In this document: positions 1 through 64,000 of the stretch, piece by piece
How the letters are laid out: each line of letters begins with the position of its first letter
How positions within the stretch are numbered: position 1 is the first letter of the stretch
Source: Bacteroidales bacterium
Lineage (GTDB): Bacteria > Bacteroidota > Bacteroidia > Bacteroidales > 4484-276
Direction: 5' to 3'
Length of the DNA stretch: 64,000 nucleotides
Assembly: GCA_035647615.1 (NCBI GenBank)
Contig: DASRND010000003.1
Span: 195,135 to 259,134, forward strand
Program-made: the position numbers and the translations under genes
The notes under the pieces: generated by a model
Seen by the model: only the letters and a program-made list of their open reading frames with translations
What the model was told of the DNA's origin: nothing
The model's database searches: none

Positions 1-393
1 GGCGTGAGCGCTTTTATGATTTGCGTAAATGAACTCACGGAGCTAAAATGCAACAAACGCATTGTGCTCGAAGATCTGGTGAAACTCGTTGCACCCTATG
101 CGCCGCATATTGCCGAAGAGCTGTGGAATCAGCTTGGACATACTGCCAGCGTAGTTCACGCGCCATTTCCCCAATTCGACGAGGCGATGCTTCACGAAGA
201 TACTTTCGAATATCCTGTGAGCATCAATGGTAAGCTGCGTTTCAAACTGCGTCTGCCGGTTGACATTTCCAAAGATGAAGCTGGTGAGCTTGCGCTGAAG
301 GATGAAGTTGCCAAAAAGTGGGTGGAAGGTAAGCAGGTGCGCAAGATCATTGTGGTGCCGCGCAAGATCATCAATATTGTGGTGAGCCCCTGA
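1..393 (+). CDS. leuS: leucyl-tRNA synthetase, C-terminal fragment (5' end outside window)
   Basis: The frame is open to the window edge. The tail reads VAPYAPHIAEELWNQLGH, then YPVSINGKLRFKLRLP and KIINIVV, as I recall for the bacterial LeuRS C-terminal domain. Confidence 0.85.
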   Translation, partial: GVSAFMICVNELTELKCNKRIVLEDLVKLVAPYAPHIAEELWNQLGHTASVVHAPFPQFDEAMLHEDTFEYPVSINGKLRFKLRLPVDISKDEAGELALKDEVAKKWVEGKQVRKIIVVPRKIINIVVSP

Positions 394-455
394 GTTGCAA
401 TTTTCGCAAACGAATTAAGTTAATAAAGGGCATAATTTCTGCTGAGATATCAATT

Positions 456-1262
456 ATGAAAAATATTGGAAAAATTGCCCTTATCCTCTTCTCAATTTTG
501 AGTGTCGCGGTAGCTTCGGCTCAGGGATACCCATACCGCGAAATCGAAAATAACGCCTGGCAATCGGGGGAGAAATTAAAATACAAAGTCTACTACGAAT
601 CGTTGCTTACCGGAAAGGTAAATGCCGGCACCGCTACCCTGGAGGTAAAAAACAGCAACCGTAGTTTCTATGGCCGCGATGTATACCATATTGTTGGCCT
701 TGGAAAATCCAACCGTGCTTTCGACTTTTTTTTTAAGGTTCGTGACCGGTTTGAATCTTATGTGGACAAGCAGGGGATTTTCCCGCATCTCTTTATCCGT
801 CGCACACTCGAAGGCAACTATAGGAAAGAAGATGATGTGATTTTTGATCACAAAAACCTGAAAGCTACCAGCCGCGATACCACCAAGAAAATCAGCCGTT
901 ACATTCAGGACATCGTTTCGGCATCATATTATGCACGCACCCTTAGTGCCGATACTTTAAAGGAAGGCGACAACATCTCTGTTAATTTTTTCCTCGACGA
1001 CTCGGCGTACGTATCCGTCATTCAGTTTCAGGGACGCCAGATTGTGGAGACGGAGCTGGGAAAGTTTCGATGCCTTGCCTTTAAGCCTATGGTGGTCACC
1101 GGCGAGGTATTCGGCAATCCATACCCGATGACCCTTTGGATTACCGACGACGAAAACAAACTCCCCGTACTCATCAAATCAGCGGTAATTGTGGGTAGTG
1201 TGAAAATAGAATTGATAAAATATTCCAACCTGCGAAATCCTATCGAAGCGAAGCTGGATTGA
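456..1262 (+). CDS. DUF3108-like secreted protein
   Basis: ATG start and a signal peptide (ILFSILSVAVASAQ). The blocks GEKLKYKVYY..GTATLEV and FKVRDRFESYVD..FIRRTLEGNYRKED match my memory of DUF3108. Confidence 0.65.
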   Translation: MKNIGKIALILFSILSVAVASAQGYPYREIENNAWQSGEKLKYKVYYESLLTGKVNAGTATLEVKNSNRSFYGRDVYHIVGLGKSNRAFDFFFKVRDRFESYVDKQGIFPHLFIRRTLEGNYRKEDDVIFDHKNLKATSRDTTKKISRYIQDIVSASYYARTLSADTLKEGDNISVNFFLDDSAYVSVIQFQGRQIVETELGKFRCLAFKPMVVTGEVFGNPYPMTLWITDDENKLPVLIKSAVIVGSVKIELIKYSNLRNPIEAKLD

Positions 1263-1411
1263 CAACGCATGGCGCGGGGCGCAGGGCGCAAAGAGCAGGA
1301 GGAGGATAATCCAACGTGCGTCCGAAGGTAACGATTGACGAATTGGATTGATTTGTCAGAATGTGATTCTACACCCTTCTTTTTGTATTTTTGCCTAAAA
1401 TATTTCTAATT

Positions 1412-2125
1412 ATGATAAAGCTAAGCGTCAACATCAACAAAATCGCTACTTTGCGCAATGCCCGTGGTGGCAACATTCCCGATGTCATCAAAGCGGCCAT
1501 CGACTGTGAACGATTTGGCGCGCAGGGCATCACGGTGCACCCACGCCCCGACGAGCGGCACATCCGTTACCAGGATGTCCGCGATCTGAAGCCGTTGCTC
1601 ACCACCGAGTTCAATATCGAAGGCTATCCATCACGGGTCTTTATCGATCTTGTGCTGGAAGCTGCTCCGGCGCAGGTAACGCTGGTGCCCGATCCGCCGG
1701 ATGCCATTACCAGCAACGCCGGCTGGGACACCATTAAAAACCAAAGCTTTCTTACGGAGGTTGTTGCCGAATTTAAACGCAACGGGATTCGCACTTCGTT
1801 ATTTGTCGAAACGGATCCAAGCATAATCGAAAATGCGAAGAAAACCGGTGCCGATCGTGTGGAGTTATACACCGAGCAATATGCCACCGACTTTCCCAAA
1901 AACGCCGAAGCTGCCGTGCGACCTTTTGTTGAAGCGGCAAGGGTAGCTGCTGCAAATAGCCTGGGATTGAATGCCGGCCACGATCTGAGCCTCGACAATC
2001 TGCGTTACTTTGCCCACAGCGTGCCCGGCCTGCTCGAAGTTTCCATTGGCCATGCCCTTATTTCCGATGCGCTTTATCTGGGATTGGAAAACACCATCCA
2101 GCTTTATCTGCGGCAGTTGCGGTAG
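1412..2125 (+). CDS. pdxJ: pyridoxine 5'-phosphate synthase
   Basis: [37 protein letters not shown] and the C-terminal EVSIGHALI are classic PdxJ blocks. I prefer the ATG at 1412 over the upstream TTG at 1391. Confidence 0.9.
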
Positions 2126-2224
2126 AAGCAGGCAATTTGGTTATGAATCTTTTATGATGATTTTTTAAGAACTATACTGTTGAAAAAACCGTTAATCCTA
2201 AACAGTTAATTAAAGGAGATTGAT

Positions 2225-2443
2225 ATGAAAACGTTAACACTACAAATACCAGAAACAGTTGATGAGAATAAATTCAAGATGCACCTTGCTGCTTTTCTTT
2301 TTGAAAAAGGTATTTTATCATCAGGGCAGGCCGCTAAAGTTGCTGGCATTTCAAAAAGAGAATTTATCGAAACAATTGGTCAATACGGCGTATCAGTATT
2401 TGGAGAAACCATTGAGGATTTAGAAAAGATTGTTGATGAGTAG
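2225..2443 (+). CDS. UPF0175-family antitoxin-like protein
   Basis: A 72-aa ORF with a helix-turn-helix-like segment (LSSGQAAKVAGISKREFIETIGQYGVSVF) typical of UPF0175. Its stop overlaps the downstream PIN-like gene by 8 nt (ATGAGTAG). Confidence 0.6.
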   Translation: MKTLTLQIPETVDENKFKMHLAAFLFEKGILSSGQAAKVAGISKREFIETIGQYGVSVFGETIEDLEKIVDE

Positions 2444-2894
2444 AATTATTATTTCAGATACAAGCTGTTTAATTGCATTGGCAAAGATTGGTGAACTTGA
2501 TCTTTTAAAGGATTTATTTCATGAGATTATTATTACAAAAAGTGTTGACGAGGAATATGGAGAGCCGCTGCCTGATTGGATTTTAATAACTGATGTTAAG
2601 AATAGAAGTAAACAAATTGAGTTGGAGAAACGCCTTGATCGTGGAGAAGCCAGTTCTATTGCTTTAGCTCTTGAGATAGAAAATTCAACCTTGATAATTG
2701 ACGAAATAAAAGGTAGAAAGATTGCAGAAGCATTACAGATTGACATAATTGGAACCATTGGTATCATACTGCTTGCAAATAAGCGAGGCTTGATATCAAA
2801 TCCATTAGACTTGATTCATTTGCTGGTTAAAAATGGATTTAGAGTGTCGGATAAATTACTTAAAATGATACTCGAAAGATATGGTTCACGTTAA
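2436..2894 (+). CDS. DUF3368 / PIN-like toxin candidate
   Basis: It starts IIISDTSCLIALAKIGELDLL (beta strand followed by Asp, then helix). It continues with RLDRGEASSIALA and LIIDEIKGRKIA, the layout of DUF3368 PIN-like proteins that pair with UPF0175. Confidence 0.6.
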   Translation: MSRIIISDTSCLIALAKIGELDLLKDLFHEIIITKSVDEEYGEPLPDWILITDVKNRSKQIELEKRLDRGEASSIALALEIENSTLIIDEIKGRKIAEALQIDIIGTIGIILLANKRGLISNPLDLIHLLVKNGFRVSDKLLKMILERYGSR

Positions 2895-3119
2895 CAGCTC
2901 TCAACAGTCAACGAAATTCAGTGAAATGAAAAGCTTGTTTTCTGAAGGCTTTATTAATTTTGTAATGAGATTAATCTATGGAACAAATGAGGAATTCTGT
3001 TATGATCGAAACTTAGACGTGTAAGCGGAAGTTTTTTACCGGCTAAAACAGAAATAAACGGAATACTCACTATACACAAACGTTATGCCTCACCTTAAGA
3101 AACCAAAAAATAAATAGAG

Positions 3120-5330
3120 ATGCAAGTAGATAAAATAGCATTCGAATATGCAATCAGTAAAATTGATGACGGGAATATCTTTGAGATTTTCGGTAATGAT
3201 TTTCTATCGGCAGTATTAGGTTATTCATTTATACCTGTTGGTAGGGCTAAGGATAAAGGCGTTGACGGATTTCAGCACATATTTTCAAGGGGTGATAGCC
3301 AAAAACACATATTTCAATTATCAACCGAATTGGATCACACAAGTAAAATTTACAACACAATCAAAAAGCTTCAAAAAAATGAAATTGAGTTTGATAGAAT
3401 TGTTTATGTAACTAACAGAAAAATAAACAACGCTGAGAGTTTAATAGATGAAATCTTTGACAAGATAAAAATCCCACTAACTATTTATGACATTCGTTGG
3501 TTTTCTGCTCACAGCAACCAAAGTGAACAAACTATCAAGGCCTATCAAATTTTTGTTGACACTTATCTTCATGAGTACTTCAAACCCGGAAAACACCAAA
3601 CAGTTGCTGATTTAGATTCTGATTCTCGTTTGTTTGTTTTTTTAGGTCAACAATTTGATAGCAATAGAGATGATTTAAAACTAGATGACTTACTCGCTGA
3701 AACTTTAATATTATACGCTTTAGAAGGGACAGACCCCGACAAGCATAACTTAAAATCAGAAGTGCAGATTAAGGAATCAATTAAGAAATATTTAAAGTTT
3801 GACCCACAACTCATAGACAGTAAAATCTCAGAAAGACTGATTGCTTTAACTGTAAAACCAAGAAAAATAAAATTCCATACTAAAGAAAAGGGTTATTGTT
3901 TGCCATATGAAACAAGATTAGAAATAGGTGAAAGAAATCTAAAAGATGAAGTCTTATTCAACGTCTTTTACACTCAGACGCAAGAGACGATTAAAAAATA
4001 TTTTTCAGATGTTGAAGTTCAAGTCAAAGACGTAGAAGCCCTTATTACCAAGGTTTTTAATAAGATATTTCTAAGACAGGGTCTTGAATTTTCAAACTTT
4101 GTTCTGAAGGGTGATAGCCATTCAGTAATTGAACAGAATTTAAATGATGTTATTGGACTAGCAGTAGATGAAAGCAGCGTTATTCTTTCTAATAAAGAAA
4201 AAGTTAAAACCGCACTTCACCTTGCTATAAGAGACATTGTATATAACGGCACATCCGAACAGAGAAGATTCTTGAAGAGCCTATCTAATACTTATTTGAT
4301 GATGTTCCTACTTCAATGGGAACCAAAACTTTCAACATATTTTCAAACGCTTGCATCTCATTTAAAAGTATTCGTTGATAACTCTATTATTATCCCAGCT
4401 CTTTCAGAATACTACCTAGATGAAGGTAACAGGAGACATTGGAATCTACTAATGGGGGCAAAAAAAGCCGGTATTTCAATGTTTATAAATGAAACATTAT
4501 TGAGTGAACTAGTTTCCCATTTAAGAATGGTAAGTAGCATTTATTATAATATGTTTTACCGTATGGAAGACTTCTACCTTAATGACGAGTTTGAACTGCT
4601 TTTTATTAACGAAATTTTAATCAGGGCTTATTTCTATGCGAAGAAAAAAGGGCAGATAAAAGATTTTGATAAATTCATTGACACTTTTGTGGATTCGCAA
4701 CTCAAAACTGCTAAGGATGAATTAATCGTTTATTTAAAAGAGATTTTTGGAATAACTTTTATTTCAAATGAAATGTGGGACATAAAAGTAAATGAAGACG
4801 AAAAAGCCAAGTTGACTGAAGAGTTGAGTTATAAGAAAGACTATGATATTAAAGCCGAAAATGATGCAGAAATGATTTTGGCAATATATTACTTGCGCAA
4901 TCGAAATGGCGAATCTTGTGATAGTGGAATCTTTGGTTATAAAACTTGGTGGCTTTCCAAAGATACATCAACATACAAAGCTGTTATTAAATGTTTTGGT
5001 CCAGACAAATATCCTGTTAGTTGTTACATAAGACCCGATTTCATTTACAACTATATAGCCTTAAAACCTACAACAGAAGAAGTCAATAATGCATACAATG
5101 AAATTTTCCCTACAATGTTGGGCGTAAATCTTAGCTATCATATGCCTAAAGAAGTTTCACAGGCAGTTCAAGAAAAAATCAAAGAATATCATTCTAAACC
5201 AGCTGTAAGAGTAAAACAAACCTTGAAAACTCTTTCTGACCGATTGAAATCCGATCCGACTTTAAAAAACAGAAATTCAGTAGAACACTTTTTGGATACA
5301 GAATTAAGCAAACTACAAGACGGAGAATAG
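3120..5330 (+). CDS. large orphan cytoplasmic protein; Mrr/AIPR-like N-terminus and possible PIN-like C-terminal half (function unknown)
   Basis: An uninterrupted 736-codon ORF that is strongly AT-rich, with no signal peptide or TM segment. The N-terminus reads FEIFGNDFLSAVLGYSFIPVGRAKDKGVDGF..IFQLST. The C-terminal acidic pattern is D420, E458, D582, D615. Confidence refers to it being a real CDS, not to its function. Confidence 0.85.
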   Translation: MQVDKIAFEYAISKIDDGNIFEIFGNDFLSAVLGYSFIPVGRAKDKGVDGFQHIFSRGDSQKHIFQLSTELDHTSKIYNTIKKLQKNEIEFDRIVYVTNRKINNAESLIDEIFDKIKIPLTIYDIRWFSAHSNQSEQTIKAYQIFVDTYLHEYFKPGKHQTVADLDSDSRLFVFLGQQFDSNRDDLKLDDLLAETLILYALEGTDPDKHNLKSEVQIKESIKKYLKFDPQLIDSKISERLIALTVKPRKIKFHTKEKGYCLPYETRLEIGERNLKDEVLFNVFYTQTQETIKKYFSDVEVQVKDVEALITKVFNKIFLRQGLEFSNFVLKGDSHSVIEQNLNDVIGLAVDESSVILSNKEKVKTALHLAIRDIVYNGTSEQRRFLKSLSNTYLMMFLLQWEPKLSTYFQTLASHLKVFVDNSIIIPALSEYYLDEGNRRHWNLLMGAKKAGISMFINETLLSELVSHLRMVSSIYYNMFYRMEDFYLNDEFELLFINEILIRAYFYAKKKGQIKDFDKFIDTFVDSQLKTAKDELIVYLKEIFGITFISNEMWDIKVNEDEKAKLTEELSYKKDYDIKAENDAEMILAIYYLRNRNGESCDSGIFGYKTWWLSKDTSTYKAVIKCFGPDKYPVSCYIRPDFIYNYIALKPTTEEVNNAYNEIFPTMLGVNLSYHMPKEVSQAVQEKIKEYHSKPAVRVKQTLKTLSDRLKSDPTLKNRNSVEHFLDTELSKLQDGE

Positions 5331-5425
5331 AAAGGCTAGGCATAGCTACCAACTGTTACCACACTTTCAGAAAAACACATTTGTTCTAAAATACTCCTTC
5401 TGTCAATTTGGATGTCCTTTGAAAC

Positions 5426-5734
5426 TCACTCCATCAGTAGCGTATCTTCTTCTTTATTAATCACTTCTCCAATCATGGCAGCATGAGGATAACCTTCCTG
5501 ATGTAATGCTTCTGGCGCAACATCCACCTTTTCCGGTGCCACGCACATCAACAGGCCGCCGGAAGTTTGTGCATCGAAAAACAACATTTCGTGGTTGTAA
5601 TCGATGGAAGCATTGAAGTGGCAATGGCTGCCGGCAAATTCCTTGTTGCGGAAAGCGGCGCCGGGAATTACACCCATTTCTATCAAATTCAGCACTTCAC
5701 CGAATACGGGTAATTTGTTGGTGTCGAAACGCAT
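5426..5734 (-). pseudogene. selD: selenide,water dikinase (SelD) C-terminal remnant
   Basis: LPVFGEVLNLIEMGVIPGAAFRNKEF..FDAQTSGGLLMCV..AMIGEV matches the last ~100 aa of SelD. The upstream in-frame sequence hits a stop at 5783-5785, exactly where the neighbouring T9SS gene ends, so the N-terminal two thirds is absent. Confidence 0.7.
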
Positions 5735-5782
5735 CGAAACTTTGGATGTCGCAGCAGGATTATTGATTATTGTTCGCTCATC

Positions 5783-7957
5783 TCACATTTTGATTATTCT
5801 TCCAATGGCAACGGTTTCTCCGCTGTTAATTTTTAAAAGATAAATACCTTTTTTCAATGAACCCATTTCTATGCAGTGATGGTTTTCAAAAGGAGAATGC
5901 AGGATCGAGCGATATACCACCTCACCGGTAAGGTTTATGAGTTCCACGGTTTGCAAGCCGGATTTACTTTCGATGTACAATTTATCACGCACTGGATTGG
6001 GAAATGCTTTAACATCCAAATTTTCTAGCTCAAATACGCTACTCACCACCGTAACCTGAACAGAGTCGCTGTGCGAACAAACACCATGATTCACCTGCAC
6101 CCAGATGTTCCATTCGCCAGGTCCCAATTCCCCACCGATAATCCGGATCGCATTGGATGTGTCGCCGGTTGACCAGAGGTAGTGTTCATAAATATCCGGC
6201 AGCGTCAGGGTAAGCGTATCGTGAAGTGCAATGGCCGTGTCGGCTCCCAGGTCGATTGTAAATCCCGGCTGGATGTCGATGGTTATGGTATCGTATTGCC
6301 AGCATCCGTAATCGTCAGCAGCCGAAAGTGTATAGGTGCCAGGCTCCGTAACGCTATACCAGCTTTTATCGGATAGCTCGTTATTCCAATAGTAATATGC
6401 ATATCCTTCCGGCCCATTCAAAATTGTGCTGTCGCAAACGGTTTCATCCGGGCCAAAGCTAAACTGCGCGGGTGGATGCCGTTGCATTTTCAGCAGCAAG
6501 CCGTCCGCTATCCATCCCATATAGGAATGAAGGGTGTCGTTTTCAAGTTTTAATGTACCCTCGAAATTTGCCGAAAACAGGATTTGTTTACAATTATCCA
6601 ACATGAAATTTTCAGGCTGCAGAGACCTTGAACTATAGGGAATATAAAAATTGCTAATCTCTCCTTGAGGCGAAATCTGTCCAAACGCTGTGCGGGGATA
6701 AGCATACACCATGGTAGTATCGAAAATTGTGACAGTACCTTGCATCCCACATGCGAAGTACAAGGTATCCTCGTAAGCGTCCAGAGAGAAATACACATAT
6801 CCATAAAAAGGAATGTACCACAACGACTCCCAATTTTCGTTAAACATAGTCAGGATAGTCTGTGGGTTATTTTCGTCATAGAAAAGCGTATCATTACCAA
6901 TAATCATGGTATCTCTCACAGCTGCTGAGAAATAGAATTGACCCTTTTCATCGATAACTAAATCTCTCATTATCATTTTCCATTCGAATATTTTCCCTGT
7001 ATGCGTGTAACCGGCTGAATCGAATGTAAGTACGAATGAACGGTCTTTAACAAATCCTTGTCCGGGATCGGGATGCATAATGGTGTCATTTGAAATAATG
7101 AGATTTGTTCTGGTTCTTCCATACACTACAAACCTGTCGCCATCTACCGAAATAAAATTTCTCTTATCCACATTAAGGTATCTATCGCTATCCATTGCTA
7201 CCGAATCATTCTTTTGATTATTTGTGTAAGAATCGCCGTAAAATGATTCCCTCCAAATGAGGTCTCCCGTGGTTTTGTCCATTTTGAGAATGGACGATAA
7301 AACCGTATTGGAAGAGATTACCGAATCCTGTCCAAAATATCGCACGGTATCGGTTTCGTAAGCCCACGATGTATGGGTGGTGTTTAGATAAAGATATCCG
7401 TCGTTGCCTACATACATTCCGGCGCACAAGTCATCGGTATTACCGGAAATGAGTTTGATGTATTCAATATTTAAATCAGAAGAAAGTTTGATTATTGCGA
7501 GATCCCGCCTGTGAAATACGAGCGGCCCGGTTTCTTCATCCCGAATTACACTATCCTGAATGCTCATCCAGTTAGCGAATGGACAGGCGAGATAGATATT
7601 ATTGTCGCGATCGGTTGTCATTGCCGGATCAATCCAATAGAAACTGGCCGAATCTGTAAACAGGTCAAGCGCAAACAAACAATTCCCATCGGGGTCGAAT
7701 TTGGCAATGGCTGCATTGTGCGCAATATTTCCGGCGGAAGGGTGCGCAAATAAGGTGTCGGGCAAGAAAATGGAATCCTGATAATTGACATTTACAAAAA
7801 CATTATTGTAAAAATCGGTGTGAAGAATTTCTGTCTCACTGCGATCCCCTTTTTGAGTAAAGGACACATTCCACAGAGGCTCGAAACTTTGGGCACAGAG
7901 GTTAACCTGGAAGCTAATCGTTAAAAGAAGCAAAGGTAAGATAAAATACTTTTTCAT
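5783..7957 (-). CDS. secreted protein with T9SS C-terminal sorting domain, function unknown
   Basis: Start taken at MKKYFILPLLLLTISFQVNLCAQ (signal peptide, ATG 7957) rather than the ORF-track start at 8080. The C-terminus FPNPVRDKLYIE..KKGIYLLKINSGE..RIIKM is a T9SS CTD. Confidence 0.75.
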   Translation of the reverse strand: MKKYFILPLLLLTISFQVNLCAQSFEPLWNVSFTQKGDRSETEILHTDFYNNVFVNVNYQDSIFLPDTLFAHPSAGNIAHNAAIAKFDPDGNCLFALDLFTDSASFYWIDPAMTTDRDNNIYLACPFANWMSIQDSVIRDEETGPLVFHRRDLAIIKLSSDLNIEYIKLISGNTDDLCAGMYVGNDGYLYLNTTHTSWAYETDTVRYFGQDSVISSNTVLSSILKMDKTTGDLIWRESFYGDSYTNNQKNDSVAMDSDRYLNVDKRNFISVDGDRFVVYGRTRTNLIISNDTIMHPDPGQGFVKDRSFVLTFDSAGYTHTGKIFEWKMIMRDLVIDEKGQFYFSAAVRDTMIIGNDTLFYDENNPQTILTMFNENWESLWYIPFYGYVYFSLDAYEDTLYFACGMQGTVTIFDTTMVYAYPRTAFGQISPQGEISNFYIPYSSRSLQPENFMLDNCKQILFSANFEGTLKLENDTLHSYMGWIADGLLLKMQRHPPAQFSFGPDETVCDSTILNGPEGYAYYYWNNELSDKSWYSVTEPGTYTLSAADDYGCWQYDTITIDIQPGFTIDLGADTAIALHDTLTLTLPDIYEHYLWSTGDTSNAIRIIGGELGPGEWNIWVQVNHGVCSHSDSVQVTVVSSVFELENLDVKAFPNPVRDKLYIESKSGLQTVELINLTGEVVYRSILHSPFENHHCIEMGSLKKGIYLLKINSGETVAIGRIIKM

Positions 7958-8263
7958 GATTTTGAAATTTTTGGGTTGACTATTCAAAATATTAATAATT
8001 AACTCATCCACAAAATACCCGGAAAACACTTCACCCGACTTGTCCAATAAATCATAAGCTACTGAAAACATGCTGCTCATGATTTTCTGTTTTTTATTTG
8101 GACACTACCAATACTTTCATTTCGCCACGGGAACTATAATACATCATAAACTATTTTAGGTGTTGTTCTGCGTATTGTAAAAAATAACAACGAGGCCATC
8201 ATGTAATAAATTGTTTGTAATTTCACCTCTCGTTTTTTAATCATTCATTAACACCAATGCTAT

Positions 8264-10210
8264 ATGAAAAAGTATTTATCCATTTTCGTTCTTTTCCTTT
8301 TTGCAGCCCCGCTCCTCTGGGCTCAATATTCTTCTAATCCCGCTGAAAACCTTCGCTTGAGCACTACTGCCGGCGAGCAGGCATTGCCCAAGGCGGCTGT
8401 GTGCCCCGACGGCAGCATGTATGTTTCCTGGTTTTCGTCGGAAGACGGTAATTACAACGTGCGCTTACAACTACTTGATGCCAACGGAAATCAATTGTGG
8501 GCCTCGGGCGGATTGCTCGTTAGCGACCAGCCACAGATGACGTGGCTCACCGACTATTCGCTTACTGCCGATCAGGCGGGCTATGCCGTGGTAGTATTTC
8601 AGGATGTTCGTAATACCAACAACAACGTGGTGGCTTACCGTGTGTCGCCGGCGGGCGAAATGATGTGGGGCGACGACGGCCTGATGCTTTCTGACAGCGA
8701 TGCATTCGACGTAAACCCGCAAGTGTGCGCCACCGAAGCCGGTAATATTGTATTTGCCTGGCCAAGTCAGGGCGCCACCAATGTGGTGATGATGCAAAAA
8801 GTTTCGCCAGCGGGCGATTTGCTCTGGGGCGATGGCATCACGCTGACAGCCACCGGAATTTCCTATACTTTTCCGTTTTTGCATCCTGCCGATGGCGACC
8901 ATGTATTCCTGATCTGGCACAAAGAAACAGGTCCCTTCTGGGCGGCCAACCGTGGACTCTATGCACAAAAGCTCAACACCGACGGCTCTTTTATGTGGCC
9001 CGATGATGTGGAAGTTTTCCCACCGATAGGATCCGGCGCCGTAATCACACTCGATTTTTGTCCGGATGACGCCGGCGGCATTGTTTTTACCAAATACGGC
9101 AACGACCAAGGGACGCATTTCAACTGCTGGGTGCAGCATATCACGGCTGCCGGCACGCTCACCATGCCCGTCGACAACTATGTTTCCACTTCCATGGACA
9201 GACTGCACATGTATCCCTCTCCGGCTTTTTTGCCACAGACGCAGGAAGTGATTTTCTATTTCATTGAACAGGATCTCAACCAAAACCAGCGTGGCCTGTA
9301 TGCCCAAAAATTCGATCTGCAGGGCATCCGCCAATGGACTGACGAAGGAAAGATGCTTTTGCCGCTGTCTGACAACGACTACTCCTTGCCAATGGCTTCC
9401 AGCTATCAGGACAAAGCGATCTGCGTTTACGGCGCTGCCGTTTTTGGAAATTCCCTCGACGAAAAAGTGCAGGCGGTGATGCTTCACAGCGATGGCTCGT
9501 ATGTGTGGAATGATCATTTTATAGATATGTGCACGGTACAAAGTGGCAAATCACACGCGGTACTTTCGACCATGCACAACAACCAATGGGTGGCTGTGTG
9601 GGAAGAAAGCCGTGGCGGAAATACCGACATTTATGCACAGAACATCCATCCCGACGGCGCGCTCGGCATCGTTGGCACAATGGGAAAAATTCAGGGCTTT
9701 GTGCGGGATGCAGCTACCAACATTGCTATTACCGAAGCTACCATTACTGCCGTTAATGCCGACGATGAAACCATTACCATTGCTACTCCGTTTGGCGCTC
9801 ATTACAGCATGATGCTCACGGAAGCTGTTTACGATCTTACCTGTGAAGCTGATGGCTATCTTACCACGGCCGCTGAGAATATTATTGTGGAAGAAGGGTC
9901 GAATGTCAACCACGATTTTTATCTGCAACCGCTAACAGAACTTACAGGTTTGAGGTCGGATGCCAAAATAAAAGTACAATGGTTTCCCAACCCATTCGGT
10001 AATATGCTAACTTTGCAGGTGCCTGATGATGTAGTTGGAAGTTGTTCTGTAACCATAAGCGATGCTTTTGGCCGCACGGTTTACGCAACCACAGTTGTTG
10101 ATGCATCAGGCGCATTTGTGATTGACACACGAACTTTTGGTTCAGGACTTTATTTTTATACTATACAAACACAACTACAAACAAATCACGGTTTATTAAT
10201 CAAAAACTAA
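8264..10210 (+). CDS. secreted protein with CarboxypepD_reg-like domain and T9SS C-terminal sorting domain
   Basis: Signal peptide MKKYLSIFVLFLFAAPLLWAQ. A repetitive G/W/D-rich body is followed by GKIQGFVRDAATNIAITEATITAV (carboxypeptidase regulatory-like). The CTD reads WFPNPFGNMLTLQV..GLYFYTIQT. Confidence 0.75.
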   Translation: MKKYLSIFVLFLFAAPLLWAQYSSNPAENLRLSTTAGEQALPKAAVCPDGSMYVSWFSSEDGNYNVRLQLLDANGNQLWASGGLLVSDQPQMTWLTDYSLTADQAGYAVVVFQDVRNTNNNVVAYRVSPAGEMMWGDDGLMLSDSDAFDVNPQVCATEAGNIVFAWPSQGATNVVMMQKVSPAGDLLWGDGITLTATGISYTFPFLHPADGDHVFLIWHKETGPFWAANRGLYAQKLNTDGSFMWPDDVEVFPPIGSGAVITLDFCPDDAGGIVFTKYGNDQGTHFNCWVQHITAAGTLTMPVDNYVSTSMDRLHMYPSPAFLPQTQEVIFYFIEQDLNQNQRGLYAQKFDLQGIRQWTDEGKMLLPLSDNDYSLPMASSYQDKAICVYGAAVFGNSLDEKVQAVMLHSDGSYVWNDHFIDMCTVQSGKSHAVLSTMHNNQWVAVWEESRGGNTDIYAQNIHPDGALGIVGTMGKIQGFVRDAATNIAITEATITAVNADDETITIATPFGAHYSMMLTEAVYDLTCEADGYLTTAAENIIVEEGSNVNHDFYLQPLTELTGLRSDAKIKVQWFPNPFGNMLTLQVPDDVVGSCSVTISDAFGRTVYATTVVDASGAFVIDTRTFGSGLYFYTIQTQLQTNHGLLIKN

Positions 10211-10215
10211 CTAAA

Positions 10216-13212
10216 ATGAACAAAAAGTACTTAATTTTCATGGTTTTGCTGATGGGATTTGTGCCCTTTGTTGTGGCGCAAAATTATTGGCTTCAAAAGA
10301 CAATCAACGATCCGCAAACGGGTCGAAGTATCGAAACCACCACTACCACGGTTCCTCCCGGAATGCCCGACGGAAAACTTATGGGCGATCCTTCAATGGC
10401 GCCGGGAATCAACTGGCAGTTTACTGATCCGGCAGGCATCGGGTCGCGCGTTGTGGTAGACGATGAGCAGGGGTTCACCTTCAATTCGTGGTGGCTCAAC
10501 AACGAACGTGTTTCGCTGTGGGATGATTCCAATGTACCCTTATGGGAAATGCCTGTTCCCACCGAATGGGAATATCCTATCGACATGACCTCCGATGGTA
10601 TGTTTGTCAATGTTGCTTTCGACAACTCCGTGTACATTTACAATACCGCTACACAAGCGCTGGTGTGGGAGCTGACAATACCTGGACAAGCTGTGGCAAC
10701 CTTCCTGAGCGAAGATGGAGCTATGCTTTATGTGCTGGAAAACGAAGGTGACGCCAAATGTCTGGCTTCAGCTTATGAGGTTGGCAACACCACTCCATTG
10801 TGGCAAACAGGTTTTATTAGTTCAGCTACCATTGCCGCTGCTTCCGGCGACCGTTCCAGATTGGCAGTATGTCAGTATTCCGGTGCCAATAAGCTATGGG
10901 TCATTGATACAGAAACTGGAGAAGTGATTTTTGATGCTGGATATAAAAATCAAAACCCGCCTGCTTTTAGTTATGATGGTAACATCCTGCTCAACGGCGA
11001 CTACAGTGGCTATGCCTATTTGTACAAATACAACGAAGAGCTTAATACCTATGAAGAGCAATGGTATTTTAAAGTAGGTGGCGGTGGAAGCTCGGCATGG
11101 GTTGTAGGTATGGCCGTTTCGGCTGACGGCACCACGGCAGCCATTGGCACCCTGGTGTTTTTGTCGGGAGGTTCTGATGGTGAGATTTATCTCTTCGATA
11201 CCTATTCGCCGGTGCCTCGCTGGGTGTATGGCAATTGCGGTGACGAGATTGCGGCTGTTAGCCTTTCCGACGACGGCGCTATGCTGGCTGCTGCCGGTTA
11301 CGGTCCCCTTGACCAATCCAAACCCGATGCTTATATCTTCCGTAGAGAATCCAATGAGCCCATCTTCACGCTTACCACGCCTGGTTCCTTCTTCGACGTG
11401 GATATGTCGGGCGATGGCATGATGTGCAGCGCGACGGGCAAAGCAGTCCATGCGGGTCAGATGGGTAGCGGCGGATTGCTTTATAACCTCAACACCAATC
11501 CAGGCGGCGGCGCTCTTGCCGGCTCAATTAATGAGGATTTGGCTAAAATTGAAATCGAAGGAATCGACGATTATTATAACTACAGCGAAAATGGTGAATA
11601 TCTCATCAGATTTATCCCTGCCGGTACTTACACCGTACGTGCTTCCAAAGTTGGATTTTATCCGGTAACGGTCGAAAATGTCGTTATCACCGAAGGCGGA
11701 CAAGCCAATCTCGATTTTACGCTCGAAGCTACCGGCGATGCCCCTTATCATTTGATGGCTACACAGGGTGCCGCACTTTCTGTTGATCTTTGGTGGGATT
11801 ATGATAATCCTTCAAATATTGAGGGTTTTAATATTTATCGCAAAACCATTGAGTTGGCGCAATTTCCCGAAGAACCCATTGCTACTGTTGGTAACACCGC
11901 ACTGGAGTTTTCCGACACAGAAGCGCTTCCACTCACCACGTATTATTATGCCGTTACGGCCAAATTCTCAGGTGATGTTCAGTCGCCTTATTCTGAGGTG
12001 GCCGAAGGTTTCACAGCAACAGGTTTTGTAATTGATAATATCTCTGTTTATGTAGGTTCCACTCCGGTGATTGACGGAACGATATCGGAAGGCGAATGGG
12101 ACGACGCTTTTGTAATGGATGCCTCCGATTTCCTGGGCATCAACGACAACACGCCCAATCCGGTGGGAAGCGTGACGATGTATTACAAAATGAACGAAGC
12201 CATGACTGAACTTTACGTAGCCTGTATCAACACCAACGATACGGTGCTCGAAGATCACGATGAGGTGGCTTTGTATATCGACGATAACAATGACGGCGTT
12301 TATCCTGCTCCCGGCGACAACTCCGAGGGAAACTATTGGGCTGTTTATTATGCTGCCGGAAACGAGATACGCTATCGCCCTATTTACAATACTGGTGGGG
12401 TAGGAGACGTGGTGCTGCTCGAAAATCCACAGATTGAAGTATCAATTGCTACGGGTGTGGTGGTGTATGAATTTATGATTCCGATTGGCGATGATGCCGA
12501 CTGGAAGATTAGTCCCAACGAAGACAACCAAAGCGGGCTATTTTTATTTGTGCTTGACGATCCAATCGAAAAAGACGGATATTGGCCTGCCGAAAATTTG
12601 CAAGTTTTTGATCCTGTCGGTTATGGCACCATCACTTTCGGTGCTGAAGATCTGATGCCTGAGCCGCCACAAAATGGTTTCATCTGGTGGGATCGCGCTG
12701 AGGCGCCGATCACCGTTTTGCTCTCCTGGGATTATCCCGAAATGAACGACTTCGATCATTTTAATGTATTCATCCATCGCGATGGCAACTCCGAGCTGGT
12801 GGCAGAAACCATCGGTTCGCAACTGGTATATGTTACCGACAACAACGATTATGCAACCTTCACGGTAACCACTGTGGATCAAGCGCAAAATGAGTCGGAA
12901 GAGTCGGAGCCGCTGATTTTTGATGTTACCGTCGGCATCAGCCAGCCGGAGCTGGAAATACAAGCGCAGGTTTATCCCAATCCTTCGTCCGGAGAGGTTA
13001 CGGTTGCTTTCGCAACAGCTTTTGCTACCCGTTGCAACATCGAAGTACTGGCTCCCAACGGAACACTTCTGGAGGTGGTTTTTGATGGCGTTTTAGATAC
13101 CGGAAAACAACAAATTAGCTGGCAGCCGAAGGAAGCAGCTCCGGGCATCTATTTCATGCGCATCCGCACCGCTGAAAGCACCATCATCCGGAAAATACTG
13201 ATGATGCCGTAA
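10216..13212 (+). CDS. secreted multi-domain protein (propeller-like repeats, CarboxypepD_reg-like, FN3-like, CBM9-like) with T9SS C-terminal sorting domain
   Basis: It starts 5 nt after the previous stop, so it is probably co-transcribed. It has a signal peptide, an IDGTISEGEWDDAF block (CBM9-like) and the CTD VYPNPSSGEVTVAF..GIYFMRIRT. Confidence 0.75.
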   Translation: MNKKYLIFMVLLMGFVPFVVAQNYWLQKTINDPQTGRSIETTTTTVPPGMPDGKLMGDPSMAPGINWQFTDPAGIGSRVVVDDEQGFTFNSWWLNNERVSLWDDSNVPLWEMPVPTEWEYPIDMTSDGMFVNVAFDNSVYIYNTATQALVWELTIPGQAVATFLSEDGAMLYVLENEGDAKCLASAYEVGNTTPLWQTGFISSATIAAASGDRSRLAVCQYSGANKLWVIDTETGEVIFDAGYKNQNPPAFSYDGNILLNGDYSGYAYLYKYNEELNTYEEQWYFKVGGGGSSAWVVGMAVSADGTTAAIGTLVFLSGGSDGEIYLFDTYSPVPRWVYGNCGDEIAAVSLSDDGAMLAAAGYGPLDQSKPDAYIFRRESNEPIFTLTTPGSFFDVDMSGDGMMCSATGKAVHAGQMGSGGLLYNLNTNPGGGALAGSINEDLAKIEIEGIDDYYNYSENGEYLIRFIPAGTYTVRASKVGFYPVTVENVVITEGGQANLDFTLEATGDAPYHLMATQGAALSVDLWWDYDNPSNIEGFNIYRKTIELAQFPEEPIATVGNTALEFSDTEALPLTTYYYAVTAKFSGDVQSPYSEVAEGFTATGFVIDNISVYVGSTPVIDGTISEGEWDDAFVMDASDFLGINDNTPNPVGSVTMYYKMNEAMTELYVACINTNDTVLEDHDEVALYIDDNNDGVYPAPGDNSEGNYWAVYYAAGNEIRYRPIYNTGGVGDVVLLENPQIEVSIATGVVVYEFMIPIGDDADWKISPNEDNQSGLFLFVLDDPIEKDGYWPAENLQVFDPVGYGTITFGAEDLMPEPPQNGFIWWDRAEAPITVLLSWDYPEMNDFDHFNVFIHRDGNSELVAETIGSQLVYVTDNNDYATFTVTTVDQAQNESEESEPLIFDVTVGISQPELEIQAQVYPNPSSGEVTVAFATAFATRCNIEVLAPNGTLLEVVFDGVLDTGKQQISWQPKEAAPGIYFMRIRTAESTIIRKILMMP

Positions 13213-13235
13213 AGGAATTTATTTTTAATAAAAAA

Positions 13236-13268
13236 AGAAAAACCCCGCCACATGACGGGGTTTTTTCT
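13236..13268. terminator. bidirectional rho-independent terminator between convergent genes
   Basis: The stem is CCCCG (13243-13247) pairing with CGGGG (13256-13260). An A-run lies on the 5' side and a T-run on the 3' side. Confidence 0.6.
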
Positions 13269-13303
13269 TTGATGGATATTTTTATAAAGCCGCTGCGGTA
13301 AAA

Positions 13304-14296
13304 TTAAACCATGCGAAGGAAATTAATTTCCTCGTTGGTAAGATGACGATAACGTCCGCGGGGTAGGTCTTTCTTGGTAAGGCCGGCAAAAAATACACGG
13401 TCGAGCTTAATTACATTATAACCCAGCGATTCGAAGATGCGCCGCACGATGCGGTTCTTGCCGGAATGCAGCTCAAGGCCAATTTCTCTTTTGTCTTTGC
13501 CGTCGCCCACATATGCCACAGCGTCGGGTTTTATCAATCCGTCGTCGAGCTGGATGCCGGCGGCGATGGAGTCCAGGTCGGCGGGGCGCACGTGTTGGTC
13601 GGTTTGCACGTGATAAATCTTACGCACGTTGCTCGCAGGATGTGTAAGCTTTTTGGCCAGATCGCCATCGTTGGTAAAAAGTAATAGTCCCAGTGTGTTG
13701 CGGTCGAGCCGCCCGACCGGATAAATACGTTCCTTGCAGGCGTTTTCCACCAGCATCATCACGGTGCGGCGGTCGGCGGGATCGTCGGTGGTGGTGATGT
13801 AACCTTTGGGTTTGTTGAGCAGCACATAGCGGTGCCTTTCGGAAGCAAGCGTTTCGCCGCCAATTTGTACTTTGTCGGTAGGTTTTACTTTCGAGCCAAG
13901 TTCACTCACCACCACTCCGTTTACATGAACGGAACCGCTCACAATGAGGTTGTCGGCTTCGCGGCGCGAGCAAACGCCGGCATTGGCAATGAATTTATTC
14001 AGACGGATGGTACCGCCATCTTTAACATATTCGCTAACTTTTCGTGGGCGTCGGCGTCCTCTCTCGGCGGGAGCTTTGCCACGGGGAGCCTTTTTTCCTT
14101 GTTCTTCATCACGAAAGCGATCGCTGATAAGACGGGCTGTTTTTGCCGATTTGGACGGACGATCTGATTTTGCGAATTTGGAAGGACGCCCTGGTTTTCC
14201 TGGTTTGGCCGGAGTAGTTTTCTTTTTTATAAATTTTGAGAAATCACCTGGTCTTTTTCTTTCGCCCCTTATTCGGGGCTTATCTTTGTCTGCCAT
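13304..14296 (-). CDS. rluB: rRNA pseudouridine synthase, RluB/RsuA family, with ~95-aa Lys/Arg/Pro-rich N-terminal extension
   Basis: S4 domain IRLNKFIANAGVCSRREADNLI and catalytic block YPVGRLDRNTLGLLLFTNDG. Confidence 0.8.
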   Translation of the reverse strand: MADKDKPRIRGERKRPGDFSKFIKKKTTPAKPGKPGRPSKFAKSDRPSKSAKTARLISDRFRDEEQGKKAPRGKAPAERGRRRPRKVSEYVKDGGTIRLNKFIANAGVCSRREADNLIVSGSVHVNGVVVSELGSKVKPTDKVQIGGETLASERHRYVLLNKPKGYITTTDDPADRRTVMMLVENACKERIYPVGRLDRNTLGLLLFTNDGDLAKKLTHPASNVRKIYHVQTDQHVRPADLDSIAAGIQLDDGLIKPDAVAYVGDGKDKREIGLELHSGKNRIVRRIFESLGYNVIKLDRVFFAGLTKKDLPRGRYRHLTNEEINFLRMV

Positions 14297-14324
14297 AATA
14301 ATTTAAGCGCGTATTTTTGAACGG

Positions 14325-14332
14325 CAAAATTA
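14325..14332 (-). promoter_or_regulatory. Bacteroidota -7 promoter box TAATTTTG upstream of rluB
   Basis: The minus strand reads TAATTTTG (consensus TAnnTTTG) 29 nt upstream of the ATG at 14296. Confidence 0.4.
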
Positions 14333-14365
14333 ATAAAACTAATCAATCAGGCGGGATTGTAAAAA

Positions 14366-15352
14366 TCAATTGACCAATAGATTACAGCCTCTTACGTCGG
14401 CGTGGTCGAAGCGGCCAAGCACTTCGAAGGTGCTATCTCTGTGTATTTTTCCCAGATCGCGTGTAGCGATAAAACAGCACGAATGCTGATTAGCCAGGTC
14501 GATGACGTTGATGCCTCCGGTTTTTCCTGTGGCGGCCAACGATAGGGGGTCGTTCACTTCTCGTATTATTATTTTCATCCACGGTGGCGTATCGAAAAGG
14601 CCGCTGCCTGCCGACCAGGCCTGCGAAAAGAGTTCGGTCATGCCATATTCTGAATGAATGCTGTTTACGCCGAAACCTTCAGTAAGCTGGCGGTGCAGCT
14701 CCTCCCGAACCATTTCGGGGCGCCGTCCTTTCATGCCACCGGTTTCCACCACGATGGGTTTGGTGTGTTTAACGTCGTAATTTTCGATCAAATCGAGCAA
14801 TGCATACGTTACACCTATCAGCATCACCGGCTGTCCGGCGTTGTGCAAAGCGTCGAGCTTTTCGGCCAAAGCCGCGTAATTATCCAGATAAAAACCACTT
14901 TCCTTCTTTCCGGTTTTTTCGATGAGTTTGTTGACCATGTAAACCAACGACGAATGCTTTTGCTGAAGATAAGATGGCAAAAGCGCCAGGATGTTAAAGT
15001 TGTCGATAGGTTCATAAAACCGCTCAAAGCCGTGCAGGAAAGATTTTTCATACATTGCCAAATCAGGAAAATAATGCCGGCTTGTGGTAATTTGTGTGGT
15101 ACCGCTGCTTTCGAAATGTCCGGCGGGAGCGTAGCTGCCGGTGACGATGCGGTGTGTTTTAAAAAATTCGATAGGTAAAAATGGAATCTGCTCCATGCGA
15201 TTTATCCGACCGACATTTACTTTGAGATGATCCACAAAGGAGCGGTAAATGTCGTTGCCATCGTATTGATAGCGAAATATTTTTAACGCCAGCTCGTTGA
15301 AGCTATCATCATCTTCGATCTCGAAAACTTGCTGAAGGAATAGAGGTTTCAT
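14366..15352 (-). CDS. LuxE/PaaK-family acyl-adenylate-forming enzyme (acyltransferase-like)
   Basis: The N-terminus FEIEDDDSFNELALKIFRYQYDGNDIYRSF, SSGTT, and the C-terminal GRFDHADVRGCNLL recall the Bacteroidota LuxE/PaaK family. Confidence 0.65.
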   Translation of the reverse strand: MKPLFLQQVFEIEDDDSFNELALKIFRYQYDGNDIYRSFVDHLKVNVGRINRMEQIPFLPIEFFKTHRIVTGSYAPAGHFESSGTTQITTSRHYFPDLAMYEKSFLHGFERFYEPIDNFNILALLPSYLQQKHSSLVYMVNKLIEKTGKKESGFYLDNYAALAEKLDALHNAGQPVMLIGVTYALLDLIENYDVKHTKPIVVETGGMKGRRPEMVREELHRQLTEGFGVNSIHSEYGMTELFSQAWSAGSGLFDTPPWMKIIIREVNDPLSLAATGKTGGINVIDLANQHSCCFIATRDLGKIHRDSTFEVLGRFDHADVRGCNLLVN

Positions 15353-15385
15353 TTGGATTTACGAATTACGATTAACTATTAACAA

Positions 15386-15922
15386 TTGAAAACGCCTGTA
15401 AAAATACTATTGTTACTTATCGCAATGGTTTTGCTGATGGGTTCCTGTATGAAAAAGGAAACTTACCCGATCATCCCGCACATCGAATATGCTGGTTTTA
15501 CCAAATTAGTGCATCCTTCCGGTTTTGACACGCTGGGCATCCTGCGTATCAACTATACCGACGGAGATGGCGACCTGGGTATTTCACAATTCGACACTAC
15601 TTCCTACAATTTTTTTGTGGCTTATTACAAAATGAAGAAGGGCGTGCTCGTTCCGGGAACTGTTTACAACAATGTGACGGGAAAATTTGACACGATCAAC
15701 TTCAACAACCGTTTCGGGCCACTCACCCCCAAAGATTACAGCGGATGGGTCAAAGGCGAGATCGAAGATACCATCAAGCCACTTTACGATCCGCGCTCCA
15801 CAGCAGCTTACGATACAATACAATTCAGGGTGCATATGGTCGATCGCGCAGGCCATCACAGCGACACAGTTCACACGCCACTTATCGTGGTGCGAAACCC
15901 GCAGAAAGGGGCTATTCATTAA
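15386..15922 (+). CDS. lipoprotein, function unknown
   Basis: TTG start gives MKTPVKILLLLIAMVLLMGSC, with a lipobox Cys. The start codon is uncertain; an in-frame ATG lies at 15425. Confidence 0.5.
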   Translation: MKTPVKILLLLIAMVLLMGSCMKKETYPIIPHIEYAGFTKLVHPSGFDTLGILRINYTDGDGDLGISQFDTTSYNFFVAYYKMKKGVLVPGTVYNNVTGKFDTINFNNRFGPLTPKDYSGWVKGEIEDTIKPLYDPRSTAAYDTIQFRVHMVDRAGHHSDTVHTPLIVVRNPQKGAIH

Positions 15923-15940
15923 GTTGGGGGTTTTCGGAAC

Positions 15941-16020
15941 AAAATTTCAAATCACAAATAAAACTCAATATTAAAATCTCAAAAACTAAAGCATCTTTGG
16001 CTTTGGCTTTTGGGATTTCG
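15941..16020. repeat. intergenic low-complexity repeat (AAATTTCAAAT..; ..TTTGGCTTTGGCTTTTGGGATTT), copy upstream of mrdA
   Basis: It shares a two-part motif with 17981-18086. Confidence 0.5.
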
Positions 16021-16075
16021 TTATGAAATGTTGAAAGTTTTAGTTTTATAATAAATCTTAACCAGCTTGGTTGAG

Positions 16076-16083
16076 TACTTTTG
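16076..16083 (+). promoter_or_regulatory. -7 promoter box TACTTTTG upstream of mrdA
   Basis: It matches TAnnTTTG and lies 37 nt upstream of the ATG at 16120. Confidence 0.45.
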
Positions 16084-16119
16084 CAGTGTCCTGTTTTTTT
16101 TTAATAGTTTGACATTAGA

Positions 16120-17940
16120 ATGGTCCAGAAGAAGATATTTGAAAACCGAAAATTTGTAGTTTCTGCAATTGTTATTGCAGCGGGTCTGATTTTCGTTATA
16201 CGGCTATTTTACGTCCAGATCATCAATGAAAAGTATGTGCTCTCAGCCAACAACAATGTGTTGCGTTACGAGGTGCAATATCCTGCGCGTGGGTTGGTTT
16301 TGGACCGCAATGGCGAATTGCTGGTTTACAACGAAGCTGCCTACGACCTGATGGTGGTGCCGCGGCTTGTAAAAAATCCCGACACAACTGAGTTTTGTAG
16401 CCTGCTGGATATTTCGTGCCAGGAGTTCCGCAAGCGTTTGCAGAAAGCACGCAGCTACTCCATGCACAAGCCAAGCATTTTTGTAGAGCAGGTGAGCAAG
16501 GAGCAATATGGTTTTATCGAGGAGCGTCTGTATAAATATCCGGGCTTTTTTGTTCAGTCGCGTACTTTGCGTAAATATCCACAACCCTCGGCTGCACATA
16601 CGTTGGGCTACATTGGCGAAGTAAGCCCGGCAGAAATCGAAGCCAATCCTTATTATAAATCTGCCGATTACATCGGCAAAAGTGGCATCGAGAAATCTTA
16701 CGAAAACACTTTGCGTGGTAAAAAAGGTATGCGCATCTCGATGGTAGATGTTTTCAACCGCGTGAAAGGTCGCTATATGGAAGGTCACTACGACTCCACC
16801 TCCATTGCCGGCAACGACCTTTTCATTACCATCGATGCGAACCTTCAGGCTTATGGCGAGCTACTCATGGCCAACAAAAAGGGGAGCATCGTAGCCATCG
16901 AACCTGCCACTGGCGAAATCCTGGCGCTGATCTCCAGCCCATCCTACGATCCCAATTTGCTCATCGGAAGGGTGCGCAGCAAAAATTATAATATGCTCTC
17001 CACCGATTCGCTGGTGCCACTTTTCAACAGAGCCTTGCTGGCCATGTATTCCCCCGGAAGCACATTCAAATTGGTGGATGCACTGGTGGGCCAGCAGGAA
17101 GGTGTTATCAATCCTTCCACGGCTTTTCCGTGTGCTGGCGTTGGCGCATTACCTATCAGATGCAGTCACAACCACGCCTCGCCATTGCAGTTGATCGAAT
17201 CTATCGAGCAATCTTGTAATCCATATTACTGGAGTGTTTTCAAAGCCATCATCGACAATCCGGCGTATGGCGGTTCCACCCGCAGAGCTTACGAAAAGTG
17301 GCGGCAGTATTTGCTGAGTTTTAATCTGGGGAAAACTTTCAATACCGACCTGCTTGTCGAACGCAGTGGCAACGTGCCCGAACCTGAATATTACGACAAG
17401 TATTTTGGCAAAAATGTGTGGCGCAGCATGACCATCCGTTCGCTTTCTATCGGGCAGGGCGAGCTGCTGGTAACGCCGTTGCAGCTAGCCAATTTCGCGG
17501 CGCTTGTCGCAAATCGTGGGTTTTATTACGACCCACACATTGGGAAAGTTATCGTAAAAAATCGCGTGCGCACCCCAATCGAATTTACCCGTCATAACAC
17601 GATGGTTGAGCCGCGGCATTTCGAGCCTGTGGTCGAAGGGATGCGGCGTGTGTTTGCTGGTAGCCATGGTACAGCGCGTTACTACGCCCACGACAGTATT
17701 AGTATGGGTGGGAAAACAGGAACGGTTCAAAATCCTCACGGCGAAAATCACAGCATTTTTATTGCCTTTGCGCCCATCGATAATCCCAAAATTGCCATCG
17801 CAGTGGTGGTCGAAAACGCCGGCTATGGCTCTACCTTTGCTGCACCTATTGCTACCCTGATGATGATGAAATATCTTTTGGGCGATTTTAAGCCGCCCTG
17901 GTTTGAAAAGAAAATGCTCGAAACCAATTTAATAGACTAA
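16120..17940 (+). CDS. mrdA: penicillin-binding protein 2 (peptidoglycan D,D-transpeptidase)
   Basis: N-terminal TM anchor, SPGSTFK active-site motif, KTGT motif (GGKTGTVQ), and rodA immediately downstream. Confidence 0.9.
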   Translation: MVQKKIFENRKFVVSAIVIAAGLIFVIRLFYVQIINEKYVLSANNNVLRYEVQYPARGLVLDRNGELLVYNEAAYDLMVVPRLVKNPDTTEFCSLLDISCQEFRKRLQKARSYSMHKPSIFVEQVSKEQYGFIEERLYKYPGFFVQSRTLRKYPQPSAAHTLGYIGEVSPAEIEANPYYKSADYIGKSGIEKSYENTLRGKKGMRISMVDVFNRVKGRYMEGHYDSTSIAGNDLFITIDANLQAYGELLMANKKGSIVAIEPATGEILALISSPSYDPNLLIGRVRSKNYNMLSTDSLVPLFNRALLAMYSPGSTFKLVDALVGQQEGVINPSTAFPCAGVGALPIRCSHNHASPLQLIESIEQSCNPYYWSVFKAIIDNPAYGGSTRRAYEKWRQYLLSFNLGKTFNTDLLVERSGNVPEPEYYDKYFGKNVWRSMTIRSLSIGQGELLVTPLQLANFAALVANRGFYYDPHIGKVIVKNRVRTPIEFTRHNTMVEPRHFEPVVEGMRRVFAGSHGTARYYAHDSISMGGKTGTVQNPHGENHSIFIAFAPIDNPKIAIAVVVENAGYGSTFAAPIATLMMMKYLLGDFKPPWFEKKMLETNLID

Positions 17941-17980
17941 GCCGTGACTCTATTTTATAAAGCGGAGGCACTTTATTAAT

Positions 17981-18086
17981 AAATTCCAAATGACAAGGAA
18001 ACAAGCTTCAAATAAATTACAAGTTTCAAAAATCAAATTTACAGCCAAAAAGCTACGGTGTTTGGGATTTGGCTTTTGGAGCTTTT
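17981..18086. repeat. intergenic low-complexity repeat, copy between mrdA and rodA
   Basis: AAATTCCAAATGACAAGG.. followed by TTTGGGATTTGGCTTTTGGAGC, related to 15941-16020. Confidence 0.5.
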
Positions 18087-18124
18087 GATATGAATGAATC
18101 GACTTTAAATATTATTACTAAAAA

Positions 18125-19384
18125 GTGAGTTCACGCAACAACATATTCAGCAATATCGACTGGTGGATGGTTCTGCTCTATCTTGTGATGGTTTTGCTGG
18201 GATGGCTCAACATTTATGCAGCCATTTACGAAGAGGAGCATAATTCTATTATCGATCTGTCGCAGCGTTATGGCAAGCAGATGATCTTTATCGGAAGCTC
18301 GTTGTTGCTGGCATTGGTCATACTGCTCACCGATGCAAAGTTTTTCTCTACCTTTTCGATGGTCATTTATTTGGCAACAATAGCTATGCTGGTGGGCGTG
18401 CTGCTATTTGGTAAAGAAATCGCGGGCAGCAAGTCGTGGTTTCAGATCGGCAGCTTTTCGCTCCAGCCGGCCGAGTTTGCCAAATTTGCAACCTGCTTGG
18501 CGGTAGCCAATTATCTGGGTGGCTCCAACATCGACTTTCGTAAATTCAGCTCTGTTTTTAAAGCATTCCTTATTCTGGCCATTCCGGCAGGACTTATCCT
18601 ACTGCAAAACGATACAGGCTCGGCGTTGGTGTACGCTGCTTTCATCTTTGTTTTTTATCGCGAAGGGATGACCGGTCAGGTGCTTATCATCGCATTAATC
18701 GTCATCTTTTTATTTTTGATGGCGCTGCTCATCGAACAGTGGATAATCATAGCCGGTCTGGTGTTGTTATCAGTGCTTTTTCTGATTTTGATGCGACGAA
18801 CTTTGCGAAGCGTTGCTATCCTGATAACATTTCTGGTGCTGGCTTCCGGATTTGTGTTTTCGGTGGATTATGCTTTCGATAATATCCTTGAGCCGCATCA
18901 TCGCACACGTATCAATGTGTTGCTTGGTAAAGAAACCGATACCAAAGGTGCCGGCTACAACGTCAACCAGTCGCTTATCGCAATAGGATCGGGAGGCTTT
19001 GCAGGAAAAGGGTTTCTGAATGGTACCCAAACCAAGTATAATTTCGTACCAGAACAAAGCACCGATTTCATTTTTTGCACTGTGGGCGAAGAGTGGGGAT
19101 TTATCGGCAGCACGTTGGTGGTGGCGCTATTTGTATTGCTCATCGTGCGCATCATTCTGCACTCCGAACGACAACGCTCCGCCTTTGGCCGCGTCTATGG
19201 CTATGGTGTAGCGTCCATTCTGTTTTTCCATTTCGCCGTCAATATCGCCATGACGCTGGGACTCTTCCCGGTAATTGGCATCCCATTGCCCTTCTTTAGT
19301 TACGGCGGCTCCTCGCTGTGGGCTTTCACTATCCTTCTCTTTATCTTCATAAAGCTCGATGCAAACCGGCTGAATATCCTCTAG
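18125..19384 (+). CDS. rodA: rod shape-determining protein RodA (SEDS family)
   Basis: GTG start, about 10 TM segments, and the SEDS blocks QPAEFAKF, DTGSAL, PEQSTDFIF and LPFFSYGGSS. Confidence 0.9.
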   Translation: MSSRNNIFSNIDWWMVLLYLVMVLLGWLNIYAAIYEEEHNSIIDLSQRYGKQMIFIGSSLLLALVILLTDAKFFSTFSMVIYLATIAMLVGVLLFGKEIAGSKSWFQIGSFSLQPAEFAKFATCLAVANYLGGSNIDFRKFSSVFKAFLILAIPAGLILLQNDTGSALVYAAFIFVFYREGMTGQVLIIALIVIFLFLMALLIEQWIIIAGLVLLSVLFLILMRRTLRSVAILITFLVLASGFVFSVDYAFDNILEPHHRTRINVLLGKETDTKGAGYNVNQSLIAIGSGGFAGKGFLNGTQTKYNFVPEQSTDFIFCTVGEEWGFIGSTLVVALFVLLIVRIILHSERQRSAFGRVYGYGVASILFFHFAVNIAMTLGLFPVIGIPLPFFSYGGSSLWAFTILLFIFIKLDANRLNIL

Positions 19385-19509
19385 GTGAGGTCATCTAGTC
19401 TCCGGCATCCCCCCGAACACTTTTTGCCCTGGCTTGTTATCTGCTCACAAAGCAAAAATAAGTTTTGCATCTCAAGAAATAAAAACACCTATTTTCTAAA
19501 AATAAAATC

Positions 19510-20667
19510 ATGAATAGTTTCACGTATTACAACCCCACAAAGATTATTTTTGGTGAAAACACCATCCGCCGAATCGTCCAGGAAATCCCATCAGACGCTG
19601 TCGTGCTGATGACTTACGGTGGAGGATCGATTAAAAAAAATGGTGCTTACGACCAGGTAAAAAAAGCTTTAAAAAATTATGAGGTTCTCGAATTTGGCGG
19701 CATAGAAGCCAATCCACAATACAGCACGCTGATGAAAGCGGTGGAGCTTTGTCGCGATAAGCAAGTTGATTTTCTGCTGGCTGTTGGCGGTGGCTCTGTG
19801 ATCGACGGCACCAAGTTTATTGCTGCCGCCGTGCCTTTTGAAGGCGATCCCTGGGATATGCCGGCCAAAGGTGCCAAAATAAAAAAAGCTTTGCCATTCG
19901 GAGCTGTCCTTACTTTGCCGGCCACCGGCAGCGAGATGAATGCCTTTGCTGTGGTGTCGCGTAAGGAAATTGGGAAGAAACTTTCTTTTGGCGCACCGCC
20001 GCATACATTCCCACGTTTTTCTGTACTCGATCCCACTTTTACTCGAACACTCTCCGCACGGCAGCGCGGCAACGGCGTAACGGATGCTTTCATCCATGTC
20101 ACCGAACAATACCTCACCTATCCGCAGGGTGCCGCGGTGCAGGATCGCATGGCCGAAGGAATTCTGAAAGTGCTTATCGATGAGGGTCCGGAATATGTCA
20201 AAGAATCAGGAGATATGAAGGCTGCTGCCAATATTGTATGGGCGGCGAGCATGGCACTCAATGGGCTGCTGGCCACCGGCGTGGTAACTGATTGGGCTAC
20301 GCACAGCATCGGGCACGAACTTACGGTGCTGCACAATATCGATCACGCGCGCACTCTGGCGGTGATTTGGCCGGGGATGATGAAAGTGATGAAAGAAGAA
20401 AAGAAAGGCAAGCTGCTGCAGTTTGCACAGCGTGTGTGGGATATCCGGGCGGGAAGTGAGCAGGAACAGATAGAAGAGGGTATCCGGCGCACCGAAGAAT
20501 TTTTTAATTCACTGCAAGTGCCCACAAGGCTTTCTGACTATGACCTGGGCGAAGATACCATCGACAGGATTATCGAAAACCTCAAGGATAATGGCTTTAC
20601 AGCACTGGGAGAGCAAAAAAAGGTTACCCCCGAAAAGATTCGCAGCATCCTCAGCGGTCGGCTTTAG
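19510..20667 (+). CDS. iron-containing (group III) alcohol dehydrogenase, YqhD/BdhA-like
   Basis: MNSFTYYNPTKIIFGEN, GGGSVIDGTKFIA and HSIGHELT..HNIDHARTLA, which includes the metal-binding His residues. Confidence 0.85.
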   Translation: MNSFTYYNPTKIIFGENTIRRIVQEIPSDAVVLMTYGGGSIKKNGAYDQVKKALKNYEVLEFGGIEANPQYSTLMKAVELCRDKQVDFLLAVGGGSVIDGTKFIAAAVPFEGDPWDMPAKGAKIKKALPFGAVLTLPATGSEMNAFAVVSRKEIGKKLSFGAPPHTFPRFSVLDPTFTRTLSARQRGNGVTDAFIHVTEQYLTYPQGAAVQDRMAEGILKVLIDEGPEYVKESGDMKAAANIVWAASMALNGLLATGVVTDWATHSIGHELTVLHNIDHARTLAVIWPGMMKVMKEEKKGKLLQFAQRVWDIRAGSEQEQIEEGIRRTEEFFNSLQVPTRLSDYDLGEDTIDRIIENLKDNGFTALGEQKKVTPEKIRSILSGRL

Positions 20668-20672
20668 GCACG

Positions 20673-21767
20673 TTACCGGTTGAGGCGGTAAAGGCTGCCG
20701 GGCAGTGCGCGCACCAAACCCTGAAATTCGAGCGTGAGCAGCGTGCTGCTTACTTTGTTTACGGGTAGCGACAAAGCCAGACTCATCTCGTCAAGCCCCA
20801 GCGTGTCGGCGTTGCGCAGCATATTTACAATGCTTTCTTCGAGCGGGGTAAGCTCTACAAAAAGTTGCCGCTGTATGCCTGTCTGCATATTTTCCTTGCG
20901 TTGCCACCCCATGATGTAAGCAATATCCTCGGCCGATTGCAACAAAGCAGCTTTGTTTATTTTGATCAACTTATTGCACCCTTCCGAAAAAACATCGCCA
21001 AGGCGCCCCGGCACGCTAAAGACGTCGCGGTTATAGCTATTGGCAATCTCAGCAGTAATCAGTGCTCCGCCCGAGAGGGCAGCTTCTACCACTACCACGG
21101 CGTCGGACATACCGGCGATGATGCGGTTGCGTTTGGGGAAGTTCTCCCGGTCGGGAAGGGTCTGGCTCATAAATTCGGCGAGGAGTGCCCCGTGATCACA
21201 AATCTTTTCTGACAAAGGTTTGTTGAGATAAGGATAAATCCTGTCGAGCCCATGGCCCAGCACCGCAGCGGTGTGAAGACCATGATCCAGCGCAGCTTTG
21301 TGCGCACATGTGTCGATGCCATAAGCCAGCCCGCTTAACACAAGCACATTGTAGCCAGCCAGACCTTCTACAATTTTGTTACAAATTTCTTTGCCATACT
21401 CCGTAGCCTTGCGCGTGCCCACGATGCTTACCACTTTGGCGGTATTGAGGTCGGTGTGGCCTTTTTGATAAAGCATGATGGGGCTGTCCTCACAGTTTTT
21501 TAGTCGCGCCGGGTATTGCTTATCGAGATAAAAAAGTGGCTGAATATTATTCTTTTCGATAAATTCAATTTCTTCTTTAGCGCGGTCCAGCACGTTATGC
21601 GAAAAGATGGAATCGATCAATTTGCTGCCGATGCCGGGGATTTTTTTTAGCGCTTCCCGACTTTCTTTAAAAACTGCTTCGGCACCACCGCAGTAGGCGA
21701 TGAGCTTTTTGCCAATCACATCACCGACACCGGGTAGCAGCGTTATTCCAATTTGATATGCTAACAT
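20673..21767 (-). CDS. dprA: DNA-processing protein DprA
   Basis: VSIVGTRKATEYGK..LSGLAYGIDTCAHKAAL..GALLAEF..FPKRNRIIAG, with a C-terminal winged-helix-like tail. Confidence 0.9.
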   Translation of the reverse strand: MLAYQIGITLLPGVGDVIGKKLIAYCGGAEAVFKESREALKKIPGIGSKLIDSIFSHNVLDRAKEEIEFIEKNNIQPLFYLDKQYPARLKNCEDSPIMLYQKGHTDLNTAKVVSIVGTRKATEYGKEICNKIVEGLAGYNVLVLSGLAYGIDTCAHKAALDHGLHTAAVLGHGLDRIYPYLNKPLSEKICDHGALLAEFMSQTLPDRENFPKRNRIIAGMSDAVVVVEAALSGGALITAEIANSYNRDVFSVPGRLGDVFSEGCNKLIKINKAALLQSAEDIAYIMGWQRKENMQTGIQRQLFVELTPLEESIVNMLRNADTLGLDEMSLALSLPVNKVSSTLLTLEFQGLVRALPGSLYRLNR

Positions 21768-21870
21768 TTTTAAAAATTGAAAGCCTAAAAATATAGATTT
21801 TTTGGCACCAGCCAGATGTTATGAGTATTTAAAGATCACATTAGGACAGGCTCGATAAGTCGGGATAAAT

Positions 21871-21878
21871 TATCTTTG
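21871..21878 (+). promoter_or_regulatory. -7 promoter box TATCTTTG upstream of lgt
   Basis: It matches TAnnTTTG and lies 27 nt upstream of the ATG at 21905. Confidence 0.45.
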
Positions 21879-21904
21879 CCAAAACTTTTAAAAAACAAAA
21901 AGAA

Positions 21905-22822
21905 ATGCTGTTACAATACATTGTCTGGAGCGTGAATCCTGAAATATTTCCCGGAACCGGAATCCATGTGCGATGGTACGGAGTTTTGTTTGCAGCAGCT
22001 TTCGGCTTTGGCTATCTGGTGATGCTGCGAATTTTTAAACATGAAAAACTGCCGGTGAGCATGCTCGACAAGCTTTCGATGTATATGCTTATCGCCACGG
22101 TGATAGGCGCGCGGCTGGGGCACATTATCTTTTACGAAGCAGATTATTACCTGGCCAATCCTATCGAAGTTCTAAAAATCTGGAACGGCGGACTGGCTTC
22201 ACATGGTGCCGCCATTGGTATCCTGGTGGGGTTGTGGCTCTTTACACGCAAAACCAAAAAGACCTATTTCTGGGTTATGGATCGCATCGTGATTGTAGTA
22301 GCGCTGGGCGGTGCTTTTATTCGTTTGGGCAACCTGATGAACTCCGAAATAATAGGAAACATCACCGACGTGCCCTGGGCTTTTATCTTTACGAGCTACG
22401 ATGCCGCGCCGCGTCATCCCGCACAAATCTACGAAGCGCTCAGCTATCTGGCCATCTTCGGATTCCTCTATTGGATATACTGGCGTAACGATGGCAAACC
22501 CAGGCCAGGATTCATTTTTGGGATATTCTTGATTTTGCTTTTTACGGCGCGCTTCCTCATCGAATTTGTAAAAGAACCCCAGGTAGATTTCGAAACCACC
22601 ATGACGCTCAACATGGGCCAATGGCTCAGTCTGCCCTTTATTGCCGTTGGATTGGTAATTGTGCTGATAAACCCGATAATGGCGACATTGACAGCTATTA
22701 TGAAAATAATCCAAAGATTCTTCAAGAATATAAAACTGACATTAAGACGGATATTAGGAAAAATTTGGAAATCTTTTGAGAGGCGGCTAGAAGAATTCTT
22801 AAAATGGAAACGAAGTTTATAA
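21905..22822 (+). CDS. lgt: prolipoprotein diacylglyceryl transferase; last ~45 codons read through a decayed HepT remnant
   Basis: Lgt blocks VRWYGVLFAAAF, GGLASHGAAIG and RHPAQIYEAL, then the last TM helix GQWLSLPFIAVGLVIVLI. The tail from ~22690 onward is nucleotide-homologous to hepT but is read in a different frame. Confidence 0.85.
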   Translation: MLLQYIVWSVNPEIFPGTGIHVRWYGVLFAAAFGFGYLVMLRIFKHEKLPVSMLDKLSMYMLIATVIGARLGHIIFYEADYYLANPIEVLKIWNGGLASHGAAIGILVGLWLFTRKTKKTYFWVMDRIVIVVALGGAFIRLGNLMNSEIIGNITDVPWAFIFTSYDAAPRHPAQIYEALSYLAIFGFLYWIYWRNDGKPRPGFIFGIFLILLFTARFLIEFVKEPQVDFETTMTLNMGQWLSLPFIAVGLVIVLINPIMATLTAIMKIIQRFFKNIKLTLRRILGKIWKSFERRLEEFLKWKRSL

Positions 22823-22950
22823 TTAAAAGTGCTTAAATAATCATCGGAACCCGAAGCCGAATAATTCATGGCTGCGACAAAATTTCCGATGATTTGACTT
22901 GGAGTATTGTAATCAATCATTTACCCTGATTAAAAGGCGAAACCAAGGGA
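22687..22950 (+). pseudogene. decayed HepT (DUF86) toxin remnant
   Basis: By-eye alignment of ~265 nt to 23402-23670 of the intact hepT downstream gives roughly 80% identity. There is a 3-nt deletion and in-frame stops, for example GCTTAAATAATC where hepT has GCCGAAAAAATT. GTRSRIIHGCD is still readable. Confidence 0.65.
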
Positions 22951-22980
22951 TTTTCGAATTAATAAAATGCCTAAGATGTT

Positions 22981-23020
22981 TGCGGTGGCTGAGCCTGTTG
23001 AAACCACGCAATCAAAAGGA
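22981..23020. repeat. ~40-nt hairpin-like motif TGCGGTG..TGAGCCTGTYGAAA.., copy 1
   Basis: It is similar to 56021-56060. Both copies lie just upstream of a plus-strand start codon. Confidence 0.4.
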
Positions 23021-23055
23021 ATGATGATTGATAAAAAAGATCATACTTTTGTGTT

Positions 23056-23355
23056 ATGAAGATTATCGACAAAAATATTGATAGAATCAGGGCTTTATGC
23101 AATGAGCATAGAGTGGCTCAGCTATTTGTATTTGGTTCAGTATTGAGTGATCGTTTTGATGATGCAAGTGATGTCGACTTTCTGGTTGATTTTGCAGGGG
23201 TAGATTTGTACGATTATGCGGATAATTATTTTGATTTTAAAAAATCGTTGGAAAATGTACTCAGGAGGGAGGTAGACTTGCTTGAAGGGAAAGCCGTTAA
23301 AAATCCATATCTTCTTGAATCGATAAATGCTTCAAAACAATTGATCTATGGATAA
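23056..23355 (+). CDS. mntA: MntA-type nucleotidyltransferase antitoxin
   Basis: GSVLSDRFDDASDVDFLVDF is the minimal nucleotidyltransferase G-S..D-x-D motif. It overlaps the downstream DUF86 gene by 8 nt (ATGGATAA). Confidence 0.75.
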   Translation: MKIIDKNIDRIRALCNEHRVAQLFVFGSVLSDRFDDASDVDFLVDFAGVDLYDYADNYFDFKKSLENVLRREVDLLEGKAVKNPYLLESINASKQLIYG

Positions 23356-23698
23356 AGAGATAAAAACATGGCTTTATGATACTTTGCAATCCATCGAAGA
23401 GATTGAAAGCTATTATGAAAACAAGCCAAGGATTTATGAAGAATATAAAACGGACATTAAGACTAAGAGGGCTATTGAGCGGAATTTGGAAATCATTGGA
23501 GAGGCCGTTAATAGGATTCTAAAAAAAGACCCGAAATTTATACTTAACAATGCCGAAAAAATTATCGGAACCCGAAACCGAATAATTCATGGCTACGACA
23601 AAGTTTCTGATGATTTGGTTTGGAGTATTGTAATCAAGCATTTACCCCGGCTAAAAGACGAAGTGGATGGATTGTTGAGCGAATCATGCGGTGATTAA
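23348..23698 (+). CDS. hepT: HepT (DUF86/HEPN) toxin
   Basis: RNRIIHGYD is the HEPN R-x4-H-x-Y motif. The protein is 116 aa and pairs with the upstream nucleotidyltransferase. Confidence 0.8.
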   Translation: MDKEIKTWLYDTLQSIEEIESYYENKPRIYEEYKTDIKTKRAIERNLEIIGEAVNRILKKDPKFILNNAEKIIGTRNRIIHGYDKVSDDLVWSIVIKHLPRLKDEVDGLLSESCGD

Positions 23699-23798
23699 GA
23701 TGTGTTTTTACCGCAAATAGTGCGGAAAATAAAAACGCACTCTTCAGTAACCATTTCCCTCCTCATTCTAAAAACCTTTTTTTTAAAATCGATTTATA

Positions 23799-23840
23799 AA
23801 AAAAATGCCGGCAACAGATATCTGTTTGCCGGCATTTTTT
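23799..23840. terminator. bidirectional terminator hairpin
   Basis: AAAAAATGCCGGCAACAGATATCTGTTTGCCGGCATTTTTT is a near-perfect palindrome flanked by an A-run and a T-run, between convergent genes. Confidence 0.65.
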
Positions 23841-23860
23841 ATTTGTGCGACTGCAGAGGG

Positions 23861-26800
23861 CTAAAACTTCTCCAACAGCTCGTTTAGAATTGCATCGGTT
23901 TTTGTAGCCTGTTCGGATTGCTTGAACTCTCTGGCCAGCATCGACATACGCTGCAGTACCATGACAGCCTGTTCAGTTTCCTGCTGGTAATATTGCTTAA
24001 ACTTAGGTTTTAAAGAAGCATAATACTCCAGATCTCCGGCGTAATTATTTATAAAAATATCGGCGGAAGCATTGCCTTTTTCCATGGCACCAGCTTCGTA
24101 ATAGTTTTGCACCAACGACAGCGTGTACAGGTCGTAATGAAACTTGTTGTCGGGGAAGAACTTCTGCATAGTGTCGAGCACTACCACGGCAGAATCGGGC
24201 ATATTTTCCGCGATGAGTGCCTGCGACAGCCGCAAATAATTTTGCATCGGCATGATGGAGTTGCGGCGGCTTTCGGGGTCTAGATATACTTTCGGGTCGT
24301 TCAGGTTACCCCATTTCGCCTTGTTCACCAGCAAGTCGTAACATTCGTCGGTGTTGATTCCGCCCAGACCTCTGTACATGTGGTCGGCTTTTACGGGTAA
24401 AAACCGATAAACTATGCCTTCGAGGTGGCAATATTCATCTACATTCAGCACATTTTCGATAGCGGCCGGACTGGTAAAATAAATGGGTCGCTTCCAGTTG
24501 TTTGAGGCGATGAGGTCGAGCAGCATCAAATCATTTTTATACAAATAGCTTTGCCCCTTTATCTTCCAGCTGACCACCGGCTCAATACGGTCGTACATGT
24601 CTTCCGGAATCAGTTTATTACTCACAAGATAAGCCGAGTCGGTGGTGAGCTTCAGATTTCGTGTGGGTGCAAAATTAAACGAGGAGCCGTCGCCAAGAGA
24701 TACTTTTGAATCAGCGTTTGAACTGGCGATAAAATTGATGACCTGTTTTAGCTCCACCGGGCCTTGCAGTCTTTCGAGTACCGGCACGTAATTATTGGTA
24801 CCTTTTTCGTAATCCTCTGCTTTAAGTGTAAAAGGCAGTTTTTCGGAGTCATAAATTTTGCGCATCATCTGGTGGATGTACCACTCGCCGGAAGCCAGCA
24901 TAAAATTCACTACGCGCACGTCGGTGCGGATTCCTTCTACTTCCTGTACGTACCAAAGCGGGAAAGTGTCGTTGTCGCCGTTGGTAAACAGAATGGCGTT
25001 GGGTTCGCACGATTCCAGATAATTGATTGCAAAATCGCGGGCTGCATATTTCCCGGAGCGGTCGTGATCGTCCCACCCTTCAGAAGCCATGAGGCCGGGC
25101 ACCAGCACCAGCGATAGCACTGTTGCGATAATTGCCGACAGTTTTGGATTTATCACTTTGCGCAAAAGGTTATAAATGGCCAGTACGCCCAGTCCTATCC
25201 ACATGGCAAAAGCGTAGGCGGAGCCGGCGTAGGCGTAGTCGCGCTCACGTGGCTGATACGGATATTGGTTGAGGTACACCACAATGGCTGCTCCTGTCAT
25301 CAAAAACAACAGCCCTACTACGATGGTATTGCGGTAGTCGCGGTTGAGCTGGAAAAATAGCCCGGCCAGTCCCAGCAGCAGAGGCAGCATGAATAGCTTG
25401 TTGTTAGCGCGGTTTTGGCGGGTGGCTGGCAGATTGTTCTGGTTGCCCAGTTTTTTTGCATCCAAAGCTTCGATACCGGTAATCCAGTTGCCGTTTTCGA
25501 TGCTGCCATGTCCCTGAATATCGTTTTGCCGGCCGGAGTAGTTCCACATAAAATAGCGGAAATACATAAAGCCCATTTGGTAGCTGAAAAAATAGGTCAG
25601 GTTTTCGCTAAAGGTAGGTTTCACAATGGTTTCCACTTTGCCTTCTCGGTTGGTGTGGGGGATGGGGACACCTTTTATTTTTCCCCAGTTTTTGTATTCG
25701 CGTATGTGCGTCTCTTTGGAGTTGCTCCACATTCGCGGAAAAACAGTAGTAAACTCAGGATCGTAAACAGGAATGACGCCTTTGCGGTCATCGGCAACCA
25801 CATATTTTTTGTCTTTGTCGCTGCGGATGTACACCGGCGTACCATCTTCCGAACCTGTCACCGGCGAGTTATAATAAGGCCCGTGGACTAATGGCCACGT
25901 GCCATATTGCTCCCGGTTGAGGTATGACAGCAGACCAACCGCATCTTTGGGTGCATTTTCGTTGATGGGCGTATTGGTGTTGGCGCGTATTACAATAATT
26001 AAAAAAGTAGAATAGCCAATGAGGATAAAAGTGATGGAGAGCACGGCTGTGTTGAGCAGCGATTTTTGTTTGCGGAAAAAATAGATCAGCAAGGCCGCAC
26101 CTCCGCCCACAAGAAGTCGCAGGAAGAAACTACCTGTGCCCCGGCTTTCGAGCATTATCAACAGAAAGAGTAAACCGGCAAGTCCGATGGCAATTTTTGC
26201 GTCGCGTGGGTTAACGCTGTTGGTAGCTTTGATGGCAAAAACAATGAGCGCAATCAGCAAAAACGCCAGGAAGATGGTACCGCTGTTGAAAGGAAGCCCC
26301 AGAGTATTTACAAAAATAAGTTCTGAGTGGGCAAACAACGATGCAATTTCCGGGATGATGCCAAACATGATAAAAGCCAGAATGGCTATCGAGATGCCGC
26401 CGGCTAAAAACATGCCCTTGGCGGTGGGTTTGTATTTACGGAAGTAAATCACAAAAGTGATGGCTGGAATGGCCAGCAGGTTGAGCATGTGCACACCCAC
26501 CGAAAGTCCTACCATGTAGGCGATAAGTACAAGCCAGCGCGCCGAGTGTTGTTCATCGGCCACTTCGTCCCACTTGAGGATAGCCCAGAACACGAAGGCG
26601 GTAAAGAACGACGACATGGCGTACACCTCGCCTTCTTCTGAGGAGAACCAAAACGAATCGCTGAACGTGTAAGCCAGAGCGCCTACGATGCCGCTGCCAA
26701 AGATGGCGATCATGCGGCCGGTGTTCATTTCGCCACCCAGCAGCGCAGCTTTGCGTGCCAGGATGGTGATGGTCCAGAACAAAAACAAGATGGTGAAGCT

Positions 26801-27061
26801 ACTCGAAAGCGCCGACATAATGTTGATTGAAAGCGCCACTTTGCTCACGTCGCCAAAGGCAAACAAGGAGAAGATACGTCCTATCAGCTGGAAAAAAGGC
26901 GCTCCCGGCGGATGGCCTACCTGCAATTTGTATGCTGTTGCAATGTATTCTCCACAGTCCCACCAACTGGCGGTAGGCTCTACTGTGAGCAAGTAAACCA
27001 CCGTCGCGATCAACCAGACACCCCAACCTATCAGGATGTTGAGTTTTTTGTATTGTTTCAT
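23861..27061 (-). CDS. DUF2723-family large polytopic membrane protein (glycosyltransferase-like)
   Basis: Start taken at MKQYKKLNILIGWGVW (ATG 27061). The N-terminus TVEPTASWWDCGEYIATAYKLQVGHPPGAPFFQLIGRIF is the DUF2723 signature as I recall it. There are many TM segments and a soluble C-terminal half. Confidence 0.75.
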   Translation of the reverse strand: MKQYKKLNILIGWGVWLIATVVYLLTVEPTASWWDCGEYIATAYKLQVGHPPGAPFFQLIGRIFSLFAFGDVSKVALSINIMSALSSSFTILFLFWTITILARKAALLGGEMNTGRMIAIFGSGIVGALAYTFSDSFWFSSEEGEVYAMSSFFTAFVFWAILKWDEVADEQHSARWLVLIAYMVGLSVGVHMLNLLAIPAITFVIYFRKYKPTAKGMFLAGGISIAILAFIMFGIIPEIASLFAHSELIFVNTLGLPFNSGTIFLAFLLIALIVFAIKATNSVNPRDAKIAIGLAGLLFLLIMLESRGTGSFFLRLLVGGGAALLIYFFRKQKSLLNTAVLSITFILIGYSTFLIIVIRANTNTPINENAPKDAVGLLSYLNREQYGTWPLVHGPYYNSPVTGSEDGTPVYIRSDKDKKYVVADDRKGVIPVYDPEFTTVFPRMWSNSKETHIREYKNWGKIKGVPIPHTNREGKVETIVKPTFSENLTYFFSYQMGFMYFRYFMWNYSGRQNDIQGHGSIENGNWITGIEALDAKKLGNQNNLPATRQNRANNKLFMLPLLLGLAGLFFQLNRDYRNTIVVGLLFLMTGAAIVVYLNQYPYQPRERDYAYAGSAYAFAMWIGLGVLAIYNLLRKVINPKLSAIIATVLSLVLVPGLMASEGWDDHDRSGKYAARDFAINYLESCEPNAILFTNGDNDTFPLWYVQEVEGIRTDVRVVNFMLASGEWYIHQMMRKIYDSEKLPFTLKAEDYEKGTNNYVPVLERLQGPVELKQVINFIASSNADSKVSLGDGSSFNFAPTRNLKLTTDSAYLVSNKLIPEDMYDRIEPVVSWKIKGQSYLYKNDLMLLDLIASNNWKRPIYFTSPAAIENVLNVDEYCHLEGIVYRFLPVKADHMYRGLGGINTDECYDLLVNKAKWGNLNDPKVYLDPESRRNSIMPMQNYLRLSQALIAENMPDSAVVVLDTMQKFFPDNKFHYDLYTLSLVQNYYEAGAMEKGNASADIFINNYAGDLEYYASLKPKFKQYYQQETEQAVMVLQRMSMLAREFKQSEQATKTDAILNELLEKF

Positions 27062-27190
27062 CAGATATCGATTTTGTGCCTTTTCTATTTTGTGGGCGAA
27101 ATTAAACATTTTCGGCCGAGCGGGTAACGATAAAGATTTTCTAAAGAGAAATGACGAACGAAATAATAGCAGAATTCCTACTCATCCACC

Positions 27191-27272
27191 AGTCACCCCG
27201 TGAATTTTGATTAGACCGAAAACATTCGCTCGGGCATTGGTTTGCTGGCCAGACGTTATTCACGGGGTGACT
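27191..27272. repeat. 82-bp palindromic element, copy 1
   Basis: It has perfect 15-nt terminal inverted repeats, AGTCACCCCGTGAAT and ATTCACGGGGTGACT. The internal part contains a G/C-rich palindromic core (GCTCGGGC in this copy, GCCCGGGC in copy 2) and the palindrome CTGGCCAG. Confidence 0.85.
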
Positions 27273-27285
27273 TCATCCACTCGCC

Positions 27286-27367
27286 AGTCACCCCGTGAAT
27301 GCTGACTAAACCTAAAACATTAGCCCGGGCATTGGTTTGCTGGCCAGACGTTATTCACGGGGTGACT
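27286..27367. repeat. 82-bp palindromic element, copy 2 (tandem, 13-nt spacer)
   Basis: It has the same 15-nt termini. The right half of the interior is identical to copy 1 and the left half is diverged. Confidence 0.85.
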
Positions 27368-27575
27368 TTCATTATCTGATTAATTTTTTTTCATGTACTT
27401 CATCATCTTGCAACTTGTCCGTGATATTCTATCGTCGGCCTGTTGACTTACCCAATGCCCATGTAAATGAAAAATTATAGAAAACATCCTTCGTGATGGA
27501 ATATTCTTTAATTTTGGCTCTTAATAAATTATAATCAGGCAAATGAGTAGAAATAACCTTTAAAAAAATAAAATT

Positions 27576-27680
27576 ATGAGCAAAGGACAAGACTCAAAGA
27601 AAGCAGTTAAAAAAGAGCCAGCTAAAACTCCAAAAGAAAAAAAGGAGGAAAAGAGATTGAAGAAAGCTGGTAAAGGCTAA
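27576..27680 (+). CDS. 34-aa lysine-rich small protein (hypothetical)
   Basis: ATG in an A-rich context gives MSKGQDSKKAVKKEPAKTPKEKKEEKRLKKAGKG. A 10-bp stem hairpin follows at 27710-27738. It is below the ORF-track cutoff. Confidence 0.35.
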   Translation: MSKGQDSKKAVKKEPAKTPKEKKEEKRLKKAGKG

Positions 27681-27770
27681 TTTCTTCCGGAAAACAAAGT
27701 ACAACAAAACCTAAGCGGTCGTTTTAGTACCGCTTAGGTAGAACGTTACGGACAATTTAAAAGATAGACA

Positions 27771-28670
27771 ATGAAACACAATAGTCTAAAAATTATGGCG
27801 CTAAGTGCTGTAGCGTTTTTGACCTGTTTTTCAGGTATTATCAGACATGATGTTGATGAAAAGGAGTACTTAAAATTAGCCGAAGAGACACAATTTGATT
27901 GTGTTGGCCGAATTTTTAAAGACACTTCGGCCAGTGGATCTTGTGTGTTAATTAGCAATCGCTTTGTTTTATCAGCCGCACACGTTTTTATTGACACCGA
28001 TACCCGACCTGACACAATGGAGATTAACGGACAGACTATTACTGTATTTACTCCTTACAACGAAAGGGTTACGGATGTAAATAAACTCACCCTGGTTTTC
28101 AATGGGCAAAAAGTTAAAGTTAAAAAATTAACATTACATCCTAATTATCTGGACAGTTTAACGAAAGGTTCGTGCGACATAGCACTAATTGAATTAGAGC
28201 AACCTTTAAAAGGTATTTCACCTGCAAAACTTAACGATGCCTTTGACGAGCTAAAATCAAATGTTGTAGGTGTTGGTTATGGTGCATCCGGACCAGCAGA
28301 CAGACCAGATTTAGTGGATTTATTACATAAAAAGATTGCTGGAGAAAATGTCATTGATAGCATCGGAGGTTCAGAGCTTTCAGGAAATGGAACCATACTT
28401 TTATGTGACTTCGATCACCCAACCCGGGATGACTGCAACAAAATGGGCAGTTCGGTCCCCAGACCTTTGGAGTATATTAGCACTGGAGGTGATAGTGGCG
28501 GGGGATTGTTTAGAAAAAACGGTAATGACTGGGAATTAATTGGAATTTGTGGTGGTGCTGGAGGAGGAATTGATCTTGCACAATTCATGAAAACATATTA
28601 TTACGGACAAATTATGGAATGGACGAGAGTAGCAGCGTTCACAGAATGGATTGATGAACAGACAAAATGA
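27771..28670 (+). CDS. secreted trypsin-like (S1 family) serine protease
   Basis: It has a signal peptide and the catalytic triad contexts LSAAHV (His), DIALIEL (Asp) and GGDSGGGLF (Ser). Confidence 0.8.
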   Translation: MKHNSLKIMALSAVAFLTCFSGIIRHDVDEKEYLKLAEETQFDCVGRIFKDTSASGSCVLISNRFVLSAAHVFIDTDTRPDTMEINGQTITVFTPYNERVTDVNKLTLVFNGQKVKVKKLTLHPNYLDSLTKGSCDIALIELEQPLKGISPAKLNDAFDELKSNVVGVGYGASGPADRPDLVDLLHKKIAGENVIDSIGGSELSGNGTILLCDFDHPTRDDCNKMGSSVPRPLEYISTGGDSGGGLFRKNGNDWELIGICGGAGGGIDLAQFMKTYYYGQIMEWTRVAAFTEWIDEQTK

Positions 28671-28728
28671 AATGTCTGTAACATTGCATTGGCATTATGG
28701 AACAATTCATAAACTAAATAAAACAAAA

Positions 28729-29424
28729 ATGAAAACACTAAAACTTTTGGTAATAGCAGGGATGATGTTACTTCTGGGGTTGAACCTTCAGGCCCAGAAA
28801 ATTAATTATGGGGTTCTTGCAGGATATGTTTATGCTACCCCACATGTTACCCAGTATGAAGATTATGGTACAAAATTGTTTTATCCAATGCATTCGTTTA
28901 ATGTAAACGGATTTGTTGAATACCGGCTTTCCGAAACCTGGGGCATAGCAGCAGAACCCGGGTACATTAGAAAAGGAGGTGTTTTTAAGGATAAGGAAGA
29001 TATTTCGAACTCTTCTGATCATCAACTTCGACTTCATTACATTCAGCTACCGATACTTGCGAATGTTTATTTCTCAGATAGGTTCTTTATTTCCTTCGGT
29101 CCTGAGTTTGCTTATTTAATTAACAAAGACGCCAGTTTTCCATCTCTGGAAGAACAACATTCTGCTTATTATAAATTTACTCCTCTTGAAGAAAGCGCTT
29201 TTGAAATTTCAGCATTGATTGGTGTAAACTATAGCATTACAAAGAATATTGATTTAGGGTTAAGGTATAATCATAGCATTACACGTTTTTCCGAGATAGG
29301 CTGGATTAATCCCAGATATGGAATCGATCTTGGAATCGTTTCGGAACGCTCAAACGCATACAATCAATACCTGCAATTTATAGTGAGGTACAGAATAAAA
29401 CCCGGTGCTAACAAGCGTTCATAA
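28729..29424 (+). CDS. outer-membrane beta-barrel protein (porin-family / PorT-like barrel)
   Basis: Start taken at MKTLKLLVIAGMMLLLGLNLQAQ. It shows alternating beta-strand periodicity, YIQLPILANVYF and a terminal aromatic-rich strand. Confidence 0.6.
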   Translation: MKTLKLLVIAGMMLLLGLNLQAQKINYGVLAGYVYATPHVTQYEDYGTKLFYPMHSFNVNGFVEYRLSETWGIAAEPGYIRKGGVFKDKEDISNSSDHQLRLHYIQLPILANVYFSDRFFISFGPEFAYLINKDASFPSLEEQHSAYYKFTPLEESAFEISALIGVNYSITKNIDLGLRYNHSITRFSEIGWINPRYGIDLGIVSERSNAYNQYLQFIVRYRIKPGANKRS

Positions 29425-29427
29425 AAC

Positions 29428-29688
29428 ATGGATAAGGATTTTTTAAAATCAAAGATTAAAACAAACGTCTATCACATAAAACCTGATAGCAACGTAGCTT
29501 TGCATAAACACCAGAAATTTGATGAAGTATTCTACTGTATGAAAGGTGAAGGTTTTGGTGTATTGGAAAATGAAGAACAAGAATTGACTGTTGGTAAGGC
29601 TTTCATTGTAAAAGAAAACACGATGCACGCCTTACGTTCTGATTCTGAAATGTGGGTGGCCTCTTTTTTAATTCCAGTTACGGATTAG
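29428..29688 (+). CDS. cupin-domain protein
   Basis: The 86-aa protein carries ALHKHQKFDEVFYCMKGEG..VGKAFIVKENTMHAL, matching the two cupin motifs. Confidence 0.6.
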   Translation: MDKDFLKSKIKTNVYHIKPDSNVALHKHQKFDEVFYCMKGEGFGVLENEEQELTVGKAFIVKENTMHALRSDSEMWVASFLIPVTD

Positions 29689-29710
29689 ATTTTAAAGAAT
29701 TGACGGGTAA

Positions 29711-29765
29711 CATAGCCCAAGCATTTGTTTATCGGCCTGGCTGGCGTTATTCACGGGGGTAACTT
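29711..29765. repeat. degenerate right half of the 82-bp palindromic element
   Basis: CATAGCCCAAGCATTTGTTTATCGGCCTGGCTGGCGTTATTCACGGGGGTAACT aligns to the right half of copies 1 and 2. Confidence 0.6.
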
Positions 29766-29779
29766 CCGAATACATCATC

Positions 29780-29861
29780 AGTCACCCCGTGAATGCTTCC
29801 TAAACTTAAAACATTAGCCGGGGCATTAGGTTGCTGGCCAGACGTTATTCACGGGGTGACT
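29780..29861. repeat. 82-bp palindromic element, copy 3
   Basis: It has the same perfect 15-nt termini, and the interior is closely similar to copy 2. Confidence 0.85.
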
Positions 29862-29938
29862 TCACTACTCACCGCTCATCTCTCCAACTGCTGGCTGAGG
29901 ACTGCCCCCTGCTGACTTTTCATTCCAAATATCTGTTG

Positions 29939-29946
29939 TAAATTTG
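29939..29946 (+). promoter_or_regulatory. -7 promoter box TAAATTTG upstream of speB
   Basis: It matches TAnnTTTG and lies 24 nt upstream of the ATG at 29970. Confidence 0.45.
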
Positions 29947-29969
29947 TCGCTCAAAAACATTAACATAAA

Positions 29970-30845
29970 ATGGAAACATCTGAAATTTTTGGTGGTCTCG
30001 AAGCGCAATATGCTGAGCTTGCCAGCGCTGTCGCGGTAGTGTTGCCTGTTCCTTACGACGAAACAAGCACCTGGGGCAAGGGCGCTGACAATGGTCCGGC
30101 TGCTATCATCGAAGCTTCAGCCAACATGGAGCTTTACGACATCGAGACCGATACCGAGATTTACAAAACAGGCATTTACACCGCCGAAGCTGTAACGGAG
30201 AAGTCGTCGCCGGAAGCGATGGTAAACGCTGTGGAAAAAGCTGCTGACAAATATCTAAAGCAAAATAAGTTTTTGGTGGGTCTTGGCGGCGAACACAGCG
30301 TCACCACCGGATTTGTGCGCGCCTACGCCCGCCACTTCGACAACCTGAGTGTGCTACAGCTCGACGCCCACACGGATCTGCGCCCCGAATATCAAGGATC
30401 GCCTTACAGCCACGCTTCGGTGATGTCGCGGGTACGCGAGATTTGTCCGTTTGTGCAAGTGGGAATCCGCAGCATGGACATTGTTGAAAAGCCATTTTTG
30501 GTGGATGAAAAACTCTTCCTGGCCGAAGATATTTACGACAACGACGATTGGATGGAGGACGCTGTGGATCAGCTTACCGAAAATGTGTTTATCACCATCG
30601 ACCTCGATGTGTTCGACCCTTCCATCATGCCCAGCACCGGCACGCCCGAACCGGGAGGATTGTATTGGTATCAGGTGATAAAATTCCTGCGCCGCGTGAT
30701 AGAAGAAAAAAATGTAGTGGGTTTTGATGTGGTGGAGCTGGCGCCCGTGGACGATAATAAAGCGCCCGACTTCCTCGCTGCCAAGCTGATTTACAAACTA
30801 CTAACTTACAAATTCCAAGACCAGGCCACCCGCGCAATAAAATAG
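29970..30845 (+). CDS. speB: agmatinase (ureohydrolase/arginase family)
   Basis: GGEHSVT, LDAHTDLR and ITIDLDVFDPSIMPSTGTPEPGG are the Mn-binding ureohydrolase motifs. Confidence 0.85.
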   Translation: METSEIFGGLEAQYAELASAVAVVLPVPYDETSTWGKGADNGPAAIIEASANMELYDIETDTEIYKTGIYTAEAVTEKSSPEAMVNAVEKAADKYLKQNKFLVGLGGEHSVTTGFVRAYARHFDNLSVLQLDAHTDLRPEYQGSPYSHASVMSRVREICPFVQVGIRSMDIVEKPFLVDEKLFLAEDIYDNDDWMEDAVDQLTENVFITIDLDVFDPSIMPSTGTPEPGGLYWYQVIKFLRRVIEEKNVVGFDVVELAPVDDNKAPDFLAAKLIYKLLTYKFQDQATRAIK

Positions 30846-30920
30846 TGAACCTTGCGCTACAGCGGCTGTTTTGACATTAACAGAATTTTATTTATTCCTA
30901 ATTATAAAGATTTAGAAATC

Positions 30921-31937
30921 ATGAACAAGAAGAGCTTACTCAAAGAAACCATCCGTCATATCGACATCAAATCCTTCGACAGCACGCCCATCATCGATGC
31001 GATGCGTGGCATGTCGTTCTCCTCGCGTGATACGGCTGCGGCTGCCGACATTTTGCAACGCATGATCAATGACGACGACTGCACCATCTGGCTCACACTT
31101 GCTGGCAGCACCAGTGCCGGCGGATGTATGCAGGTGTATGTGGATATGATCAAAAATAATATGATCGATGCCGTGGTGGCTACAGGCGCTTCCATCGTGG
31201 ATATGGATTTTTTCGAGGCGCTCGGTTACAAACATTATCGCGGAACTCCATTTGTGGATGATATGGAGCTGCGTTCGCAATACATCGACCGCATTTATGA
31301 TACTTTTATTGATGAAGAAGAGCTGCAGGCCTGCGACGACGCCACCCAAAAAATTGCCGACAGCCTCGAGCCGCGTCCATATTCGTCGCGTGAGTTCATT
31401 CGCGAAATGGGACGCTATCTTACCAAACATTCCGTAAAAAAAGATTCGCTGGTACAAGTGGCCTTTGAACACAATGTTCCCATTTTCTGTCCCGCTTTTT
31501 CTGACTGCAGCGCTGGTTTTGGTTTAGCAAAACATCAGTGGAAAAATCCCGACAAACACGTTTCCATTGATTCGGTAAAAGATTTTCTGGAGCTTACCAA
31601 AATAAAAATGGAAGCCGGTGGCTCGGGATTGTTTATGATTGGTGGCGGCGTGCCCAAAAACTTCGCTCAGGACACAGTAGTCTGCGCCGAAATATTAGGA
31701 AAAGAAGTTCCCATGCACAAATATGCTGTGCAGATTACCGTAGCCGACCCACGCGATGGCGCCTGCTCGAGCTCTACACTAAAAGAAGCCGCTTCTTGGG
31801 GCAAGGTAGATACCATGTACGAACAAATGGTCTACGCTGAAGCTACAACAGTGTTGCCGCTCATCATCAGCTATGCCTACCACAAAGGAGACTGGAAAAA
31901 ACGCAAACAAAGAGAGTGGACCAAGCTATTTGATTAG
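30921..31937 (+). CDS. deoxyhypusine synthase-like protein
   Basis: Start taken at MNKKSLLKE (ATG 30921). LTLAGSTSAGGCMQVY, VVATGASIVDMDFFEALG, MIGGGVPKNF and DGACSSSTLKEAASWGK resemble the DHS family. Confidence 0.75.
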   Translation: MNKKSLLKETIRHIDIKSFDSTPIIDAMRGMSFSSRDTAAAADILQRMINDDDCTIWLTLAGSTSAGGCMQVYVDMIKNNMIDAVVATGASIVDMDFFEALGYKHYRGTPFVDDMELRSQYIDRIYDTFIDEEELQACDDATQKIADSLEPRPYSSREFIREMGRYLTKHSVKKDSLVQVAFEHNVPIFCPAFSDCSAGFGLAKHQWKNPDKHVSIDSVKDFLELTKIKMEAGGSGLFMIGGGVPKNFAQDTVVCAEILGKEVPMHKYAVQITVADPRDGACSSSTLKEAASWGKVDTMYEQMVYAEATTVLPLIISYAYHKGDWKKRKQREWTKLFD

Positions 31938-31964
31938 AACCTCTTATTTTTGATTTAAAAAAAA

Positions 31965-31999
31965 GGGGCTTCCTGTAACGATCAGGAAGCCCCTTTTTT
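31965..31999 (+). terminator. rho-independent terminator after the DHS-like gene
   Basis: GGGGCTTCCTG..CAGGAAGCCCC is an 11-bp stem followed by TTTTTT. Confidence 0.75.
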
Positions 32000-32225
32000 A
32001 ACGCCTCATCCCTGCCCCTCTGCTGGACAGTAGGATTGTTTGCTAAGCGAAGCATGTTGTTTTGGGTTTCGGATTACGTCACGAAAGAGAGCTCCCTTCC
32101 CCGTGTCGGAGAAGGGTCGGGGATGGGGCAATGACGACGAAAATCTGAGTATGGAGTCGAAGAATATGTTGGGAACACTACACCTAAATAATTGCAACTA
32201 TTTGGTTTTTTTCTTTTTAACTCCC

Positions 32226-33338
32226 CTATTGCACCACCATCTTACGCATCTGGCGTCCTTTTGGGGAGGTGAGGATCAGATAATAAATTCCGGATTGGAT
32301 ATTCGATGGCTGCCATTCCAGACGATGGCTTCCAGGAGTATAACTTCCGTTAGCCGGATTGGCTACACACTGTCCAATGGAATTATAAATTTCGATGGTA
32401 ATATCATTTTTATCCAATAGCTCAAAAGTAATGGTAGTGCTTCCCGCAAATGGATTGGGAACATTTTGTCGCAATAAAATTCCTTCGATCACCAGCGGAT
32501 CGGCTATGGAGGAGGAGCCAAGCACAGGCGAGCCGGCATGCACCCATGCGGTGTATATCAGTTCGGCCAAAGCATGCGAAGCGCTTTTGAAAAGATGCGT
32601 GGTGAACTCATTGGAATATTCCCACAGCGCCTGCTTGTAGGCCTGTGAGCCGGTGTTGCCCGAAACGCTTTTGGCGTAGTCGTCGGCCATGAGTATCGAA
32701 TCGACATAGGGATAATTTTGATAAATGTATCCAAAGATGTATTCCGGCACATCGTCAACAAATTCGGCAGGTGAGCCTTCGTAATTAATCTGTGAGATGT
32801 AAGCGTTGATCATGGTGGATTCGTAGCGTGAATGGATACCGGTGTTGCCGGTAAACTGCCCGTTGTAGTTGCGGGTAATATGCATGGGCATGTGTCCGTC
32901 GGCTACGTAATGGCCAAGGTCGGCGGCAAAGAGCACGGCCTTTTCCCAATCGTAGCGCTCGAAGCAGCTTACCAGCGAATCGAAGGTGCGCAGGGTAGCC
33001 CACGGCAACACACCCTGGTTGTAAACGAAATAGGTGCCGTAAAGCATGATCACCGAGTCGAGCGTTTGCGGGATACGCCCGGTTTCGTTAAACAACTGAT
33101 AATTGTCGATGTCGATAAAATGGCGTGGGCTTTCGTTGGGATCGCTGCTCTTGCGTTTGTCGGCATCGCTGGCATGGGCTGCCAGTATAGCAGTCCACTG
33201 ATCGAAATCCGCCATGTGCTCATTATACGACAGCGACGCTCTCTGACTGATGTGGAAATGTCCGACATGACCCCAACCCGACAACAGAATGATAGCAACT
33301 GTCGCGAGAGGTAAAAGGAAAACTTTCTTGTTTTTCAT
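32226..33338 (-). CDS. S1/P1-nuclease / zinc phospholipase C-like enzyme with T9SS C-terminal sorting domain
   Basis: Signal peptide, then GWGHVGHFHISQRA, HFIDIDNY and DLGHYVADGHMPMHIT (His/Asp zinc-ligand-like blocks). The CTD reads VPNPFAGSTTITFEL..GIYYLILTS. Confidence 0.55.
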   Translation of the reverse strand: MKNKKVFLLPLATVAIILLSGWGHVGHFHISQRASLSYNEHMADFDQWTAILAAHASDADKRKSSDPNESPRHFIDIDNYQLFNETGRIPQTLDSVIMLYGTYFVYNQGVLPWATLRTFDSLVSCFERYDWEKAVLFAADLGHYVADGHMPMHITRNYNGQFTGNTGIHSRYESTMINAYISQINYEGSPAEFVDDVPEYIFGYIYQNYPYVDSILMADDYAKSVSGNTGSQAYKQALWEYSNEFTTHLFKSASHALAELIYTAWVHAGSPVLGSSSIADPLVIEGILLRQNVPNPFAGSTTITFELLDKNDITIEIYNSIGQCVANPANGSYTPGSHRLEWQPSNIQSGIYYLILTSPKGRQMRKMVVQ

Positions 33339-33535
33339 AAAAATGAAGTTTGTGGTTTTTTTGGCAAAGTTAATTTTTAATGAGGACGTTGGTTATGTTG
33401 CAAAATAGTTGGCTGATTTTGTAAAACAAAAATGAATTTATGAATGTGATACAAGAACCAAGAGCGCTCAAAGAATTTAAAACGGCGCAAAAGGACGTTT
33501 AGTGGAATGGATAAAAAGGCTGTGATTTTGAGAGA

Positions 33536-33567
33536 AAAATAAAAACCCGCAACGAGATGCTGCGGGT
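33536..33567 (-). terminator. rho-independent terminator downstream of tRNA-Cys
   Basis: On the minus strand, CCCGCA..TGCGGG forms the stem (33546-33566) and is followed by a T-run. Confidence 0.6.
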
Positions 33568-33581
33568 TGGTGTTTATTTCC

Positions 33582-33655
33582 TGGAGGTGTCGAGCGGATT
33601 CGAACCGCTGTAGGCGGTTTTGCAGACCGCTGCCTGACCGCTCGGCCACGACACC
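33582..33655 (-). tRNA. tRNA-Cys (anticodon GCA), CCA encoded
   Basis: The minus strand gives GGTGTCG TG GCC GAGCGGTCA GGC A GCGGT CTGCAAA ACCGC CTAC AGCGG TTCGAAT CCGCT CGACACC T CCA. This is a 74-nt cloverleaf that I folded by hand. Confidence 0.9.
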
Positions 33656-33832
33656 TGATTTTAAATTTGAACCGGGATTGCAAAAATAACACATTTTGGT
33701 AAACAGAAGCGAAAATTATGATTAGAACCTAACTTTGTTCCTAAATAGCCTCTGCGTCTCCCCGCCCCAGCGGTTTCTACTTTTTTGTCGCTGCAGATGA
33801 ATTTTATTAATTTCACCGCCCAAAATCAGAGT

Positions 33833-34447
33833 ATGACAAAAAAGGAAGGATTTATAAAAAGAAACAAGCGCACCATCAGCGATTTCATCCGCCTGCACAG
33901 GCTCGACGCGCTTACCGACGTGGCTTTATTTGTCATCATCACTTTGGTGATCCATTTCAGCTTTCGCTTTTGGGCCAACCAATTGCATTTTTATCCCATC
34001 AAAGAACTTTATTTAAGCATTGGCACCTGGCTGTCGGATCAGGTTTATGTACAAAGCATCTGGTTTGTAGAACATGTTTTAAAGATTCCGTTTACGGCAG
34101 TGGATCAAACGCGCACGATGTATTTCACCAACAGCGGCTACATAGCTGTCAATTCGAGCTGCTCCGGTTTTAAGCCGATGCTGCAGTTTGTGCTGCTGAT
34201 GATGATTTATCCGGGGCCTTGGCGCCACAAACTTTGGTTTATCCCAATGGGACTTTTCATTGTTCATCTCACCAATTTGTTTCGCATCACCGGGCTTTCG
34301 GTAGTGATCGTGAATTGGCCCAACTACTGGGATTTTAGCCACGACTATTTGTTCAGGCCGTTTTTTTATGTGGTAATTTTCTCGCTCTGGGTATGGTGGG
34401 TGGAGCGATTCAGGCCCATGACCAAAAAAACAAAGGCAACATCTTAG
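33833..34447 (+). CDS. exosortase/archaeosortase-family intramembrane protein (orphan)
   Basis: It is polytopic with NSSCSGFKPML (Cys), HLTNLFRITG (Arg) and FSHDYLF (His) in the order of the exosortase catalytic triad. The start is uncertain among TTG 33785, ATG 33797 and ATG 33833. Confidence 0.5.
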   Translation: MTKKEGFIKRNKRTISDFIRLHRLDALTDVALFVIITLVIHFSFRFWANQLHFYPIKELYLSIGTWLSDQVYVQSIWFVEHVLKIPFTAVDQTRTMYFTNSGYIAVNSSCSGFKPMLQFVLLMMIYPGPWRHKLWFIPMGLFIVHLTNLFRITGLSVVIVNWPNYWDFSHDYLFRPFFYVVIFSLWVWWVERFRPMTKKTKATS

Positions 34448-34485
34448 TGCTGCCTTTGCTGGTTGATTATCTCTAAAAAATTTCT

Positions 34486-35394
34486 CTATCGTAACTCAAA
34501 AGAGCTTTCGCCAACGATTTCCCCATCCATATAAATGGAAACAAGATAGCGGCCTACCATAGCGTTCTCATCCGAATTTTTCTTATCCCAGTAGACGCAA
34601 AGATCCATCGACTCGCCTTCGTATTTCACATCCCGTTTGATGGAATATTGGAGTTTGGTGTTGTTGGCCATAAAAGTGTATTCATCGCCGGTGTCGTACA
34701 TAAGAATAATGCCATCGGGGCGGGCAATGCGGAAATAGATGGATTTGATGCCAGATTTCACGAGTGTATTTTCGCCCAGGGTAAAGCAAATCTGAACGCG
34801 GTCGGTGCGTTTGGCTTTGTCGGTTTCAGTCTGTCGTGAGCCGCGCTGGCGGATGCCGGTAGATTTGATGTTGTAGGCGCGCAGCACCGAAGCACTTTGC
34901 ACAATGTTTTCCAGTTCGACACGCTGTTCCTGCAGCGTCACATTTTTCACCTGTTCGCTCTTAAAGCTTTCGCGGATGCGCTGATTTTCCTGCTTCAGAT
35001 CATCGTTTACACGATAGAGTGAGTCCATTTGGTTTACGTAGCCTTTGGCCACATCGCGGAGCCTGTCGAGTTTTTTCTTTATCTGAAAATATTCCCATTT
35101 ATAATTCAGCAGATCCTTGATCTCCGAAGCATTGGCCTGTATCAGGCTGTCGCGCGAAGCCAGGGTATCCGACAAACGGCCATAGTTAGATTTCACATCG
35201 TTATGTTCTTGCAGAAGCGCATTGAGTTCGTTTTGCAGCTCAGTACGCATCATCTCTTTTTCTACGGTCATATCTTCCACCTTTGTGGCTGTGTTGATGT
35301 ACATGTAGCCCAGCAGCAATACCAGCAGCAGAAGTATGGCCAGAAGAATGATGTAGATAATCGGTTTCGATTTTTTTGGTGCCTGTTCAGTCAT
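34486..35394 (-). CDS. membrane-anchored coiled-coil protein, function unknown
   Basis: An N-terminal TM segment (IIYIILLAILLLLVLLLGY), about 150 aa of heptad-rich sequence, then a beta-rich C-terminal domain. Confidence 0.5.
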   Translation of the reverse strand: MTEQAPKKSKPIIYIILLAILLLLVLLLGYMYINTATKVEDMTVEKEMMRTELQNELNALLQEHNDVKSNYGRLSDTLASRDSLIQANASEIKDLLNYKWEYFQIKKKLDRLRDVAKGYVNQMDSLYRVNDDLKQENQRIRESFKSEQVKNVTLQEQRVELENIVQSASVLRAYNIKSTGIRQRGSRQTETDKAKRTDRVQICFTLGENTLVKSGIKSIYFRIARPDGIILMYDTGDEYTFMANNTKLQYSIKRDVKYEGESMDLCVYWDKKNSDENAMVGRYLVSIYMDGEIVGESSFELR

Positions 35395-35584
35395 TTCTCG
35401 TTATACTTTATTGTAGTTTGAAAAATCAAGTAGTTAAATAATATCCATTATCGGCGGCAAAATTAGCAAATTTCGTGTGGATTATTTTCGCAGCAGCTAT
35501 TAAAAATGCTTTCGCCGGACACTTATTGCATTAGCAATATTTTATAAATTTGGCGTAATAGACAAAAAGTAGGCAATAAGCTTC

Positions 35585-36763
35585 TTATCGTTGATGCCGG
35601 CTCACTGCGTCGTGGAGTTGTTCCATGGCTTGCTGCACCAACTGGTGCGGGCATGCCACGTTGAGGCGCATAAAACTCTCGCCACCGGTGCCAAACATTT
35701 CGCCTTCGTTTAAACCCAGACGGGCATTATTTACAAAAAAATCTTTCAACCCTCCGACAGGTAATTCCAGATCGCTGCAGTCGAGCCAGATCATGTAGGT
35801 GCTTTCTGGCTCGATCATCCTAATCAGCGGGATGTTTTGCTGCAAATATTCCCGCACAAGAGTTATGTTTTGCTGCACGTATTCGAGCAATTGCCTCAGC
35901 CAGTCCTCGCCATGCTCATAAGCAGCCTGCAGCGCGATGGCACCAAAAAGGTTGCCCATGCCCGCGTGCAACTGGTCGTTGAGCATGTGGTTGTATTTGT
36001 CGAGGAGTTCCTGGTTTGGGATGATAAGATAAGAAGTGGCCAGCCCCGCCAAATTAAAGGTTTTGGAAGGTGCGTTGCAGGTGATGGTTTGCGCAGCCAC
36101 CTCCTCGCTAAGCGATGCCAGCGGGATGTGCTGATGTCCATCCAAGATAAGGTCGGAATGAATTTCGTCGGAGATGATGAGCACGTCGTTGTCGATGCAA
36201 ATCTGTGCCATGGTTTCTAACTCGTGGCGCGTCCAGACGCTACCGCCGGGATTGTGTGGATGACAAAGCATAAGTATGCGCGCACCAACGGCTTTTTGTT
36301 TCAGATCGTCAAGATCCATGCTAAGCCGGCCGTTTTTTAACACCAAAGGATTTTCAACAATTTCGCATTCATTTTCTCGGATGGCGCTGAAAAACGGGAA
36401 ATAGACCGGTGGCTGCACGATGATGCGGTCGCCAGGTTTTGTGAGCGCCATCACCAGCATATTGAGCGCCGGCACCACGCCCGGACTAAAACTCAGCCAT
36501 GCCGGATCGACATCCCACCCATGGCGTTTTTTCATCCAACCGACAATGGCATTATTAAATTCATCACCGCGAAAGGTGTAGCCTGTTATTTCGTGTTCCA
36601 GGCGCTTTCGCAGCGCATCGATCACAAAGTCGGGCGTGCGGAAATCCATGTCGGCCACCCACATCGGCAGCACTTCTTCGCTGCCAAAGATGCGCTGGCG
36701 GGCATCATATTTTATGCAATTTGTCCCTTCACGGGAAATGATTTCGTCAAAGTTGTATTTCAT
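35585..36763 (-). CDS. MalY/PatB-type PLP-dependent C-S lyase (cystathionine beta-lyase-like aminotransferase)
   Basis: MKYNFDEIISREGTNCIKYD..MWVADMDF..NPHNPGG..SDEIH..SKTFNLAG, with the PLP lysine. I prefer the ATG at 36763 over the TTG at 36781. Confidence 0.8.
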   Translation of the reverse strand: MKYNFDEIISREGTNCIKYDARQRIFGSEEVLPMWVADMDFRTPDFVIDALRKRLEHEITGYTFRGDEFNNAIVGWMKKRHGWDVDPAWLSFSPGVVPALNMLVMALTKPGDRIIVQPPVYFPFFSAIRENECEIVENPLVLKNGRLSMDLDDLKQKAVGARILMLCHPHNPGGSVWTRHELETMAQICIDNDVLIISDEIHSDLILDGHQHIPLASLSEEVAAQTITCNAPSKTFNLAGLATSYLIIPNQELLDKYNHMLNDQLHAGMGNLFGAIALQAAYEHGEDWLRQLLEYVQQNITLVREYLQQNIPLIRMIEPESTYMIWLDCSDLELPVGGLKDFFVNNARLGLNEGEMFGTGGESFMRLNVACPHQLVQQAMEQLHDAVSRHQR

Positions 36764-36865
36764 ATTTTCTTTTTTAATCAATTATTACAAACCCATTATC
36801 GAAAGGAACAACGAAAAATGCAGAGGGTTTAAAAAATTCAAAATACTATGATTCTATTCAAGTTT

Positions 36866-37999
36866 TTAATGCCATTTTCGCTTTCGCGAGAAAAGCAGAC
36901 GGAGGCGGATGAAAAAGCCGATGAGTAAAAGGAACAATTCAAAAAACGGCGTAAGCAGCAACAGGTTTTTTTCGTGGAGGCGCTTTTGTATCAGGCCGAA
37001 CAGGATGAGTTGGCTGATGAATCGCAAAGCAAATATTGCTGCCACCGAAATCCAGGGAGCCTTTAATAACAGGAGAGCTGCCAGCAAAGTGTAGAAAAGG
37101 AAGAGCGACAAAGTGTAGGTTTCGATGAGCACGCGGTGGCCTGTTTTAAAATAATGGCGCATGCCCAGCCTTTTTTTTTCGCTGATCAGCCAACGCCGGA
37201 AAGAATACGGTCGCACCTGATCGATGCGGCTGCCGGCACTTATTTGCACCGACACATTTTTGCGCGTGGCGGTTTTATTTACAAAGAGTTCGTCGTCGCC
37301 GGCGTTGATGGTGTAATGAGCGCTGAAGCCTTTGTTTCGGTAAAATAGTTCGCGGGTGTAGGAGAGGTTGCGGCCGATGCCTTTGAATGGGATTCCGCTA
37401 AGTGCCATCGAAAGGTAAAGCAACGCATCATAAAAAGCCGTAAACCGCAGCCATTTATTGATTCGTGATGTCGTGCGCCAGGAAGCATATCCCAGTACAA
37501 TCTCGCGCCCGGGCTGCATGGCTGCCGTCATCTCCGATATCCACTGCTCGTTGGCCGGGCAACAGTTGATGTCGGTGAGCAAAATCAGATCGCTGTAAGC
37601 CGACTTGATGCCCAGCGATAATGGAAACTTTCGACCCGAAAACCAGTTGAGACTTTGCGTAAGCTCTACAATGCGCAGGTGGGGATATTTGGCCGTAAAT
37701 TCATCCATCAGCTCCATGGTGCCGTCTTCGGAGTTATCAACCACCAGAACAACTTCGTACCTGCGATGCACCTGTTCAAGGAAAGCCGCCAGGTTTTCGT
37801 TTACATCCCGATATTGGTTGTTGGCCATAATTACAATTGAAACAGGCGTTTCATCAGCTACTTCAAAGGTTTTTTTGTAAAAAGCCAACCGCACAAACAC
37901 CAGCCAGAAGTAGATGAGCTGCACCATTGTAACGGCGGCAAAACCTACCAGGAGCCAGAATAATAAAGGTTGTTCAGGTATAAATTCTGTAAATGTCAT
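36866..37999 (-). CDS. membrane-bound family 2 glycosyltransferase
   Basis: An N-terminal TM segment, VSIVIMANNQ..VVLVVDNSEDGT (GT2 DxD region), and C-terminal TM segments. Confidence 0.7.
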   Translation of the reverse strand: MTFTEFIPEQPLLFWLLVGFAAVTMVQLIYFWLVFVRLAFYKKTFEVADETPVSIVIMANNQYRDVNENLAAFLEQVHRRYEVVLVVDNSEDGTMELMDEFTAKYPHLRIVELTQSLNWFSGRKFPLSLGIKSAYSDLILLTDINCCPANEQWISEMTAAMQPGREIVLGYASWRTTSRINKWLRFTAFYDALLYLSMALSGIPFKGIGRNLSYTRELFYRNKGFSAHYTINAGDDELFVNKTATRKNVSVQISAGSRIDQVRPYSFRRWLISEKKRLGMRHYFKTGHRVLIETYTLSLFLFYTLLAALLLLKAPWISVAAIFALRFISQLILFGLIQKRLHEKNLLLLTPFFELFLLLIGFFIRLRLLFSRKRKWH

Positions 38000-38173
38000 T
38001 GCTGTGCAAATAGTGGCGGCAAAAGTAGAATTAAGCAGGCAGATGTAAATGGGCGTTGATAAGTTTTCGGATTAGCTTTTGGGGCGTTAAATTTGCATAA
38101 AGTCTATGTTTATGAACCATCCGTATTACGATTCCGATCAGTTGCGCAGAATGCTGCTTGCTAATCAATTCAT

Positions 38174-38181
38174 TACATTTG
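38174..38181 (+). promoter_or_regulatory. -7 promoter box TACATTTG upstream of the sulfatase gene
   Basis: It matches TAnnTTTG and lies 35 nt upstream of the ATG at 38216. Confidence 0.45.
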
Positions 38182-38215
38182 TCACTTTAAAATATTTTCA
38201 TTCAAACTCATTTCT

Positions 38216-39832
38216 ATGAAGCATATTCAATTTCTATTCATTCGATTTTTTAAACCAGGGCTTCTGTTTGTGATCATGATGGCGTTGTTGGTTTCCTGTT
38301 CGGAGCAGGTGGTGCAAAGGCCTAACATCATTTTTATCATGAGCGACGATCATGCTTACCAGGCCATTAGCGCTTATGAGGATCATCTCATTCACACCCC
38401 AAACATCGACAAACTCGGCGATGAGGGAATGCGCTTCGACCGTGCGTATGTTACCAATTCGATTTGCGCACCAAGTCGTGCTGTAATTCTTACCGGCAAG
38501 CACAGCCACATAAACGGGGTGCGCGATAATGAGACAGATTTCGACAGCAGTCAGACTACGTTTCCAAAATTATTGCAACAAGCAGGCTACCAAACAGCTA
38601 TCGTGGGGAAGTGGCATTTGAAATCGGATCCCAAAGGTTTTGATTTTTGGAAGATTCTGATTGATCAGGGCGACTATTATCAGCCCGAATTTAAAACCAG
38701 CGAGGGAATCTTTACAATGCAGGGCTATGTTACGAACATAATAACTGATATGGCTTTGGATTTTCTCTCGAAGCAAACCAACCAGAAAAAACCTTTTATG
38801 CTGATGTATCAACACAAGGCACCGCATCGCGCATGGCTGCCGCCACAACAATATCTGGATGCTTTTTGGAGCCAGCCTATCCCGATCCCAAAAACGCTGT
38901 TTGACGATTACCAAAACCGTGGAAGTGCTGCCAGGCAAGCCGAAATGCGGATAAGCGACCACATGGGGTTGACGAATGATACTAAAATAGAGCCTAAAAT
39001 TTTGGATTCTCTTGGCATGAAGGAGTTCATGAAATGGTTTGCCAATATTTACAATGACAAACTCTCCCGCCTCACCGCCGCCGAAAGGGAAAAGTGGGAT
39101 AGCGTTTATGGGCCGATGAATGAAGCCTTTTTTAATAATCCGCCGCAGGGCGATTCGTTGACGCTCTGGAAGTACCGGCGTTACATGGAAGATTATCTGG
39201 CCACCATAAAATCGATAGATGACAATGTTGGCAGGTTGCTCGATTATCTTGACGAATCCGGGCTGGCTGAAAACACCATCGTTGTTTACACTTCCGACCA
39301 GGGATTTTACCTGGGTGAGCATGGCTGGTTCGACAAACGATTTATGTATGAAGAATCGTTCAGAACGCCGCTACTGGTGCGCTGGCCCGATAAAATTAAA
39401 CCCGGAACCGTAAACTCGAATTTGGTACAAAACCTCGACTTTGCCGAAACCTTTCTGGACGCTGCCGGTGTAGATATTCCCGACGATATGCAGGGCGAAA
39501 GTTTGCTGCCACTTTTTGCCGAGAACGATAAGGATTGGCGCAATGGGCTTTATTATCATTATTACGAATATCCGGCTTTCCATGCCGTGAAGCGCCATTA
39601 CGGAGTGAGTACTGATCGATACAAGCTCATCCATTTTTATTACGATGTGGACGAGTGGGAGCTTTATGATCTCGTAAAGGATCCTGACGAAATGCAAAAT
39701 GTAATTGATAATCCGGAATACCAGCAAGTAAAGGAAGAGTTGTTGGTTCGGTTGGATGAATTGCGAAAGCAATACGGAGATTCGGATGAATTGACAAAGG
39801 AGATTTTAGAAAGCGACCTCAATAGGAAATAG
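38216..39832 (+). CDS. sulfatase (S1 family, formylglycine-dependent)
   Basis: Signal/lipoprotein-like leader, IIFIMSDDH and the CAPSRAVILTGK (C-x-P-x-R) motif. Confidence 0.85.
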   Translation: MKHIQFLFIRFFKPGLLFVIMMALLVSCSEQVVQRPNIIFIMSDDHAYQAISAYEDHLIHTPNIDKLGDEGMRFDRAYVTNSICAPSRAVILTGKHSHINGVRDNETDFDSSQTTFPKLLQQAGYQTAIVGKWHLKSDPKGFDFWKILIDQGDYYQPEFKTSEGIFTMQGYVTNIITDMALDFLSKQTNQKKPFMLMYQHKAPHRAWLPPQQYLDAFWSQPIPIPKTLFDDYQNRGSAARQAEMRISDHMGLTNDTKIEPKILDSLGMKEFMKWFANIYNDKLSRLTAAEREKWDSVYGPMNEAFFNNPPQGDSLTLWKYRRYMEDYLATIKSIDDNVGRLLDYLDESGLAENTIVVYTSDQGFYLGEHGWFDKRFMYEESFRTPLLVRWPDKIKPGTVNSNLVQNLDFAETFLDAAGVDIPDDMQGESLLPLFAENDKDWRNGLYYHYYEYPAFHAVKRHYGVSTDRYKLIHFYYDVDEWELYDLVKDPDEMQNVIDNPEYQQVKEELLVRLDELRKQYGDSDELTKEILESDLNRK

Positions 39833-39861
39833 TGATTCTTGAAAAGATCTTCGTGGTAAAG

Positions 39862-39960
39862 TCAGGGTTTGCAACAGGAGCCTCGTAGAGGCAGCAGTAT
39901 GGTAGAAAATTGAGGTCAGGAGAAAAAAGCCTCGTAGAGGCGACACTATGATCTTGCAGA
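39862..39960. repeat. hairpin-repeat unit pair A (two GCCTC-GTA-GAGGC hairpins)
   Basis: The hairpins are at 39880-39892 and 39929-39941. The first is followed by TATGGTAGAA. Confidence 0.6.
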
Positions 39961-40020
39961 ATTATCATATTGTATTCTGAAAAAGGCTTAATTAATTGAT
40001 GGTTCAATCGAATGGAAAAA

Positions 40021-40125
40021 GGTCTTTAATTCTATTATAATTTCGCTCCTACGGAGCTTTGTGTTTTCATTGTTACTTTATTCTACCATAATTCCGCTCC
40101 TACGGAGCTTTCTCTGTCAATTTTG
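40021..40125. repeat. hairpin-repeat unit pair B, inverted relative to A (two GCTCC-TAC-GGAGC hairpins)
   Basis: The hairpins are at 40044-40056 and 40095-40107. The reverse complement aligns to unit A, including TATGGTAGAA. Confidence 0.6.
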
Positions 40126-40146
40126 GCCAAAGGGTCGATGGCTAAT

Positions 40147-40377
40147 TTATACATTGTATTTTTTGTCGAATTCCTCTTTTACTTCCTGTTCCTGCCAGTC
40201 GTGATATGAATCAGGGTTTTCTTTGTAATTCTTCAAGCGCTGGTCGATGATTTTTTTATGATGTTCCGGAATATCAGAATCATCAATGGGTCCATGCGTT
40301 GTAAATCCAAGATTTTTCATTAGTTCCTTAAAAAAAGGGACTCTTTGATCGGGTATCGAAACAGAAAAGTTTGCCAT
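40147..40377 (-). CDS. addiction-module-component-like small protein (orphan antitoxin candidate)
   Basis: The C-terminal half of this 76-aa protein, IPEHHKKIIDQRLKNYKENPDSYHDWQE, resembles the TIGR02574-type antitoxin component. No partner toxin ORF is adjacent. Confidence 0.4.
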   Translation of the reverse strand: MANFSVSIPDQRVPFFKELMKNLGFTTHGPIDDSDIPEHHKKIIDQRLKNYKENPDSYHDWQEQEVKEEFDKKYNV

Positions 40378-40624
40378 GATTCAATGCTTTTATTTTACTC
40401 AGATGCAAATTTAATACAATTTGGGTATTCCCTTTTCTTCTTACAGATACAAGATGGCAAATGCTTTAACTAACAGAATTCCTGACCTGTTTGTTGATTT
40501 ACAGCTGTCAACAACTCTTTATCCACTACGCGGAATTCATCACAGGGGATTTAATATTGATGAATAAAAGCAACCCCCAAGCCTCCGACACCTCGAAGAA
40601 GTTTTACAAATAATGCTAGTTACC

Positions 40625-43312
40625 CTATCTCAAAATAATCTCATCCGAAAAAATCATCGATTCGTAGCCGGAGCCTGAATGATGCCACTCGGGCAACTTG
40701 CCGTAATAGTAGGCAATTACTTTCAGGTATCGTGTTTTCAGGCTATTAAATTCGGTGGTGTAATTGTGTTTTAAGCTGCCCTTTTCTTCAGGAGTAATTG
40801 TGTTGGCCAGGCTTTGGATAAGGACGTATTCGTCATCCAAATCATTTTTCCCATAAATTTCGATCTTCGTTGGGAAGATAACCCAGTCGTAGGTATTTTG
40901 ATAAAATCCCATCGAAAAGAAATTTATTGTTTGGATTTCTGACAGGTCAATTTCGATGTCGATATTCTGGCCCGAAAATCCCTGCCACAGGCCGCTCCGC
41001 AAAACGTCGGCCTCGCCCTGCTTCCCGTCCAAGAGGGCATTTTTTCCTCCGCCATCGTAGCCGGGGTGATAATTTGAATAGGATGAATTAAGTTTATGTA
41101 ATTTCCCAATTCCCTTGTGATAGATAATGGTGGTTTCGGTTTTTGGAAAGGCTTTCGCCGGATGGATTACCCCGGCCACAATTTTGGTGTCTTCATCAAT
41201 AAAAACTGGCTCTTTATACTTTGCCGACGACATTGTTACGGTATCTGCGTTTAATGCATAATAAATTTCCTGGTCGTCAAATATCGAACGAATAGAAATC
41301 TCCCGTCCTTTTTCAGTCAGCGTATCGGCGGCAGTAATCAGGCAATGGTATTTTAGGTTTTCGATGCTTTCGGTTAGTTTTTCAAACTTTGCCACATTCT
41401 TTTCTAACCACCACGGGCGGTTTTCCAGATTCCATAAATGCACATACTCTGATTGCAAGGCTCCGGCCTCATCAGCCAACAGGTCGATTTGCTTTTTTAA
41501 TTCAACATCCGATTTATTGCTCGCTCCATTTATAAACTCGGAAATATCAATCCTGAGCAAATTTTTGTGTAAGGTAAATTTTACTTGACGGATGGCAAAC
41601 AGCAAATAGTCGAGAGTGCTCTTGTTGTACCTGATTTGTGGGGCAAGGGCTTCGATGCTTTGTTTTAAAGCCACCGTTTGCTCCAGCATAGCGCGATTTT
41701 CATCCCTTCTTCCATCTCTAACATAATCGAAATAGATGGGGAAAACGGGTTCGAAAAAGCGACTGTTGTTTAAAATATCCCGTACGCCCGATTGGTGGAA
41801 GCCTGAAAAGGAAATCATAGCATCCGTCAATGAACTTTCATTTAATCCATAAAAAATGGCATCATAATTCCGGTTGAAGGCGTGGTATATTTTTTCTCTT
41901 TCCACATCGGATGCTTCCATCGACAAATTCGATGCGGGTGCATTCCAACTATTTTCGGCACCCCAGGCAAAGCCGTGCCAGTTGTTTTGGAAAAAGTTCA
42001 TCCCGTCGTCGTCCCAGCTCGTGTTTAGTACGCCGGTAGCCCCGTGTTTGTAGGCATCTCTGATAAAATTATAGACATTGATTTGGGTAGAATAAAAATC
42101 TGGAAAAATATTTGACCAGCAGTTAATGCCCGGAGCCACCCAAAAGTTAAGCCCGGATTCGGAGAGCGGCGTAACGGCATATTCAAAATTATCGGCGGCA
42201 TGATAGCCCCAGGCGATCACAGTAATATCACTGGGCAACTGTCCGATTATTTCCGGGTGGTTGCCCACAATGTCGCCCCACATCACTATTTTTTTTCCGT
42301 AAGGTTTTAGCAGGCTGTCCAGCTTATTGATATGACTAACATACACGCCGCCAATGCCGAGGCTTTCCGCCATTGCCTTGGATTTTCCTTCGCCCAGGCC
42401 GTGGGTTTCATCACAATTAATATTGAAATATTCGCCTTCAAAGGCAGGGACAATTTCGCTGTATGCCTCAGCAAGAAACTGGTAGGATTCGTCCATGGCC
42501 GGCGAAATGATATGCCCGGCTTCGGCCAAATGCTGATATTGGGGGAGGGAAAGTGTTTTTTCCATGTGGCCAAACGACTGGTAATTTCCGATAAGATGCA
42601 CGTGATGTTTTTTAGCATAGGAACTTAATTCTTCAAGCTGTGCTTTGGTAATTCCGTCGGCGGGTGCGATTCCCGGGTGGCTGTCGAACTGGAAAACATG
42701 CTCGATGTAGAGGGTGAAATAATTCAGTTTGAAAGCAGCCATTTTAAGGATTTGGGCTTTCAACGTTTCCATGCTTGGGATGGGTCCGCGGCTGATGTCA
42801 TCCTGCCAGCCACGCACCGCAATGTCGGGATAATCGTAAATAGTTAAACCGGGAATCATGCTTCCGCTGCGATTGGCTTGAATGACTTGTTTCAGGGTTT
42901 GGATGCCATAGAAAATCCCGGCATCGGTTTTTGAAATTATTTTAATTCCCCCTGACGAAACTGCCAAAACATAGCCCTCATCGCCCGGCTCGAAAGCGGC
43001 ATCTAAGGCATTATCTTTTATAATCTCCGTCCATCTTGTTTCTGATTCAACTCTGATAAATTCGATACAATTATTTGTTGCCTTTTTAGCTTTTTCTAAA
43101 TTGATGTTCAATTCCTGCTGAATACAATCTCTTAGTTCATCAGCGTAAAACGAACCCTGCGCATAGCCGACAATTTTTGTGTTTTCATCAATCCTGAAAG
43201 CACCATCCCGAAGCTCGATTTGCTTAGGCCGGGGAATTAATTTCAACTGTGCGCTGAGCAAGGTTCCCTGCAAAAGGATTAAAATAAGGATCGAGATTTT
43301 TAGTGTTTTCAT
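40625..43312 (-). CDS. GH20-like beta-N-acetylhexosaminidase with C-terminal F5/8 type C (discoidin) domain
   Basis: Signal peptide and the GH20b-like start LIPRPKQIELRDGAF. It also has YDYPDIAVRGWQDDISRG, NINCDETHGLG (D-E pair) and a discoidin-like C-terminus. Confidence 0.65.
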   Translation of the reverse strand: MKTLKISILILILLQGTLLSAQLKLIPRPKQIELRDGAFRIDENTKIVGYAQGSFYADELRDCIQQELNINLEKAKKATNNCIEFIRVESETRWTEIIKDNALDAAFEPGDEGYVLAVSSGGIKIISKTDAGIFYGIQTLKQVIQANRSGSMIPGLTIYDYPDIAVRGWQDDISRGPIPSMETLKAQILKMAAFKLNYFTLYIEHVFQFDSHPGIAPADGITKAQLEELSSYAKKHHVHLIGNYQSFGHMEKTLSLPQYQHLAEAGHIISPAMDESYQFLAEAYSEIVPAFEGEYFNINCDETHGLGEGKSKAMAESLGIGGVYVSHINKLDSLLKPYGKKIVMWGDIVGNHPEIIGQLPSDITVIAWGYHAADNFEYAVTPLSESGLNFWVAPGINCWSNIFPDFYSTQINVYNFIRDAYKHGATGVLNTSWDDDGMNFFQNNWHGFAWGAENSWNAPASNLSMEASDVEREKIYHAFNRNYDAIFYGLNESSLTDAMISFSGFHQSGVRDILNNSRFFEPVFPIYFDYVRDGRRDENRAMLEQTVALKQSIEALAPQIRYNKSTLDYLLFAIRQVKFTLHKNLLRIDISEFINGASNKSDVELKKQIDLLADEAGALQSEYVHLWNLENRPWWLEKNVAKFEKLTESIENLKYHCLITAADTLTEKGREISIRSIFDDQEIYYALNADTVTMSSAKYKEPVFIDEDTKIVAGVIHPAKAFPKTETTIIYHKGIGKLHKLNSSYSNYHPGYDGGGKNALLDGKQGEADVLRSGLWQGFSGQNIDIEIDLSEIQTINFFSMGFYQNTYDWVIFPTKIEIYGKNDLDDEYVLIQSLANTITPEEKGSLKHNYTTEFNSLKTRYLKVIAYYYGKLPEWHHSGSGYESMIFSDEIILR

Positions 43313-43485
43313 ATCAATAAATTAAAGCTGTAAAGATAATCCGATTTGAAAATAAAAAAGAGGCTGACAAACACGTTGCCAACCTCCATCTTAACAAAGG
43401 GAATCAACACTTCTATTCAACAACTATCTTTCGCACGACGGGTTGGTCGTCCGTTTCAAATTTTATAAAATAGAAAAATGAATCT

Positions 43486-45651
43486 CTATCTGGCAATAAT
43501 CAGCTTCTCCGAAACTGTGATTGCTTTCGAATCGGAGGTAAATTGCAGGTGGTACAATCCATTTGAAAGGTGGTGGGCATCAATCACCGATTGTTCACCC
43601 GAAACCCTTTGCTCAAACACCATTTGTCCGTTTGTATTAAAGATGCGTACAGAACCTGCCTGGCCATTAGGAGTTGTAAATGTAAAAGTACCATTGTTGG
43701 GCATCGGGAAAATGGAGATCGTTTTCTGAGCTTCTACCGGATCAGCAATGCCTACTGGTTCTAAGGTTTTAAATTCCACAATCGTGGCAGGGCCCCATTC
43801 GTCGAGTGCATTTTTACCAACAGCAATAGCATAGTAATCTGTGTTTGCAAACAAATCTATCCACACCCAGTCGTCGATGGCATACATGGGTGAACCAAAT
43901 TCGATAATAACAGCAACAGCCGAATCCTGACCAATCTCATTAAAATACGATTTAGTAATCAGACCGTCATAAAACAGCGCCGTTTGGTCGTTGGGTATAG
44001 CGATGAGTCGTGCCGAGCTGTCGGTAATTTGAGAAACCTGCACCTGCATTTCTGCCAGTCCGTTGCCGCCACCCGTGAGTGTTGTTACAGTTTTTGTGTT
44101 GAGCGGATAACCAAATCCGTTGGCATCGAGCGGACGTGCATAAAGGGTATATTCGGTGTTTGGAGCTTGGCCGGTCCAAAGATGGGTAAAGGCTTCTGTT
44201 TTTTCGATGCCCCACATTTGCACCAGCGAATCGACTGATACGCCCAGCCAGGCTGACCACATCGCCATTTCGGACTGGGTGCTAAGCAATGCAAAATAGC
44301 TTGCACAGGCTACGTTGGGCGTAAAGGAAGCTTCAACCGTGGTGTTGGTAATTTCTAAAGGAGTTATTATAACAGCAGGATCGGAAACTTCGTCATTCAT
44401 AAAACGAGCAACCAAAAACTCGGGGAAGTCTGCGCCCGCGGTGTGGCCGGCCACAACAATTTTTCCGTCGGGTTGAATGGCTACGGCTGTGCCCTGATCA
44501 ATATCTTTGTTTAAATCGGTGATAGTTATTCCATCCGTTCCAAACGAGGTGTCGAGAAGACCATTAGCATTCAGCCTTACCAAACCCATATCGTAATCTT
44601 CTGGCCCTTCGGCGTAGCCGCTCAATATAATTTTATCGTCATTCTGAATTACCATATCTGTAAGATAGTTGCCACCGTAAATAAGATTTACCGTGGTAAT
44701 TCCATTGGTGCCAAAGGTGTTGTCGATGTTTCCGTTCTCATCTAAACGTGCCGCAGCGAAATCGTAGCGCAAAGGTTGGGTGCCAATCCAGGTGTGGCCG
44801 CCGGCTATTATTTTCCCATCACTTTGCAGAGCAATGGCAATCATAAAATCGTATCCTGTGCCAATGCTGAATAATGTAGAACCGAATTCGCCAAACGTAA
44901 CGTCGAGTGCGCCATTGGCGTCGAAGCGGGCAATTCCGAATGCATAATTTGCAGCAGCGTCAAAGGCCAATCCGCCAACTAAAATTCTGCCATCATTTTG
45001 TATAACGACATCCTGGCCAAAGCACAAACCGATGCCTACATCAGCAGAAGCGAGGCCGCCTGTGCCGAAAGTATTATCAAGTGTTCCGTTGGTATTATAT
45101 CTCACCAACATGAACCTTTCTTCGTGGTCGCCGGCAAGCAAAATTTTCCCATCATCCTGCAACACTATGGCTTCTGCCACTTCGCTGGTGTTGCCGAAAT
45201 CGGTTATTACAATGCCATTTGTTCCAAAGGTATTGTCAGGCGTTCCGTCAGCATTGAGTCTGATAAGCAACACGTCGGTGGAAGAACCCGTGAAAATATA
45301 ACCACTAAGCACGATCTTTCCATCGGGTTGTAGAACCATATCAAGTACATAATCGCTGGTGGTAGTGGCCGAAATGGAAACCATACCGTTGGTGCCAAAG
45401 GTGTTGTCGTTAGAACCGTCTTCGTTGTAGCGTACTACGGCAACATCGTAATTGGGGGAAAAGCCGGTGTGTCCGGCGGCAATAATTTTTCCGTCGGGCT
45501 GCACGGCTATGGCACGAGCCATATTAAATCCCTCGGTGATTACGCTGGTTACGATGCCTTCGTTACCAAACGAAAAATCCAATGTGCCCGGTTGCGCCTG
45601 GGCAAAAGTTACTGTTGCTAAAAGTGCAATTACTGTAAAAATCTTTCTCAT
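43486..45651 (-). CDS. delta-60-repeat secreted protein with T9SS C-terminal sorting domain
   Basis: Start taken at MRKIFTVIALLATVTFAQAQ (ATG 45651). About 8 repeats of D(G/N)xxDxTFGTNGI..QxDGKI are followed by the CTD FPMPNNGTFTF..GLYHLQFTS. Confidence 0.7.
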   Translation of the reverse strand: MRKIFTVIALLATVTFAQAQPGTLDFSFGNEGIVTSVITEGFNMARAIAVQPDGKIIAAGHTGFSPNYDVAVVRYNEDGSNDNTFGTNGMVSISATTTSDYVLDMVLQPDGKIVLSGYIFTGSSTDVLLIRLNADGTPDNTFGTNGIVITDFGNTSEVAEAIVLQDDGKILLAGDHEERFMLVRYNTNGTLDNTFGTGGLASADVGIGLCFGQDVVIQNDGRILVGGLAFDAAANYAFGIARFDANGALDVTFGEFGSTLFSIGTGYDFMIAIALQSDGKIIAGGHTWIGTQPLRYDFAAARLDENGNIDNTFGTNGITTVNLIYGGNYLTDMVIQNDDKIILSGYAEGPEDYDMGLVRLNANGLLDTSFGTDGITITDLNKDIDQGTAVAIQPDGKIVVAGHTAGADFPEFLVARFMNDEVSDPAVIITPLEITNTTVEASFTPNVACASYFALLSTQSEMAMWSAWLGVSVDSLVQMWGIEKTEAFTHLWTGQAPNTEYTLYARPLDANGFGYPLNTKTVTTLTGGGNGLAEMQVQVSQITDSSARLIAIPNDQTALFYDGLITKSYFNEIGQDSAVAVIIEFGSPMYAIDDWVWIDLFANTDYYAIAVGKNALDEWGPATIVEFKTLEPVGIADPVEAQKTISIFPMPNNGTFTFTTPNGQAGSVRIFNTNGQMVFEQRVSGEQSVIDAHHLSNGLYHLQFTSDSKAITVSEKLIIAR

Positions 45652-45697
45652 TGTTTTAAAAGTTAGTTTAGATGTTAATGGTTCTAATAGAATGGTG

Positions 45698-45850
45698 TTA
45701 CTTATTGTCATGATTTTTCTCCTGTTCTTTAGTTAGTTCTTTAAGCAGCTTTTCTAAAATTTTACGCTCTTCCTTTTTCTTTTTAATAAAATGCTCAAGC
45801 TGTATCGCCCCTTGGTCATTTTCCATTTTCGCTCCGTGCTCCTTTTTCAT
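45698..45850 (-). CDS. 50-aa charged helical micro-ORF (hypothetical)
   Basis: MKKEHGAKMENDQGAIQLEHFIKKKKEERKILEKLLKELTKEQEKNHDNK. It lies between the LuxR-type regulator and the delta-60 gene on the same strand, is below the ORF-track cutoff, and has no homology support. Confidence 0.25.
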   Translation of the reverse strand: MKKEHGAKMENDQGAIQLEHFIKKKKEERKILEKLLKELTKEQEKNHDNK

Positions 45851-45988
45851 CTGTAATTGTTTTGGACGGCAAGAGTAGGTCAGTTTATAAAATTGGCCAA
45901 ATTAAACGCCTGCACATTGCTGCTACGCATAGCAAAAGCACCACAACAATGTTGCTACAGGAATTTTAAAACGTTGGTAACAAGTAAT

Positions 45989-47674
45989 TTAAAGTGAGGC
46001 TAAAAACTCTGTCAACCCGGTTTCTGAGTTGGTGAGTTGGAGTTTTTTGCGAAGGCGGGTACGGGCAACTTCTATACTCCGGAGGGATTGGCTGGTGATG
46101 GATGCAATTTCTTTGGTGGTCATATTTAGGCGCAGGAAGGCGCAAAGACGGCGTTCGTTGGTAGTAAGATTAGGAGCTACCGATTGTAGCTTTTCATAAA
46201 ACTCATTGTGAACCTGCTGATATCTAAGCTCAAATTCTTCCCAGGCGTTTTCTTCCTGCACCTTATTCAGGTTCTTAATAACGGTATTGATGGTATTCTC
46301 ATTTTTTTCAGTCAGATTAAGTTTGTTGTCCGAGAGCACTTCCACCACTTGCCCGATCAGTTCGTTTTTTTGAATCATGCTCATCACGTGTGTGGTCAGT
46401 TCCTTATTTCGGATTTCAAGTTCGTTTTGCAGGTTTTTGTTTTCAAGGATGGTGTTCTTGGTGTTTAAAGACAAGTTATCCTTTTCGAGATTGAGCCGCT
46501 TATTGCGATTATTCGACAAAACATAGAGAAGAACAAATACCAATAGTATTAAAACCAGCAAAGCAGCCGTAAACATGTAAATAGTATTTAGCCTGTCTTG
46601 TTCGAGTTGCCTAATTTTCTGCTGTTCGCTGAACTGAGAGCTTAGCTCCAGCCTCGTTAATTCTTTTAAGGTCTCGGCACTATTTATTGTATCCTTGAGC
46701 TGATCGTACAATACAAAATATTTAAGCGCCGAATCAGCATTATTTTGCTGATAATAATAGGTGTAGAGTTTTTCTGATGCAATACTCCGCAATTCGATAC
46801 TACCTATTTTATTAGCTGTTTCATAACTCGAATAAAAATATGTGCGAGCTTTATCAGGCTGATTTGTTTGTAAATAATATTCAGCCAATAAATTGTACGA
46901 TTCTGTCAGTCCAACAAGATCATTATTTTCGGGTTTTATTTCCATCGCCCTTGTAAGGTTTACAAAAGCACTATCCGGTTCATTGATGTCAAGAAACAGA
47001 CTTGCGATATTATTCAAAACACTAACTCTGTTATAGTCCGGATCAGCCACAGATTCGATTTGTGATAAACTTTTTCTGTAATAATAAAGCGATGAATCAT
47101 ATTGTTGTAGCTCCTGATATACTATTCCCAGATTATTTAAGATCTTTGGTATCTGAGATTTATAATTCTCGTCAGGGCTATTATCAGGTAATTCTTCTAA
47201 AATCTGAAGTGCTTCTAAAAAGCTATTTCTGGCTACGGTGTAATCTTCCATTTTTAAGCGGATAGCTCCGATGTTTGCAAGCACAAAAGCAATTCCCGGT
47301 TTGTTGCCTTTTTCCTTTTGGATTTCGAGGTAAGCATAAAAATAGGCGGTGGCAGTTTCAAATAATCCCTGTGTAAAATAGGCATTTCCGGCATTGAACA
47401 TGGCGTATTCGATAAGAGTCATATCCTTGCTCTCCTTCGCGACATCCAGAGCTTTTTCCGCTTCCCGGATTGAAGCTTTCAAGTCGTACGAACCATAAGC
47501 CTGCGATAGCCTGACTAAAGTAAACACCTTAATGCTCTTACTTTGGGCCTCGCTAACTACTCGGTTCAGCGAGTCGATTACTTGCTGCTGGTCATCATCT
47601 TTTCCCCATAGTAATAGCGATTGTATTGTAAATACAATTAAAACTACAATACGTATGTTGGCTGCTAAATTCAA
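45989..47674 (-). CDS. TPR-repeat, membrane-spanning LuxR-family transcriptional regulator
   Basis: TTG start. The layout is N-terminal hydrophobic segment, TPR-like repeats, internal TM (IYMFTAALLVLILLVFVLLYVL), a coiled coil, then the C-terminal LuxR HTH LTTNERRLCAFLRLNMTTKEIASITSQSLRSIEVARTRLRKKL. Confidence 0.75.
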   Translation of the reverse strand: MNLAANIRIVVLIVFTIQSLLLWGKDDDQQQVIDSLNRVVSEAQSKSIKVFTLVRLSQAYGSYDLKASIREAEKALDVAKESKDMTLIEYAMFNAGNAYFTQGLFETATAYFYAYLEIQKEKGNKPGIAFVLANIGAIRLKMEDYTVARNSFLEALQILEELPDNSPDENYKSQIPKILNNLGIVYQELQQYDSSLYYYRKSLSQIESVADPDYNRVSVLNNIASLFLDINEPDSAFVNLTRAMEIKPENNDLVGLTESYNLLAEYYLQTNQPDKARTYFYSSYETANKIGSIELRSIASEKLYTYYYQQNNADSALKYFVLYDQLKDTINSAETLKELTRLELSSQFSEQQKIRQLEQDRLNTIYMFTAALLVLILLVFVLLYVLSNNRNKRLNLEKDNLSLNTKNTILENKNLQNELEIRNKELTTHVMSMIQKNELIGQVVEVLSDNKLNLTEKNENTINTVIKNLNKVQEENAWEEFELRYQQVHNEFYEKLQSVAPNLTTNERRLCAFLRLNMTTKEIASITSQSLRSIEVARTRLRKKLQLTNSETGLTEFLASL

Positions 47675-47856
47675 AATTTGTTTTCTATAAAAGAAGATGC
47701 AAATTTATTCAAATCTTTTTGTAGTACGGTTGTTTTTTTTTAGAACAATTGATTTTCAAGGTCATAAAAATGATGTTGTGTTTTTGTTGTAGTCTTTTTG
47801 TCAAGGTGTAGCAGAATAGTGCCGTCGTTTCATTTTTCTAATGGTAGTTGTCGATT

Positions 47857-47864
47857 TAATTTTG
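47857..47864 (+). promoter_or_regulatory. -7 promoter box TAATTTTG upstream of 47911
   Basis: It matches TAnnTTTG, 47 nt upstream of the ATG. The surrounding 20 nt are identical to the rluB promoter region. Confidence 0.45.
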
Positions 47865-47910
47865 CCGTTCAAAAAATATCAGCATTAATTACAAATTAAA
47901 AATTTTACAA

Positions 47911-50900
47911 ATGAATTTTTACAAACAAAGCATCGCTTACCTGGTAATCGTGTTACTGGCAATAAGTTTCAATACTGTCCAGGGTCAGATTACACTCCGG
48001 GAAACTACCGATCAAAAACTATCCACAGAAAACTTTATTCATGGCCAAAACGGATTTTCGCTGGCTCAGGACTTTCAGATGACCATGTCGATGCAAGATC
48101 GCGGGCCAAAAGAATGGATTACTATTGGTACTAATTCTTCGCCCTGGGGTTCGTACAACTATCCGGTGGATTTTTTTTGGAACACCTCGCTTACCCAAAG
48201 TATTTACACTGCTGAGGAGATGAATCACGAATCCTGCTCCATCGAGCAAGTAATTTACACCTACAAAACCTTGACCGGCAATTACCCTGACACTATTAGC
48301 ACAGAATATTTCAGATTCTGGATTGCCAATACCGACCAGTCGTCGCTGTCAGAGGAAGCCGGCTTTTGGATTCCCCTGGAAGCGTTTACGCTTGTGTACG
48401 AAGGAATGGTAGAAATGTATAGCGGCCAGAATCAGGAGATGCTGTTTGACCTGGACAGTCCTTTTGTGTACAACGAATCCAATATTTGTATCATGGTTGA
48501 GCATACGCTAAGCGATAATACTTTCGAGAACCATTTCAATTTTGAAGCCTCTACCCTCGACGACAACGATAAAAGGTCGCGTCTTTATGTCAGCTACGAT
48601 ACACCTTATGATTTTACGCTGCCTACCAACGATCCTTCACAAAACGGAATGGATCTTCCGCAATTGGCCGATGTTAAACTATTTATCAATACAACTGCCG
48701 AGGCCAGCCTGGCCGGTACCATTACCAACCCTGATGCTGAACCTGTAGCCGATGTCCTGGTGAAAATCCTGGGCACCGACCTGCAAACCTACACAAACGA
48801 CCAGGGCGAATACGAATTTTCGTATGTAGTACCCGGAACATATACGGTGCGCTATTCTGCCTTTGGCTATGTGATTGATGAAATGACGCTGGATATTTCT
48901 AATGCTGTTACCCAGGATGTGGTTTTGGCTTATCTTCCCAAAGCTACAGTAGAAGGTACCGTGCTGGACAATGATAACAACCCGATTGCCGATGTCAACA
49001 TTCAGATAAGCGGCTACGACACTTACGTGGGAACAAGCGATGCCAGCGGCAATTTTGCCATCCAGGATGTGTATTATGATGATTTTTATACGGTTGCTTT
49101 TTCAAAAAATGGTTACCAAACTGAAATTATCGAATTAGCTGTCAACAATCCCACAGTGGACATGGGCGATATTAATATGACCGATAAACTGGAAAGCCCA
49201 TCCTATGTAACAGCCGTCAACAACGATGATGTTGTGAATGTCGATTGGCTTGCACCTTCGGAACGAACAGTTTACCGCCGCGATGGCGATGAAATGGTAA
49301 CGCAGATCGGACATAACTATGCCGGTGAAGTTGCTGTGTTTGGCCAGGCTTTCGCAGAGCCGGCCAAATTGTATGAAATGAGCTGGTATCTCAACTTGGT
49401 GGACTATCCGCACGAGTTTGTTAATGTTTTTGTATTTTCACTAAATGCCCAGGGGAATCCATCGAACAACATTCTTTTTGAGCAGGCTGATGTTCCCAAC
49501 GTGGATTTACAATGGACAACTTTTAGGTTTCCGGATACCATCGTTGCCGAAAACGGATTTTATATGGCCTTAAGTTATCCCCAACGCTTAGAGCTGGGAA
49601 TTGACGGCGGCAACGATCCCGAATTTCCTTTTGAAGCCGGCGTAAACTGGGTTTCGGAAGATTATGGAAGTAACCAATTCCTGCTGATGGAAGACCTGGG
49701 ACTGGGCGAGATACCCGGCAACCTGATGATCAGGGCCGAGGGCTACAATATGAATACCGGTGAGAAACTTCAATCGCCAGCCCCTACACCATCACGTAGC
49801 TTAAATACATTCACGGTTTACCGTCTTGAGGATGGCCAGGAGCTGCAGCCCGAGTTATGGGTATTGCTCGAAGAAAACCTAACCACCACCTTCTATATCG
49901 ACGAAGACTTTTCGACCTTAGATCCGGGCTGGTACAAATATGCCATTGAGGCTGTCTATTCAGGCGGACTCCCATCCCAAGCGGCATTCTCCAATCATCT
50001 CGAAAATCAATTGACTACCCAGGTAACGATAAACGTGAGCACAAACACACCAAACAACGAAAGCCAGGGAGCACTGATAAAACTTACCGGCAGCGACGAA
50101 AGCCATACCTATACCCAAATCGTTGAACAAGAAAATGGTGTAGTGATTTTTGAAGTTATTTTCAAAGATACGTATTCGATTTTAGTAAGCCACAAAGGCT
50201 TTGAGGATTATACGCAGTCGAACCTTGATTTTTCAGCGGAACCTGCCTACTCAATAGATGTTGAGCTGATAGAAATGATTGTACAGCCCTTCAATCTCGG
50301 CATTGATCTTTATCCGGATCTGTCGGCCTTGTTCCGGTGGAACCATACCGTCGATATCTTTGAAGATTTTGAGGGTTGTACCGATTTTGAAATCGAACCT
50401 GCCGGCGTTGTGGAATGGCTATACAATGATGTAGATAAAAAAACTACTGTTGGGCTCGCCAATATCAGTTTCCCTAATGAAAATGAACCGCATTCATTTA
50501 TGATTTTTAATCCCACACAAACCGATCCTCCAATTGACCTGGAGTTAAATCCCGGCATTGCTCCACACAGCGGCGATAAGTTTCTGGCCAGCTTCGAAGC
50601 GAGCTCGGGCGCCAATGATGATTATTTTATTTCGCCAGAACTGAATTTTTTCCGGGATTTTAAGTTCAGTTTTTTTGCAAAATCATTTGATGATTATCCG
50701 TCATTAAATAAAATAAGGGTAGGATATTCTACCACAGGCTTTCAGCCTGAAGATTTCACCTGGTTAAATTCATCAGCCATCGAAGTGCCCATGTATGATT
50801 GGAACAGCTATGAATACGACCTGAATGCAGAAACCAAATATGTGTGCATTCGCAATGTTTCTGAGGGTGCCTTCATACTGATGATTGATGATGTATCAAT

Positions 50901-51351
50901 TTACACCGAAGAGGCAAAAAGCCGTGCACTGCTTACCTACGAGGTTTACCTGAATAATACCCTGATGGGCGAAACCACCGAAGATACTTACACCTTTGAT
51001 TCGGACGACGTTATTCCCAACGAAACAAATGTGGCCGGCGTTAAAGCCATCTACGCGAGTGGCGAAAGCGAAATGTCAACCATCGAATTTATGGGCGTAT
51101 TTGTTTCTATGCCCGAGCCTGCGCTTCAGGCAAAAATGGAAGTATTTCCCAATCCGTCAAATGGTGCATTTACCATCCGGCTCGATGGTGAATACGAAGT
51201 TTCGATTATCAACAGTATGGGTGTAGTAGTTTTCAGGGAAACTATTTCGCACACGGAGCAGCTTAACCTCCAGAATCTAAGCCCCGGCATTTATGTTATC
51301 AGTGCCAAATCGGACCTAAAATCTTCTGTTAGCAGAATTATTATCCGCTAA
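47911..51351 (+). CDS. choice-of-anchor-J-like secreted protein with CarboxypepD_reg-like domains and T9SS C-terminal sorting domain
   Basis: Signal peptide, two GTITNPDAEPVADVLVKI / GTVLDNDNNPIADVNIQI regulatory-like domains and ANDDYFISPEL (choice-of-anchor J / cleaved-adhesin-like). The CTD reads VFPNPSNGAFTI..GIYVISAKS. Confidence 0.7.
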   Translation: MNFYKQSIAYLVIVLLAISFNTVQGQITLRETTDQKLSTENFIHGQNGFSLAQDFQMTMSMQDRGPKEWITIGTNSSPWGSYNYPVDFFWNTSLTQSIYTAEEMNHESCSIEQVIYTYKTLTGNYPDTISTEYFRFWIANTDQSSLSEEAGFWIPLEAFTLVYEGMVEMYSGQNQEMLFDLDSPFVYNESNICIMVEHTLSDNTFENHFNFEASTLDDNDKRSRLYVSYDTPYDFTLPTNDPSQNGMDLPQLADVKLFINTTAEASLAGTITNPDAEPVADVLVKILGTDLQTYTNDQGEYEFSYVVPGTYTVRYSAFGYVIDEMTLDISNAVTQDVVLAYLPKATVEGTVLDNDNNPIADVNIQISGYDTYVGTSDASGNFAIQDVYYDDFYTVAFSKNGYQTEIIELAVNNPTVDMGDINMTDKLESPSYVTAVNNDDVVNVDWLAPSERTVYRRDGDEMVTQIGHNYAGEVAVFGQAFAEPAKLYEMSWYLNLVDYPHEFVNVFVFSLNAQGNPSNNILFEQADVPNVDLQWTTFRFPDTIVAENGFYMALSYPQRLELGIDGGNDPEFPFEAGVNWVSEDYGSNQFLLMEDLGLGEIPGNLMIRAEGYNMNTGEKLQSPAPTPSRSLNTFTVYRLEDGQELQPELWVLLEENLTTTFYIDEDFSTLDPGWYKYAIEAVYSGGLPSQAAFSNHLENQLTTQVTINVSTNTPNNESQGALIKLTGSDESHTYTQIVEQENGVVIFEVIFKDTYSILVSHKGFEDYTQSNLDFSAEPAYSIDVELIEMIVQPFNLGIDLYPDLSALFRWNHTVDIFEDFEGCTDFEIEPAGVVEWLYNDVDKKTTVGLANISFPNENEPHSFMIFNPTQTDPPIDLELNPGIAPHSGDKFLASFEASSGANDDYFISPELNFFRDFKFSFFAKSFDDYPSLNKIRVGYSTTGFQPEDFTWLNSSAIEVPMYDWNSYEYDLNAETKYVCIRNVSEGAFILMIDDVSIYTEEAKSRALLTYEVYLNNTLMGETTEDTYTFDSDDVIPNETNVAGVKAIYASGESEMSTIEFMGVFVSMPEPALQAKMEVFPNPSNGAFTIRLDGEYEVSIINSMGVVVFRETISHTEQLNLQNLSPGIYVISAKSDLKSSVSRIIIR

Positions 51352-51381
51352 AACAGATAGCCTAAATGCTTTAAAAATAGA

Positions 51382-51418
51382 AAAGGCCTTTGATTCCAGA
51401 GAATCAAAGGCCTTTTTG
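51382..51418 (+). terminator. rho-independent terminator
   Basis: AAAGGCCTTTGATTC-CAGA-GAATCAAAGGCCTTT is a perfect 15-bp stem followed by TT. Confidence 0.75.
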
Positions 51419-51665
51419 ATGGAACTATAAAACGCCTGCCACCAGCCCGGGGGATGGAATAATTAAAGTCGGCTAAAAAATTCTATCAACAACAAATTGC
51501 TGTTAGCAGGATTGAGCTTTTTTTCCGAGCGTATTCTGGTCACTTCCATGCTTTTAAGTTTCACTCATTGCCGAATAAAATCTAACTTAAAACTAAAACT
51601 ATCTCAGAATAAAGTAAACATTTATAATTTAGCCACCTAAACCAAAATCATAAAACAAAACCATA

Positions 51666-52127
51666 ATGAAAAAAATTGGATTCATTGTCGCTTTGCTGGC
51701 ATTGGTGCTGGGTTTGGCCTTTACCATCAACAGCATCGTTAAGGGTCTTTACGTCGAAATGGCAATCTTTGCCACCATGGCGAGCATGGCAATTTTTTAT
51801 TTGCTCTTTCAGCTACTAATAAACAGACAAAAGAAAAAAGGAATCGTTCCAAGGCCTGTTCCCACGCTAAATCCTCCACTACCCGATGAAATGATCCTCT
51901 CGCCCGGTATTGATAAAATTTTCAGATACGTGTGGAAACACATTAAACTAATAGCTGTGGTGTCTATAATTTTTATTTTGAGCTATAATTGTTGGATAGT
52001 GAAAACGGAGGATACATTGGCTATAATATACTTTTCATTTTGTTTGGGCATTGTTCTGGACTCCGTCATCTTTTTATTTTACAAGAAACTTAAACATAAG
52101 AAGGAGCCAATGGCCGAAGCTCTTTAG
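51666..52127 (+). CDS. small integral membrane protein, function unknown
   Basis: A 153-aa protein with four hydrophobic segments and no recognisable motif. Confidence 0.5.
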   Translation: MKKIGFIVALLALVLGLAFTINSIVKGLYVEMAIFATMASMAIFYLLFQLLINRQKKKGIVPRPVPTLNPPLPDEMILSPGIDKIFRYVWKHIKLIAVVSIIFILSYNCWIVKTEDTLAIIYFSFCLGIVLDSVIFLFYKKLKHKKEPMAEAL

Positions 52128-52207
52128 CAATAGTAAATAACGGAGGCTTTCTTTTTAGGCTTTCACCTCCCTGGCAAACTTTGTATTTTCCAATTTTAGT
52201 AAATAAT

Positions 52208-52240
52208 AAAACCCCCGATGGAACTCCGCCGGGGGTTTTT
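52208..52240 (+). terminator. rho-independent terminator
   Basis: CCCCCG (52212-52217) pairs with CGGGGG (52230-52235), followed by TTTTT and preceded by an A-run. Confidence 0.65.
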
Positions 52241-52364
52241 CAATTAACCACAAAGACAAAAGAAAAAACCGCGGAGGCGGAGAGACGCAGAGAGAAAAGG
52301 ACAAAAAAGCTTTGCGCCTCTAGGGTGAATCTGTTTTCTTTTACCCCCCCGTTCCCTGCTTTTT

Positions 52365-52895
52365 TTACTTAATCTTCTCCAGATTTTTCATCCCATCAAT
52401 GTTCATCGACTTGGAGAGTTTGGCGATGGTTTTCAGGTCGATGTTGCCGGTGATGCTGATGAAGCCTGCTTCGTTGGGCTGGTTGATGATCAGCAGCAGC
52501 TCGTTGATGTTTTTGCCATTTTTGCGGATCATAAACTTCACCGATTCGCCCCCCTCGTTCACGGTCATCAGTTCCGAAAAATCTTTCAGCTTCACACCGT
52601 TGAGTTCGTTTTTGAATTCTATGAGCCTGAGCGACTGCACTGTGTCTTCCAACATTAGTATGCGGATGTATTCGAGTCCCTGCACCACTTTGTTGAGTTC
52701 CTGCATATCCTCGCCTTCGGCCTCCTGCGTTATTTCGGCAAAAAGGCTGAAGAGTTCTTTGGTAACATGCACGGTAGTAAAACCGTCTTTGGCGCCATAC
52801 TTATCAAAAAGCGCATCCGTAACGTTTTGTGCTTGCGCCGTAGCTCCCGAGAGCATCAGCACAATTGCAGCGGCAATCATTGTGATTTTTTTCAT
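52365..52895 (-). CDS. DUF4252-domain secreted protein
   Basis: Signal peptide, then DALFDKYGAKDGFTTVHVTKELFSLFA. It occupies the typical third position after an ECF sigma factor and a TM protein. Confidence 0.7.
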   Translation of the reverse strand: MKKITMIAAAIVLMLSGATAQAQNVTDALFDKYGAKDGFTTVHVTKELFSLFAEITQEAEGEDMQELNKVVQGLEYIRILMLEDTVQSLRLIEFKNELNGVKLKDFSELMTVNEGGESVKFMIRKNGKNINELLLIINQPNEAGFISITGNIDLKTIAKLSKSMNIDGMKNLEKIK

Positions 52896-52908
52896 TGTTC
52901 TAAATTTT

Positions 52909-53514
52909 TTAAGGTTTAAAAACTATTTTGAATTTGGATAATTTTCCGAGATCATCGAGGCTCTCTGAAGCCTTGTCCATCTTGTGGTTTATGGTTTTGA
53001 TGTTGCGATCGAATGCTCCCAGATTCTGCATTTTGACCTGTGTATTTTGCAATTTGTCGAGCTTTTTCAGCGGCTCGGCGCCCTGTGTAAATTTTGCCCC
53101 GACATAAGCCAGTGCCTGTTGTGTTTGCAGAAATGCTGCTTCCGTCTCGGCGTGTGTGTAGGAAGTGGCGGCTACAAAATGAGTATCAGCGGGTCGCTGA
53201 TAAAACGTGATGGTGAGCGTAAAAAGCAACAGCAGCGCAGCAGCAATGCCACCGACGTAATAATAAAGTTGTCGCGATCGGTAGAAGGGGATAGATGCTG
53301 TATGTTGCAGGCGGTTCTCTATTTTTTCTGTTACGGCAGGTGGCAGCGTTTCTTGTTTTGCTTTCGCAAAATGCCCGAACATTTGCGCTTCGGCGGCAAA
53401 CTGCGGATCGGCGCCGGGCGAGAGCAGATAGGCTTCTAATTGCCTTTCTTCTTGCAGCGTGGTGCCGCCTTCGTAATATTTTTTGAGTAGTATTTTAACT
53501 TCTGTTGTATGCAT
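52909..53514 (-). CDS. putative anti-sigma factor (single-pass membrane protein)
   Basis: Its start overlaps the sigma-factor gene by 20 nt. It has one central TM segment (YYYVGGIAAALLLLFTLTITFY). The call is positional inference only. Confidence 0.45.
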   Translation of the reverse strand: MHTTEVKILLKKYYEGGTTLQEERQLEAYLLSPGADPQFAAEAQMFGHFAKAKQETLPPAVTEKIENRLQHTASIPFYRSRQLYYYVGGIAAALLLLFTLTITFYQRPADTHFVAATSYTHAETEAAFLQTQQALAYVGAKFTQGAEPLKKLDKLQNTQVKMQNLGAFDRNIKTINHKMDKASESLDDLGKLSKFKIVFKP

Positions 53515-54007
53515 AGTTGTGTTGTTTTATGATGGCTTCGCGCAGCGTTTTACGGGCACGCGAAAGGTTGACACGAATTGTATTTACATTCATTTTCACC
53601 ACCGCAGCTATTTCTTCGTATTCCAGTTCTTCCACATCGCGCAGATGGATGATAAGGCGCTGCTGTTCGGGCAGCCGGCTGATGAGACTGTGTGCCAGCG
53701 CCACGTCGTCTTTCGTCTCCAATGCCGATGCGGGGGTATGCGTTGTAGCAGGTTCGGTGATGTTGTCCAAAGAACTGTTTTGATAACTTTTGGCTTTTAT
53801 CCTGTCGAGGCAAAGGTTGCGCGCAATGACCATGGCCAGCGCCTGTATGCTTCGGTAAGCGGACAGGTCGTGCCGTTTTTGCCACAGCCGCACCATGGTT
53901 TCCTGCAGCACATCCTGGCTGTCGGCATCCGCAAGATAATTCCGGGCCAGCCGGTAAATTTTATCCTGATGCGGGAGCACCTCGTCGATAAATGCTTGTT
54001 CTGTCAT
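53495..54007 (-). CDS. ECF-type RNA polymerase sigma factor (sigma-70 family)
   Basis: Region 2 reads DSQDVLQETMVRLWQKRHDL. Region 4 reads LPEQQRLIIHLRDVEELEYEEIAAVVKMNVNTIRVNLSRARKTL. Confidence 0.85.
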   Translation of the reverse strand: MTEQAFIDEVLPHQDKIYRLARNYLADADSQDVLQETMVRLWQKRHDLSAYRSIQALAMVIARNLCLDRIKAKSYQNSSLDNITEPATTHTPASALETKDDVALAHSLISRLPEQQRLIIHLRDVEELEYEEIAAVVKMNVNTIRVNLSRARKTLREAIIKQHNYAYNRS

Positions 54008-54250
54008 CAGTTAGTCAGACGAATCTGTTTTGATTTCATTACAAAAAGAAACTACGAAATAAAGATTAAAGCCATTTCCAGCCCTCGTCGGGTATTTTTT
54101 TTAATAAAAAGAAATGCCACCTTCCTGCTTTAAACCTGGTTCTGGTGGTAGTCATCCAATTTTAAAAACTAAAAACACCCAGGTACCGTCTGTAGTTGAT
54201 TCTGTCAAAATTTATAATGCGTCAGCCATTGCTCGGCGTCCGATTTTAAT

Positions 54251-54258
54251 TATTTTTG
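54251..54258 (+). promoter_or_regulatory. -7 promoter box TATTTTTG upstream of the POT transporter gene
   Basis: It matches TAnnTTTG and lies about 80 nt upstream of the ATG at 54339. Confidence 0.35.
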
Positions 54259-54338
54259 CGCTTTTCCGAAAATATCAAGTGTTCGGGACGATATTAACAA
54301 ACTAATTAATAACTCATTATTCACAAAACACTACAATT

Positions 54339-55895
54339 ATGTTCAAAGGACACCCTAAGGGTTTAATTCCAGCGTCGCTTGCCAACATGGGCGAACGGTT
54401 TGGATTTTACACAATGATGGCAATTTTAGTGCTGTTTTTGCAAGCAAAGTTTGGATTAAGTGGTACAAATGCCGGATACATTTATTCGGGGTTCTATTTT
54501 TCCATTTACATCCTCGCGCTGGTCGGCGGAATCATTGCCGATAGAATCAAGAATTTTAAAGGAACCATTTTCGCAGGTTTAATATTAATGGGAGTCGGCT
54601 ATGCTATTATGGCTTTCCCAACACCAACACCTGTTCCCAATCTCCCGCTATACCTGTCCTTATCCATTTTTGGGTTATTTGTAATTGCTTTTGGCAATGG
54701 CTTGTTCAAAGGAAACTTACAAGCTCTGGTTGGACAAATGTATGATAATGAAAAGTATGGCAAATTAAGAGATTCCGGATTTTCATTGTTTTATGCCTTT
54801 ATTAATGTTGGAGCTATTTTCGCGCCTTTTACCGCACTTGGTATCAGAAACTGGTGGCTTGGCACCAATGGTTTTGTTTACAACGCAAGTCTTCCCGAGC
54901 AATGTCATACTTTTTTAGATCCGGGCAAAGTTATGTCGGCCGAAAACATTGCCAATTTCCAGAATTATGCTAATGAAGCGGTTGTTGGTAGTGGTACTGT
55001 AACTGATCTTACTGCTTTTGCCAACGAATACTTGAATGTATTCAGCACAGGCTTCCATTATGCATTTGGTATTGCAATTATTGCTATGCTAATTTCTACA
55101 GTTATTTACTTGGCCAACAAAAAGAAATTCCCCAATCCTGGAACTGTAAAAGTTTCGGGAGATGGTACTATTACCGAAGAAATAAAAATGGAAGCTAAGG
55201 AAGTAGCCCAACGAATTTATGCCTTATTAGCTGTTTTTGGTGTGGTCATTTTCTTTTGGTTCTCGTTTCATCAAAATGGCTTAACACTAACATTTTTTGC
55301 ACGAGACTATACCGATCTAAGCCTTTTTTCTTTTACAATATTTGGGCTTAAATTTGAAGGTGCTGAGATGTTTCAATCTATGAATCCGTTTTTCGTGGTT
55401 TTCTTAACGCCTATTATAGTAGGTTTGTTCGGATGGTTACGCTCACGAGGTATAGAGCCATCAACGCCTAAGAAAATCGCCATTGGGATGGGTATTGCCA
55501 GTTTGGCATTTGTACTTATGGCTATCGGATCATTGGGTCTGCCTTTGTTTTCTGACATTAGCTCATCCCAAGGTGGTACTCCGCTCCTCGATGCAGAGCG
55601 CGTTACACCATTCCTCTTGTTTGGAACCTATTTTATCTTAACCGTTGCTGAGTTATTTATTAGTCCCATGGGAATCTCGTTTGTTTCTAAAGTTGCGCCC
55701 CCACAATTTCAGGGCATGGCTCAGGGCGGATGGCTTGGAGCAACAGCTTTGGGTAATGGCCTGTTATTCATCGGTGCTATCCTTTACGAATCGATTCCAA
55801 TTTGGATGACCTGGAGTATTTTTGTAGTCGCTTGTGCCATTTCGATGCTGACGATGATCTTTATGTTGCGTTGGCTCGAAAGAGTGGCCAGATAA
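54339..55895 (+). CDS. proton-dependent oligopeptide transporter (POT/PTR2 family, MFS)
   Basis: GHPKGLIPASLANMGERFGFYTMMAILVLFL and GGIIADR are the PTR2 signatures. It has about 14 TM segments. Confidence 0.85.
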   Translation: MFKGHPKGLIPASLANMGERFGFYTMMAILVLFLQAKFGLSGTNAGYIYSGFYFSIYILALVGGIIADRIKNFKGTIFAGLILMGVGYAIMAFPTPTPVPNLPLYLSLSIFGLFVIAFGNGLFKGNLQALVGQMYDNEKYGKLRDSGFSLFYAFINVGAIFAPFTALGIRNWWLGTNGFVYNASLPEQCHTFLDPGKVMSAENIANFQNYANEAVVGSGTVTDLTAFANEYLNVFSTGFHYAFGIAIIAMLISTVIYLANKKKFPNPGTVKVSGDGTITEEIKMEAKEVAQRIYALLAVFGVVIFFWFSFHQNGLTLTFFARDYTDLSLFSFTIFGLKFEGAEMFQSMNPFFVVFLTPIIVGLFGWLRSRGIEPSTPKKIAIGMGIASLAFVLMAIGSLGLPLFSDISSSQGGTPLLDAERVTPFLLFGTYFILTVAELFISPMGISFVSKVAPPQFQGMAQGGWLGATALGNGLLFIGAILYESIPIWMTWSIFVVACAISMLTMIFMLRWLERVAR

Positions 55896-55923
55896 TTTCT
55901 TTTTCTTGTTTCATATTCAACAG

Positions 55924-55957
55924 AGGCGAACCCATGAGGTGCGCCTTTGTTGTTTTT
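55924..55957 (+). terminator. possible terminator after the POT gene
   Basis: AGGCG..CGCCT is a short stem followed by TTGTTGTTTTT. The stem is weak. Confidence 0.4.
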
Positions 55958-55990
55958 GAAGGAAGAGAAGAAGGGAGAAGAAGAGAGGAA
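55958..55990 (+). repeat. 33-nt uninterrupted polypurine tract
   Basis: The plus strand reads GAAGGAAGAGAAGAAGGGAGAAGAAGAGAGGAA. Confidence 0.9.
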
Positions 55991-56020
55991 TGAGAAGCAA
56001 TGAACGATTAACACTTGCCC

Positions 56021-56060
56021 TGCGGTGATTGAGCCTGTCGAAATCAGCGTAGTCGAAGGG
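56021..56060. repeat. ~40-nt hairpin-like motif TGCGGTG..TGAGCCTGTYGAAA.., copy 2
   Basis: It is similar to 22981-23020 and is flanked by the direct repeat AACGATTAACA (56004-56014 and 56064-56074). Confidence 0.4.
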
Positions 56061-56082
56061 AACAACGATTAACAAACAATTA

Positions 56083-57030
56083 ATGCAGCCAACATTTCCC
56101 TGGGGACACACCCGTCGTTTTAACGCTTACGCGCAATATTTCGAAAGGATTTTTGGCGGTCGTGTGCAAAAAGTTACCATCGACGCGGGCTTTACCTGCC
56201 CCAACCGCGATGGCACCAAAGGTCTGGGCGGCTGTACCTATTGCAACAACGATGCTTTCAGCCCCTCCTATTGTTCTCCCGAAAAAAGCATTACACAACA
56301 GATCGAAGAAGGAATCGTCTTTCACGCCAATCGCTACCGCCGTGCTTCTAAGTTCCTGGCTTATTTTCAGGCTTACTCCAATACTTACGACACGCTCGCC
56401 AATTTGCGCCGCCGCTACGATGAGGCGCTTCAAAACGAAAATGTAGTCGGGCTGGTGATTGGTACCCGCCCCGACTGCATCGATGAAGAGAAGCTGGAAT
56501 ATTTTGCACAGTTGGCCCGGACGCATTGGGTCATCATCGAATATGGCATCGAGTCGTGCTACGATGCTACACTCAAGCGCATCAACCGTGGGCATACTTT
56601 TGCGGAAGCCGAAAAGGCAATTCGCCTCACGGCTGATTATGGATTGAAAACAGGCGCGCATCTTATCTTCGGTTTACCCGGCGAAACCAGCCAAATGATA
56701 CTCGACGAGGCAGCAATTGTTTCATCATTGCCATTAACAACCATAAAATTCCATCAACTACAAATTGTAAAAAACACCGTGATGGAGCGGCAATATCGGC
56801 AGCAGCCGGAAGATTTTAGATTTTTTAACCTTGACGAATACATCGATTTGGTCATCGATTTTTTGGAGATTCTCAGTCCCGCTATTGTTGTCGAAAGGTT
56901 TGCTGGTGAAGTGCCTCCGCGTTTCATTGCCGGGCCTCACTGGGGGTCGCTGCGCTACGATCAGATTCTGAACGCCATCGAGCAGCGGCTTCTGCAACGT
57001 AATACATGGCAGGGTAGGTTGTTTTTGTAA
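56083..57030 (+). CDS. TIGR01212-family radical SAM protein (YhcC-like)
   Basis: [20 protein letters not shown] is the cluster motif characteristic of TIGR01212, and [10 protein letters not shown] is also present. The protein is 315 aa. Confidence 0.85.
56761..57014 (+). repeat. 254-bp direct repeat, copy A (3' end of the radical SAM gene)
   Basis: It differs from 57717-57970 at only 2 positions (T/C at 56848 vs 57804; G/A at 56876 vs 57832) in my base-by-base comparison. Confidence 0.9.
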
Positions 57031-57111
57031 AAAGGCAGTACGCGATAAAGCGCAATGCTAAGAAAACTCAGGAAAAAGCCAGGCAGTTTTTATTACGGCC
57101 TGTGCAGATGG

Positions 57112-57137
57112 AAAAAAAAACCGGTGAAACCACGGGC
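57112..57137 (-). terminator. terminator of the 147-aa membrane protein gene
   Basis: The minus strand has the bulged stem CCGTGGTTTCACCGG followed by TTTTTTTTT. Confidence 0.5.
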
Positions 57138-57180
57138 TTTGATTCATTGATATCTTTTTAATTGGGTAATTCTTGAAGAA

Positions 57181-57624
57181 CTAACTGCTGTAGAATTCTT
57201 TGCCAGGGGATTTGATAAGATCCCACAAAGCTCCCAGAATGAACAAACAATACCCGACTAACATTCCGGCACAGAACATCAACCCGAGTCCTATTCGTGT
57301 GTGGGGTGTATTCCAACCATTTATACCAAAGGTTAAACATAATCCGAAGATCAAAACAAAATTAAATAATAATGCAAAGATTTTTCTCCTATTAACCGTT
57401 TTTGCATTTTCATTCCTCAAGGATTCATTGTCTGGAGATTTGTTAAAAAACCGCGGAGGATCCATAATGTACACCCCAACCCAGGCCAAATATCCAGAGC
57501 ATGCCATCAACACGAGTCCTATTAGTGTGTGGGGTGTAAACCAACCATAAGTACCAAAGGTTAGACATAACACGACGCAGAGAACAAAAACAAATCTTCT
57601 TGCATTTCTATTTTTCAAATTCAT
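57181..57624 (-). CDS. 147-aa four-TM membrane protein with internal tandem duplication, function unknown
   Basis: ATG start. The two halves align: LCLTFGTYGWFTPHTLIGLVLMACSGYLAWVG against LCLTFGINGWNTPHTRIGLGLMFCAGMLVGY. Confidence 0.55.
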   Translation of the reverse strand: MNLKNRNARRFVFVLCVVLCLTFGTYGWFTPHTLIGLVLMACSGYLAWVGVYIMDPPRFFNKSPDNESLRNENAKTVNRRKIFALLFNFVLIFGLCLTFGINGWNTPHTRIGLGLMFCAGMLVGYCLFILGALWDLIKSPGKEFYSS

Positions 57625-57716
57625 AGTTTTGGGAGTTTCAATGGTTTAAAAACTGTTTTTAATTTCAATAAGATATCAATGTCAAAGGAAGTTCAAAAAT
57701 AGGAAAATTTTCAAAC

Positions 57717-57983
57717 CAAATTGTAAAAAACACCGTGATGGAGCGGCAATATCGGCAGCAGCCGGAAGATTTTAGATTTTTTAACCTTGACGAATACATC
57801 GATCTGGTCATCGATTTTTTGGAGATTCTCAATCCCGCTATTGTTGTCGAAAGGTTTGCTGGTGAAGTGCCTCCGCGTTTCATTGCCGGGCCTCACTGGG
57901 GGTCGCTGCGCTACGATCAGATTCTGAACGCCATCGAGCAGCGGCTTCTGCAACGTAATACATGGCAGGGACGTGCGTTATAA
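57717..57983 (+). pseudogene. duplicated 3' fragment of the radical SAM gene (254-bp direct repeat copy B plus divergent last codons)
   Basis: It encodes the same last ~80 aa (..[26 protein letters not shown]) but ends RAL instead of RLFL. It has no N-terminal radical SAM domain. Confidence 0.8.
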
Positions 57984-58032
57984 AACATTGTTGACGAAAG
58001 CGAATTTTTATTGGTTGTAATATCCAAATGTT

Positions 58033-58040
58033 TACTTTTG
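58033..58040 (+). promoter_or_regulatory. -7 promoter box TACTTTTG upstream of 58100
   Basis: It matches TAnnTTTG and lies 60 nt upstream of the ATG. Confidence 0.4.
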
Positions 58041-58099
58041 CAGTTAATTCATTTTAAACCTTGTATTAATTATTTTATAAATCTAAATCAAAAAACATT

Positions 58100-61000
58100 A
58101 TGCTTAAAAAGTTACAAATGATCGTAGTGCTGATGGCCCTTTCTGTGGTAACATTTGCACAAATTAATGAAGACTTTGAGAGTTACAATGCTGGTGAACA
58201 ACTCGTTACACAAGCAATAGCTCAGGGTCTTGATTACTGGACAACCTGGAGTGGAACCCCGGGTAGCGCGGAAGACCCTATGGTATCCTCTGCCCTTGGA
58301 ACAAAATCAGTGGTTCTTGAAGGAACTAACGATGCTGTTCTTTTGCTTGGCGACAAAACCTCTGGCGTTTTCAACCTGGAATTTGATTTTTACGTCCCGG
58401 CAGGAAAATTTGGATACTTCAATGTTTTGCAGGTATTTGCCGGTGCAGGCAGCGAATGGGGTATGCAAGCCTTTTTTGATGCTGGTGGTGTTGGTTCTGT
58501 GGATGCTGGTGGCGAAGGTGCCGGATCATTCACCTATAGCTACGACACCTGGACTCCTGTAAAAATGCTCATCGACCTGGACACCGATTTCGCTGAAATG
58601 TGGGTGAATGGCGCAAGCGTTATTACCTGGACATGGAGTGGTGGAACATTTGGTACCGGAACTATAAATCAGCTTGCTGCTTTTGGCATTTTCGCCTGGG
58701 ACGAGAACGGAACTCCCGGTACTCACTTCGACAACATCTCATTCGAGCCTGTTTCTTCTGTTGAAATCTTTGACAATTTCGAAGCTTACAATGCTGGCGG
58801 AAAACTCGTGCAGCAAGCTTTGGCTCAGGGCATCACCTACTGGACCTGCTGGAGCGGCGACGGTGGCGCTGGTGGCGCTGAAGATCCCACTGTAACGACT
58901 GATCAAGCTAACAGCGGCAGCAATTCATTCATGATCGATGGTACCAACGACGTGGTTATTAAATTGGGCGACAAAACTGCAGGTAAATATTCCTACGATT
59001 TTTACATGTATGTTCCCACCGGATTTGTTGGTTATTACAACATGCTGCAAAACTGGAATCCGGGTGGCAGTTCTGCTACATGGGGTTTGGAAGTTTATTT
59101 CGATCCGGGTGGAAGTGGCAAAGTAAATGCCGCCAACACTACTCCTTTAACAACATTTAACTATCCCTACGATAGCTGGATTCATGTAGAGAATATCATC
59201 AACCTGAATACTGATAACGCTGTTGTCAAAATTAATGGTACCGAGGTAGCTTCATGGGAATGGAGCATCGGCGCTTCGGGCGGTGGTGTCAACAAATTAG
59301 CTGCCGCTGACTTTTATGCTGCTGCTACCAACGGAACACCAAAATTCTATGTGGACGATGTGATGCTTACTGAGCTGGAACCTGCTGTAGGCCCTTCCGA
59401 AATTACTGTTACACCCGCATCTTTCAGCTTCGATCTGGAAGCTGGTGCTTCTACTACCAAAACCCTAACAATCGGCAACGATGGTATTGCCAAGCTCGTT
59501 TGGGCTGGTTATCCCGAATATGCAATGGGAAAAGCAGCCAATTTCACACCTGTTGATTATTCAAATATCAGCATTTCTGAAGTTGCAGTTGTAGAAACCA
59601 ATGGCTCGGCCAGCCCTGAAGCTACCGACGACCAGGTGATATTGCATTATGACGGCGACAATGCCAACGCTGTAGGTCTTACCAGTGGCGGTTCCTTTGA
59701 AGTAGGTGCGAGATTCCCGGTAACGACGACCAACAACTATATTGGAATGGCAATTTATGAAGTTCAGGTTTGGGTAAATGACTTTGTAACTGCCAGTGCT
59801 ATCAAGATTTATGGCCATGGTACTGAAGGACAGGCTGGCGAGCTTCTGCATGAACAAGCCTTCGCAGCAACTATAGGTTGGAACAACGTAGGTCTTAATA
59901 CTCCTATCGACATTACTGGTGGCGACATCTGGGTTGCACTTGCCCTCTCGCATGATGAAGGTGTATTCGTAGCTGGTTGCGATGGAGGTCCTGCCGTTAC
60001 CAATGGCGACTGGTTTAAGTCGGGCGCTGCCTGGGTGCCAATGCACGTGGCGAATCCCGCACTTGATGCTAACTGGAACATCCGCGCTGTAGCCGAAGGA
60101 ACTCCTACGTCGGGCTTTATGACCCTCAATCCGGCTTCCGGCCAGATAATGTCAGGCGAAACAACCAACGTTACTGTTACTTTTGATTCCGATGGTTTGA
60201 CCATGGGAACTTACAATGCCAATATCGTTCTCAATAGCAACGACCCTGTAACCCCGCAGAAAATGGTTCCTGTAACCCTCAATGTTACAAGTGCTGTCAA
60301 CTTCCCGGTAATCAATGTAAATCCAATATCCTTGGAATTTGGACTTGGTTATAACTCCCAGGAAACCCAGTCCTTGAATGTTTCAAACGTTGGTAATGTT
60401 AATCTTAACGTTAACATGAGCATTACCTATGGTGAAGATGCACTTGCACCTGTAACAACTCCGGTTGAAGAATACATAAATGTAATTAACCCCGAGCAGC
60501 TTAGCCTTGCCAACACCGCTAATCCAACTCCATCGCCCAACGTTACCGATGATTTTGTAATACGTTACGACAATGGTGTTAACGATGATGCTATCGGACT
60601 AACCTCGGGTGGTACCTTCGAGGTTTCAGCTTATTGGCCTGCTGCTACTATGGGTCAATATGCAGGTATGGATCTTACATCTGTCGAAATTTACATCAAC
60701 GATCCACCTACTTCCAGTGTCCTGAAAATTTACGGTCAGGGGACTGCTACTGTTCCTGGTACATTGCTTCACCAACAAACTCTTTCTGTTAATCCGGTTG
60801 CATGGAATATTATCCAACTTTCAACTCCGGTTACCATTACCGGCAATGATATCTGGATTGGCTACGAAGTAACCCACGCTACTGGCATATATTCTCCTGG
60901 TTGTGATGCAGGCCCTGCAGTTGCAGGCTATGGCGATATGATTTCGCTGGACGGTGTAAGCTTCGAGCCTATGTCGGCCTTAGGTCTTAACTACAACTGG

Positions 61001-61477
61001 AATATTGCCGCTACCATTAGTGGTGAAGCTCAGGTGGAGTGGTTGAGCATCAACCCAATGTCGGGTATGGTAACCCCTGGCAACATGCTTCCTTTTGATG
61101 TTACAGCCGACACAGAACCCTTCGATGGACCTACAGATGAAACTTATCATGCTTCTATCTGGATTGCCTCCAACGACCCGGCCACTCCAATGCTGGAAGT
61201 GCCCGTAACGCTTGAATTCCCTGTAGGAATGAGAGACCTTTACAGCGATGCTTATATGATGATGTTCCCCAACCCTGCCAACAACATGGTTAACCTTTCG
61301 ACCAACTATGCCATGAGCAATGTTAAGGTTGTTAATCAACTGGGTCAGGTAGTATTGGAGCAAACACCAAACAGCAAAACAGTAATTGTAAATACAGCCC
61401 AACTCCAGGCAGGTATTTATTTTGTGAAGGTTACCTCCGAAGCCGGACAATCCACTCACAAGCTGGTTATCGAATAA
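58100..61477 (+). CDS. 1125-aa modular secreted protein with T9SS C-terminal sorting domain, function unknown
   Basis: It has a signal peptide and two pairs of internally duplicated modules. The CTD reads MFPNPANNMVNLST..GIYFVKVTSEAG. Confidence 0.75.
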   Translation: MLKKLQMIVVLMALSVVTFAQINEDFESYNAGEQLVTQAIAQGLDYWTTWSGTPGSAEDPMVSSALGTKSVVLEGTNDAVLLLGDKTSGVFNLEFDFYVPAGKFGYFNVLQVFAGAGSEWGMQAFFDAGGVGSVDAGGEGAGSFTYSYDTWTPVKMLIDLDTDFAEMWVNGASVITWTWSGGTFGTGTINQLAAFGIFAWDENGTPGTHFDNISFEPVSSVEIFDNFEAYNAGGKLVQQALAQGITYWTCWSGDGGAGGAEDPTVTTDQANSGSNSFMIDGTNDVVIKLGDKTAGKYSYDFYMYVPTGFVGYYNMLQNWNPGGSSATWGLEVYFDPGGSGKVNAANTTPLTTFNYPYDSWIHVENIINLNTDNAVVKINGTEVASWEWSIGASGGGVNKLAAADFYAAATNGTPKFYVDDVMLTELEPAVGPSEITVTPASFSFDLEAGASTTKTLTIGNDGIAKLVWAGYPEYAMGKAANFTPVDYSNISISEVAVVETNGSASPEATDDQVILHYDGDNANAVGLTSGGSFEVGARFPVTTTNNYIGMAIYEVQVWVNDFVTASAIKIYGHGTEGQAGELLHEQAFAATIGWNNVGLNTPIDITGGDIWVALALSHDEGVFVAGCDGGPAVTNGDWFKSGAAWVPMHVANPALDANWNIRAVAEGTPTSGFMTLNPASGQIMSGETTNVTVTFDSDGLTMGTYNANIVLNSNDPVTPQKMVPVTLNVTSAVNFPVINVNPISLEFGLGYNSQETQSLNVSNVGNVNLNVNMSITYGEDALAPVTTPVEEYINVINPEQLSLANTANPTPSPNVTDDFVIRYDNGVNDDAIGLTSGGTFEVSAYWPAATMGQYAGMDLTSVEIYINDPPTSSVLKIYGQGTATVPGTLLHQQTLSVNPVAWNIIQLSTPVTITGNDIWIGYEVTHATGIYSPGCDAGPAVAGYGDMISLDGVSFEPMSALGLNYNWNIAATISGEAQVEWLSINPMSGMVTPGNMLPFDVTADTEPFDGPTDETYHASIWIASNDPATPMLEVPVTLEFPVGMRDLYSDAYMMMFPNPANNMVNLSTNYAMSNVKVVNQLGQVVLEQTPNSKTVIVNTAQLQAGIYFVKVTSEAGQSTHKLVIE

Positions 61478-61507
61478 TTGGTTTTCATAATTTTAATTTT
61501 TGGAAAA

Positions 61508-61538
61508 GTCCCGGTATCTTTGCCGGGGCTTTTTTTTT
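61508..61538 (+). terminator. rho-independent terminator
   Basis: GTCCCGG..CCGGGGC is a 7-bp stem with one G-U pair, followed by TTTTTTTTT. Confidence 0.7.
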
Positions 61539-61542
61539 GTTT

Positions 61543-61878
61543 ATGAAAGAGATCAACTTTTTTGAGCAGGTGCACCAGGTGGCGATGTTGGTTCCTTATG
61601 GCCGGGTTACCAGCTATGGAGCTATCGCCCGTTATCTGGGCATCGGCGGCTCGGCGCGAATGGTGGGATGGGCCATGCGGGCATCGCACACGCAAGTTGG
61701 CAATGTGCCGGCACATCGTGTGGTAAATCGCAACGGCTTGCTAACCGGCAAGCATGCCTTCGGTGGTCCTTTGGTGATGCAGCAGTTGCTCGAAGCCGAA
61801 GGCATAATTGTAGTTGATGATAAAATTGTTGATTTTGAAAAGCATTTCTGGGATCCCGGGAAGGAGATGGACAGGTAG
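61543..61878 (+). CDS. MGMT-family DNA-binding protein lacking the acceptor cysteine (alkyltransferase-like, ATL-type)
   Basis: VPYGRVTSYGAIARYLG and VPAHRVVNRNG are present. The canonical PCHRV reads PAHRV here. I prefer the ATG at 61543 over the TTG at 61537. Confidence 0.8.
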   Translation: MKEINFFEQVHQVAMLVPYGRVTSYGAIARYLGIGGSARMVGWAMRASHTQVGNVPAHRVVNRNGLLTGKHAFGGPLVMQQLLEAEGIIVVDDKIVDFEKHFWDPGKEMDR

Positions 61879-62047
61879 AAATCTATTTTTAAAAAAAGGA
61901 TTATTAATACCAATCACATAAAATATCGACTTTAATACCAAGCACTAAATCCAGATTTTCCAATCCAGACTTTCTATTATTTTGTTGAAAATTACTAAAC
62001 AGGTCTGGTGTTTTTATAGATAGCGAAAGTGAAATAAAAAATAAGTT

Positions 62048-63010
62048 TTGAAAGGAAATAGCGACATAGCCGATTGGATAAAAGCTGAAGCATCAGCGCT
62101 TGGTTTTGATGCGTGCGGTATTGCGCGAGCCGGATTTCTGGAAAAGGAGGCGCCGGTGCTCGAACGTTGGCTCCGCCAAAACATGCACGGTACCATGCAA
62201 TACATGGAGAACTATTTCGACAAGCGCCTCGATCCGCGCAAGTTGCTCGAAGGGGCGCAGTCGGTGATTGTGCTGGTGAGCAACTATTTTCCGGAAACGC
62301 CGCTGCCCGAAAAGGATAATTTTATTTTGTCGAAATATGCCTATGGAACCGATTATCATTTTGTAATCCGTGACCGGATGCGACAGCTCATCGAAAGACT
62401 CCGCGAAAAGACCGGCGATATTGCTGCACGTGGCTTTGTTGATTCGGCGCCGTTACTTGAACGCGCCTGGGCATCACGAGCCGGATTGGGGTGGATTGGC
62501 AAAAACGCCAATTTTATCATTCCCCGAAAGGGCTCCTTTTATTTCCTTTCGGAAATCATCACTGACTTGTGGCTGCCCGCCGACACGCCAAAAGCTACCG
62601 ACCTGTGCGGCGCCTGTCGCAACTGCATCGACGCCTGCCCGACACAGGCCATCGTGGCTCCCGGCGTAGTGGATGTGCGCCGTTGCATCTCTTATCTTAC
62701 CATCGAACTGCGCGACGAAATTCCCGAAGAATTTGCCGGACAATTTCACGATCGGATTTTTGGCTGTGACATTTGTCAGGATGTATGTCCCTGGAATCGG
62801 TTTCAGAAGTCACACAGCGAGCCGCTTTTTGCTCCAAACCCAGATTTATTTGAGATGACAAAACTCAAATGGCAAGAACTGACGCAGGATGAGTACCGTG
62901 TTTTATTTAAAAAATCACCCGTTAAGCGAGCAAAATATCACGGCCTGATGCGCAACATCCGGTTTGCGGCAAAAGATGATCATTTAGGCGACGAATCCTC
63001 AGATCGGTAG
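62048..63010 (+). CDS. queG: tRNA epoxyqueuosine(34) reductase
   Basis: CGACRNCIDACPTQAI and FGCDICQDVCPWN are the two 4Fe-4S ferredoxin motifs, and the N-terminal region is QueG-like. It uses a TTG start. Confidence 0.85.
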   Translation: MKGNSDIADWIKAEASALGFDACGIARAGFLEKEAPVLERWLRQNMHGTMQYMENYFDKRLDPRKLLEGAQSVIVLVSNYFPETPLPEKDNFILSKYAYGTDYHFVIRDRMRQLIERLREKTGDIAARGFVDSAPLLERAWASRAGLGWIGKNANFIIPRKGSFYFLSEIITDLWLPADTPKATDLCGACRNCIDACPTQAIVAPGVVDVRRCISYLTIELRDEIPEEFAGQFHDRIFGCDICQDVCPWNRFQKSHSEPLFAPNPDLFEMTKLKWQELTQDEYRVLFKKSPVKRAKYHGLMRNIRFAAKDDHLGDESSDR

Positions 63011-63286
63011 CGGGCGGGATTTTTTTTGAATTCGCTCACGGAGATTCCGGTTACAAAATATCGATAGGAATGAATACAATCCCGGGATGATGAATTGTGG
63101 TTGAACATCAAATTTCGAATCTTAAATTTCGAATAAAAGTCCCAACGAGGCGACGTCCTCCCAATTGCTGGCTGTTGGCTGCTGCCTTCCTGCCGTCGCC
63201 GGCCAGCTCTTGCCCTCTGAAAGCGCAATAAACACAACAAAAAGTAGTTATGGAATAATATTTTTAGCCCATCAACACATATCGAA

Positions 63287-64000
63287 ATGAAGATAACGAA
63301 ATCCGCTTTTGTCATTATTTGTGCGCTGTTTTTCACCAGTAACGCGAATGCTCAGATCGCTATCGGCGAGTGGCGCGATCATTTGCCCTACAAGCGTACC
63401 ATTGCTGTGGCCGAAGCCGGTCAGCGCATTTACTGTGCAACCCAGTACAGCCTTTTTTATTTTGATAAAGATGACAATAGCATCGGCCGCTATTCCAAAG
63501 TAAATGGGCTTTCTGATATTGGCATCAGCGCCATGGCCTGGAACGAGCAATACCAAACCCTGATGATAGCTTACACCAACGCCAACATCGATTTGCTGAA
63601 AGGGGGGCGGATTGTGAATATCAGCGATATCAAGCGCAAGCAGATTTTGGGCAATAAAACCATCAACAATATTACCTTCATCGACAACCTGGCTTATCTC
63701 TCCTGTGGCTTTGGTATCGTGGTGCTGGATATTGAAAAGGAGGAATTCCCCGAGCCCACCTATTACATTGGCGACGAAGGCGCTGTCGTAAATGTGCTGG
63801 ACATCACCCTGGGCAACGACACATTATACGCTGCTACGGCAGAAGGCATTTACAAAGCTTCCTACAGCAGTCCCAACCTGGCGCATTATATTGTCTGGTC
63901 GGTCGATCAGCGACTCTATCCTGATGCAACTTTTAATACAATAGAATTTTTTGCCAACAAGCTGGTAGTGAATTATTACGACGATGGTTATAAAAAAGAT
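63287..64000 (+). CDS. secreted beta-propeller-like protein, 5' part (3' end outside window); possibly PorZ-like T9SS component
   Basis: It is not in the ORF track because there is no stop in the window. My translation is MKITKSAFVIICALFFTSNANAQIAIGEWRDHLPYKRTIAVAEAG..VNGLSDIGISAMAWN..IAYTNANIDLL. The PorZ resemblance is from memory only. Confidence 0.6.
   Translation, partial: MKITKSAFVIICALFFTSNANAQIAIGEWRDHLPYKRTIAVAEAGQRIYCATQYSLFYFDKDDNSIGRYSKVNGLSDIGISAMAWNEQYQTLMIAYTNANIDLLKGGRIVNISDIKRKQILGNKTINNITFIDNLAYLSCGFGIVVLDIEKEEFPEPTYYIGDEGAVVNVLDITLGNDTLYAATAEGIYKASYSSPNLAHYIVWSVDQRLYPDATFNTIEFFANKLVVNYYDDGYKKD

Follow-up and report, generated by a model that had tools for sequence, protein, structure and literature searches.

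Anatomy of the mnmL locus

The window, i.e. the whole stretch of 64,000 nucleotides of Bacteroidales DNA that was analyzed, carries an intact mnmL gene, a small membrane-protein gene on the opposite strand (p147), a second copy of the mnmL 3' end and a T9SS cargo gene (Table 1). The mnmL product matched the NCBIfam model TIGR01212 as a full-length equivalog with 312.6 bits (cutoff 180), covering residues 12-314, and Pfam identified the domains Radical_SAM and Radical_SAM_C. The function of the MnmL/YtqA family is given according to a preprint (bioRxiv 10.1101/2023.12.21.572861). An exact look-up of the protein returned no match, though the cluster table lists an identical NCBI protein.

Table 1. 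Features of the mnmL locus, with positions in the window.
Feature	Position	Strand	Basis or remark
Intact mnmL/ytqA, radical SAM tRNA-modification enzyme, 315 aa	56083..57030	+	TIGR01212
Repeat copy 1	56761..57014	+	codons 227-311 of functional mnmL
X-type gene end (..RLFL-stop, context TTTTTGTAAAAA) and downstream spacer	57015..57070	+	alignments
Degenerate bidirectional terminator-like hairpin between convergent mnmL and p147	57112..57137	.	weak fold, homology
p147, small membrane protein, four hydrophobic segments, internal duplication	57181..57624	-	hydropathy, self-match
Upstream region native to the small-membrane-protein operon (putative promoter)	57625..57716	-	homology to L085, L089
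Right junction, 12-nt microhomology CAAATTGTAAAA	57717..57728	+	
Copy 2 and Y-type gene end, displaced promoterless mnmL 3' fragment	57717..57983	+	
Ancestral intergenic region and T9SS cargo gene (1125 aa, Por_Secre_tail)	57984..61477	+	Pfam

A repeat search and a MAFFT alignment confirmed the direct repeat described by the sequence-only reading, the interpretation of which is partly supported. Copies 56761-57014 and 57717-57970 differ at two of 254 positions: T/C at repeat position 88 is synonymous (TTG/CTG, Leu in both), and G/A at position 116 exchanges Ser (AGT) for Asn (AAT). Each copy runs into its own stop codon; copy 1 ends the 315-aa ORF with ..WQGRLFL, and copy 2 reads to a TAA at 57981-57983 with ..WQGRAL. 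The 702-bp spacer (57015-57716) encodes p147 only, and both the A-insert-A anatomy and the self-contained cassette had been recognized correctly. Weak similarity 5' of each copy (AAAATT..CA..AC) is also present; on the copy-2 side, it is part of sequence native to the p147 upstream region.

Copy 2 is the displaced 3' end of mnmL, still located at the ancestral site upstream of the T9SS cargo gene. Compared with every Y-type tail (see below), it carries a premature TAA where Y-type genes have GAA (..RAL followed by E(S/T)LS.). Its frame contains an in-frame stop at 57669-57671 and then no ATG, GTG or TTG before 57735. In NCBI, the fragment is deposited as an 87-aa hypothetical protein (HZK06869.1). 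The 90% protein cluster of the window mnmL comprises only 315-aa, 81-aa and 87-aa forms, and an exact empty site in near-identical strains was not found in this cluster.

Residues 72-143 of p147 are 47% identical to its own first half. The protein could not be assigned to a Pfam or NCBIfam family; matches to DUF6232 and DUF1453 were weak or below threshold. The family, which includes p135/p137, is restricted to the clade: only five representatives were found at E ≤ 1e-3 among 1.84 billion proteins, homologs are located behind mnmL in L085 and L089-L092, and a metagenome scan with the family returned two loci only, both with layouts already known. Rfam matches were all far below threshold.

The terminator proposed between both genes is only partly borne out: a weak imperfect hairpin followed by a U-run is present, but it was not called by a consensus scan. 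Its fold is no better than that of shuffled sequence; it corresponds to a clean bidirectional hairpin that L085 and L089 have in this position. The sequence upstream of p147 has its homologs 5' of p292 in L085 and in P1 and P2 of L089. It contains a TAnnTTTG-like box (TATTTTTG, the complement of 57694-57701), which we take to be a promoter element according to the Bacteroidota consensus (TAnnTTTG).

Two arrangements in related genomes

Two arrangements of this region circulate in a Lentimicrobiaceae-like clade. In the Y arrangement, a 319-aa mnmL is directly followed by the T9SS cargo gene, as in the empty sites L004, L095, L096, and L097, where the T9SS gene lies ~96-99 bp after mnmL. In the X arrangement, mnmL codes for 315 aa and is opposed by a minus-strand operon for small membrane proteins (p292, p135/p137/p147); examples are the X-type loci L085 and L089-L092, in which the gene (..KRFL-stop) converges on p135/p137 and p292. 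This lineage, which has not been cultured, is represented by metagenome-assembled genomes only.

The window is a hybrid, consisting of a Y-type mnmL body, an X-type end, terminator, p147 and promoter, and a Y-type fragment. The mnmL body is L004-like throughout, with the last four codons and the stop being X-type. Binned by 90 nt, identity to L004 was 80-96% throughout the first 900 nt and did not change stepwise at nt 678, where the repeat starts; identity to X-type genes was 58-77% beyond nt 360. Between X and Y types, nt 91-180 are 94-99% identical. The copy-1 tail, the terminator region, p147 and the 92-bp upstream region match X-type loci. Furthermore, the homologs of 57015-57070 are the ends of 315-aa X-type genes and not the Y-type end; this stretch contains an 18-nt block (AAAGCGCAATGCTAAGAA) common to the L005 and L087 spacers. 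From 57717 to 59500, the window is collinear with L004 at 87% nucleotide identity.

Comparable structures recur across lineages. An X-type full gene is separated by ~115 bp from a Y fragment starting at codon 206 in L005, L087, and L088; these fragments show 60-76% amino-acid identity to the window protein, and that of L005 has acquired two frameshifts and a stop. L089 and L093 contain two stacked fragments, one X-type from ~codon 165-180 and one Y-type from ~codon 220. Fragment starts thus vary by lineage (~codons 165-180, 206, ~220, and 227). Additionally, the region is pervasively mosaic: identity switches between relatives along its length, with sharp breakpoints in the mosaic fragments of L087 and L005 and at 58135 in L102, and the mnmL proteins P0007-P0009 are mosaics of X and Y types. 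The L087 full gene carries a Y-type patch; conversion from its own fragment was considered and rejected, as the nucleotides differ from that fragment.

The sequence CAAATTGTAAAA at the right junction is native to the operon upstream region and also forms mnmL codons 227-230. At this place, L089 P2 reads TTTTTCAAACCAAATTGTAAAATCGC and L085/L089 P1 reads TTTTCACACCAAATTGTTAAATCG; after the microhomology, both diverge from mnmL, and the window continues as mnmL. The operon upstream region natively holds CCAAATTGT(A/T)AAA, where the homology to L085/L089 stops and mnmL starts. The right junction lies in a 12-nt microhomology with unrelated flanks. Donor-type DNA is found between the junctions, and extended homology is available in mnmL nt 91-180 (94-99%) or in the fragment and T9SS gene (87%) as possible anchors. 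The left junction could not be placed to the nucleotide because the true donor sequence is absent; the copy-1 tail is tied to the X type only by TTTTTGTAAAAA and the downstream blocks.

Probable displacement of the mnmL 3' end and homogenization of the copies

The repeat is probably the scar of a displacement of the mnmL 3' end by host recombination between X and Y arrangements. Such a structure is of an ordinary kind with a well-documented history; we infer the recombination pathway, the succession of steps and the homogenization route as follows. In an ancestor, X-type DNA comprising gene end, terminator, p147 and promoter region would have been joined into a Y-type locus. The right join would have been illegitimate, within the 12-nt microhomology between the operon upstream region and mnmL codons 227-230; since it fell inside these codons, the previous 3' end, Y-type from codon 227 to the stop, would have been left before the T9SS gene as a non-functional remnant, with the working mnmL now terminating in an X-type tail. 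This outcome would fit homology-facilitated illegitimate recombination, with one side anchored by homology and the other joined at a microhomology, and judging from its sequence mnmL nt 91-180 could act as the anchor. Structural alleles of such kind could then spread among relatives via flanking homology.

A one-step event with an upstream anchor predicts an X-type repeat in the full gene, as found in L005 and L089. The window repeat is Y-type; an extra step or a right-hand anchor is therefore assumed. The right junction may also be secondary and could have arisen later, if ~150 bp separating two CAAATTGTAAAA motifs were deleted from a layout like that of L089.

Among the scenarios offered earlier, an element-borne replacement of the gene end comes closest to the evidence insofar as a new end displaces the old one. 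A 254-bp replacement copy is not part of it: the inserted DNA supplies only the last four mnmL codons and the stop, and both copies of 254 bp represent the resident (Y) type. A recent tandem duplication does not agree with the locus, as copy 2 is followed by a different gene end and different flanks (X versus Y tails) instead of an A-B-A-B order; furthermore, L084 shares the structure.

L084 shares the junction and is 97.3% identical to the window across 4.8 kb. In this relative, the two copies differ at 6 of 103 positions (~6%; the contig ends 103 nt into copy 2). All six changes are derived relative to L004, and the three in copy 2 are all synonymous. The event is thus older than the split from a relative at 97% nucleotide identity. 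Together with the X/Y-type pairs in L005, L087, and L088 and the stacked fragments in L089, this divergence leads us to reject the recent origin proposed by the sequence-only reading, which had itself named diverged repeats in relatives as the sign of an old arrangement.

The near identity of the window copies most likely reflects homogenization, not recency. Both copies are the same allele because the working gene is Y-type over its whole body. A derived A at repeat position 246 occurs in both window copies; L084 copy 1, L004, the L005 fragment, and L089 fragment f2 have T. The haplotype T88/G116 is found in copy 1 in the window and in copy 2 in four other assemblies, and in three assemblies the copies are identical. 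Part of this evidence is soft, as the moving haplotype and the identical copies could result from assembler bubble-popping in the 254-bp repeat. Homogenization may have proceeded by intragenomic gene conversion, which had been suggested to uphold the identity and is plausible, or either copy may have been replaced by Y-type alleles from relatives. Alternatively, if the original join was made in the conserved CGTAATAnnTGGCAGGG block, copy 1 would have been Y-type from the start.

Concerted evolution of short direct repeats by gene conversion shows similar features: the copies are closer in the window and its near relatives (0-2 of 254 positions) than in the sister lineage (6 of 103), a derived base is common to both and either of them can carry a two-SNP haplotype. 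Unlike in clear cases, allele import or assembler collapse could give part of the pattern here, and conversion would be a reading of sequence.

Alternative explanations and known systems

A single crossover of the Campbell type, in which a circle of repeat and insert from an occupied relative enters the Y-type mnmL 3' end, would explain spread, not origin, and we consider it unlikely. It would give exactly the A-B-A order observed, with near-identical Y-type copies and a Y-type full gene, and homologous exchange is frequent in the region. Yet it needs an existing A-B-A donor with Y-type repeats, so that the origin is left unexplained, and a circle of 956 bp would need to persist and be passed on. 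The ~6% divergence of the L084 copies implies that any such integration is not recent, and an excised or empty form near 100% identity is absent from the protein cluster. A repeat-mediated deletion would leave copy 1 or 2 running directly into ..GGGACGTGCGTTATAA, with mnmL 5' sequence upstream.

Retention of the fragment as a functional unit, either as a stand-alone Radical_SAM_C protein or as a silent cassette donating sequence by gene conversion, appears improbable. The window, L087, L088, and both L089 fragments have kept an intact frame; fragments compared with one another have low dN/dS values (0.06-0.25, with 0.06 for window copy 2 versus L089 f2), the L084 copy-2 changes are silent and the L087 full gene contains a Y-type patch. 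However, this patch is unlike L087's own fragment, and the low dN/dS values are located in segments imported from other alleles. The frameshifted and interrupted L005 copy, the premature TAA of window copy 2 and the orthologous 209 nt of L087 and L005, with three non-synonymous changes, two indels and no synonymous change, argue against function as well; moreover, start codon and promoter are not evident. We attribute the low dN/dS of the fragments to allele import from functional genes, with selection on the fragment as a less probable reading.

A non-autonomous integrative cassette is very unlikely; it would be inserted by a site-specific recombinase encoded elsewhere at an att site within the 3' end of mnmL, with the repeats as attL and attR. 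The A-insert-A layout with an intact target resembles islands which insert at gene 3' ends, the insert has a putative promoter region and a terminator-like site of its own, and a motif (TTTTCAMACCAAATTGT) recurs in relatives. Against this, fragment starts differ by lineage and share no att core, and a repeat of 254 bp far exceeds typical att cores. As a candidate att core, TTTTCAMACCAAATTGT was rejected: it occurs once in the window, no more than expected by chance, and its copies in L089 lie in two homologous upstream regions, not at the older junction. These copies are homologous upstream sequence and not independent att cores, and the L089 join of P2 to f2 is off the motif. In agreement with the sequence-only reading, no recombinase was visible; neither an integrase nor a transposase was found within ~15 kb in a Pfam search of flanking ORFs and L001. 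Neither the region nor p147 has a plasmid or phage match, and p147 homologs occur only behind mnmL in the clade, not in another context or host. With junctions that vary and a p147 family confined to this locus, the suggested mobility is not supported, and p147 is not the cargo of a mobile element.

Equally unlikely is the idea that the mnmL 3' end is a selected hotspot of serial C-terminal displacement, at which new ends arrive with membrane-protein genes and old ends serve as silent cassettes exchanging with the working gene, comparable to the orphan modules of polymorphic toxins, but at a housekeeping tRNA-modification gene.

An assembly artefact from a chimeric or mis-traversed graph mixing strain variants is hardly credible. 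The window does stem from a metagenome-assembled genome, the repeat interrupts several short contigs and the assignment of haplotypes to copies varies between assemblies, but the A-B-A layout is present in at least eight ENA samples and the source NCBI genome, i.e. in two assembly sources, single contigs reach from the insert through copy 2 into the start of the T9SS gene, and diverged relatives with repeats that cannot be confused share the architecture. In L084, moreover, the copies are distinguishable, and copy-1-specific differences located 8 and 45 nt from the copy-1 tail phase the order mnmL, copy 1, p147, copy 2.

Homology-facilitated illegitimate recombination has been described for natural transformation in Acinetobacter and Streptococcus. 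The proposed displacement would resemble it in that allelic or foreign DNA is joined by extended homology on one side and a 12-nt microhomology on the other, with a related lineage as donor and without an element-encoded recombinase. Unlike in the described cases, the process would here be deduced from comparative anatomy only, in an uncultured lineage; furthermore, the window product keeps a 254-bp duplication, so the join must fall inside the resident gene, with an extra homogenizing step or a right-hand anchor. The term is also used in PMC6382021.

Islands and prophages which displace the 3' ends of genes or tRNAs likewise leave an intact target with a new end and the old end beyond the insert, and successive events can stack fragments as in L089. 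They differ by an integrase and a fixed att core, both missing here, where junctions are lineage-dependent, the repeat is 254 bp of resident-type sequence and the insert is a 0.7-kb single-gene cassette native to the locus in relatives. Rhs/CdiA C-terminal displacement similarly places small genes behind a full gene, together with 3' fragments displaced from that gene, with layered fragments and alleles made mosaic by recombination at conserved sequence. However, mnmL encodes a housekeeping tRNA-modification enzyme, not a polymorphic toxin, and the small genes lie on the opposite strand, have no family assignment and give no sign of a toxin-immunity relationship.

With displacement by host recombination as the probable origin of the repeat, the hypothetical protein HZK06869.1 in the public record is a gene remnant. 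For genome scans, near-identical repeats are no proof of a recent event, as a sister lineage with the same junction has copies diverged by ~6%. The locus would provide a worked example of how, in uncultured Bacteroidota, the order of genes behind a conserved one changes without mobile-element machinery: the conserved gene would anchor recombination between diverged relatives, microhomology would close the other side and the displaced ends would persist as datable scars.

The duplicated mnmL 3' end in the window

The radical SAM gene mnmL of the window encodes an MnmL/YtqA tRNA-modification enzyme (TIGR01212, 312.6 bits; cutoff 180), a family for which a role in mnm5s2U synthesis is described (bioRxiv 10.1101/2023.12.21.572861). 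The sequence-only reading had reported a near-identical 254-nt duplication of its 3' end, each copy running into its own stop codon. This was confirmed; the copies differ at repeat position 88 (T/C; TTG/CTG, Leu in both copies) and at position 116 (G/A, resulting in Ser/Asn). The small membrane protein encoded by p147 contains an internal duplication and four hydrophobic segments and matched none of the curated families. The p147 family is tiny: a search of 1.84 billion representative proteins gave only five relatives at E ≤ 1e-3. A clean bidirectional hairpin is present at the position of the proposed terminator in relatives, but in the window it is weak, was not called by a terminator scan, and folds no better than shuffled sequence.

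Features of the mnmL locus and its surroundings in the window
Feature	Position	Strand	Description
ORF near variable segment	51666-52127		153 aa
POT gene	54339-55895		POT-family transporter
20-nt direct repeat	55994-56013 / 56055-56074		GAAG..AACGATTAACA; 80% identical, spacing 61
mnmL ORF	56083-57030	+	315 aa, ..WQGRLFL*; final part is copy 1
Repeat, copy 1	56761-57014		254 nt
Proposed terminator	57112-57137		Hairpin
p147 ORF	57181-57624	-	147 aa, inside the 702-bp spacer between the copies
In-frame stop	57669-57671		Upstream of copy 2
Repeat, copy 2	57717-57970		254 nt
Copy 2 with own stop	57717-57983	+	Ends ..WQGRAL*
HZK06869.1	57720-57983		87 aa; first codon ATT at 57720

Upstream of mnmL, genes for an ECF-type sigma factor and a POT-family transporter are located, and the downstream neighbor of the locus encodes a T9SS cargo protein of 1125 aa; a glycoside hydrolase, QueG, TPR proteins, and other T9SS proteins are encoded further away. 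The 20-nt direct repeat lies in the purine-rich intergenic region directly 5' of mnmL, and the relative L005 has repetitive sequence at the matching position.

An assembly artefact was ruled out. The same layout recurs in assemblies of the relative L084 and of eight or more ENA samples (L001-L003, L098-L102), individual short contigs span the region from the copy 1 end through p147 and copy 2 into the T9SS gene, and the linear order is fixed in L084 because the copies are distinguishable there.

A hybrid of two gene arrangements

Relatives from a Lentimicrobiaceae-like clade show two arrangements with matching mnmL allelic types. In the Y type (L004, L095, L096, L097), an mnmL product of 319 aa ends in ..RA/TxE[ST]LS., and the T9SS gene follows after ~96-99 bp. 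In the X type (L085, L089-L092), the product has 315 aa and ends in ..KRFL*, and the gene is followed by a convergent minus-strand operon comprising p135/p137, 47-56% identical to p147, and p292. X- and Y-type mnmL are 94-99% identical at nt 91-180 and show about 60-70% nucleotide identity in their 3' halves. In L089 (6047-7761), the 292-aa gene is followed by two tandem p147 paralogs of 135 aa each in one operon; the p147 start in the window has the position and upstream region held by p292 in L085.

The window locus is a hybrid of both arrangements. Its mnmL body is Y-type throughout (80-96% identity to L004 in all 90-nt bins as far as nt 900), and identity does not shift where the repeat begins; copy 1 turns X-type directly after TGGCAGGG and ends as an X-type gene (TTTTTGTAAAAA context, 315-aa length). 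The spacer block after copy 1 is common to L005 and L087 and the terminator region to L085 and L089; p147 is then followed by 92 bp homologous to the upstream region of the X-type operon. Copy 2, its tail, and all downstream sequence belong to the Y type and align collinearly to L004 at 87%, the tail carrying TAA in place of the GAA found in all other Y tails.

At the right junction, upstream-region homology stops and mnmL starts within a common 12-mer. The native operon upstream region reads ..TTTTCA(A/C)ACCAAATTGT(A/T)AAATCG.. (L085 and both upstream regions of L089, P1 and P2), and mnmL codons 227-230 are CAAATTGTAAAA. The junction is a microhomology join. It could be primary, or it could be secondary, with ~150 bp deleted between the 12-mer's two occurrences in a layout resembling that of L089. 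The 12-mer was rejected as an att core; the older L089 junction lies about 110-150 nt from the motif.

Age, mosaicism, and recurrence of the displacement

L084 is 97.3% identical to the window over 4.8 kb and shares its junction; between the L084 copies there are 6 differences in 103 positions, three of them in each copy and all six derived relative to L004. The L084 divergence of 2.7%, applied to 254 nt under assumed independent divergence, predicts ~7 differences between copies since the split; the window has two and L001, L002, and L098 have none. A derived A at repeat position 246 is common to both window copies, and the T88/G116 haplotype occurs in copy 1 of the window and in copy 2 of four other assemblies. 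These data point to homogenization of the copies, although a repeat of 254 bp can be collapsed or mis-phased during assembly; the earlier suggestion of gene conversion is plausible. Alleles imported from relatives could explain the homogenization equally well, given the strong mosaicism of the region.

Across the POT gene, the window has 58-76% identity to L004 as well as to L085, compared with up to 85-95% in its flanks; this suggests allele replacement at the transporter gene in the lineage of the window. L004 and L085 are 77-91% identical to each other here. The fragments of L087 and L005 show 98.6% identity over 209 nt, beyond which they diverge by 28%. The assembly L102 (1-967) matches the window at 57634-58134 save for the two haplotype sites; from 58135 onward, inside the T9SS gene, its divergence is 13.5%, which marks a sharp recombination breakpoint just 3' of the fragment. 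Furthermore, three mnmL proteins of relatives are X/Y mosaics: P0007 and P0008 represent a Y-type gene with an X-type N-terminus, and P0009 (L087 80-1027) has a Y-type patch within an X-type gene; this patch does not come from L087's own fragment. Another variable segment is located at ~52000-52390, on the left edge of the alignment, where L004 and L085 are 96-100% identical over ~450 nt and the window aligns poorly to them (51-66%).

Copy 2 spans mnmL codons 227-311 only and has no ATG, GTG, or TTG before 57735. The NCBI annotation of the source MAG lists it as hypothetical protein HZK06869.1, which is a displaced gene end and not an independent gene. dN/dS between fragments is low (for example, 0.06 for copy 2 vs. 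the Y-type fragment f2 of L089), with the signal located in imported segments; the truly orthologous stretch shows three non-synonymous substitutions, two indels, and no synonymous substitution. Considering these changes together with the premature stop of the window copy and the decay in L005, we read the fragments as remnants.

L005, L087, and L088 have an X-type full gene, a ~115-bp spacer, and a Y-type fragment from codon 206, intact in L087 and L088 and frameshifted and stopped in L005. In L089 and L093, an X-type full gene is followed by the three-gene operon, an X-type fragment from ~codon 165-180, a second upstream-region remnant near-identical to that of the window, a Y-type fragment from ~codon 220 (90% protein identity to the window repeat), and the T9SS gene. 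The two fragments with the remnant between them, at 7770-8880 in L089, preserve two or more displacement events as layers. Fragments at differing positions and their stacking in relatives show that the mnmL 3' end was displaced several times and that the resulting scars may accumulate in layers. Of the 80 closest species representatives, L005 was the only one with a fragment; displacement is confined to a small clade.

Origin of the window structure

We infer recombination between Y-type and X-type relatives as the best fit. Conserved mnmL or T9SS sequence would serve as anchor on one side, and the other side would be closed at microhomology, as in homology-facilitated illegitimate recombination. 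A path free of topological problems would start from a donor in which a Y fragment already lies behind the operon; fragment and T9SS gene would provide the anchor, and the left join would form in a Y-type recipient, at its conserved CGTAATAnnTGGCAGGG block. Such a donor would yield the exact window structure. Alternative paths, likewise compatible with the available contigs, are an upstream anchor with subsequent conversion of copy 1, and Campbell-type spread of a circle carrying repeat and insert.

The sequence-only reading is supported in part; its idea of a new gene end displacing the old one came closest to the evidence. An element-borne 254-bp replacement copy is not supported, the mnmL body being Y-type, and neither is a recent event, since L084 shares the junction and has diverged copies. 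A mobile cassette found no support, with no recombinase within about 15 kb and a junction that is not an att core; tandem duplication fails on the X-type end of copy 1 and the Y-type tail of copy 2.

The locus carries a structural scar of a known kind at a place where it is undescribed. Its interest is modest: it mainly provides a well-resolved example and an annotation correction.
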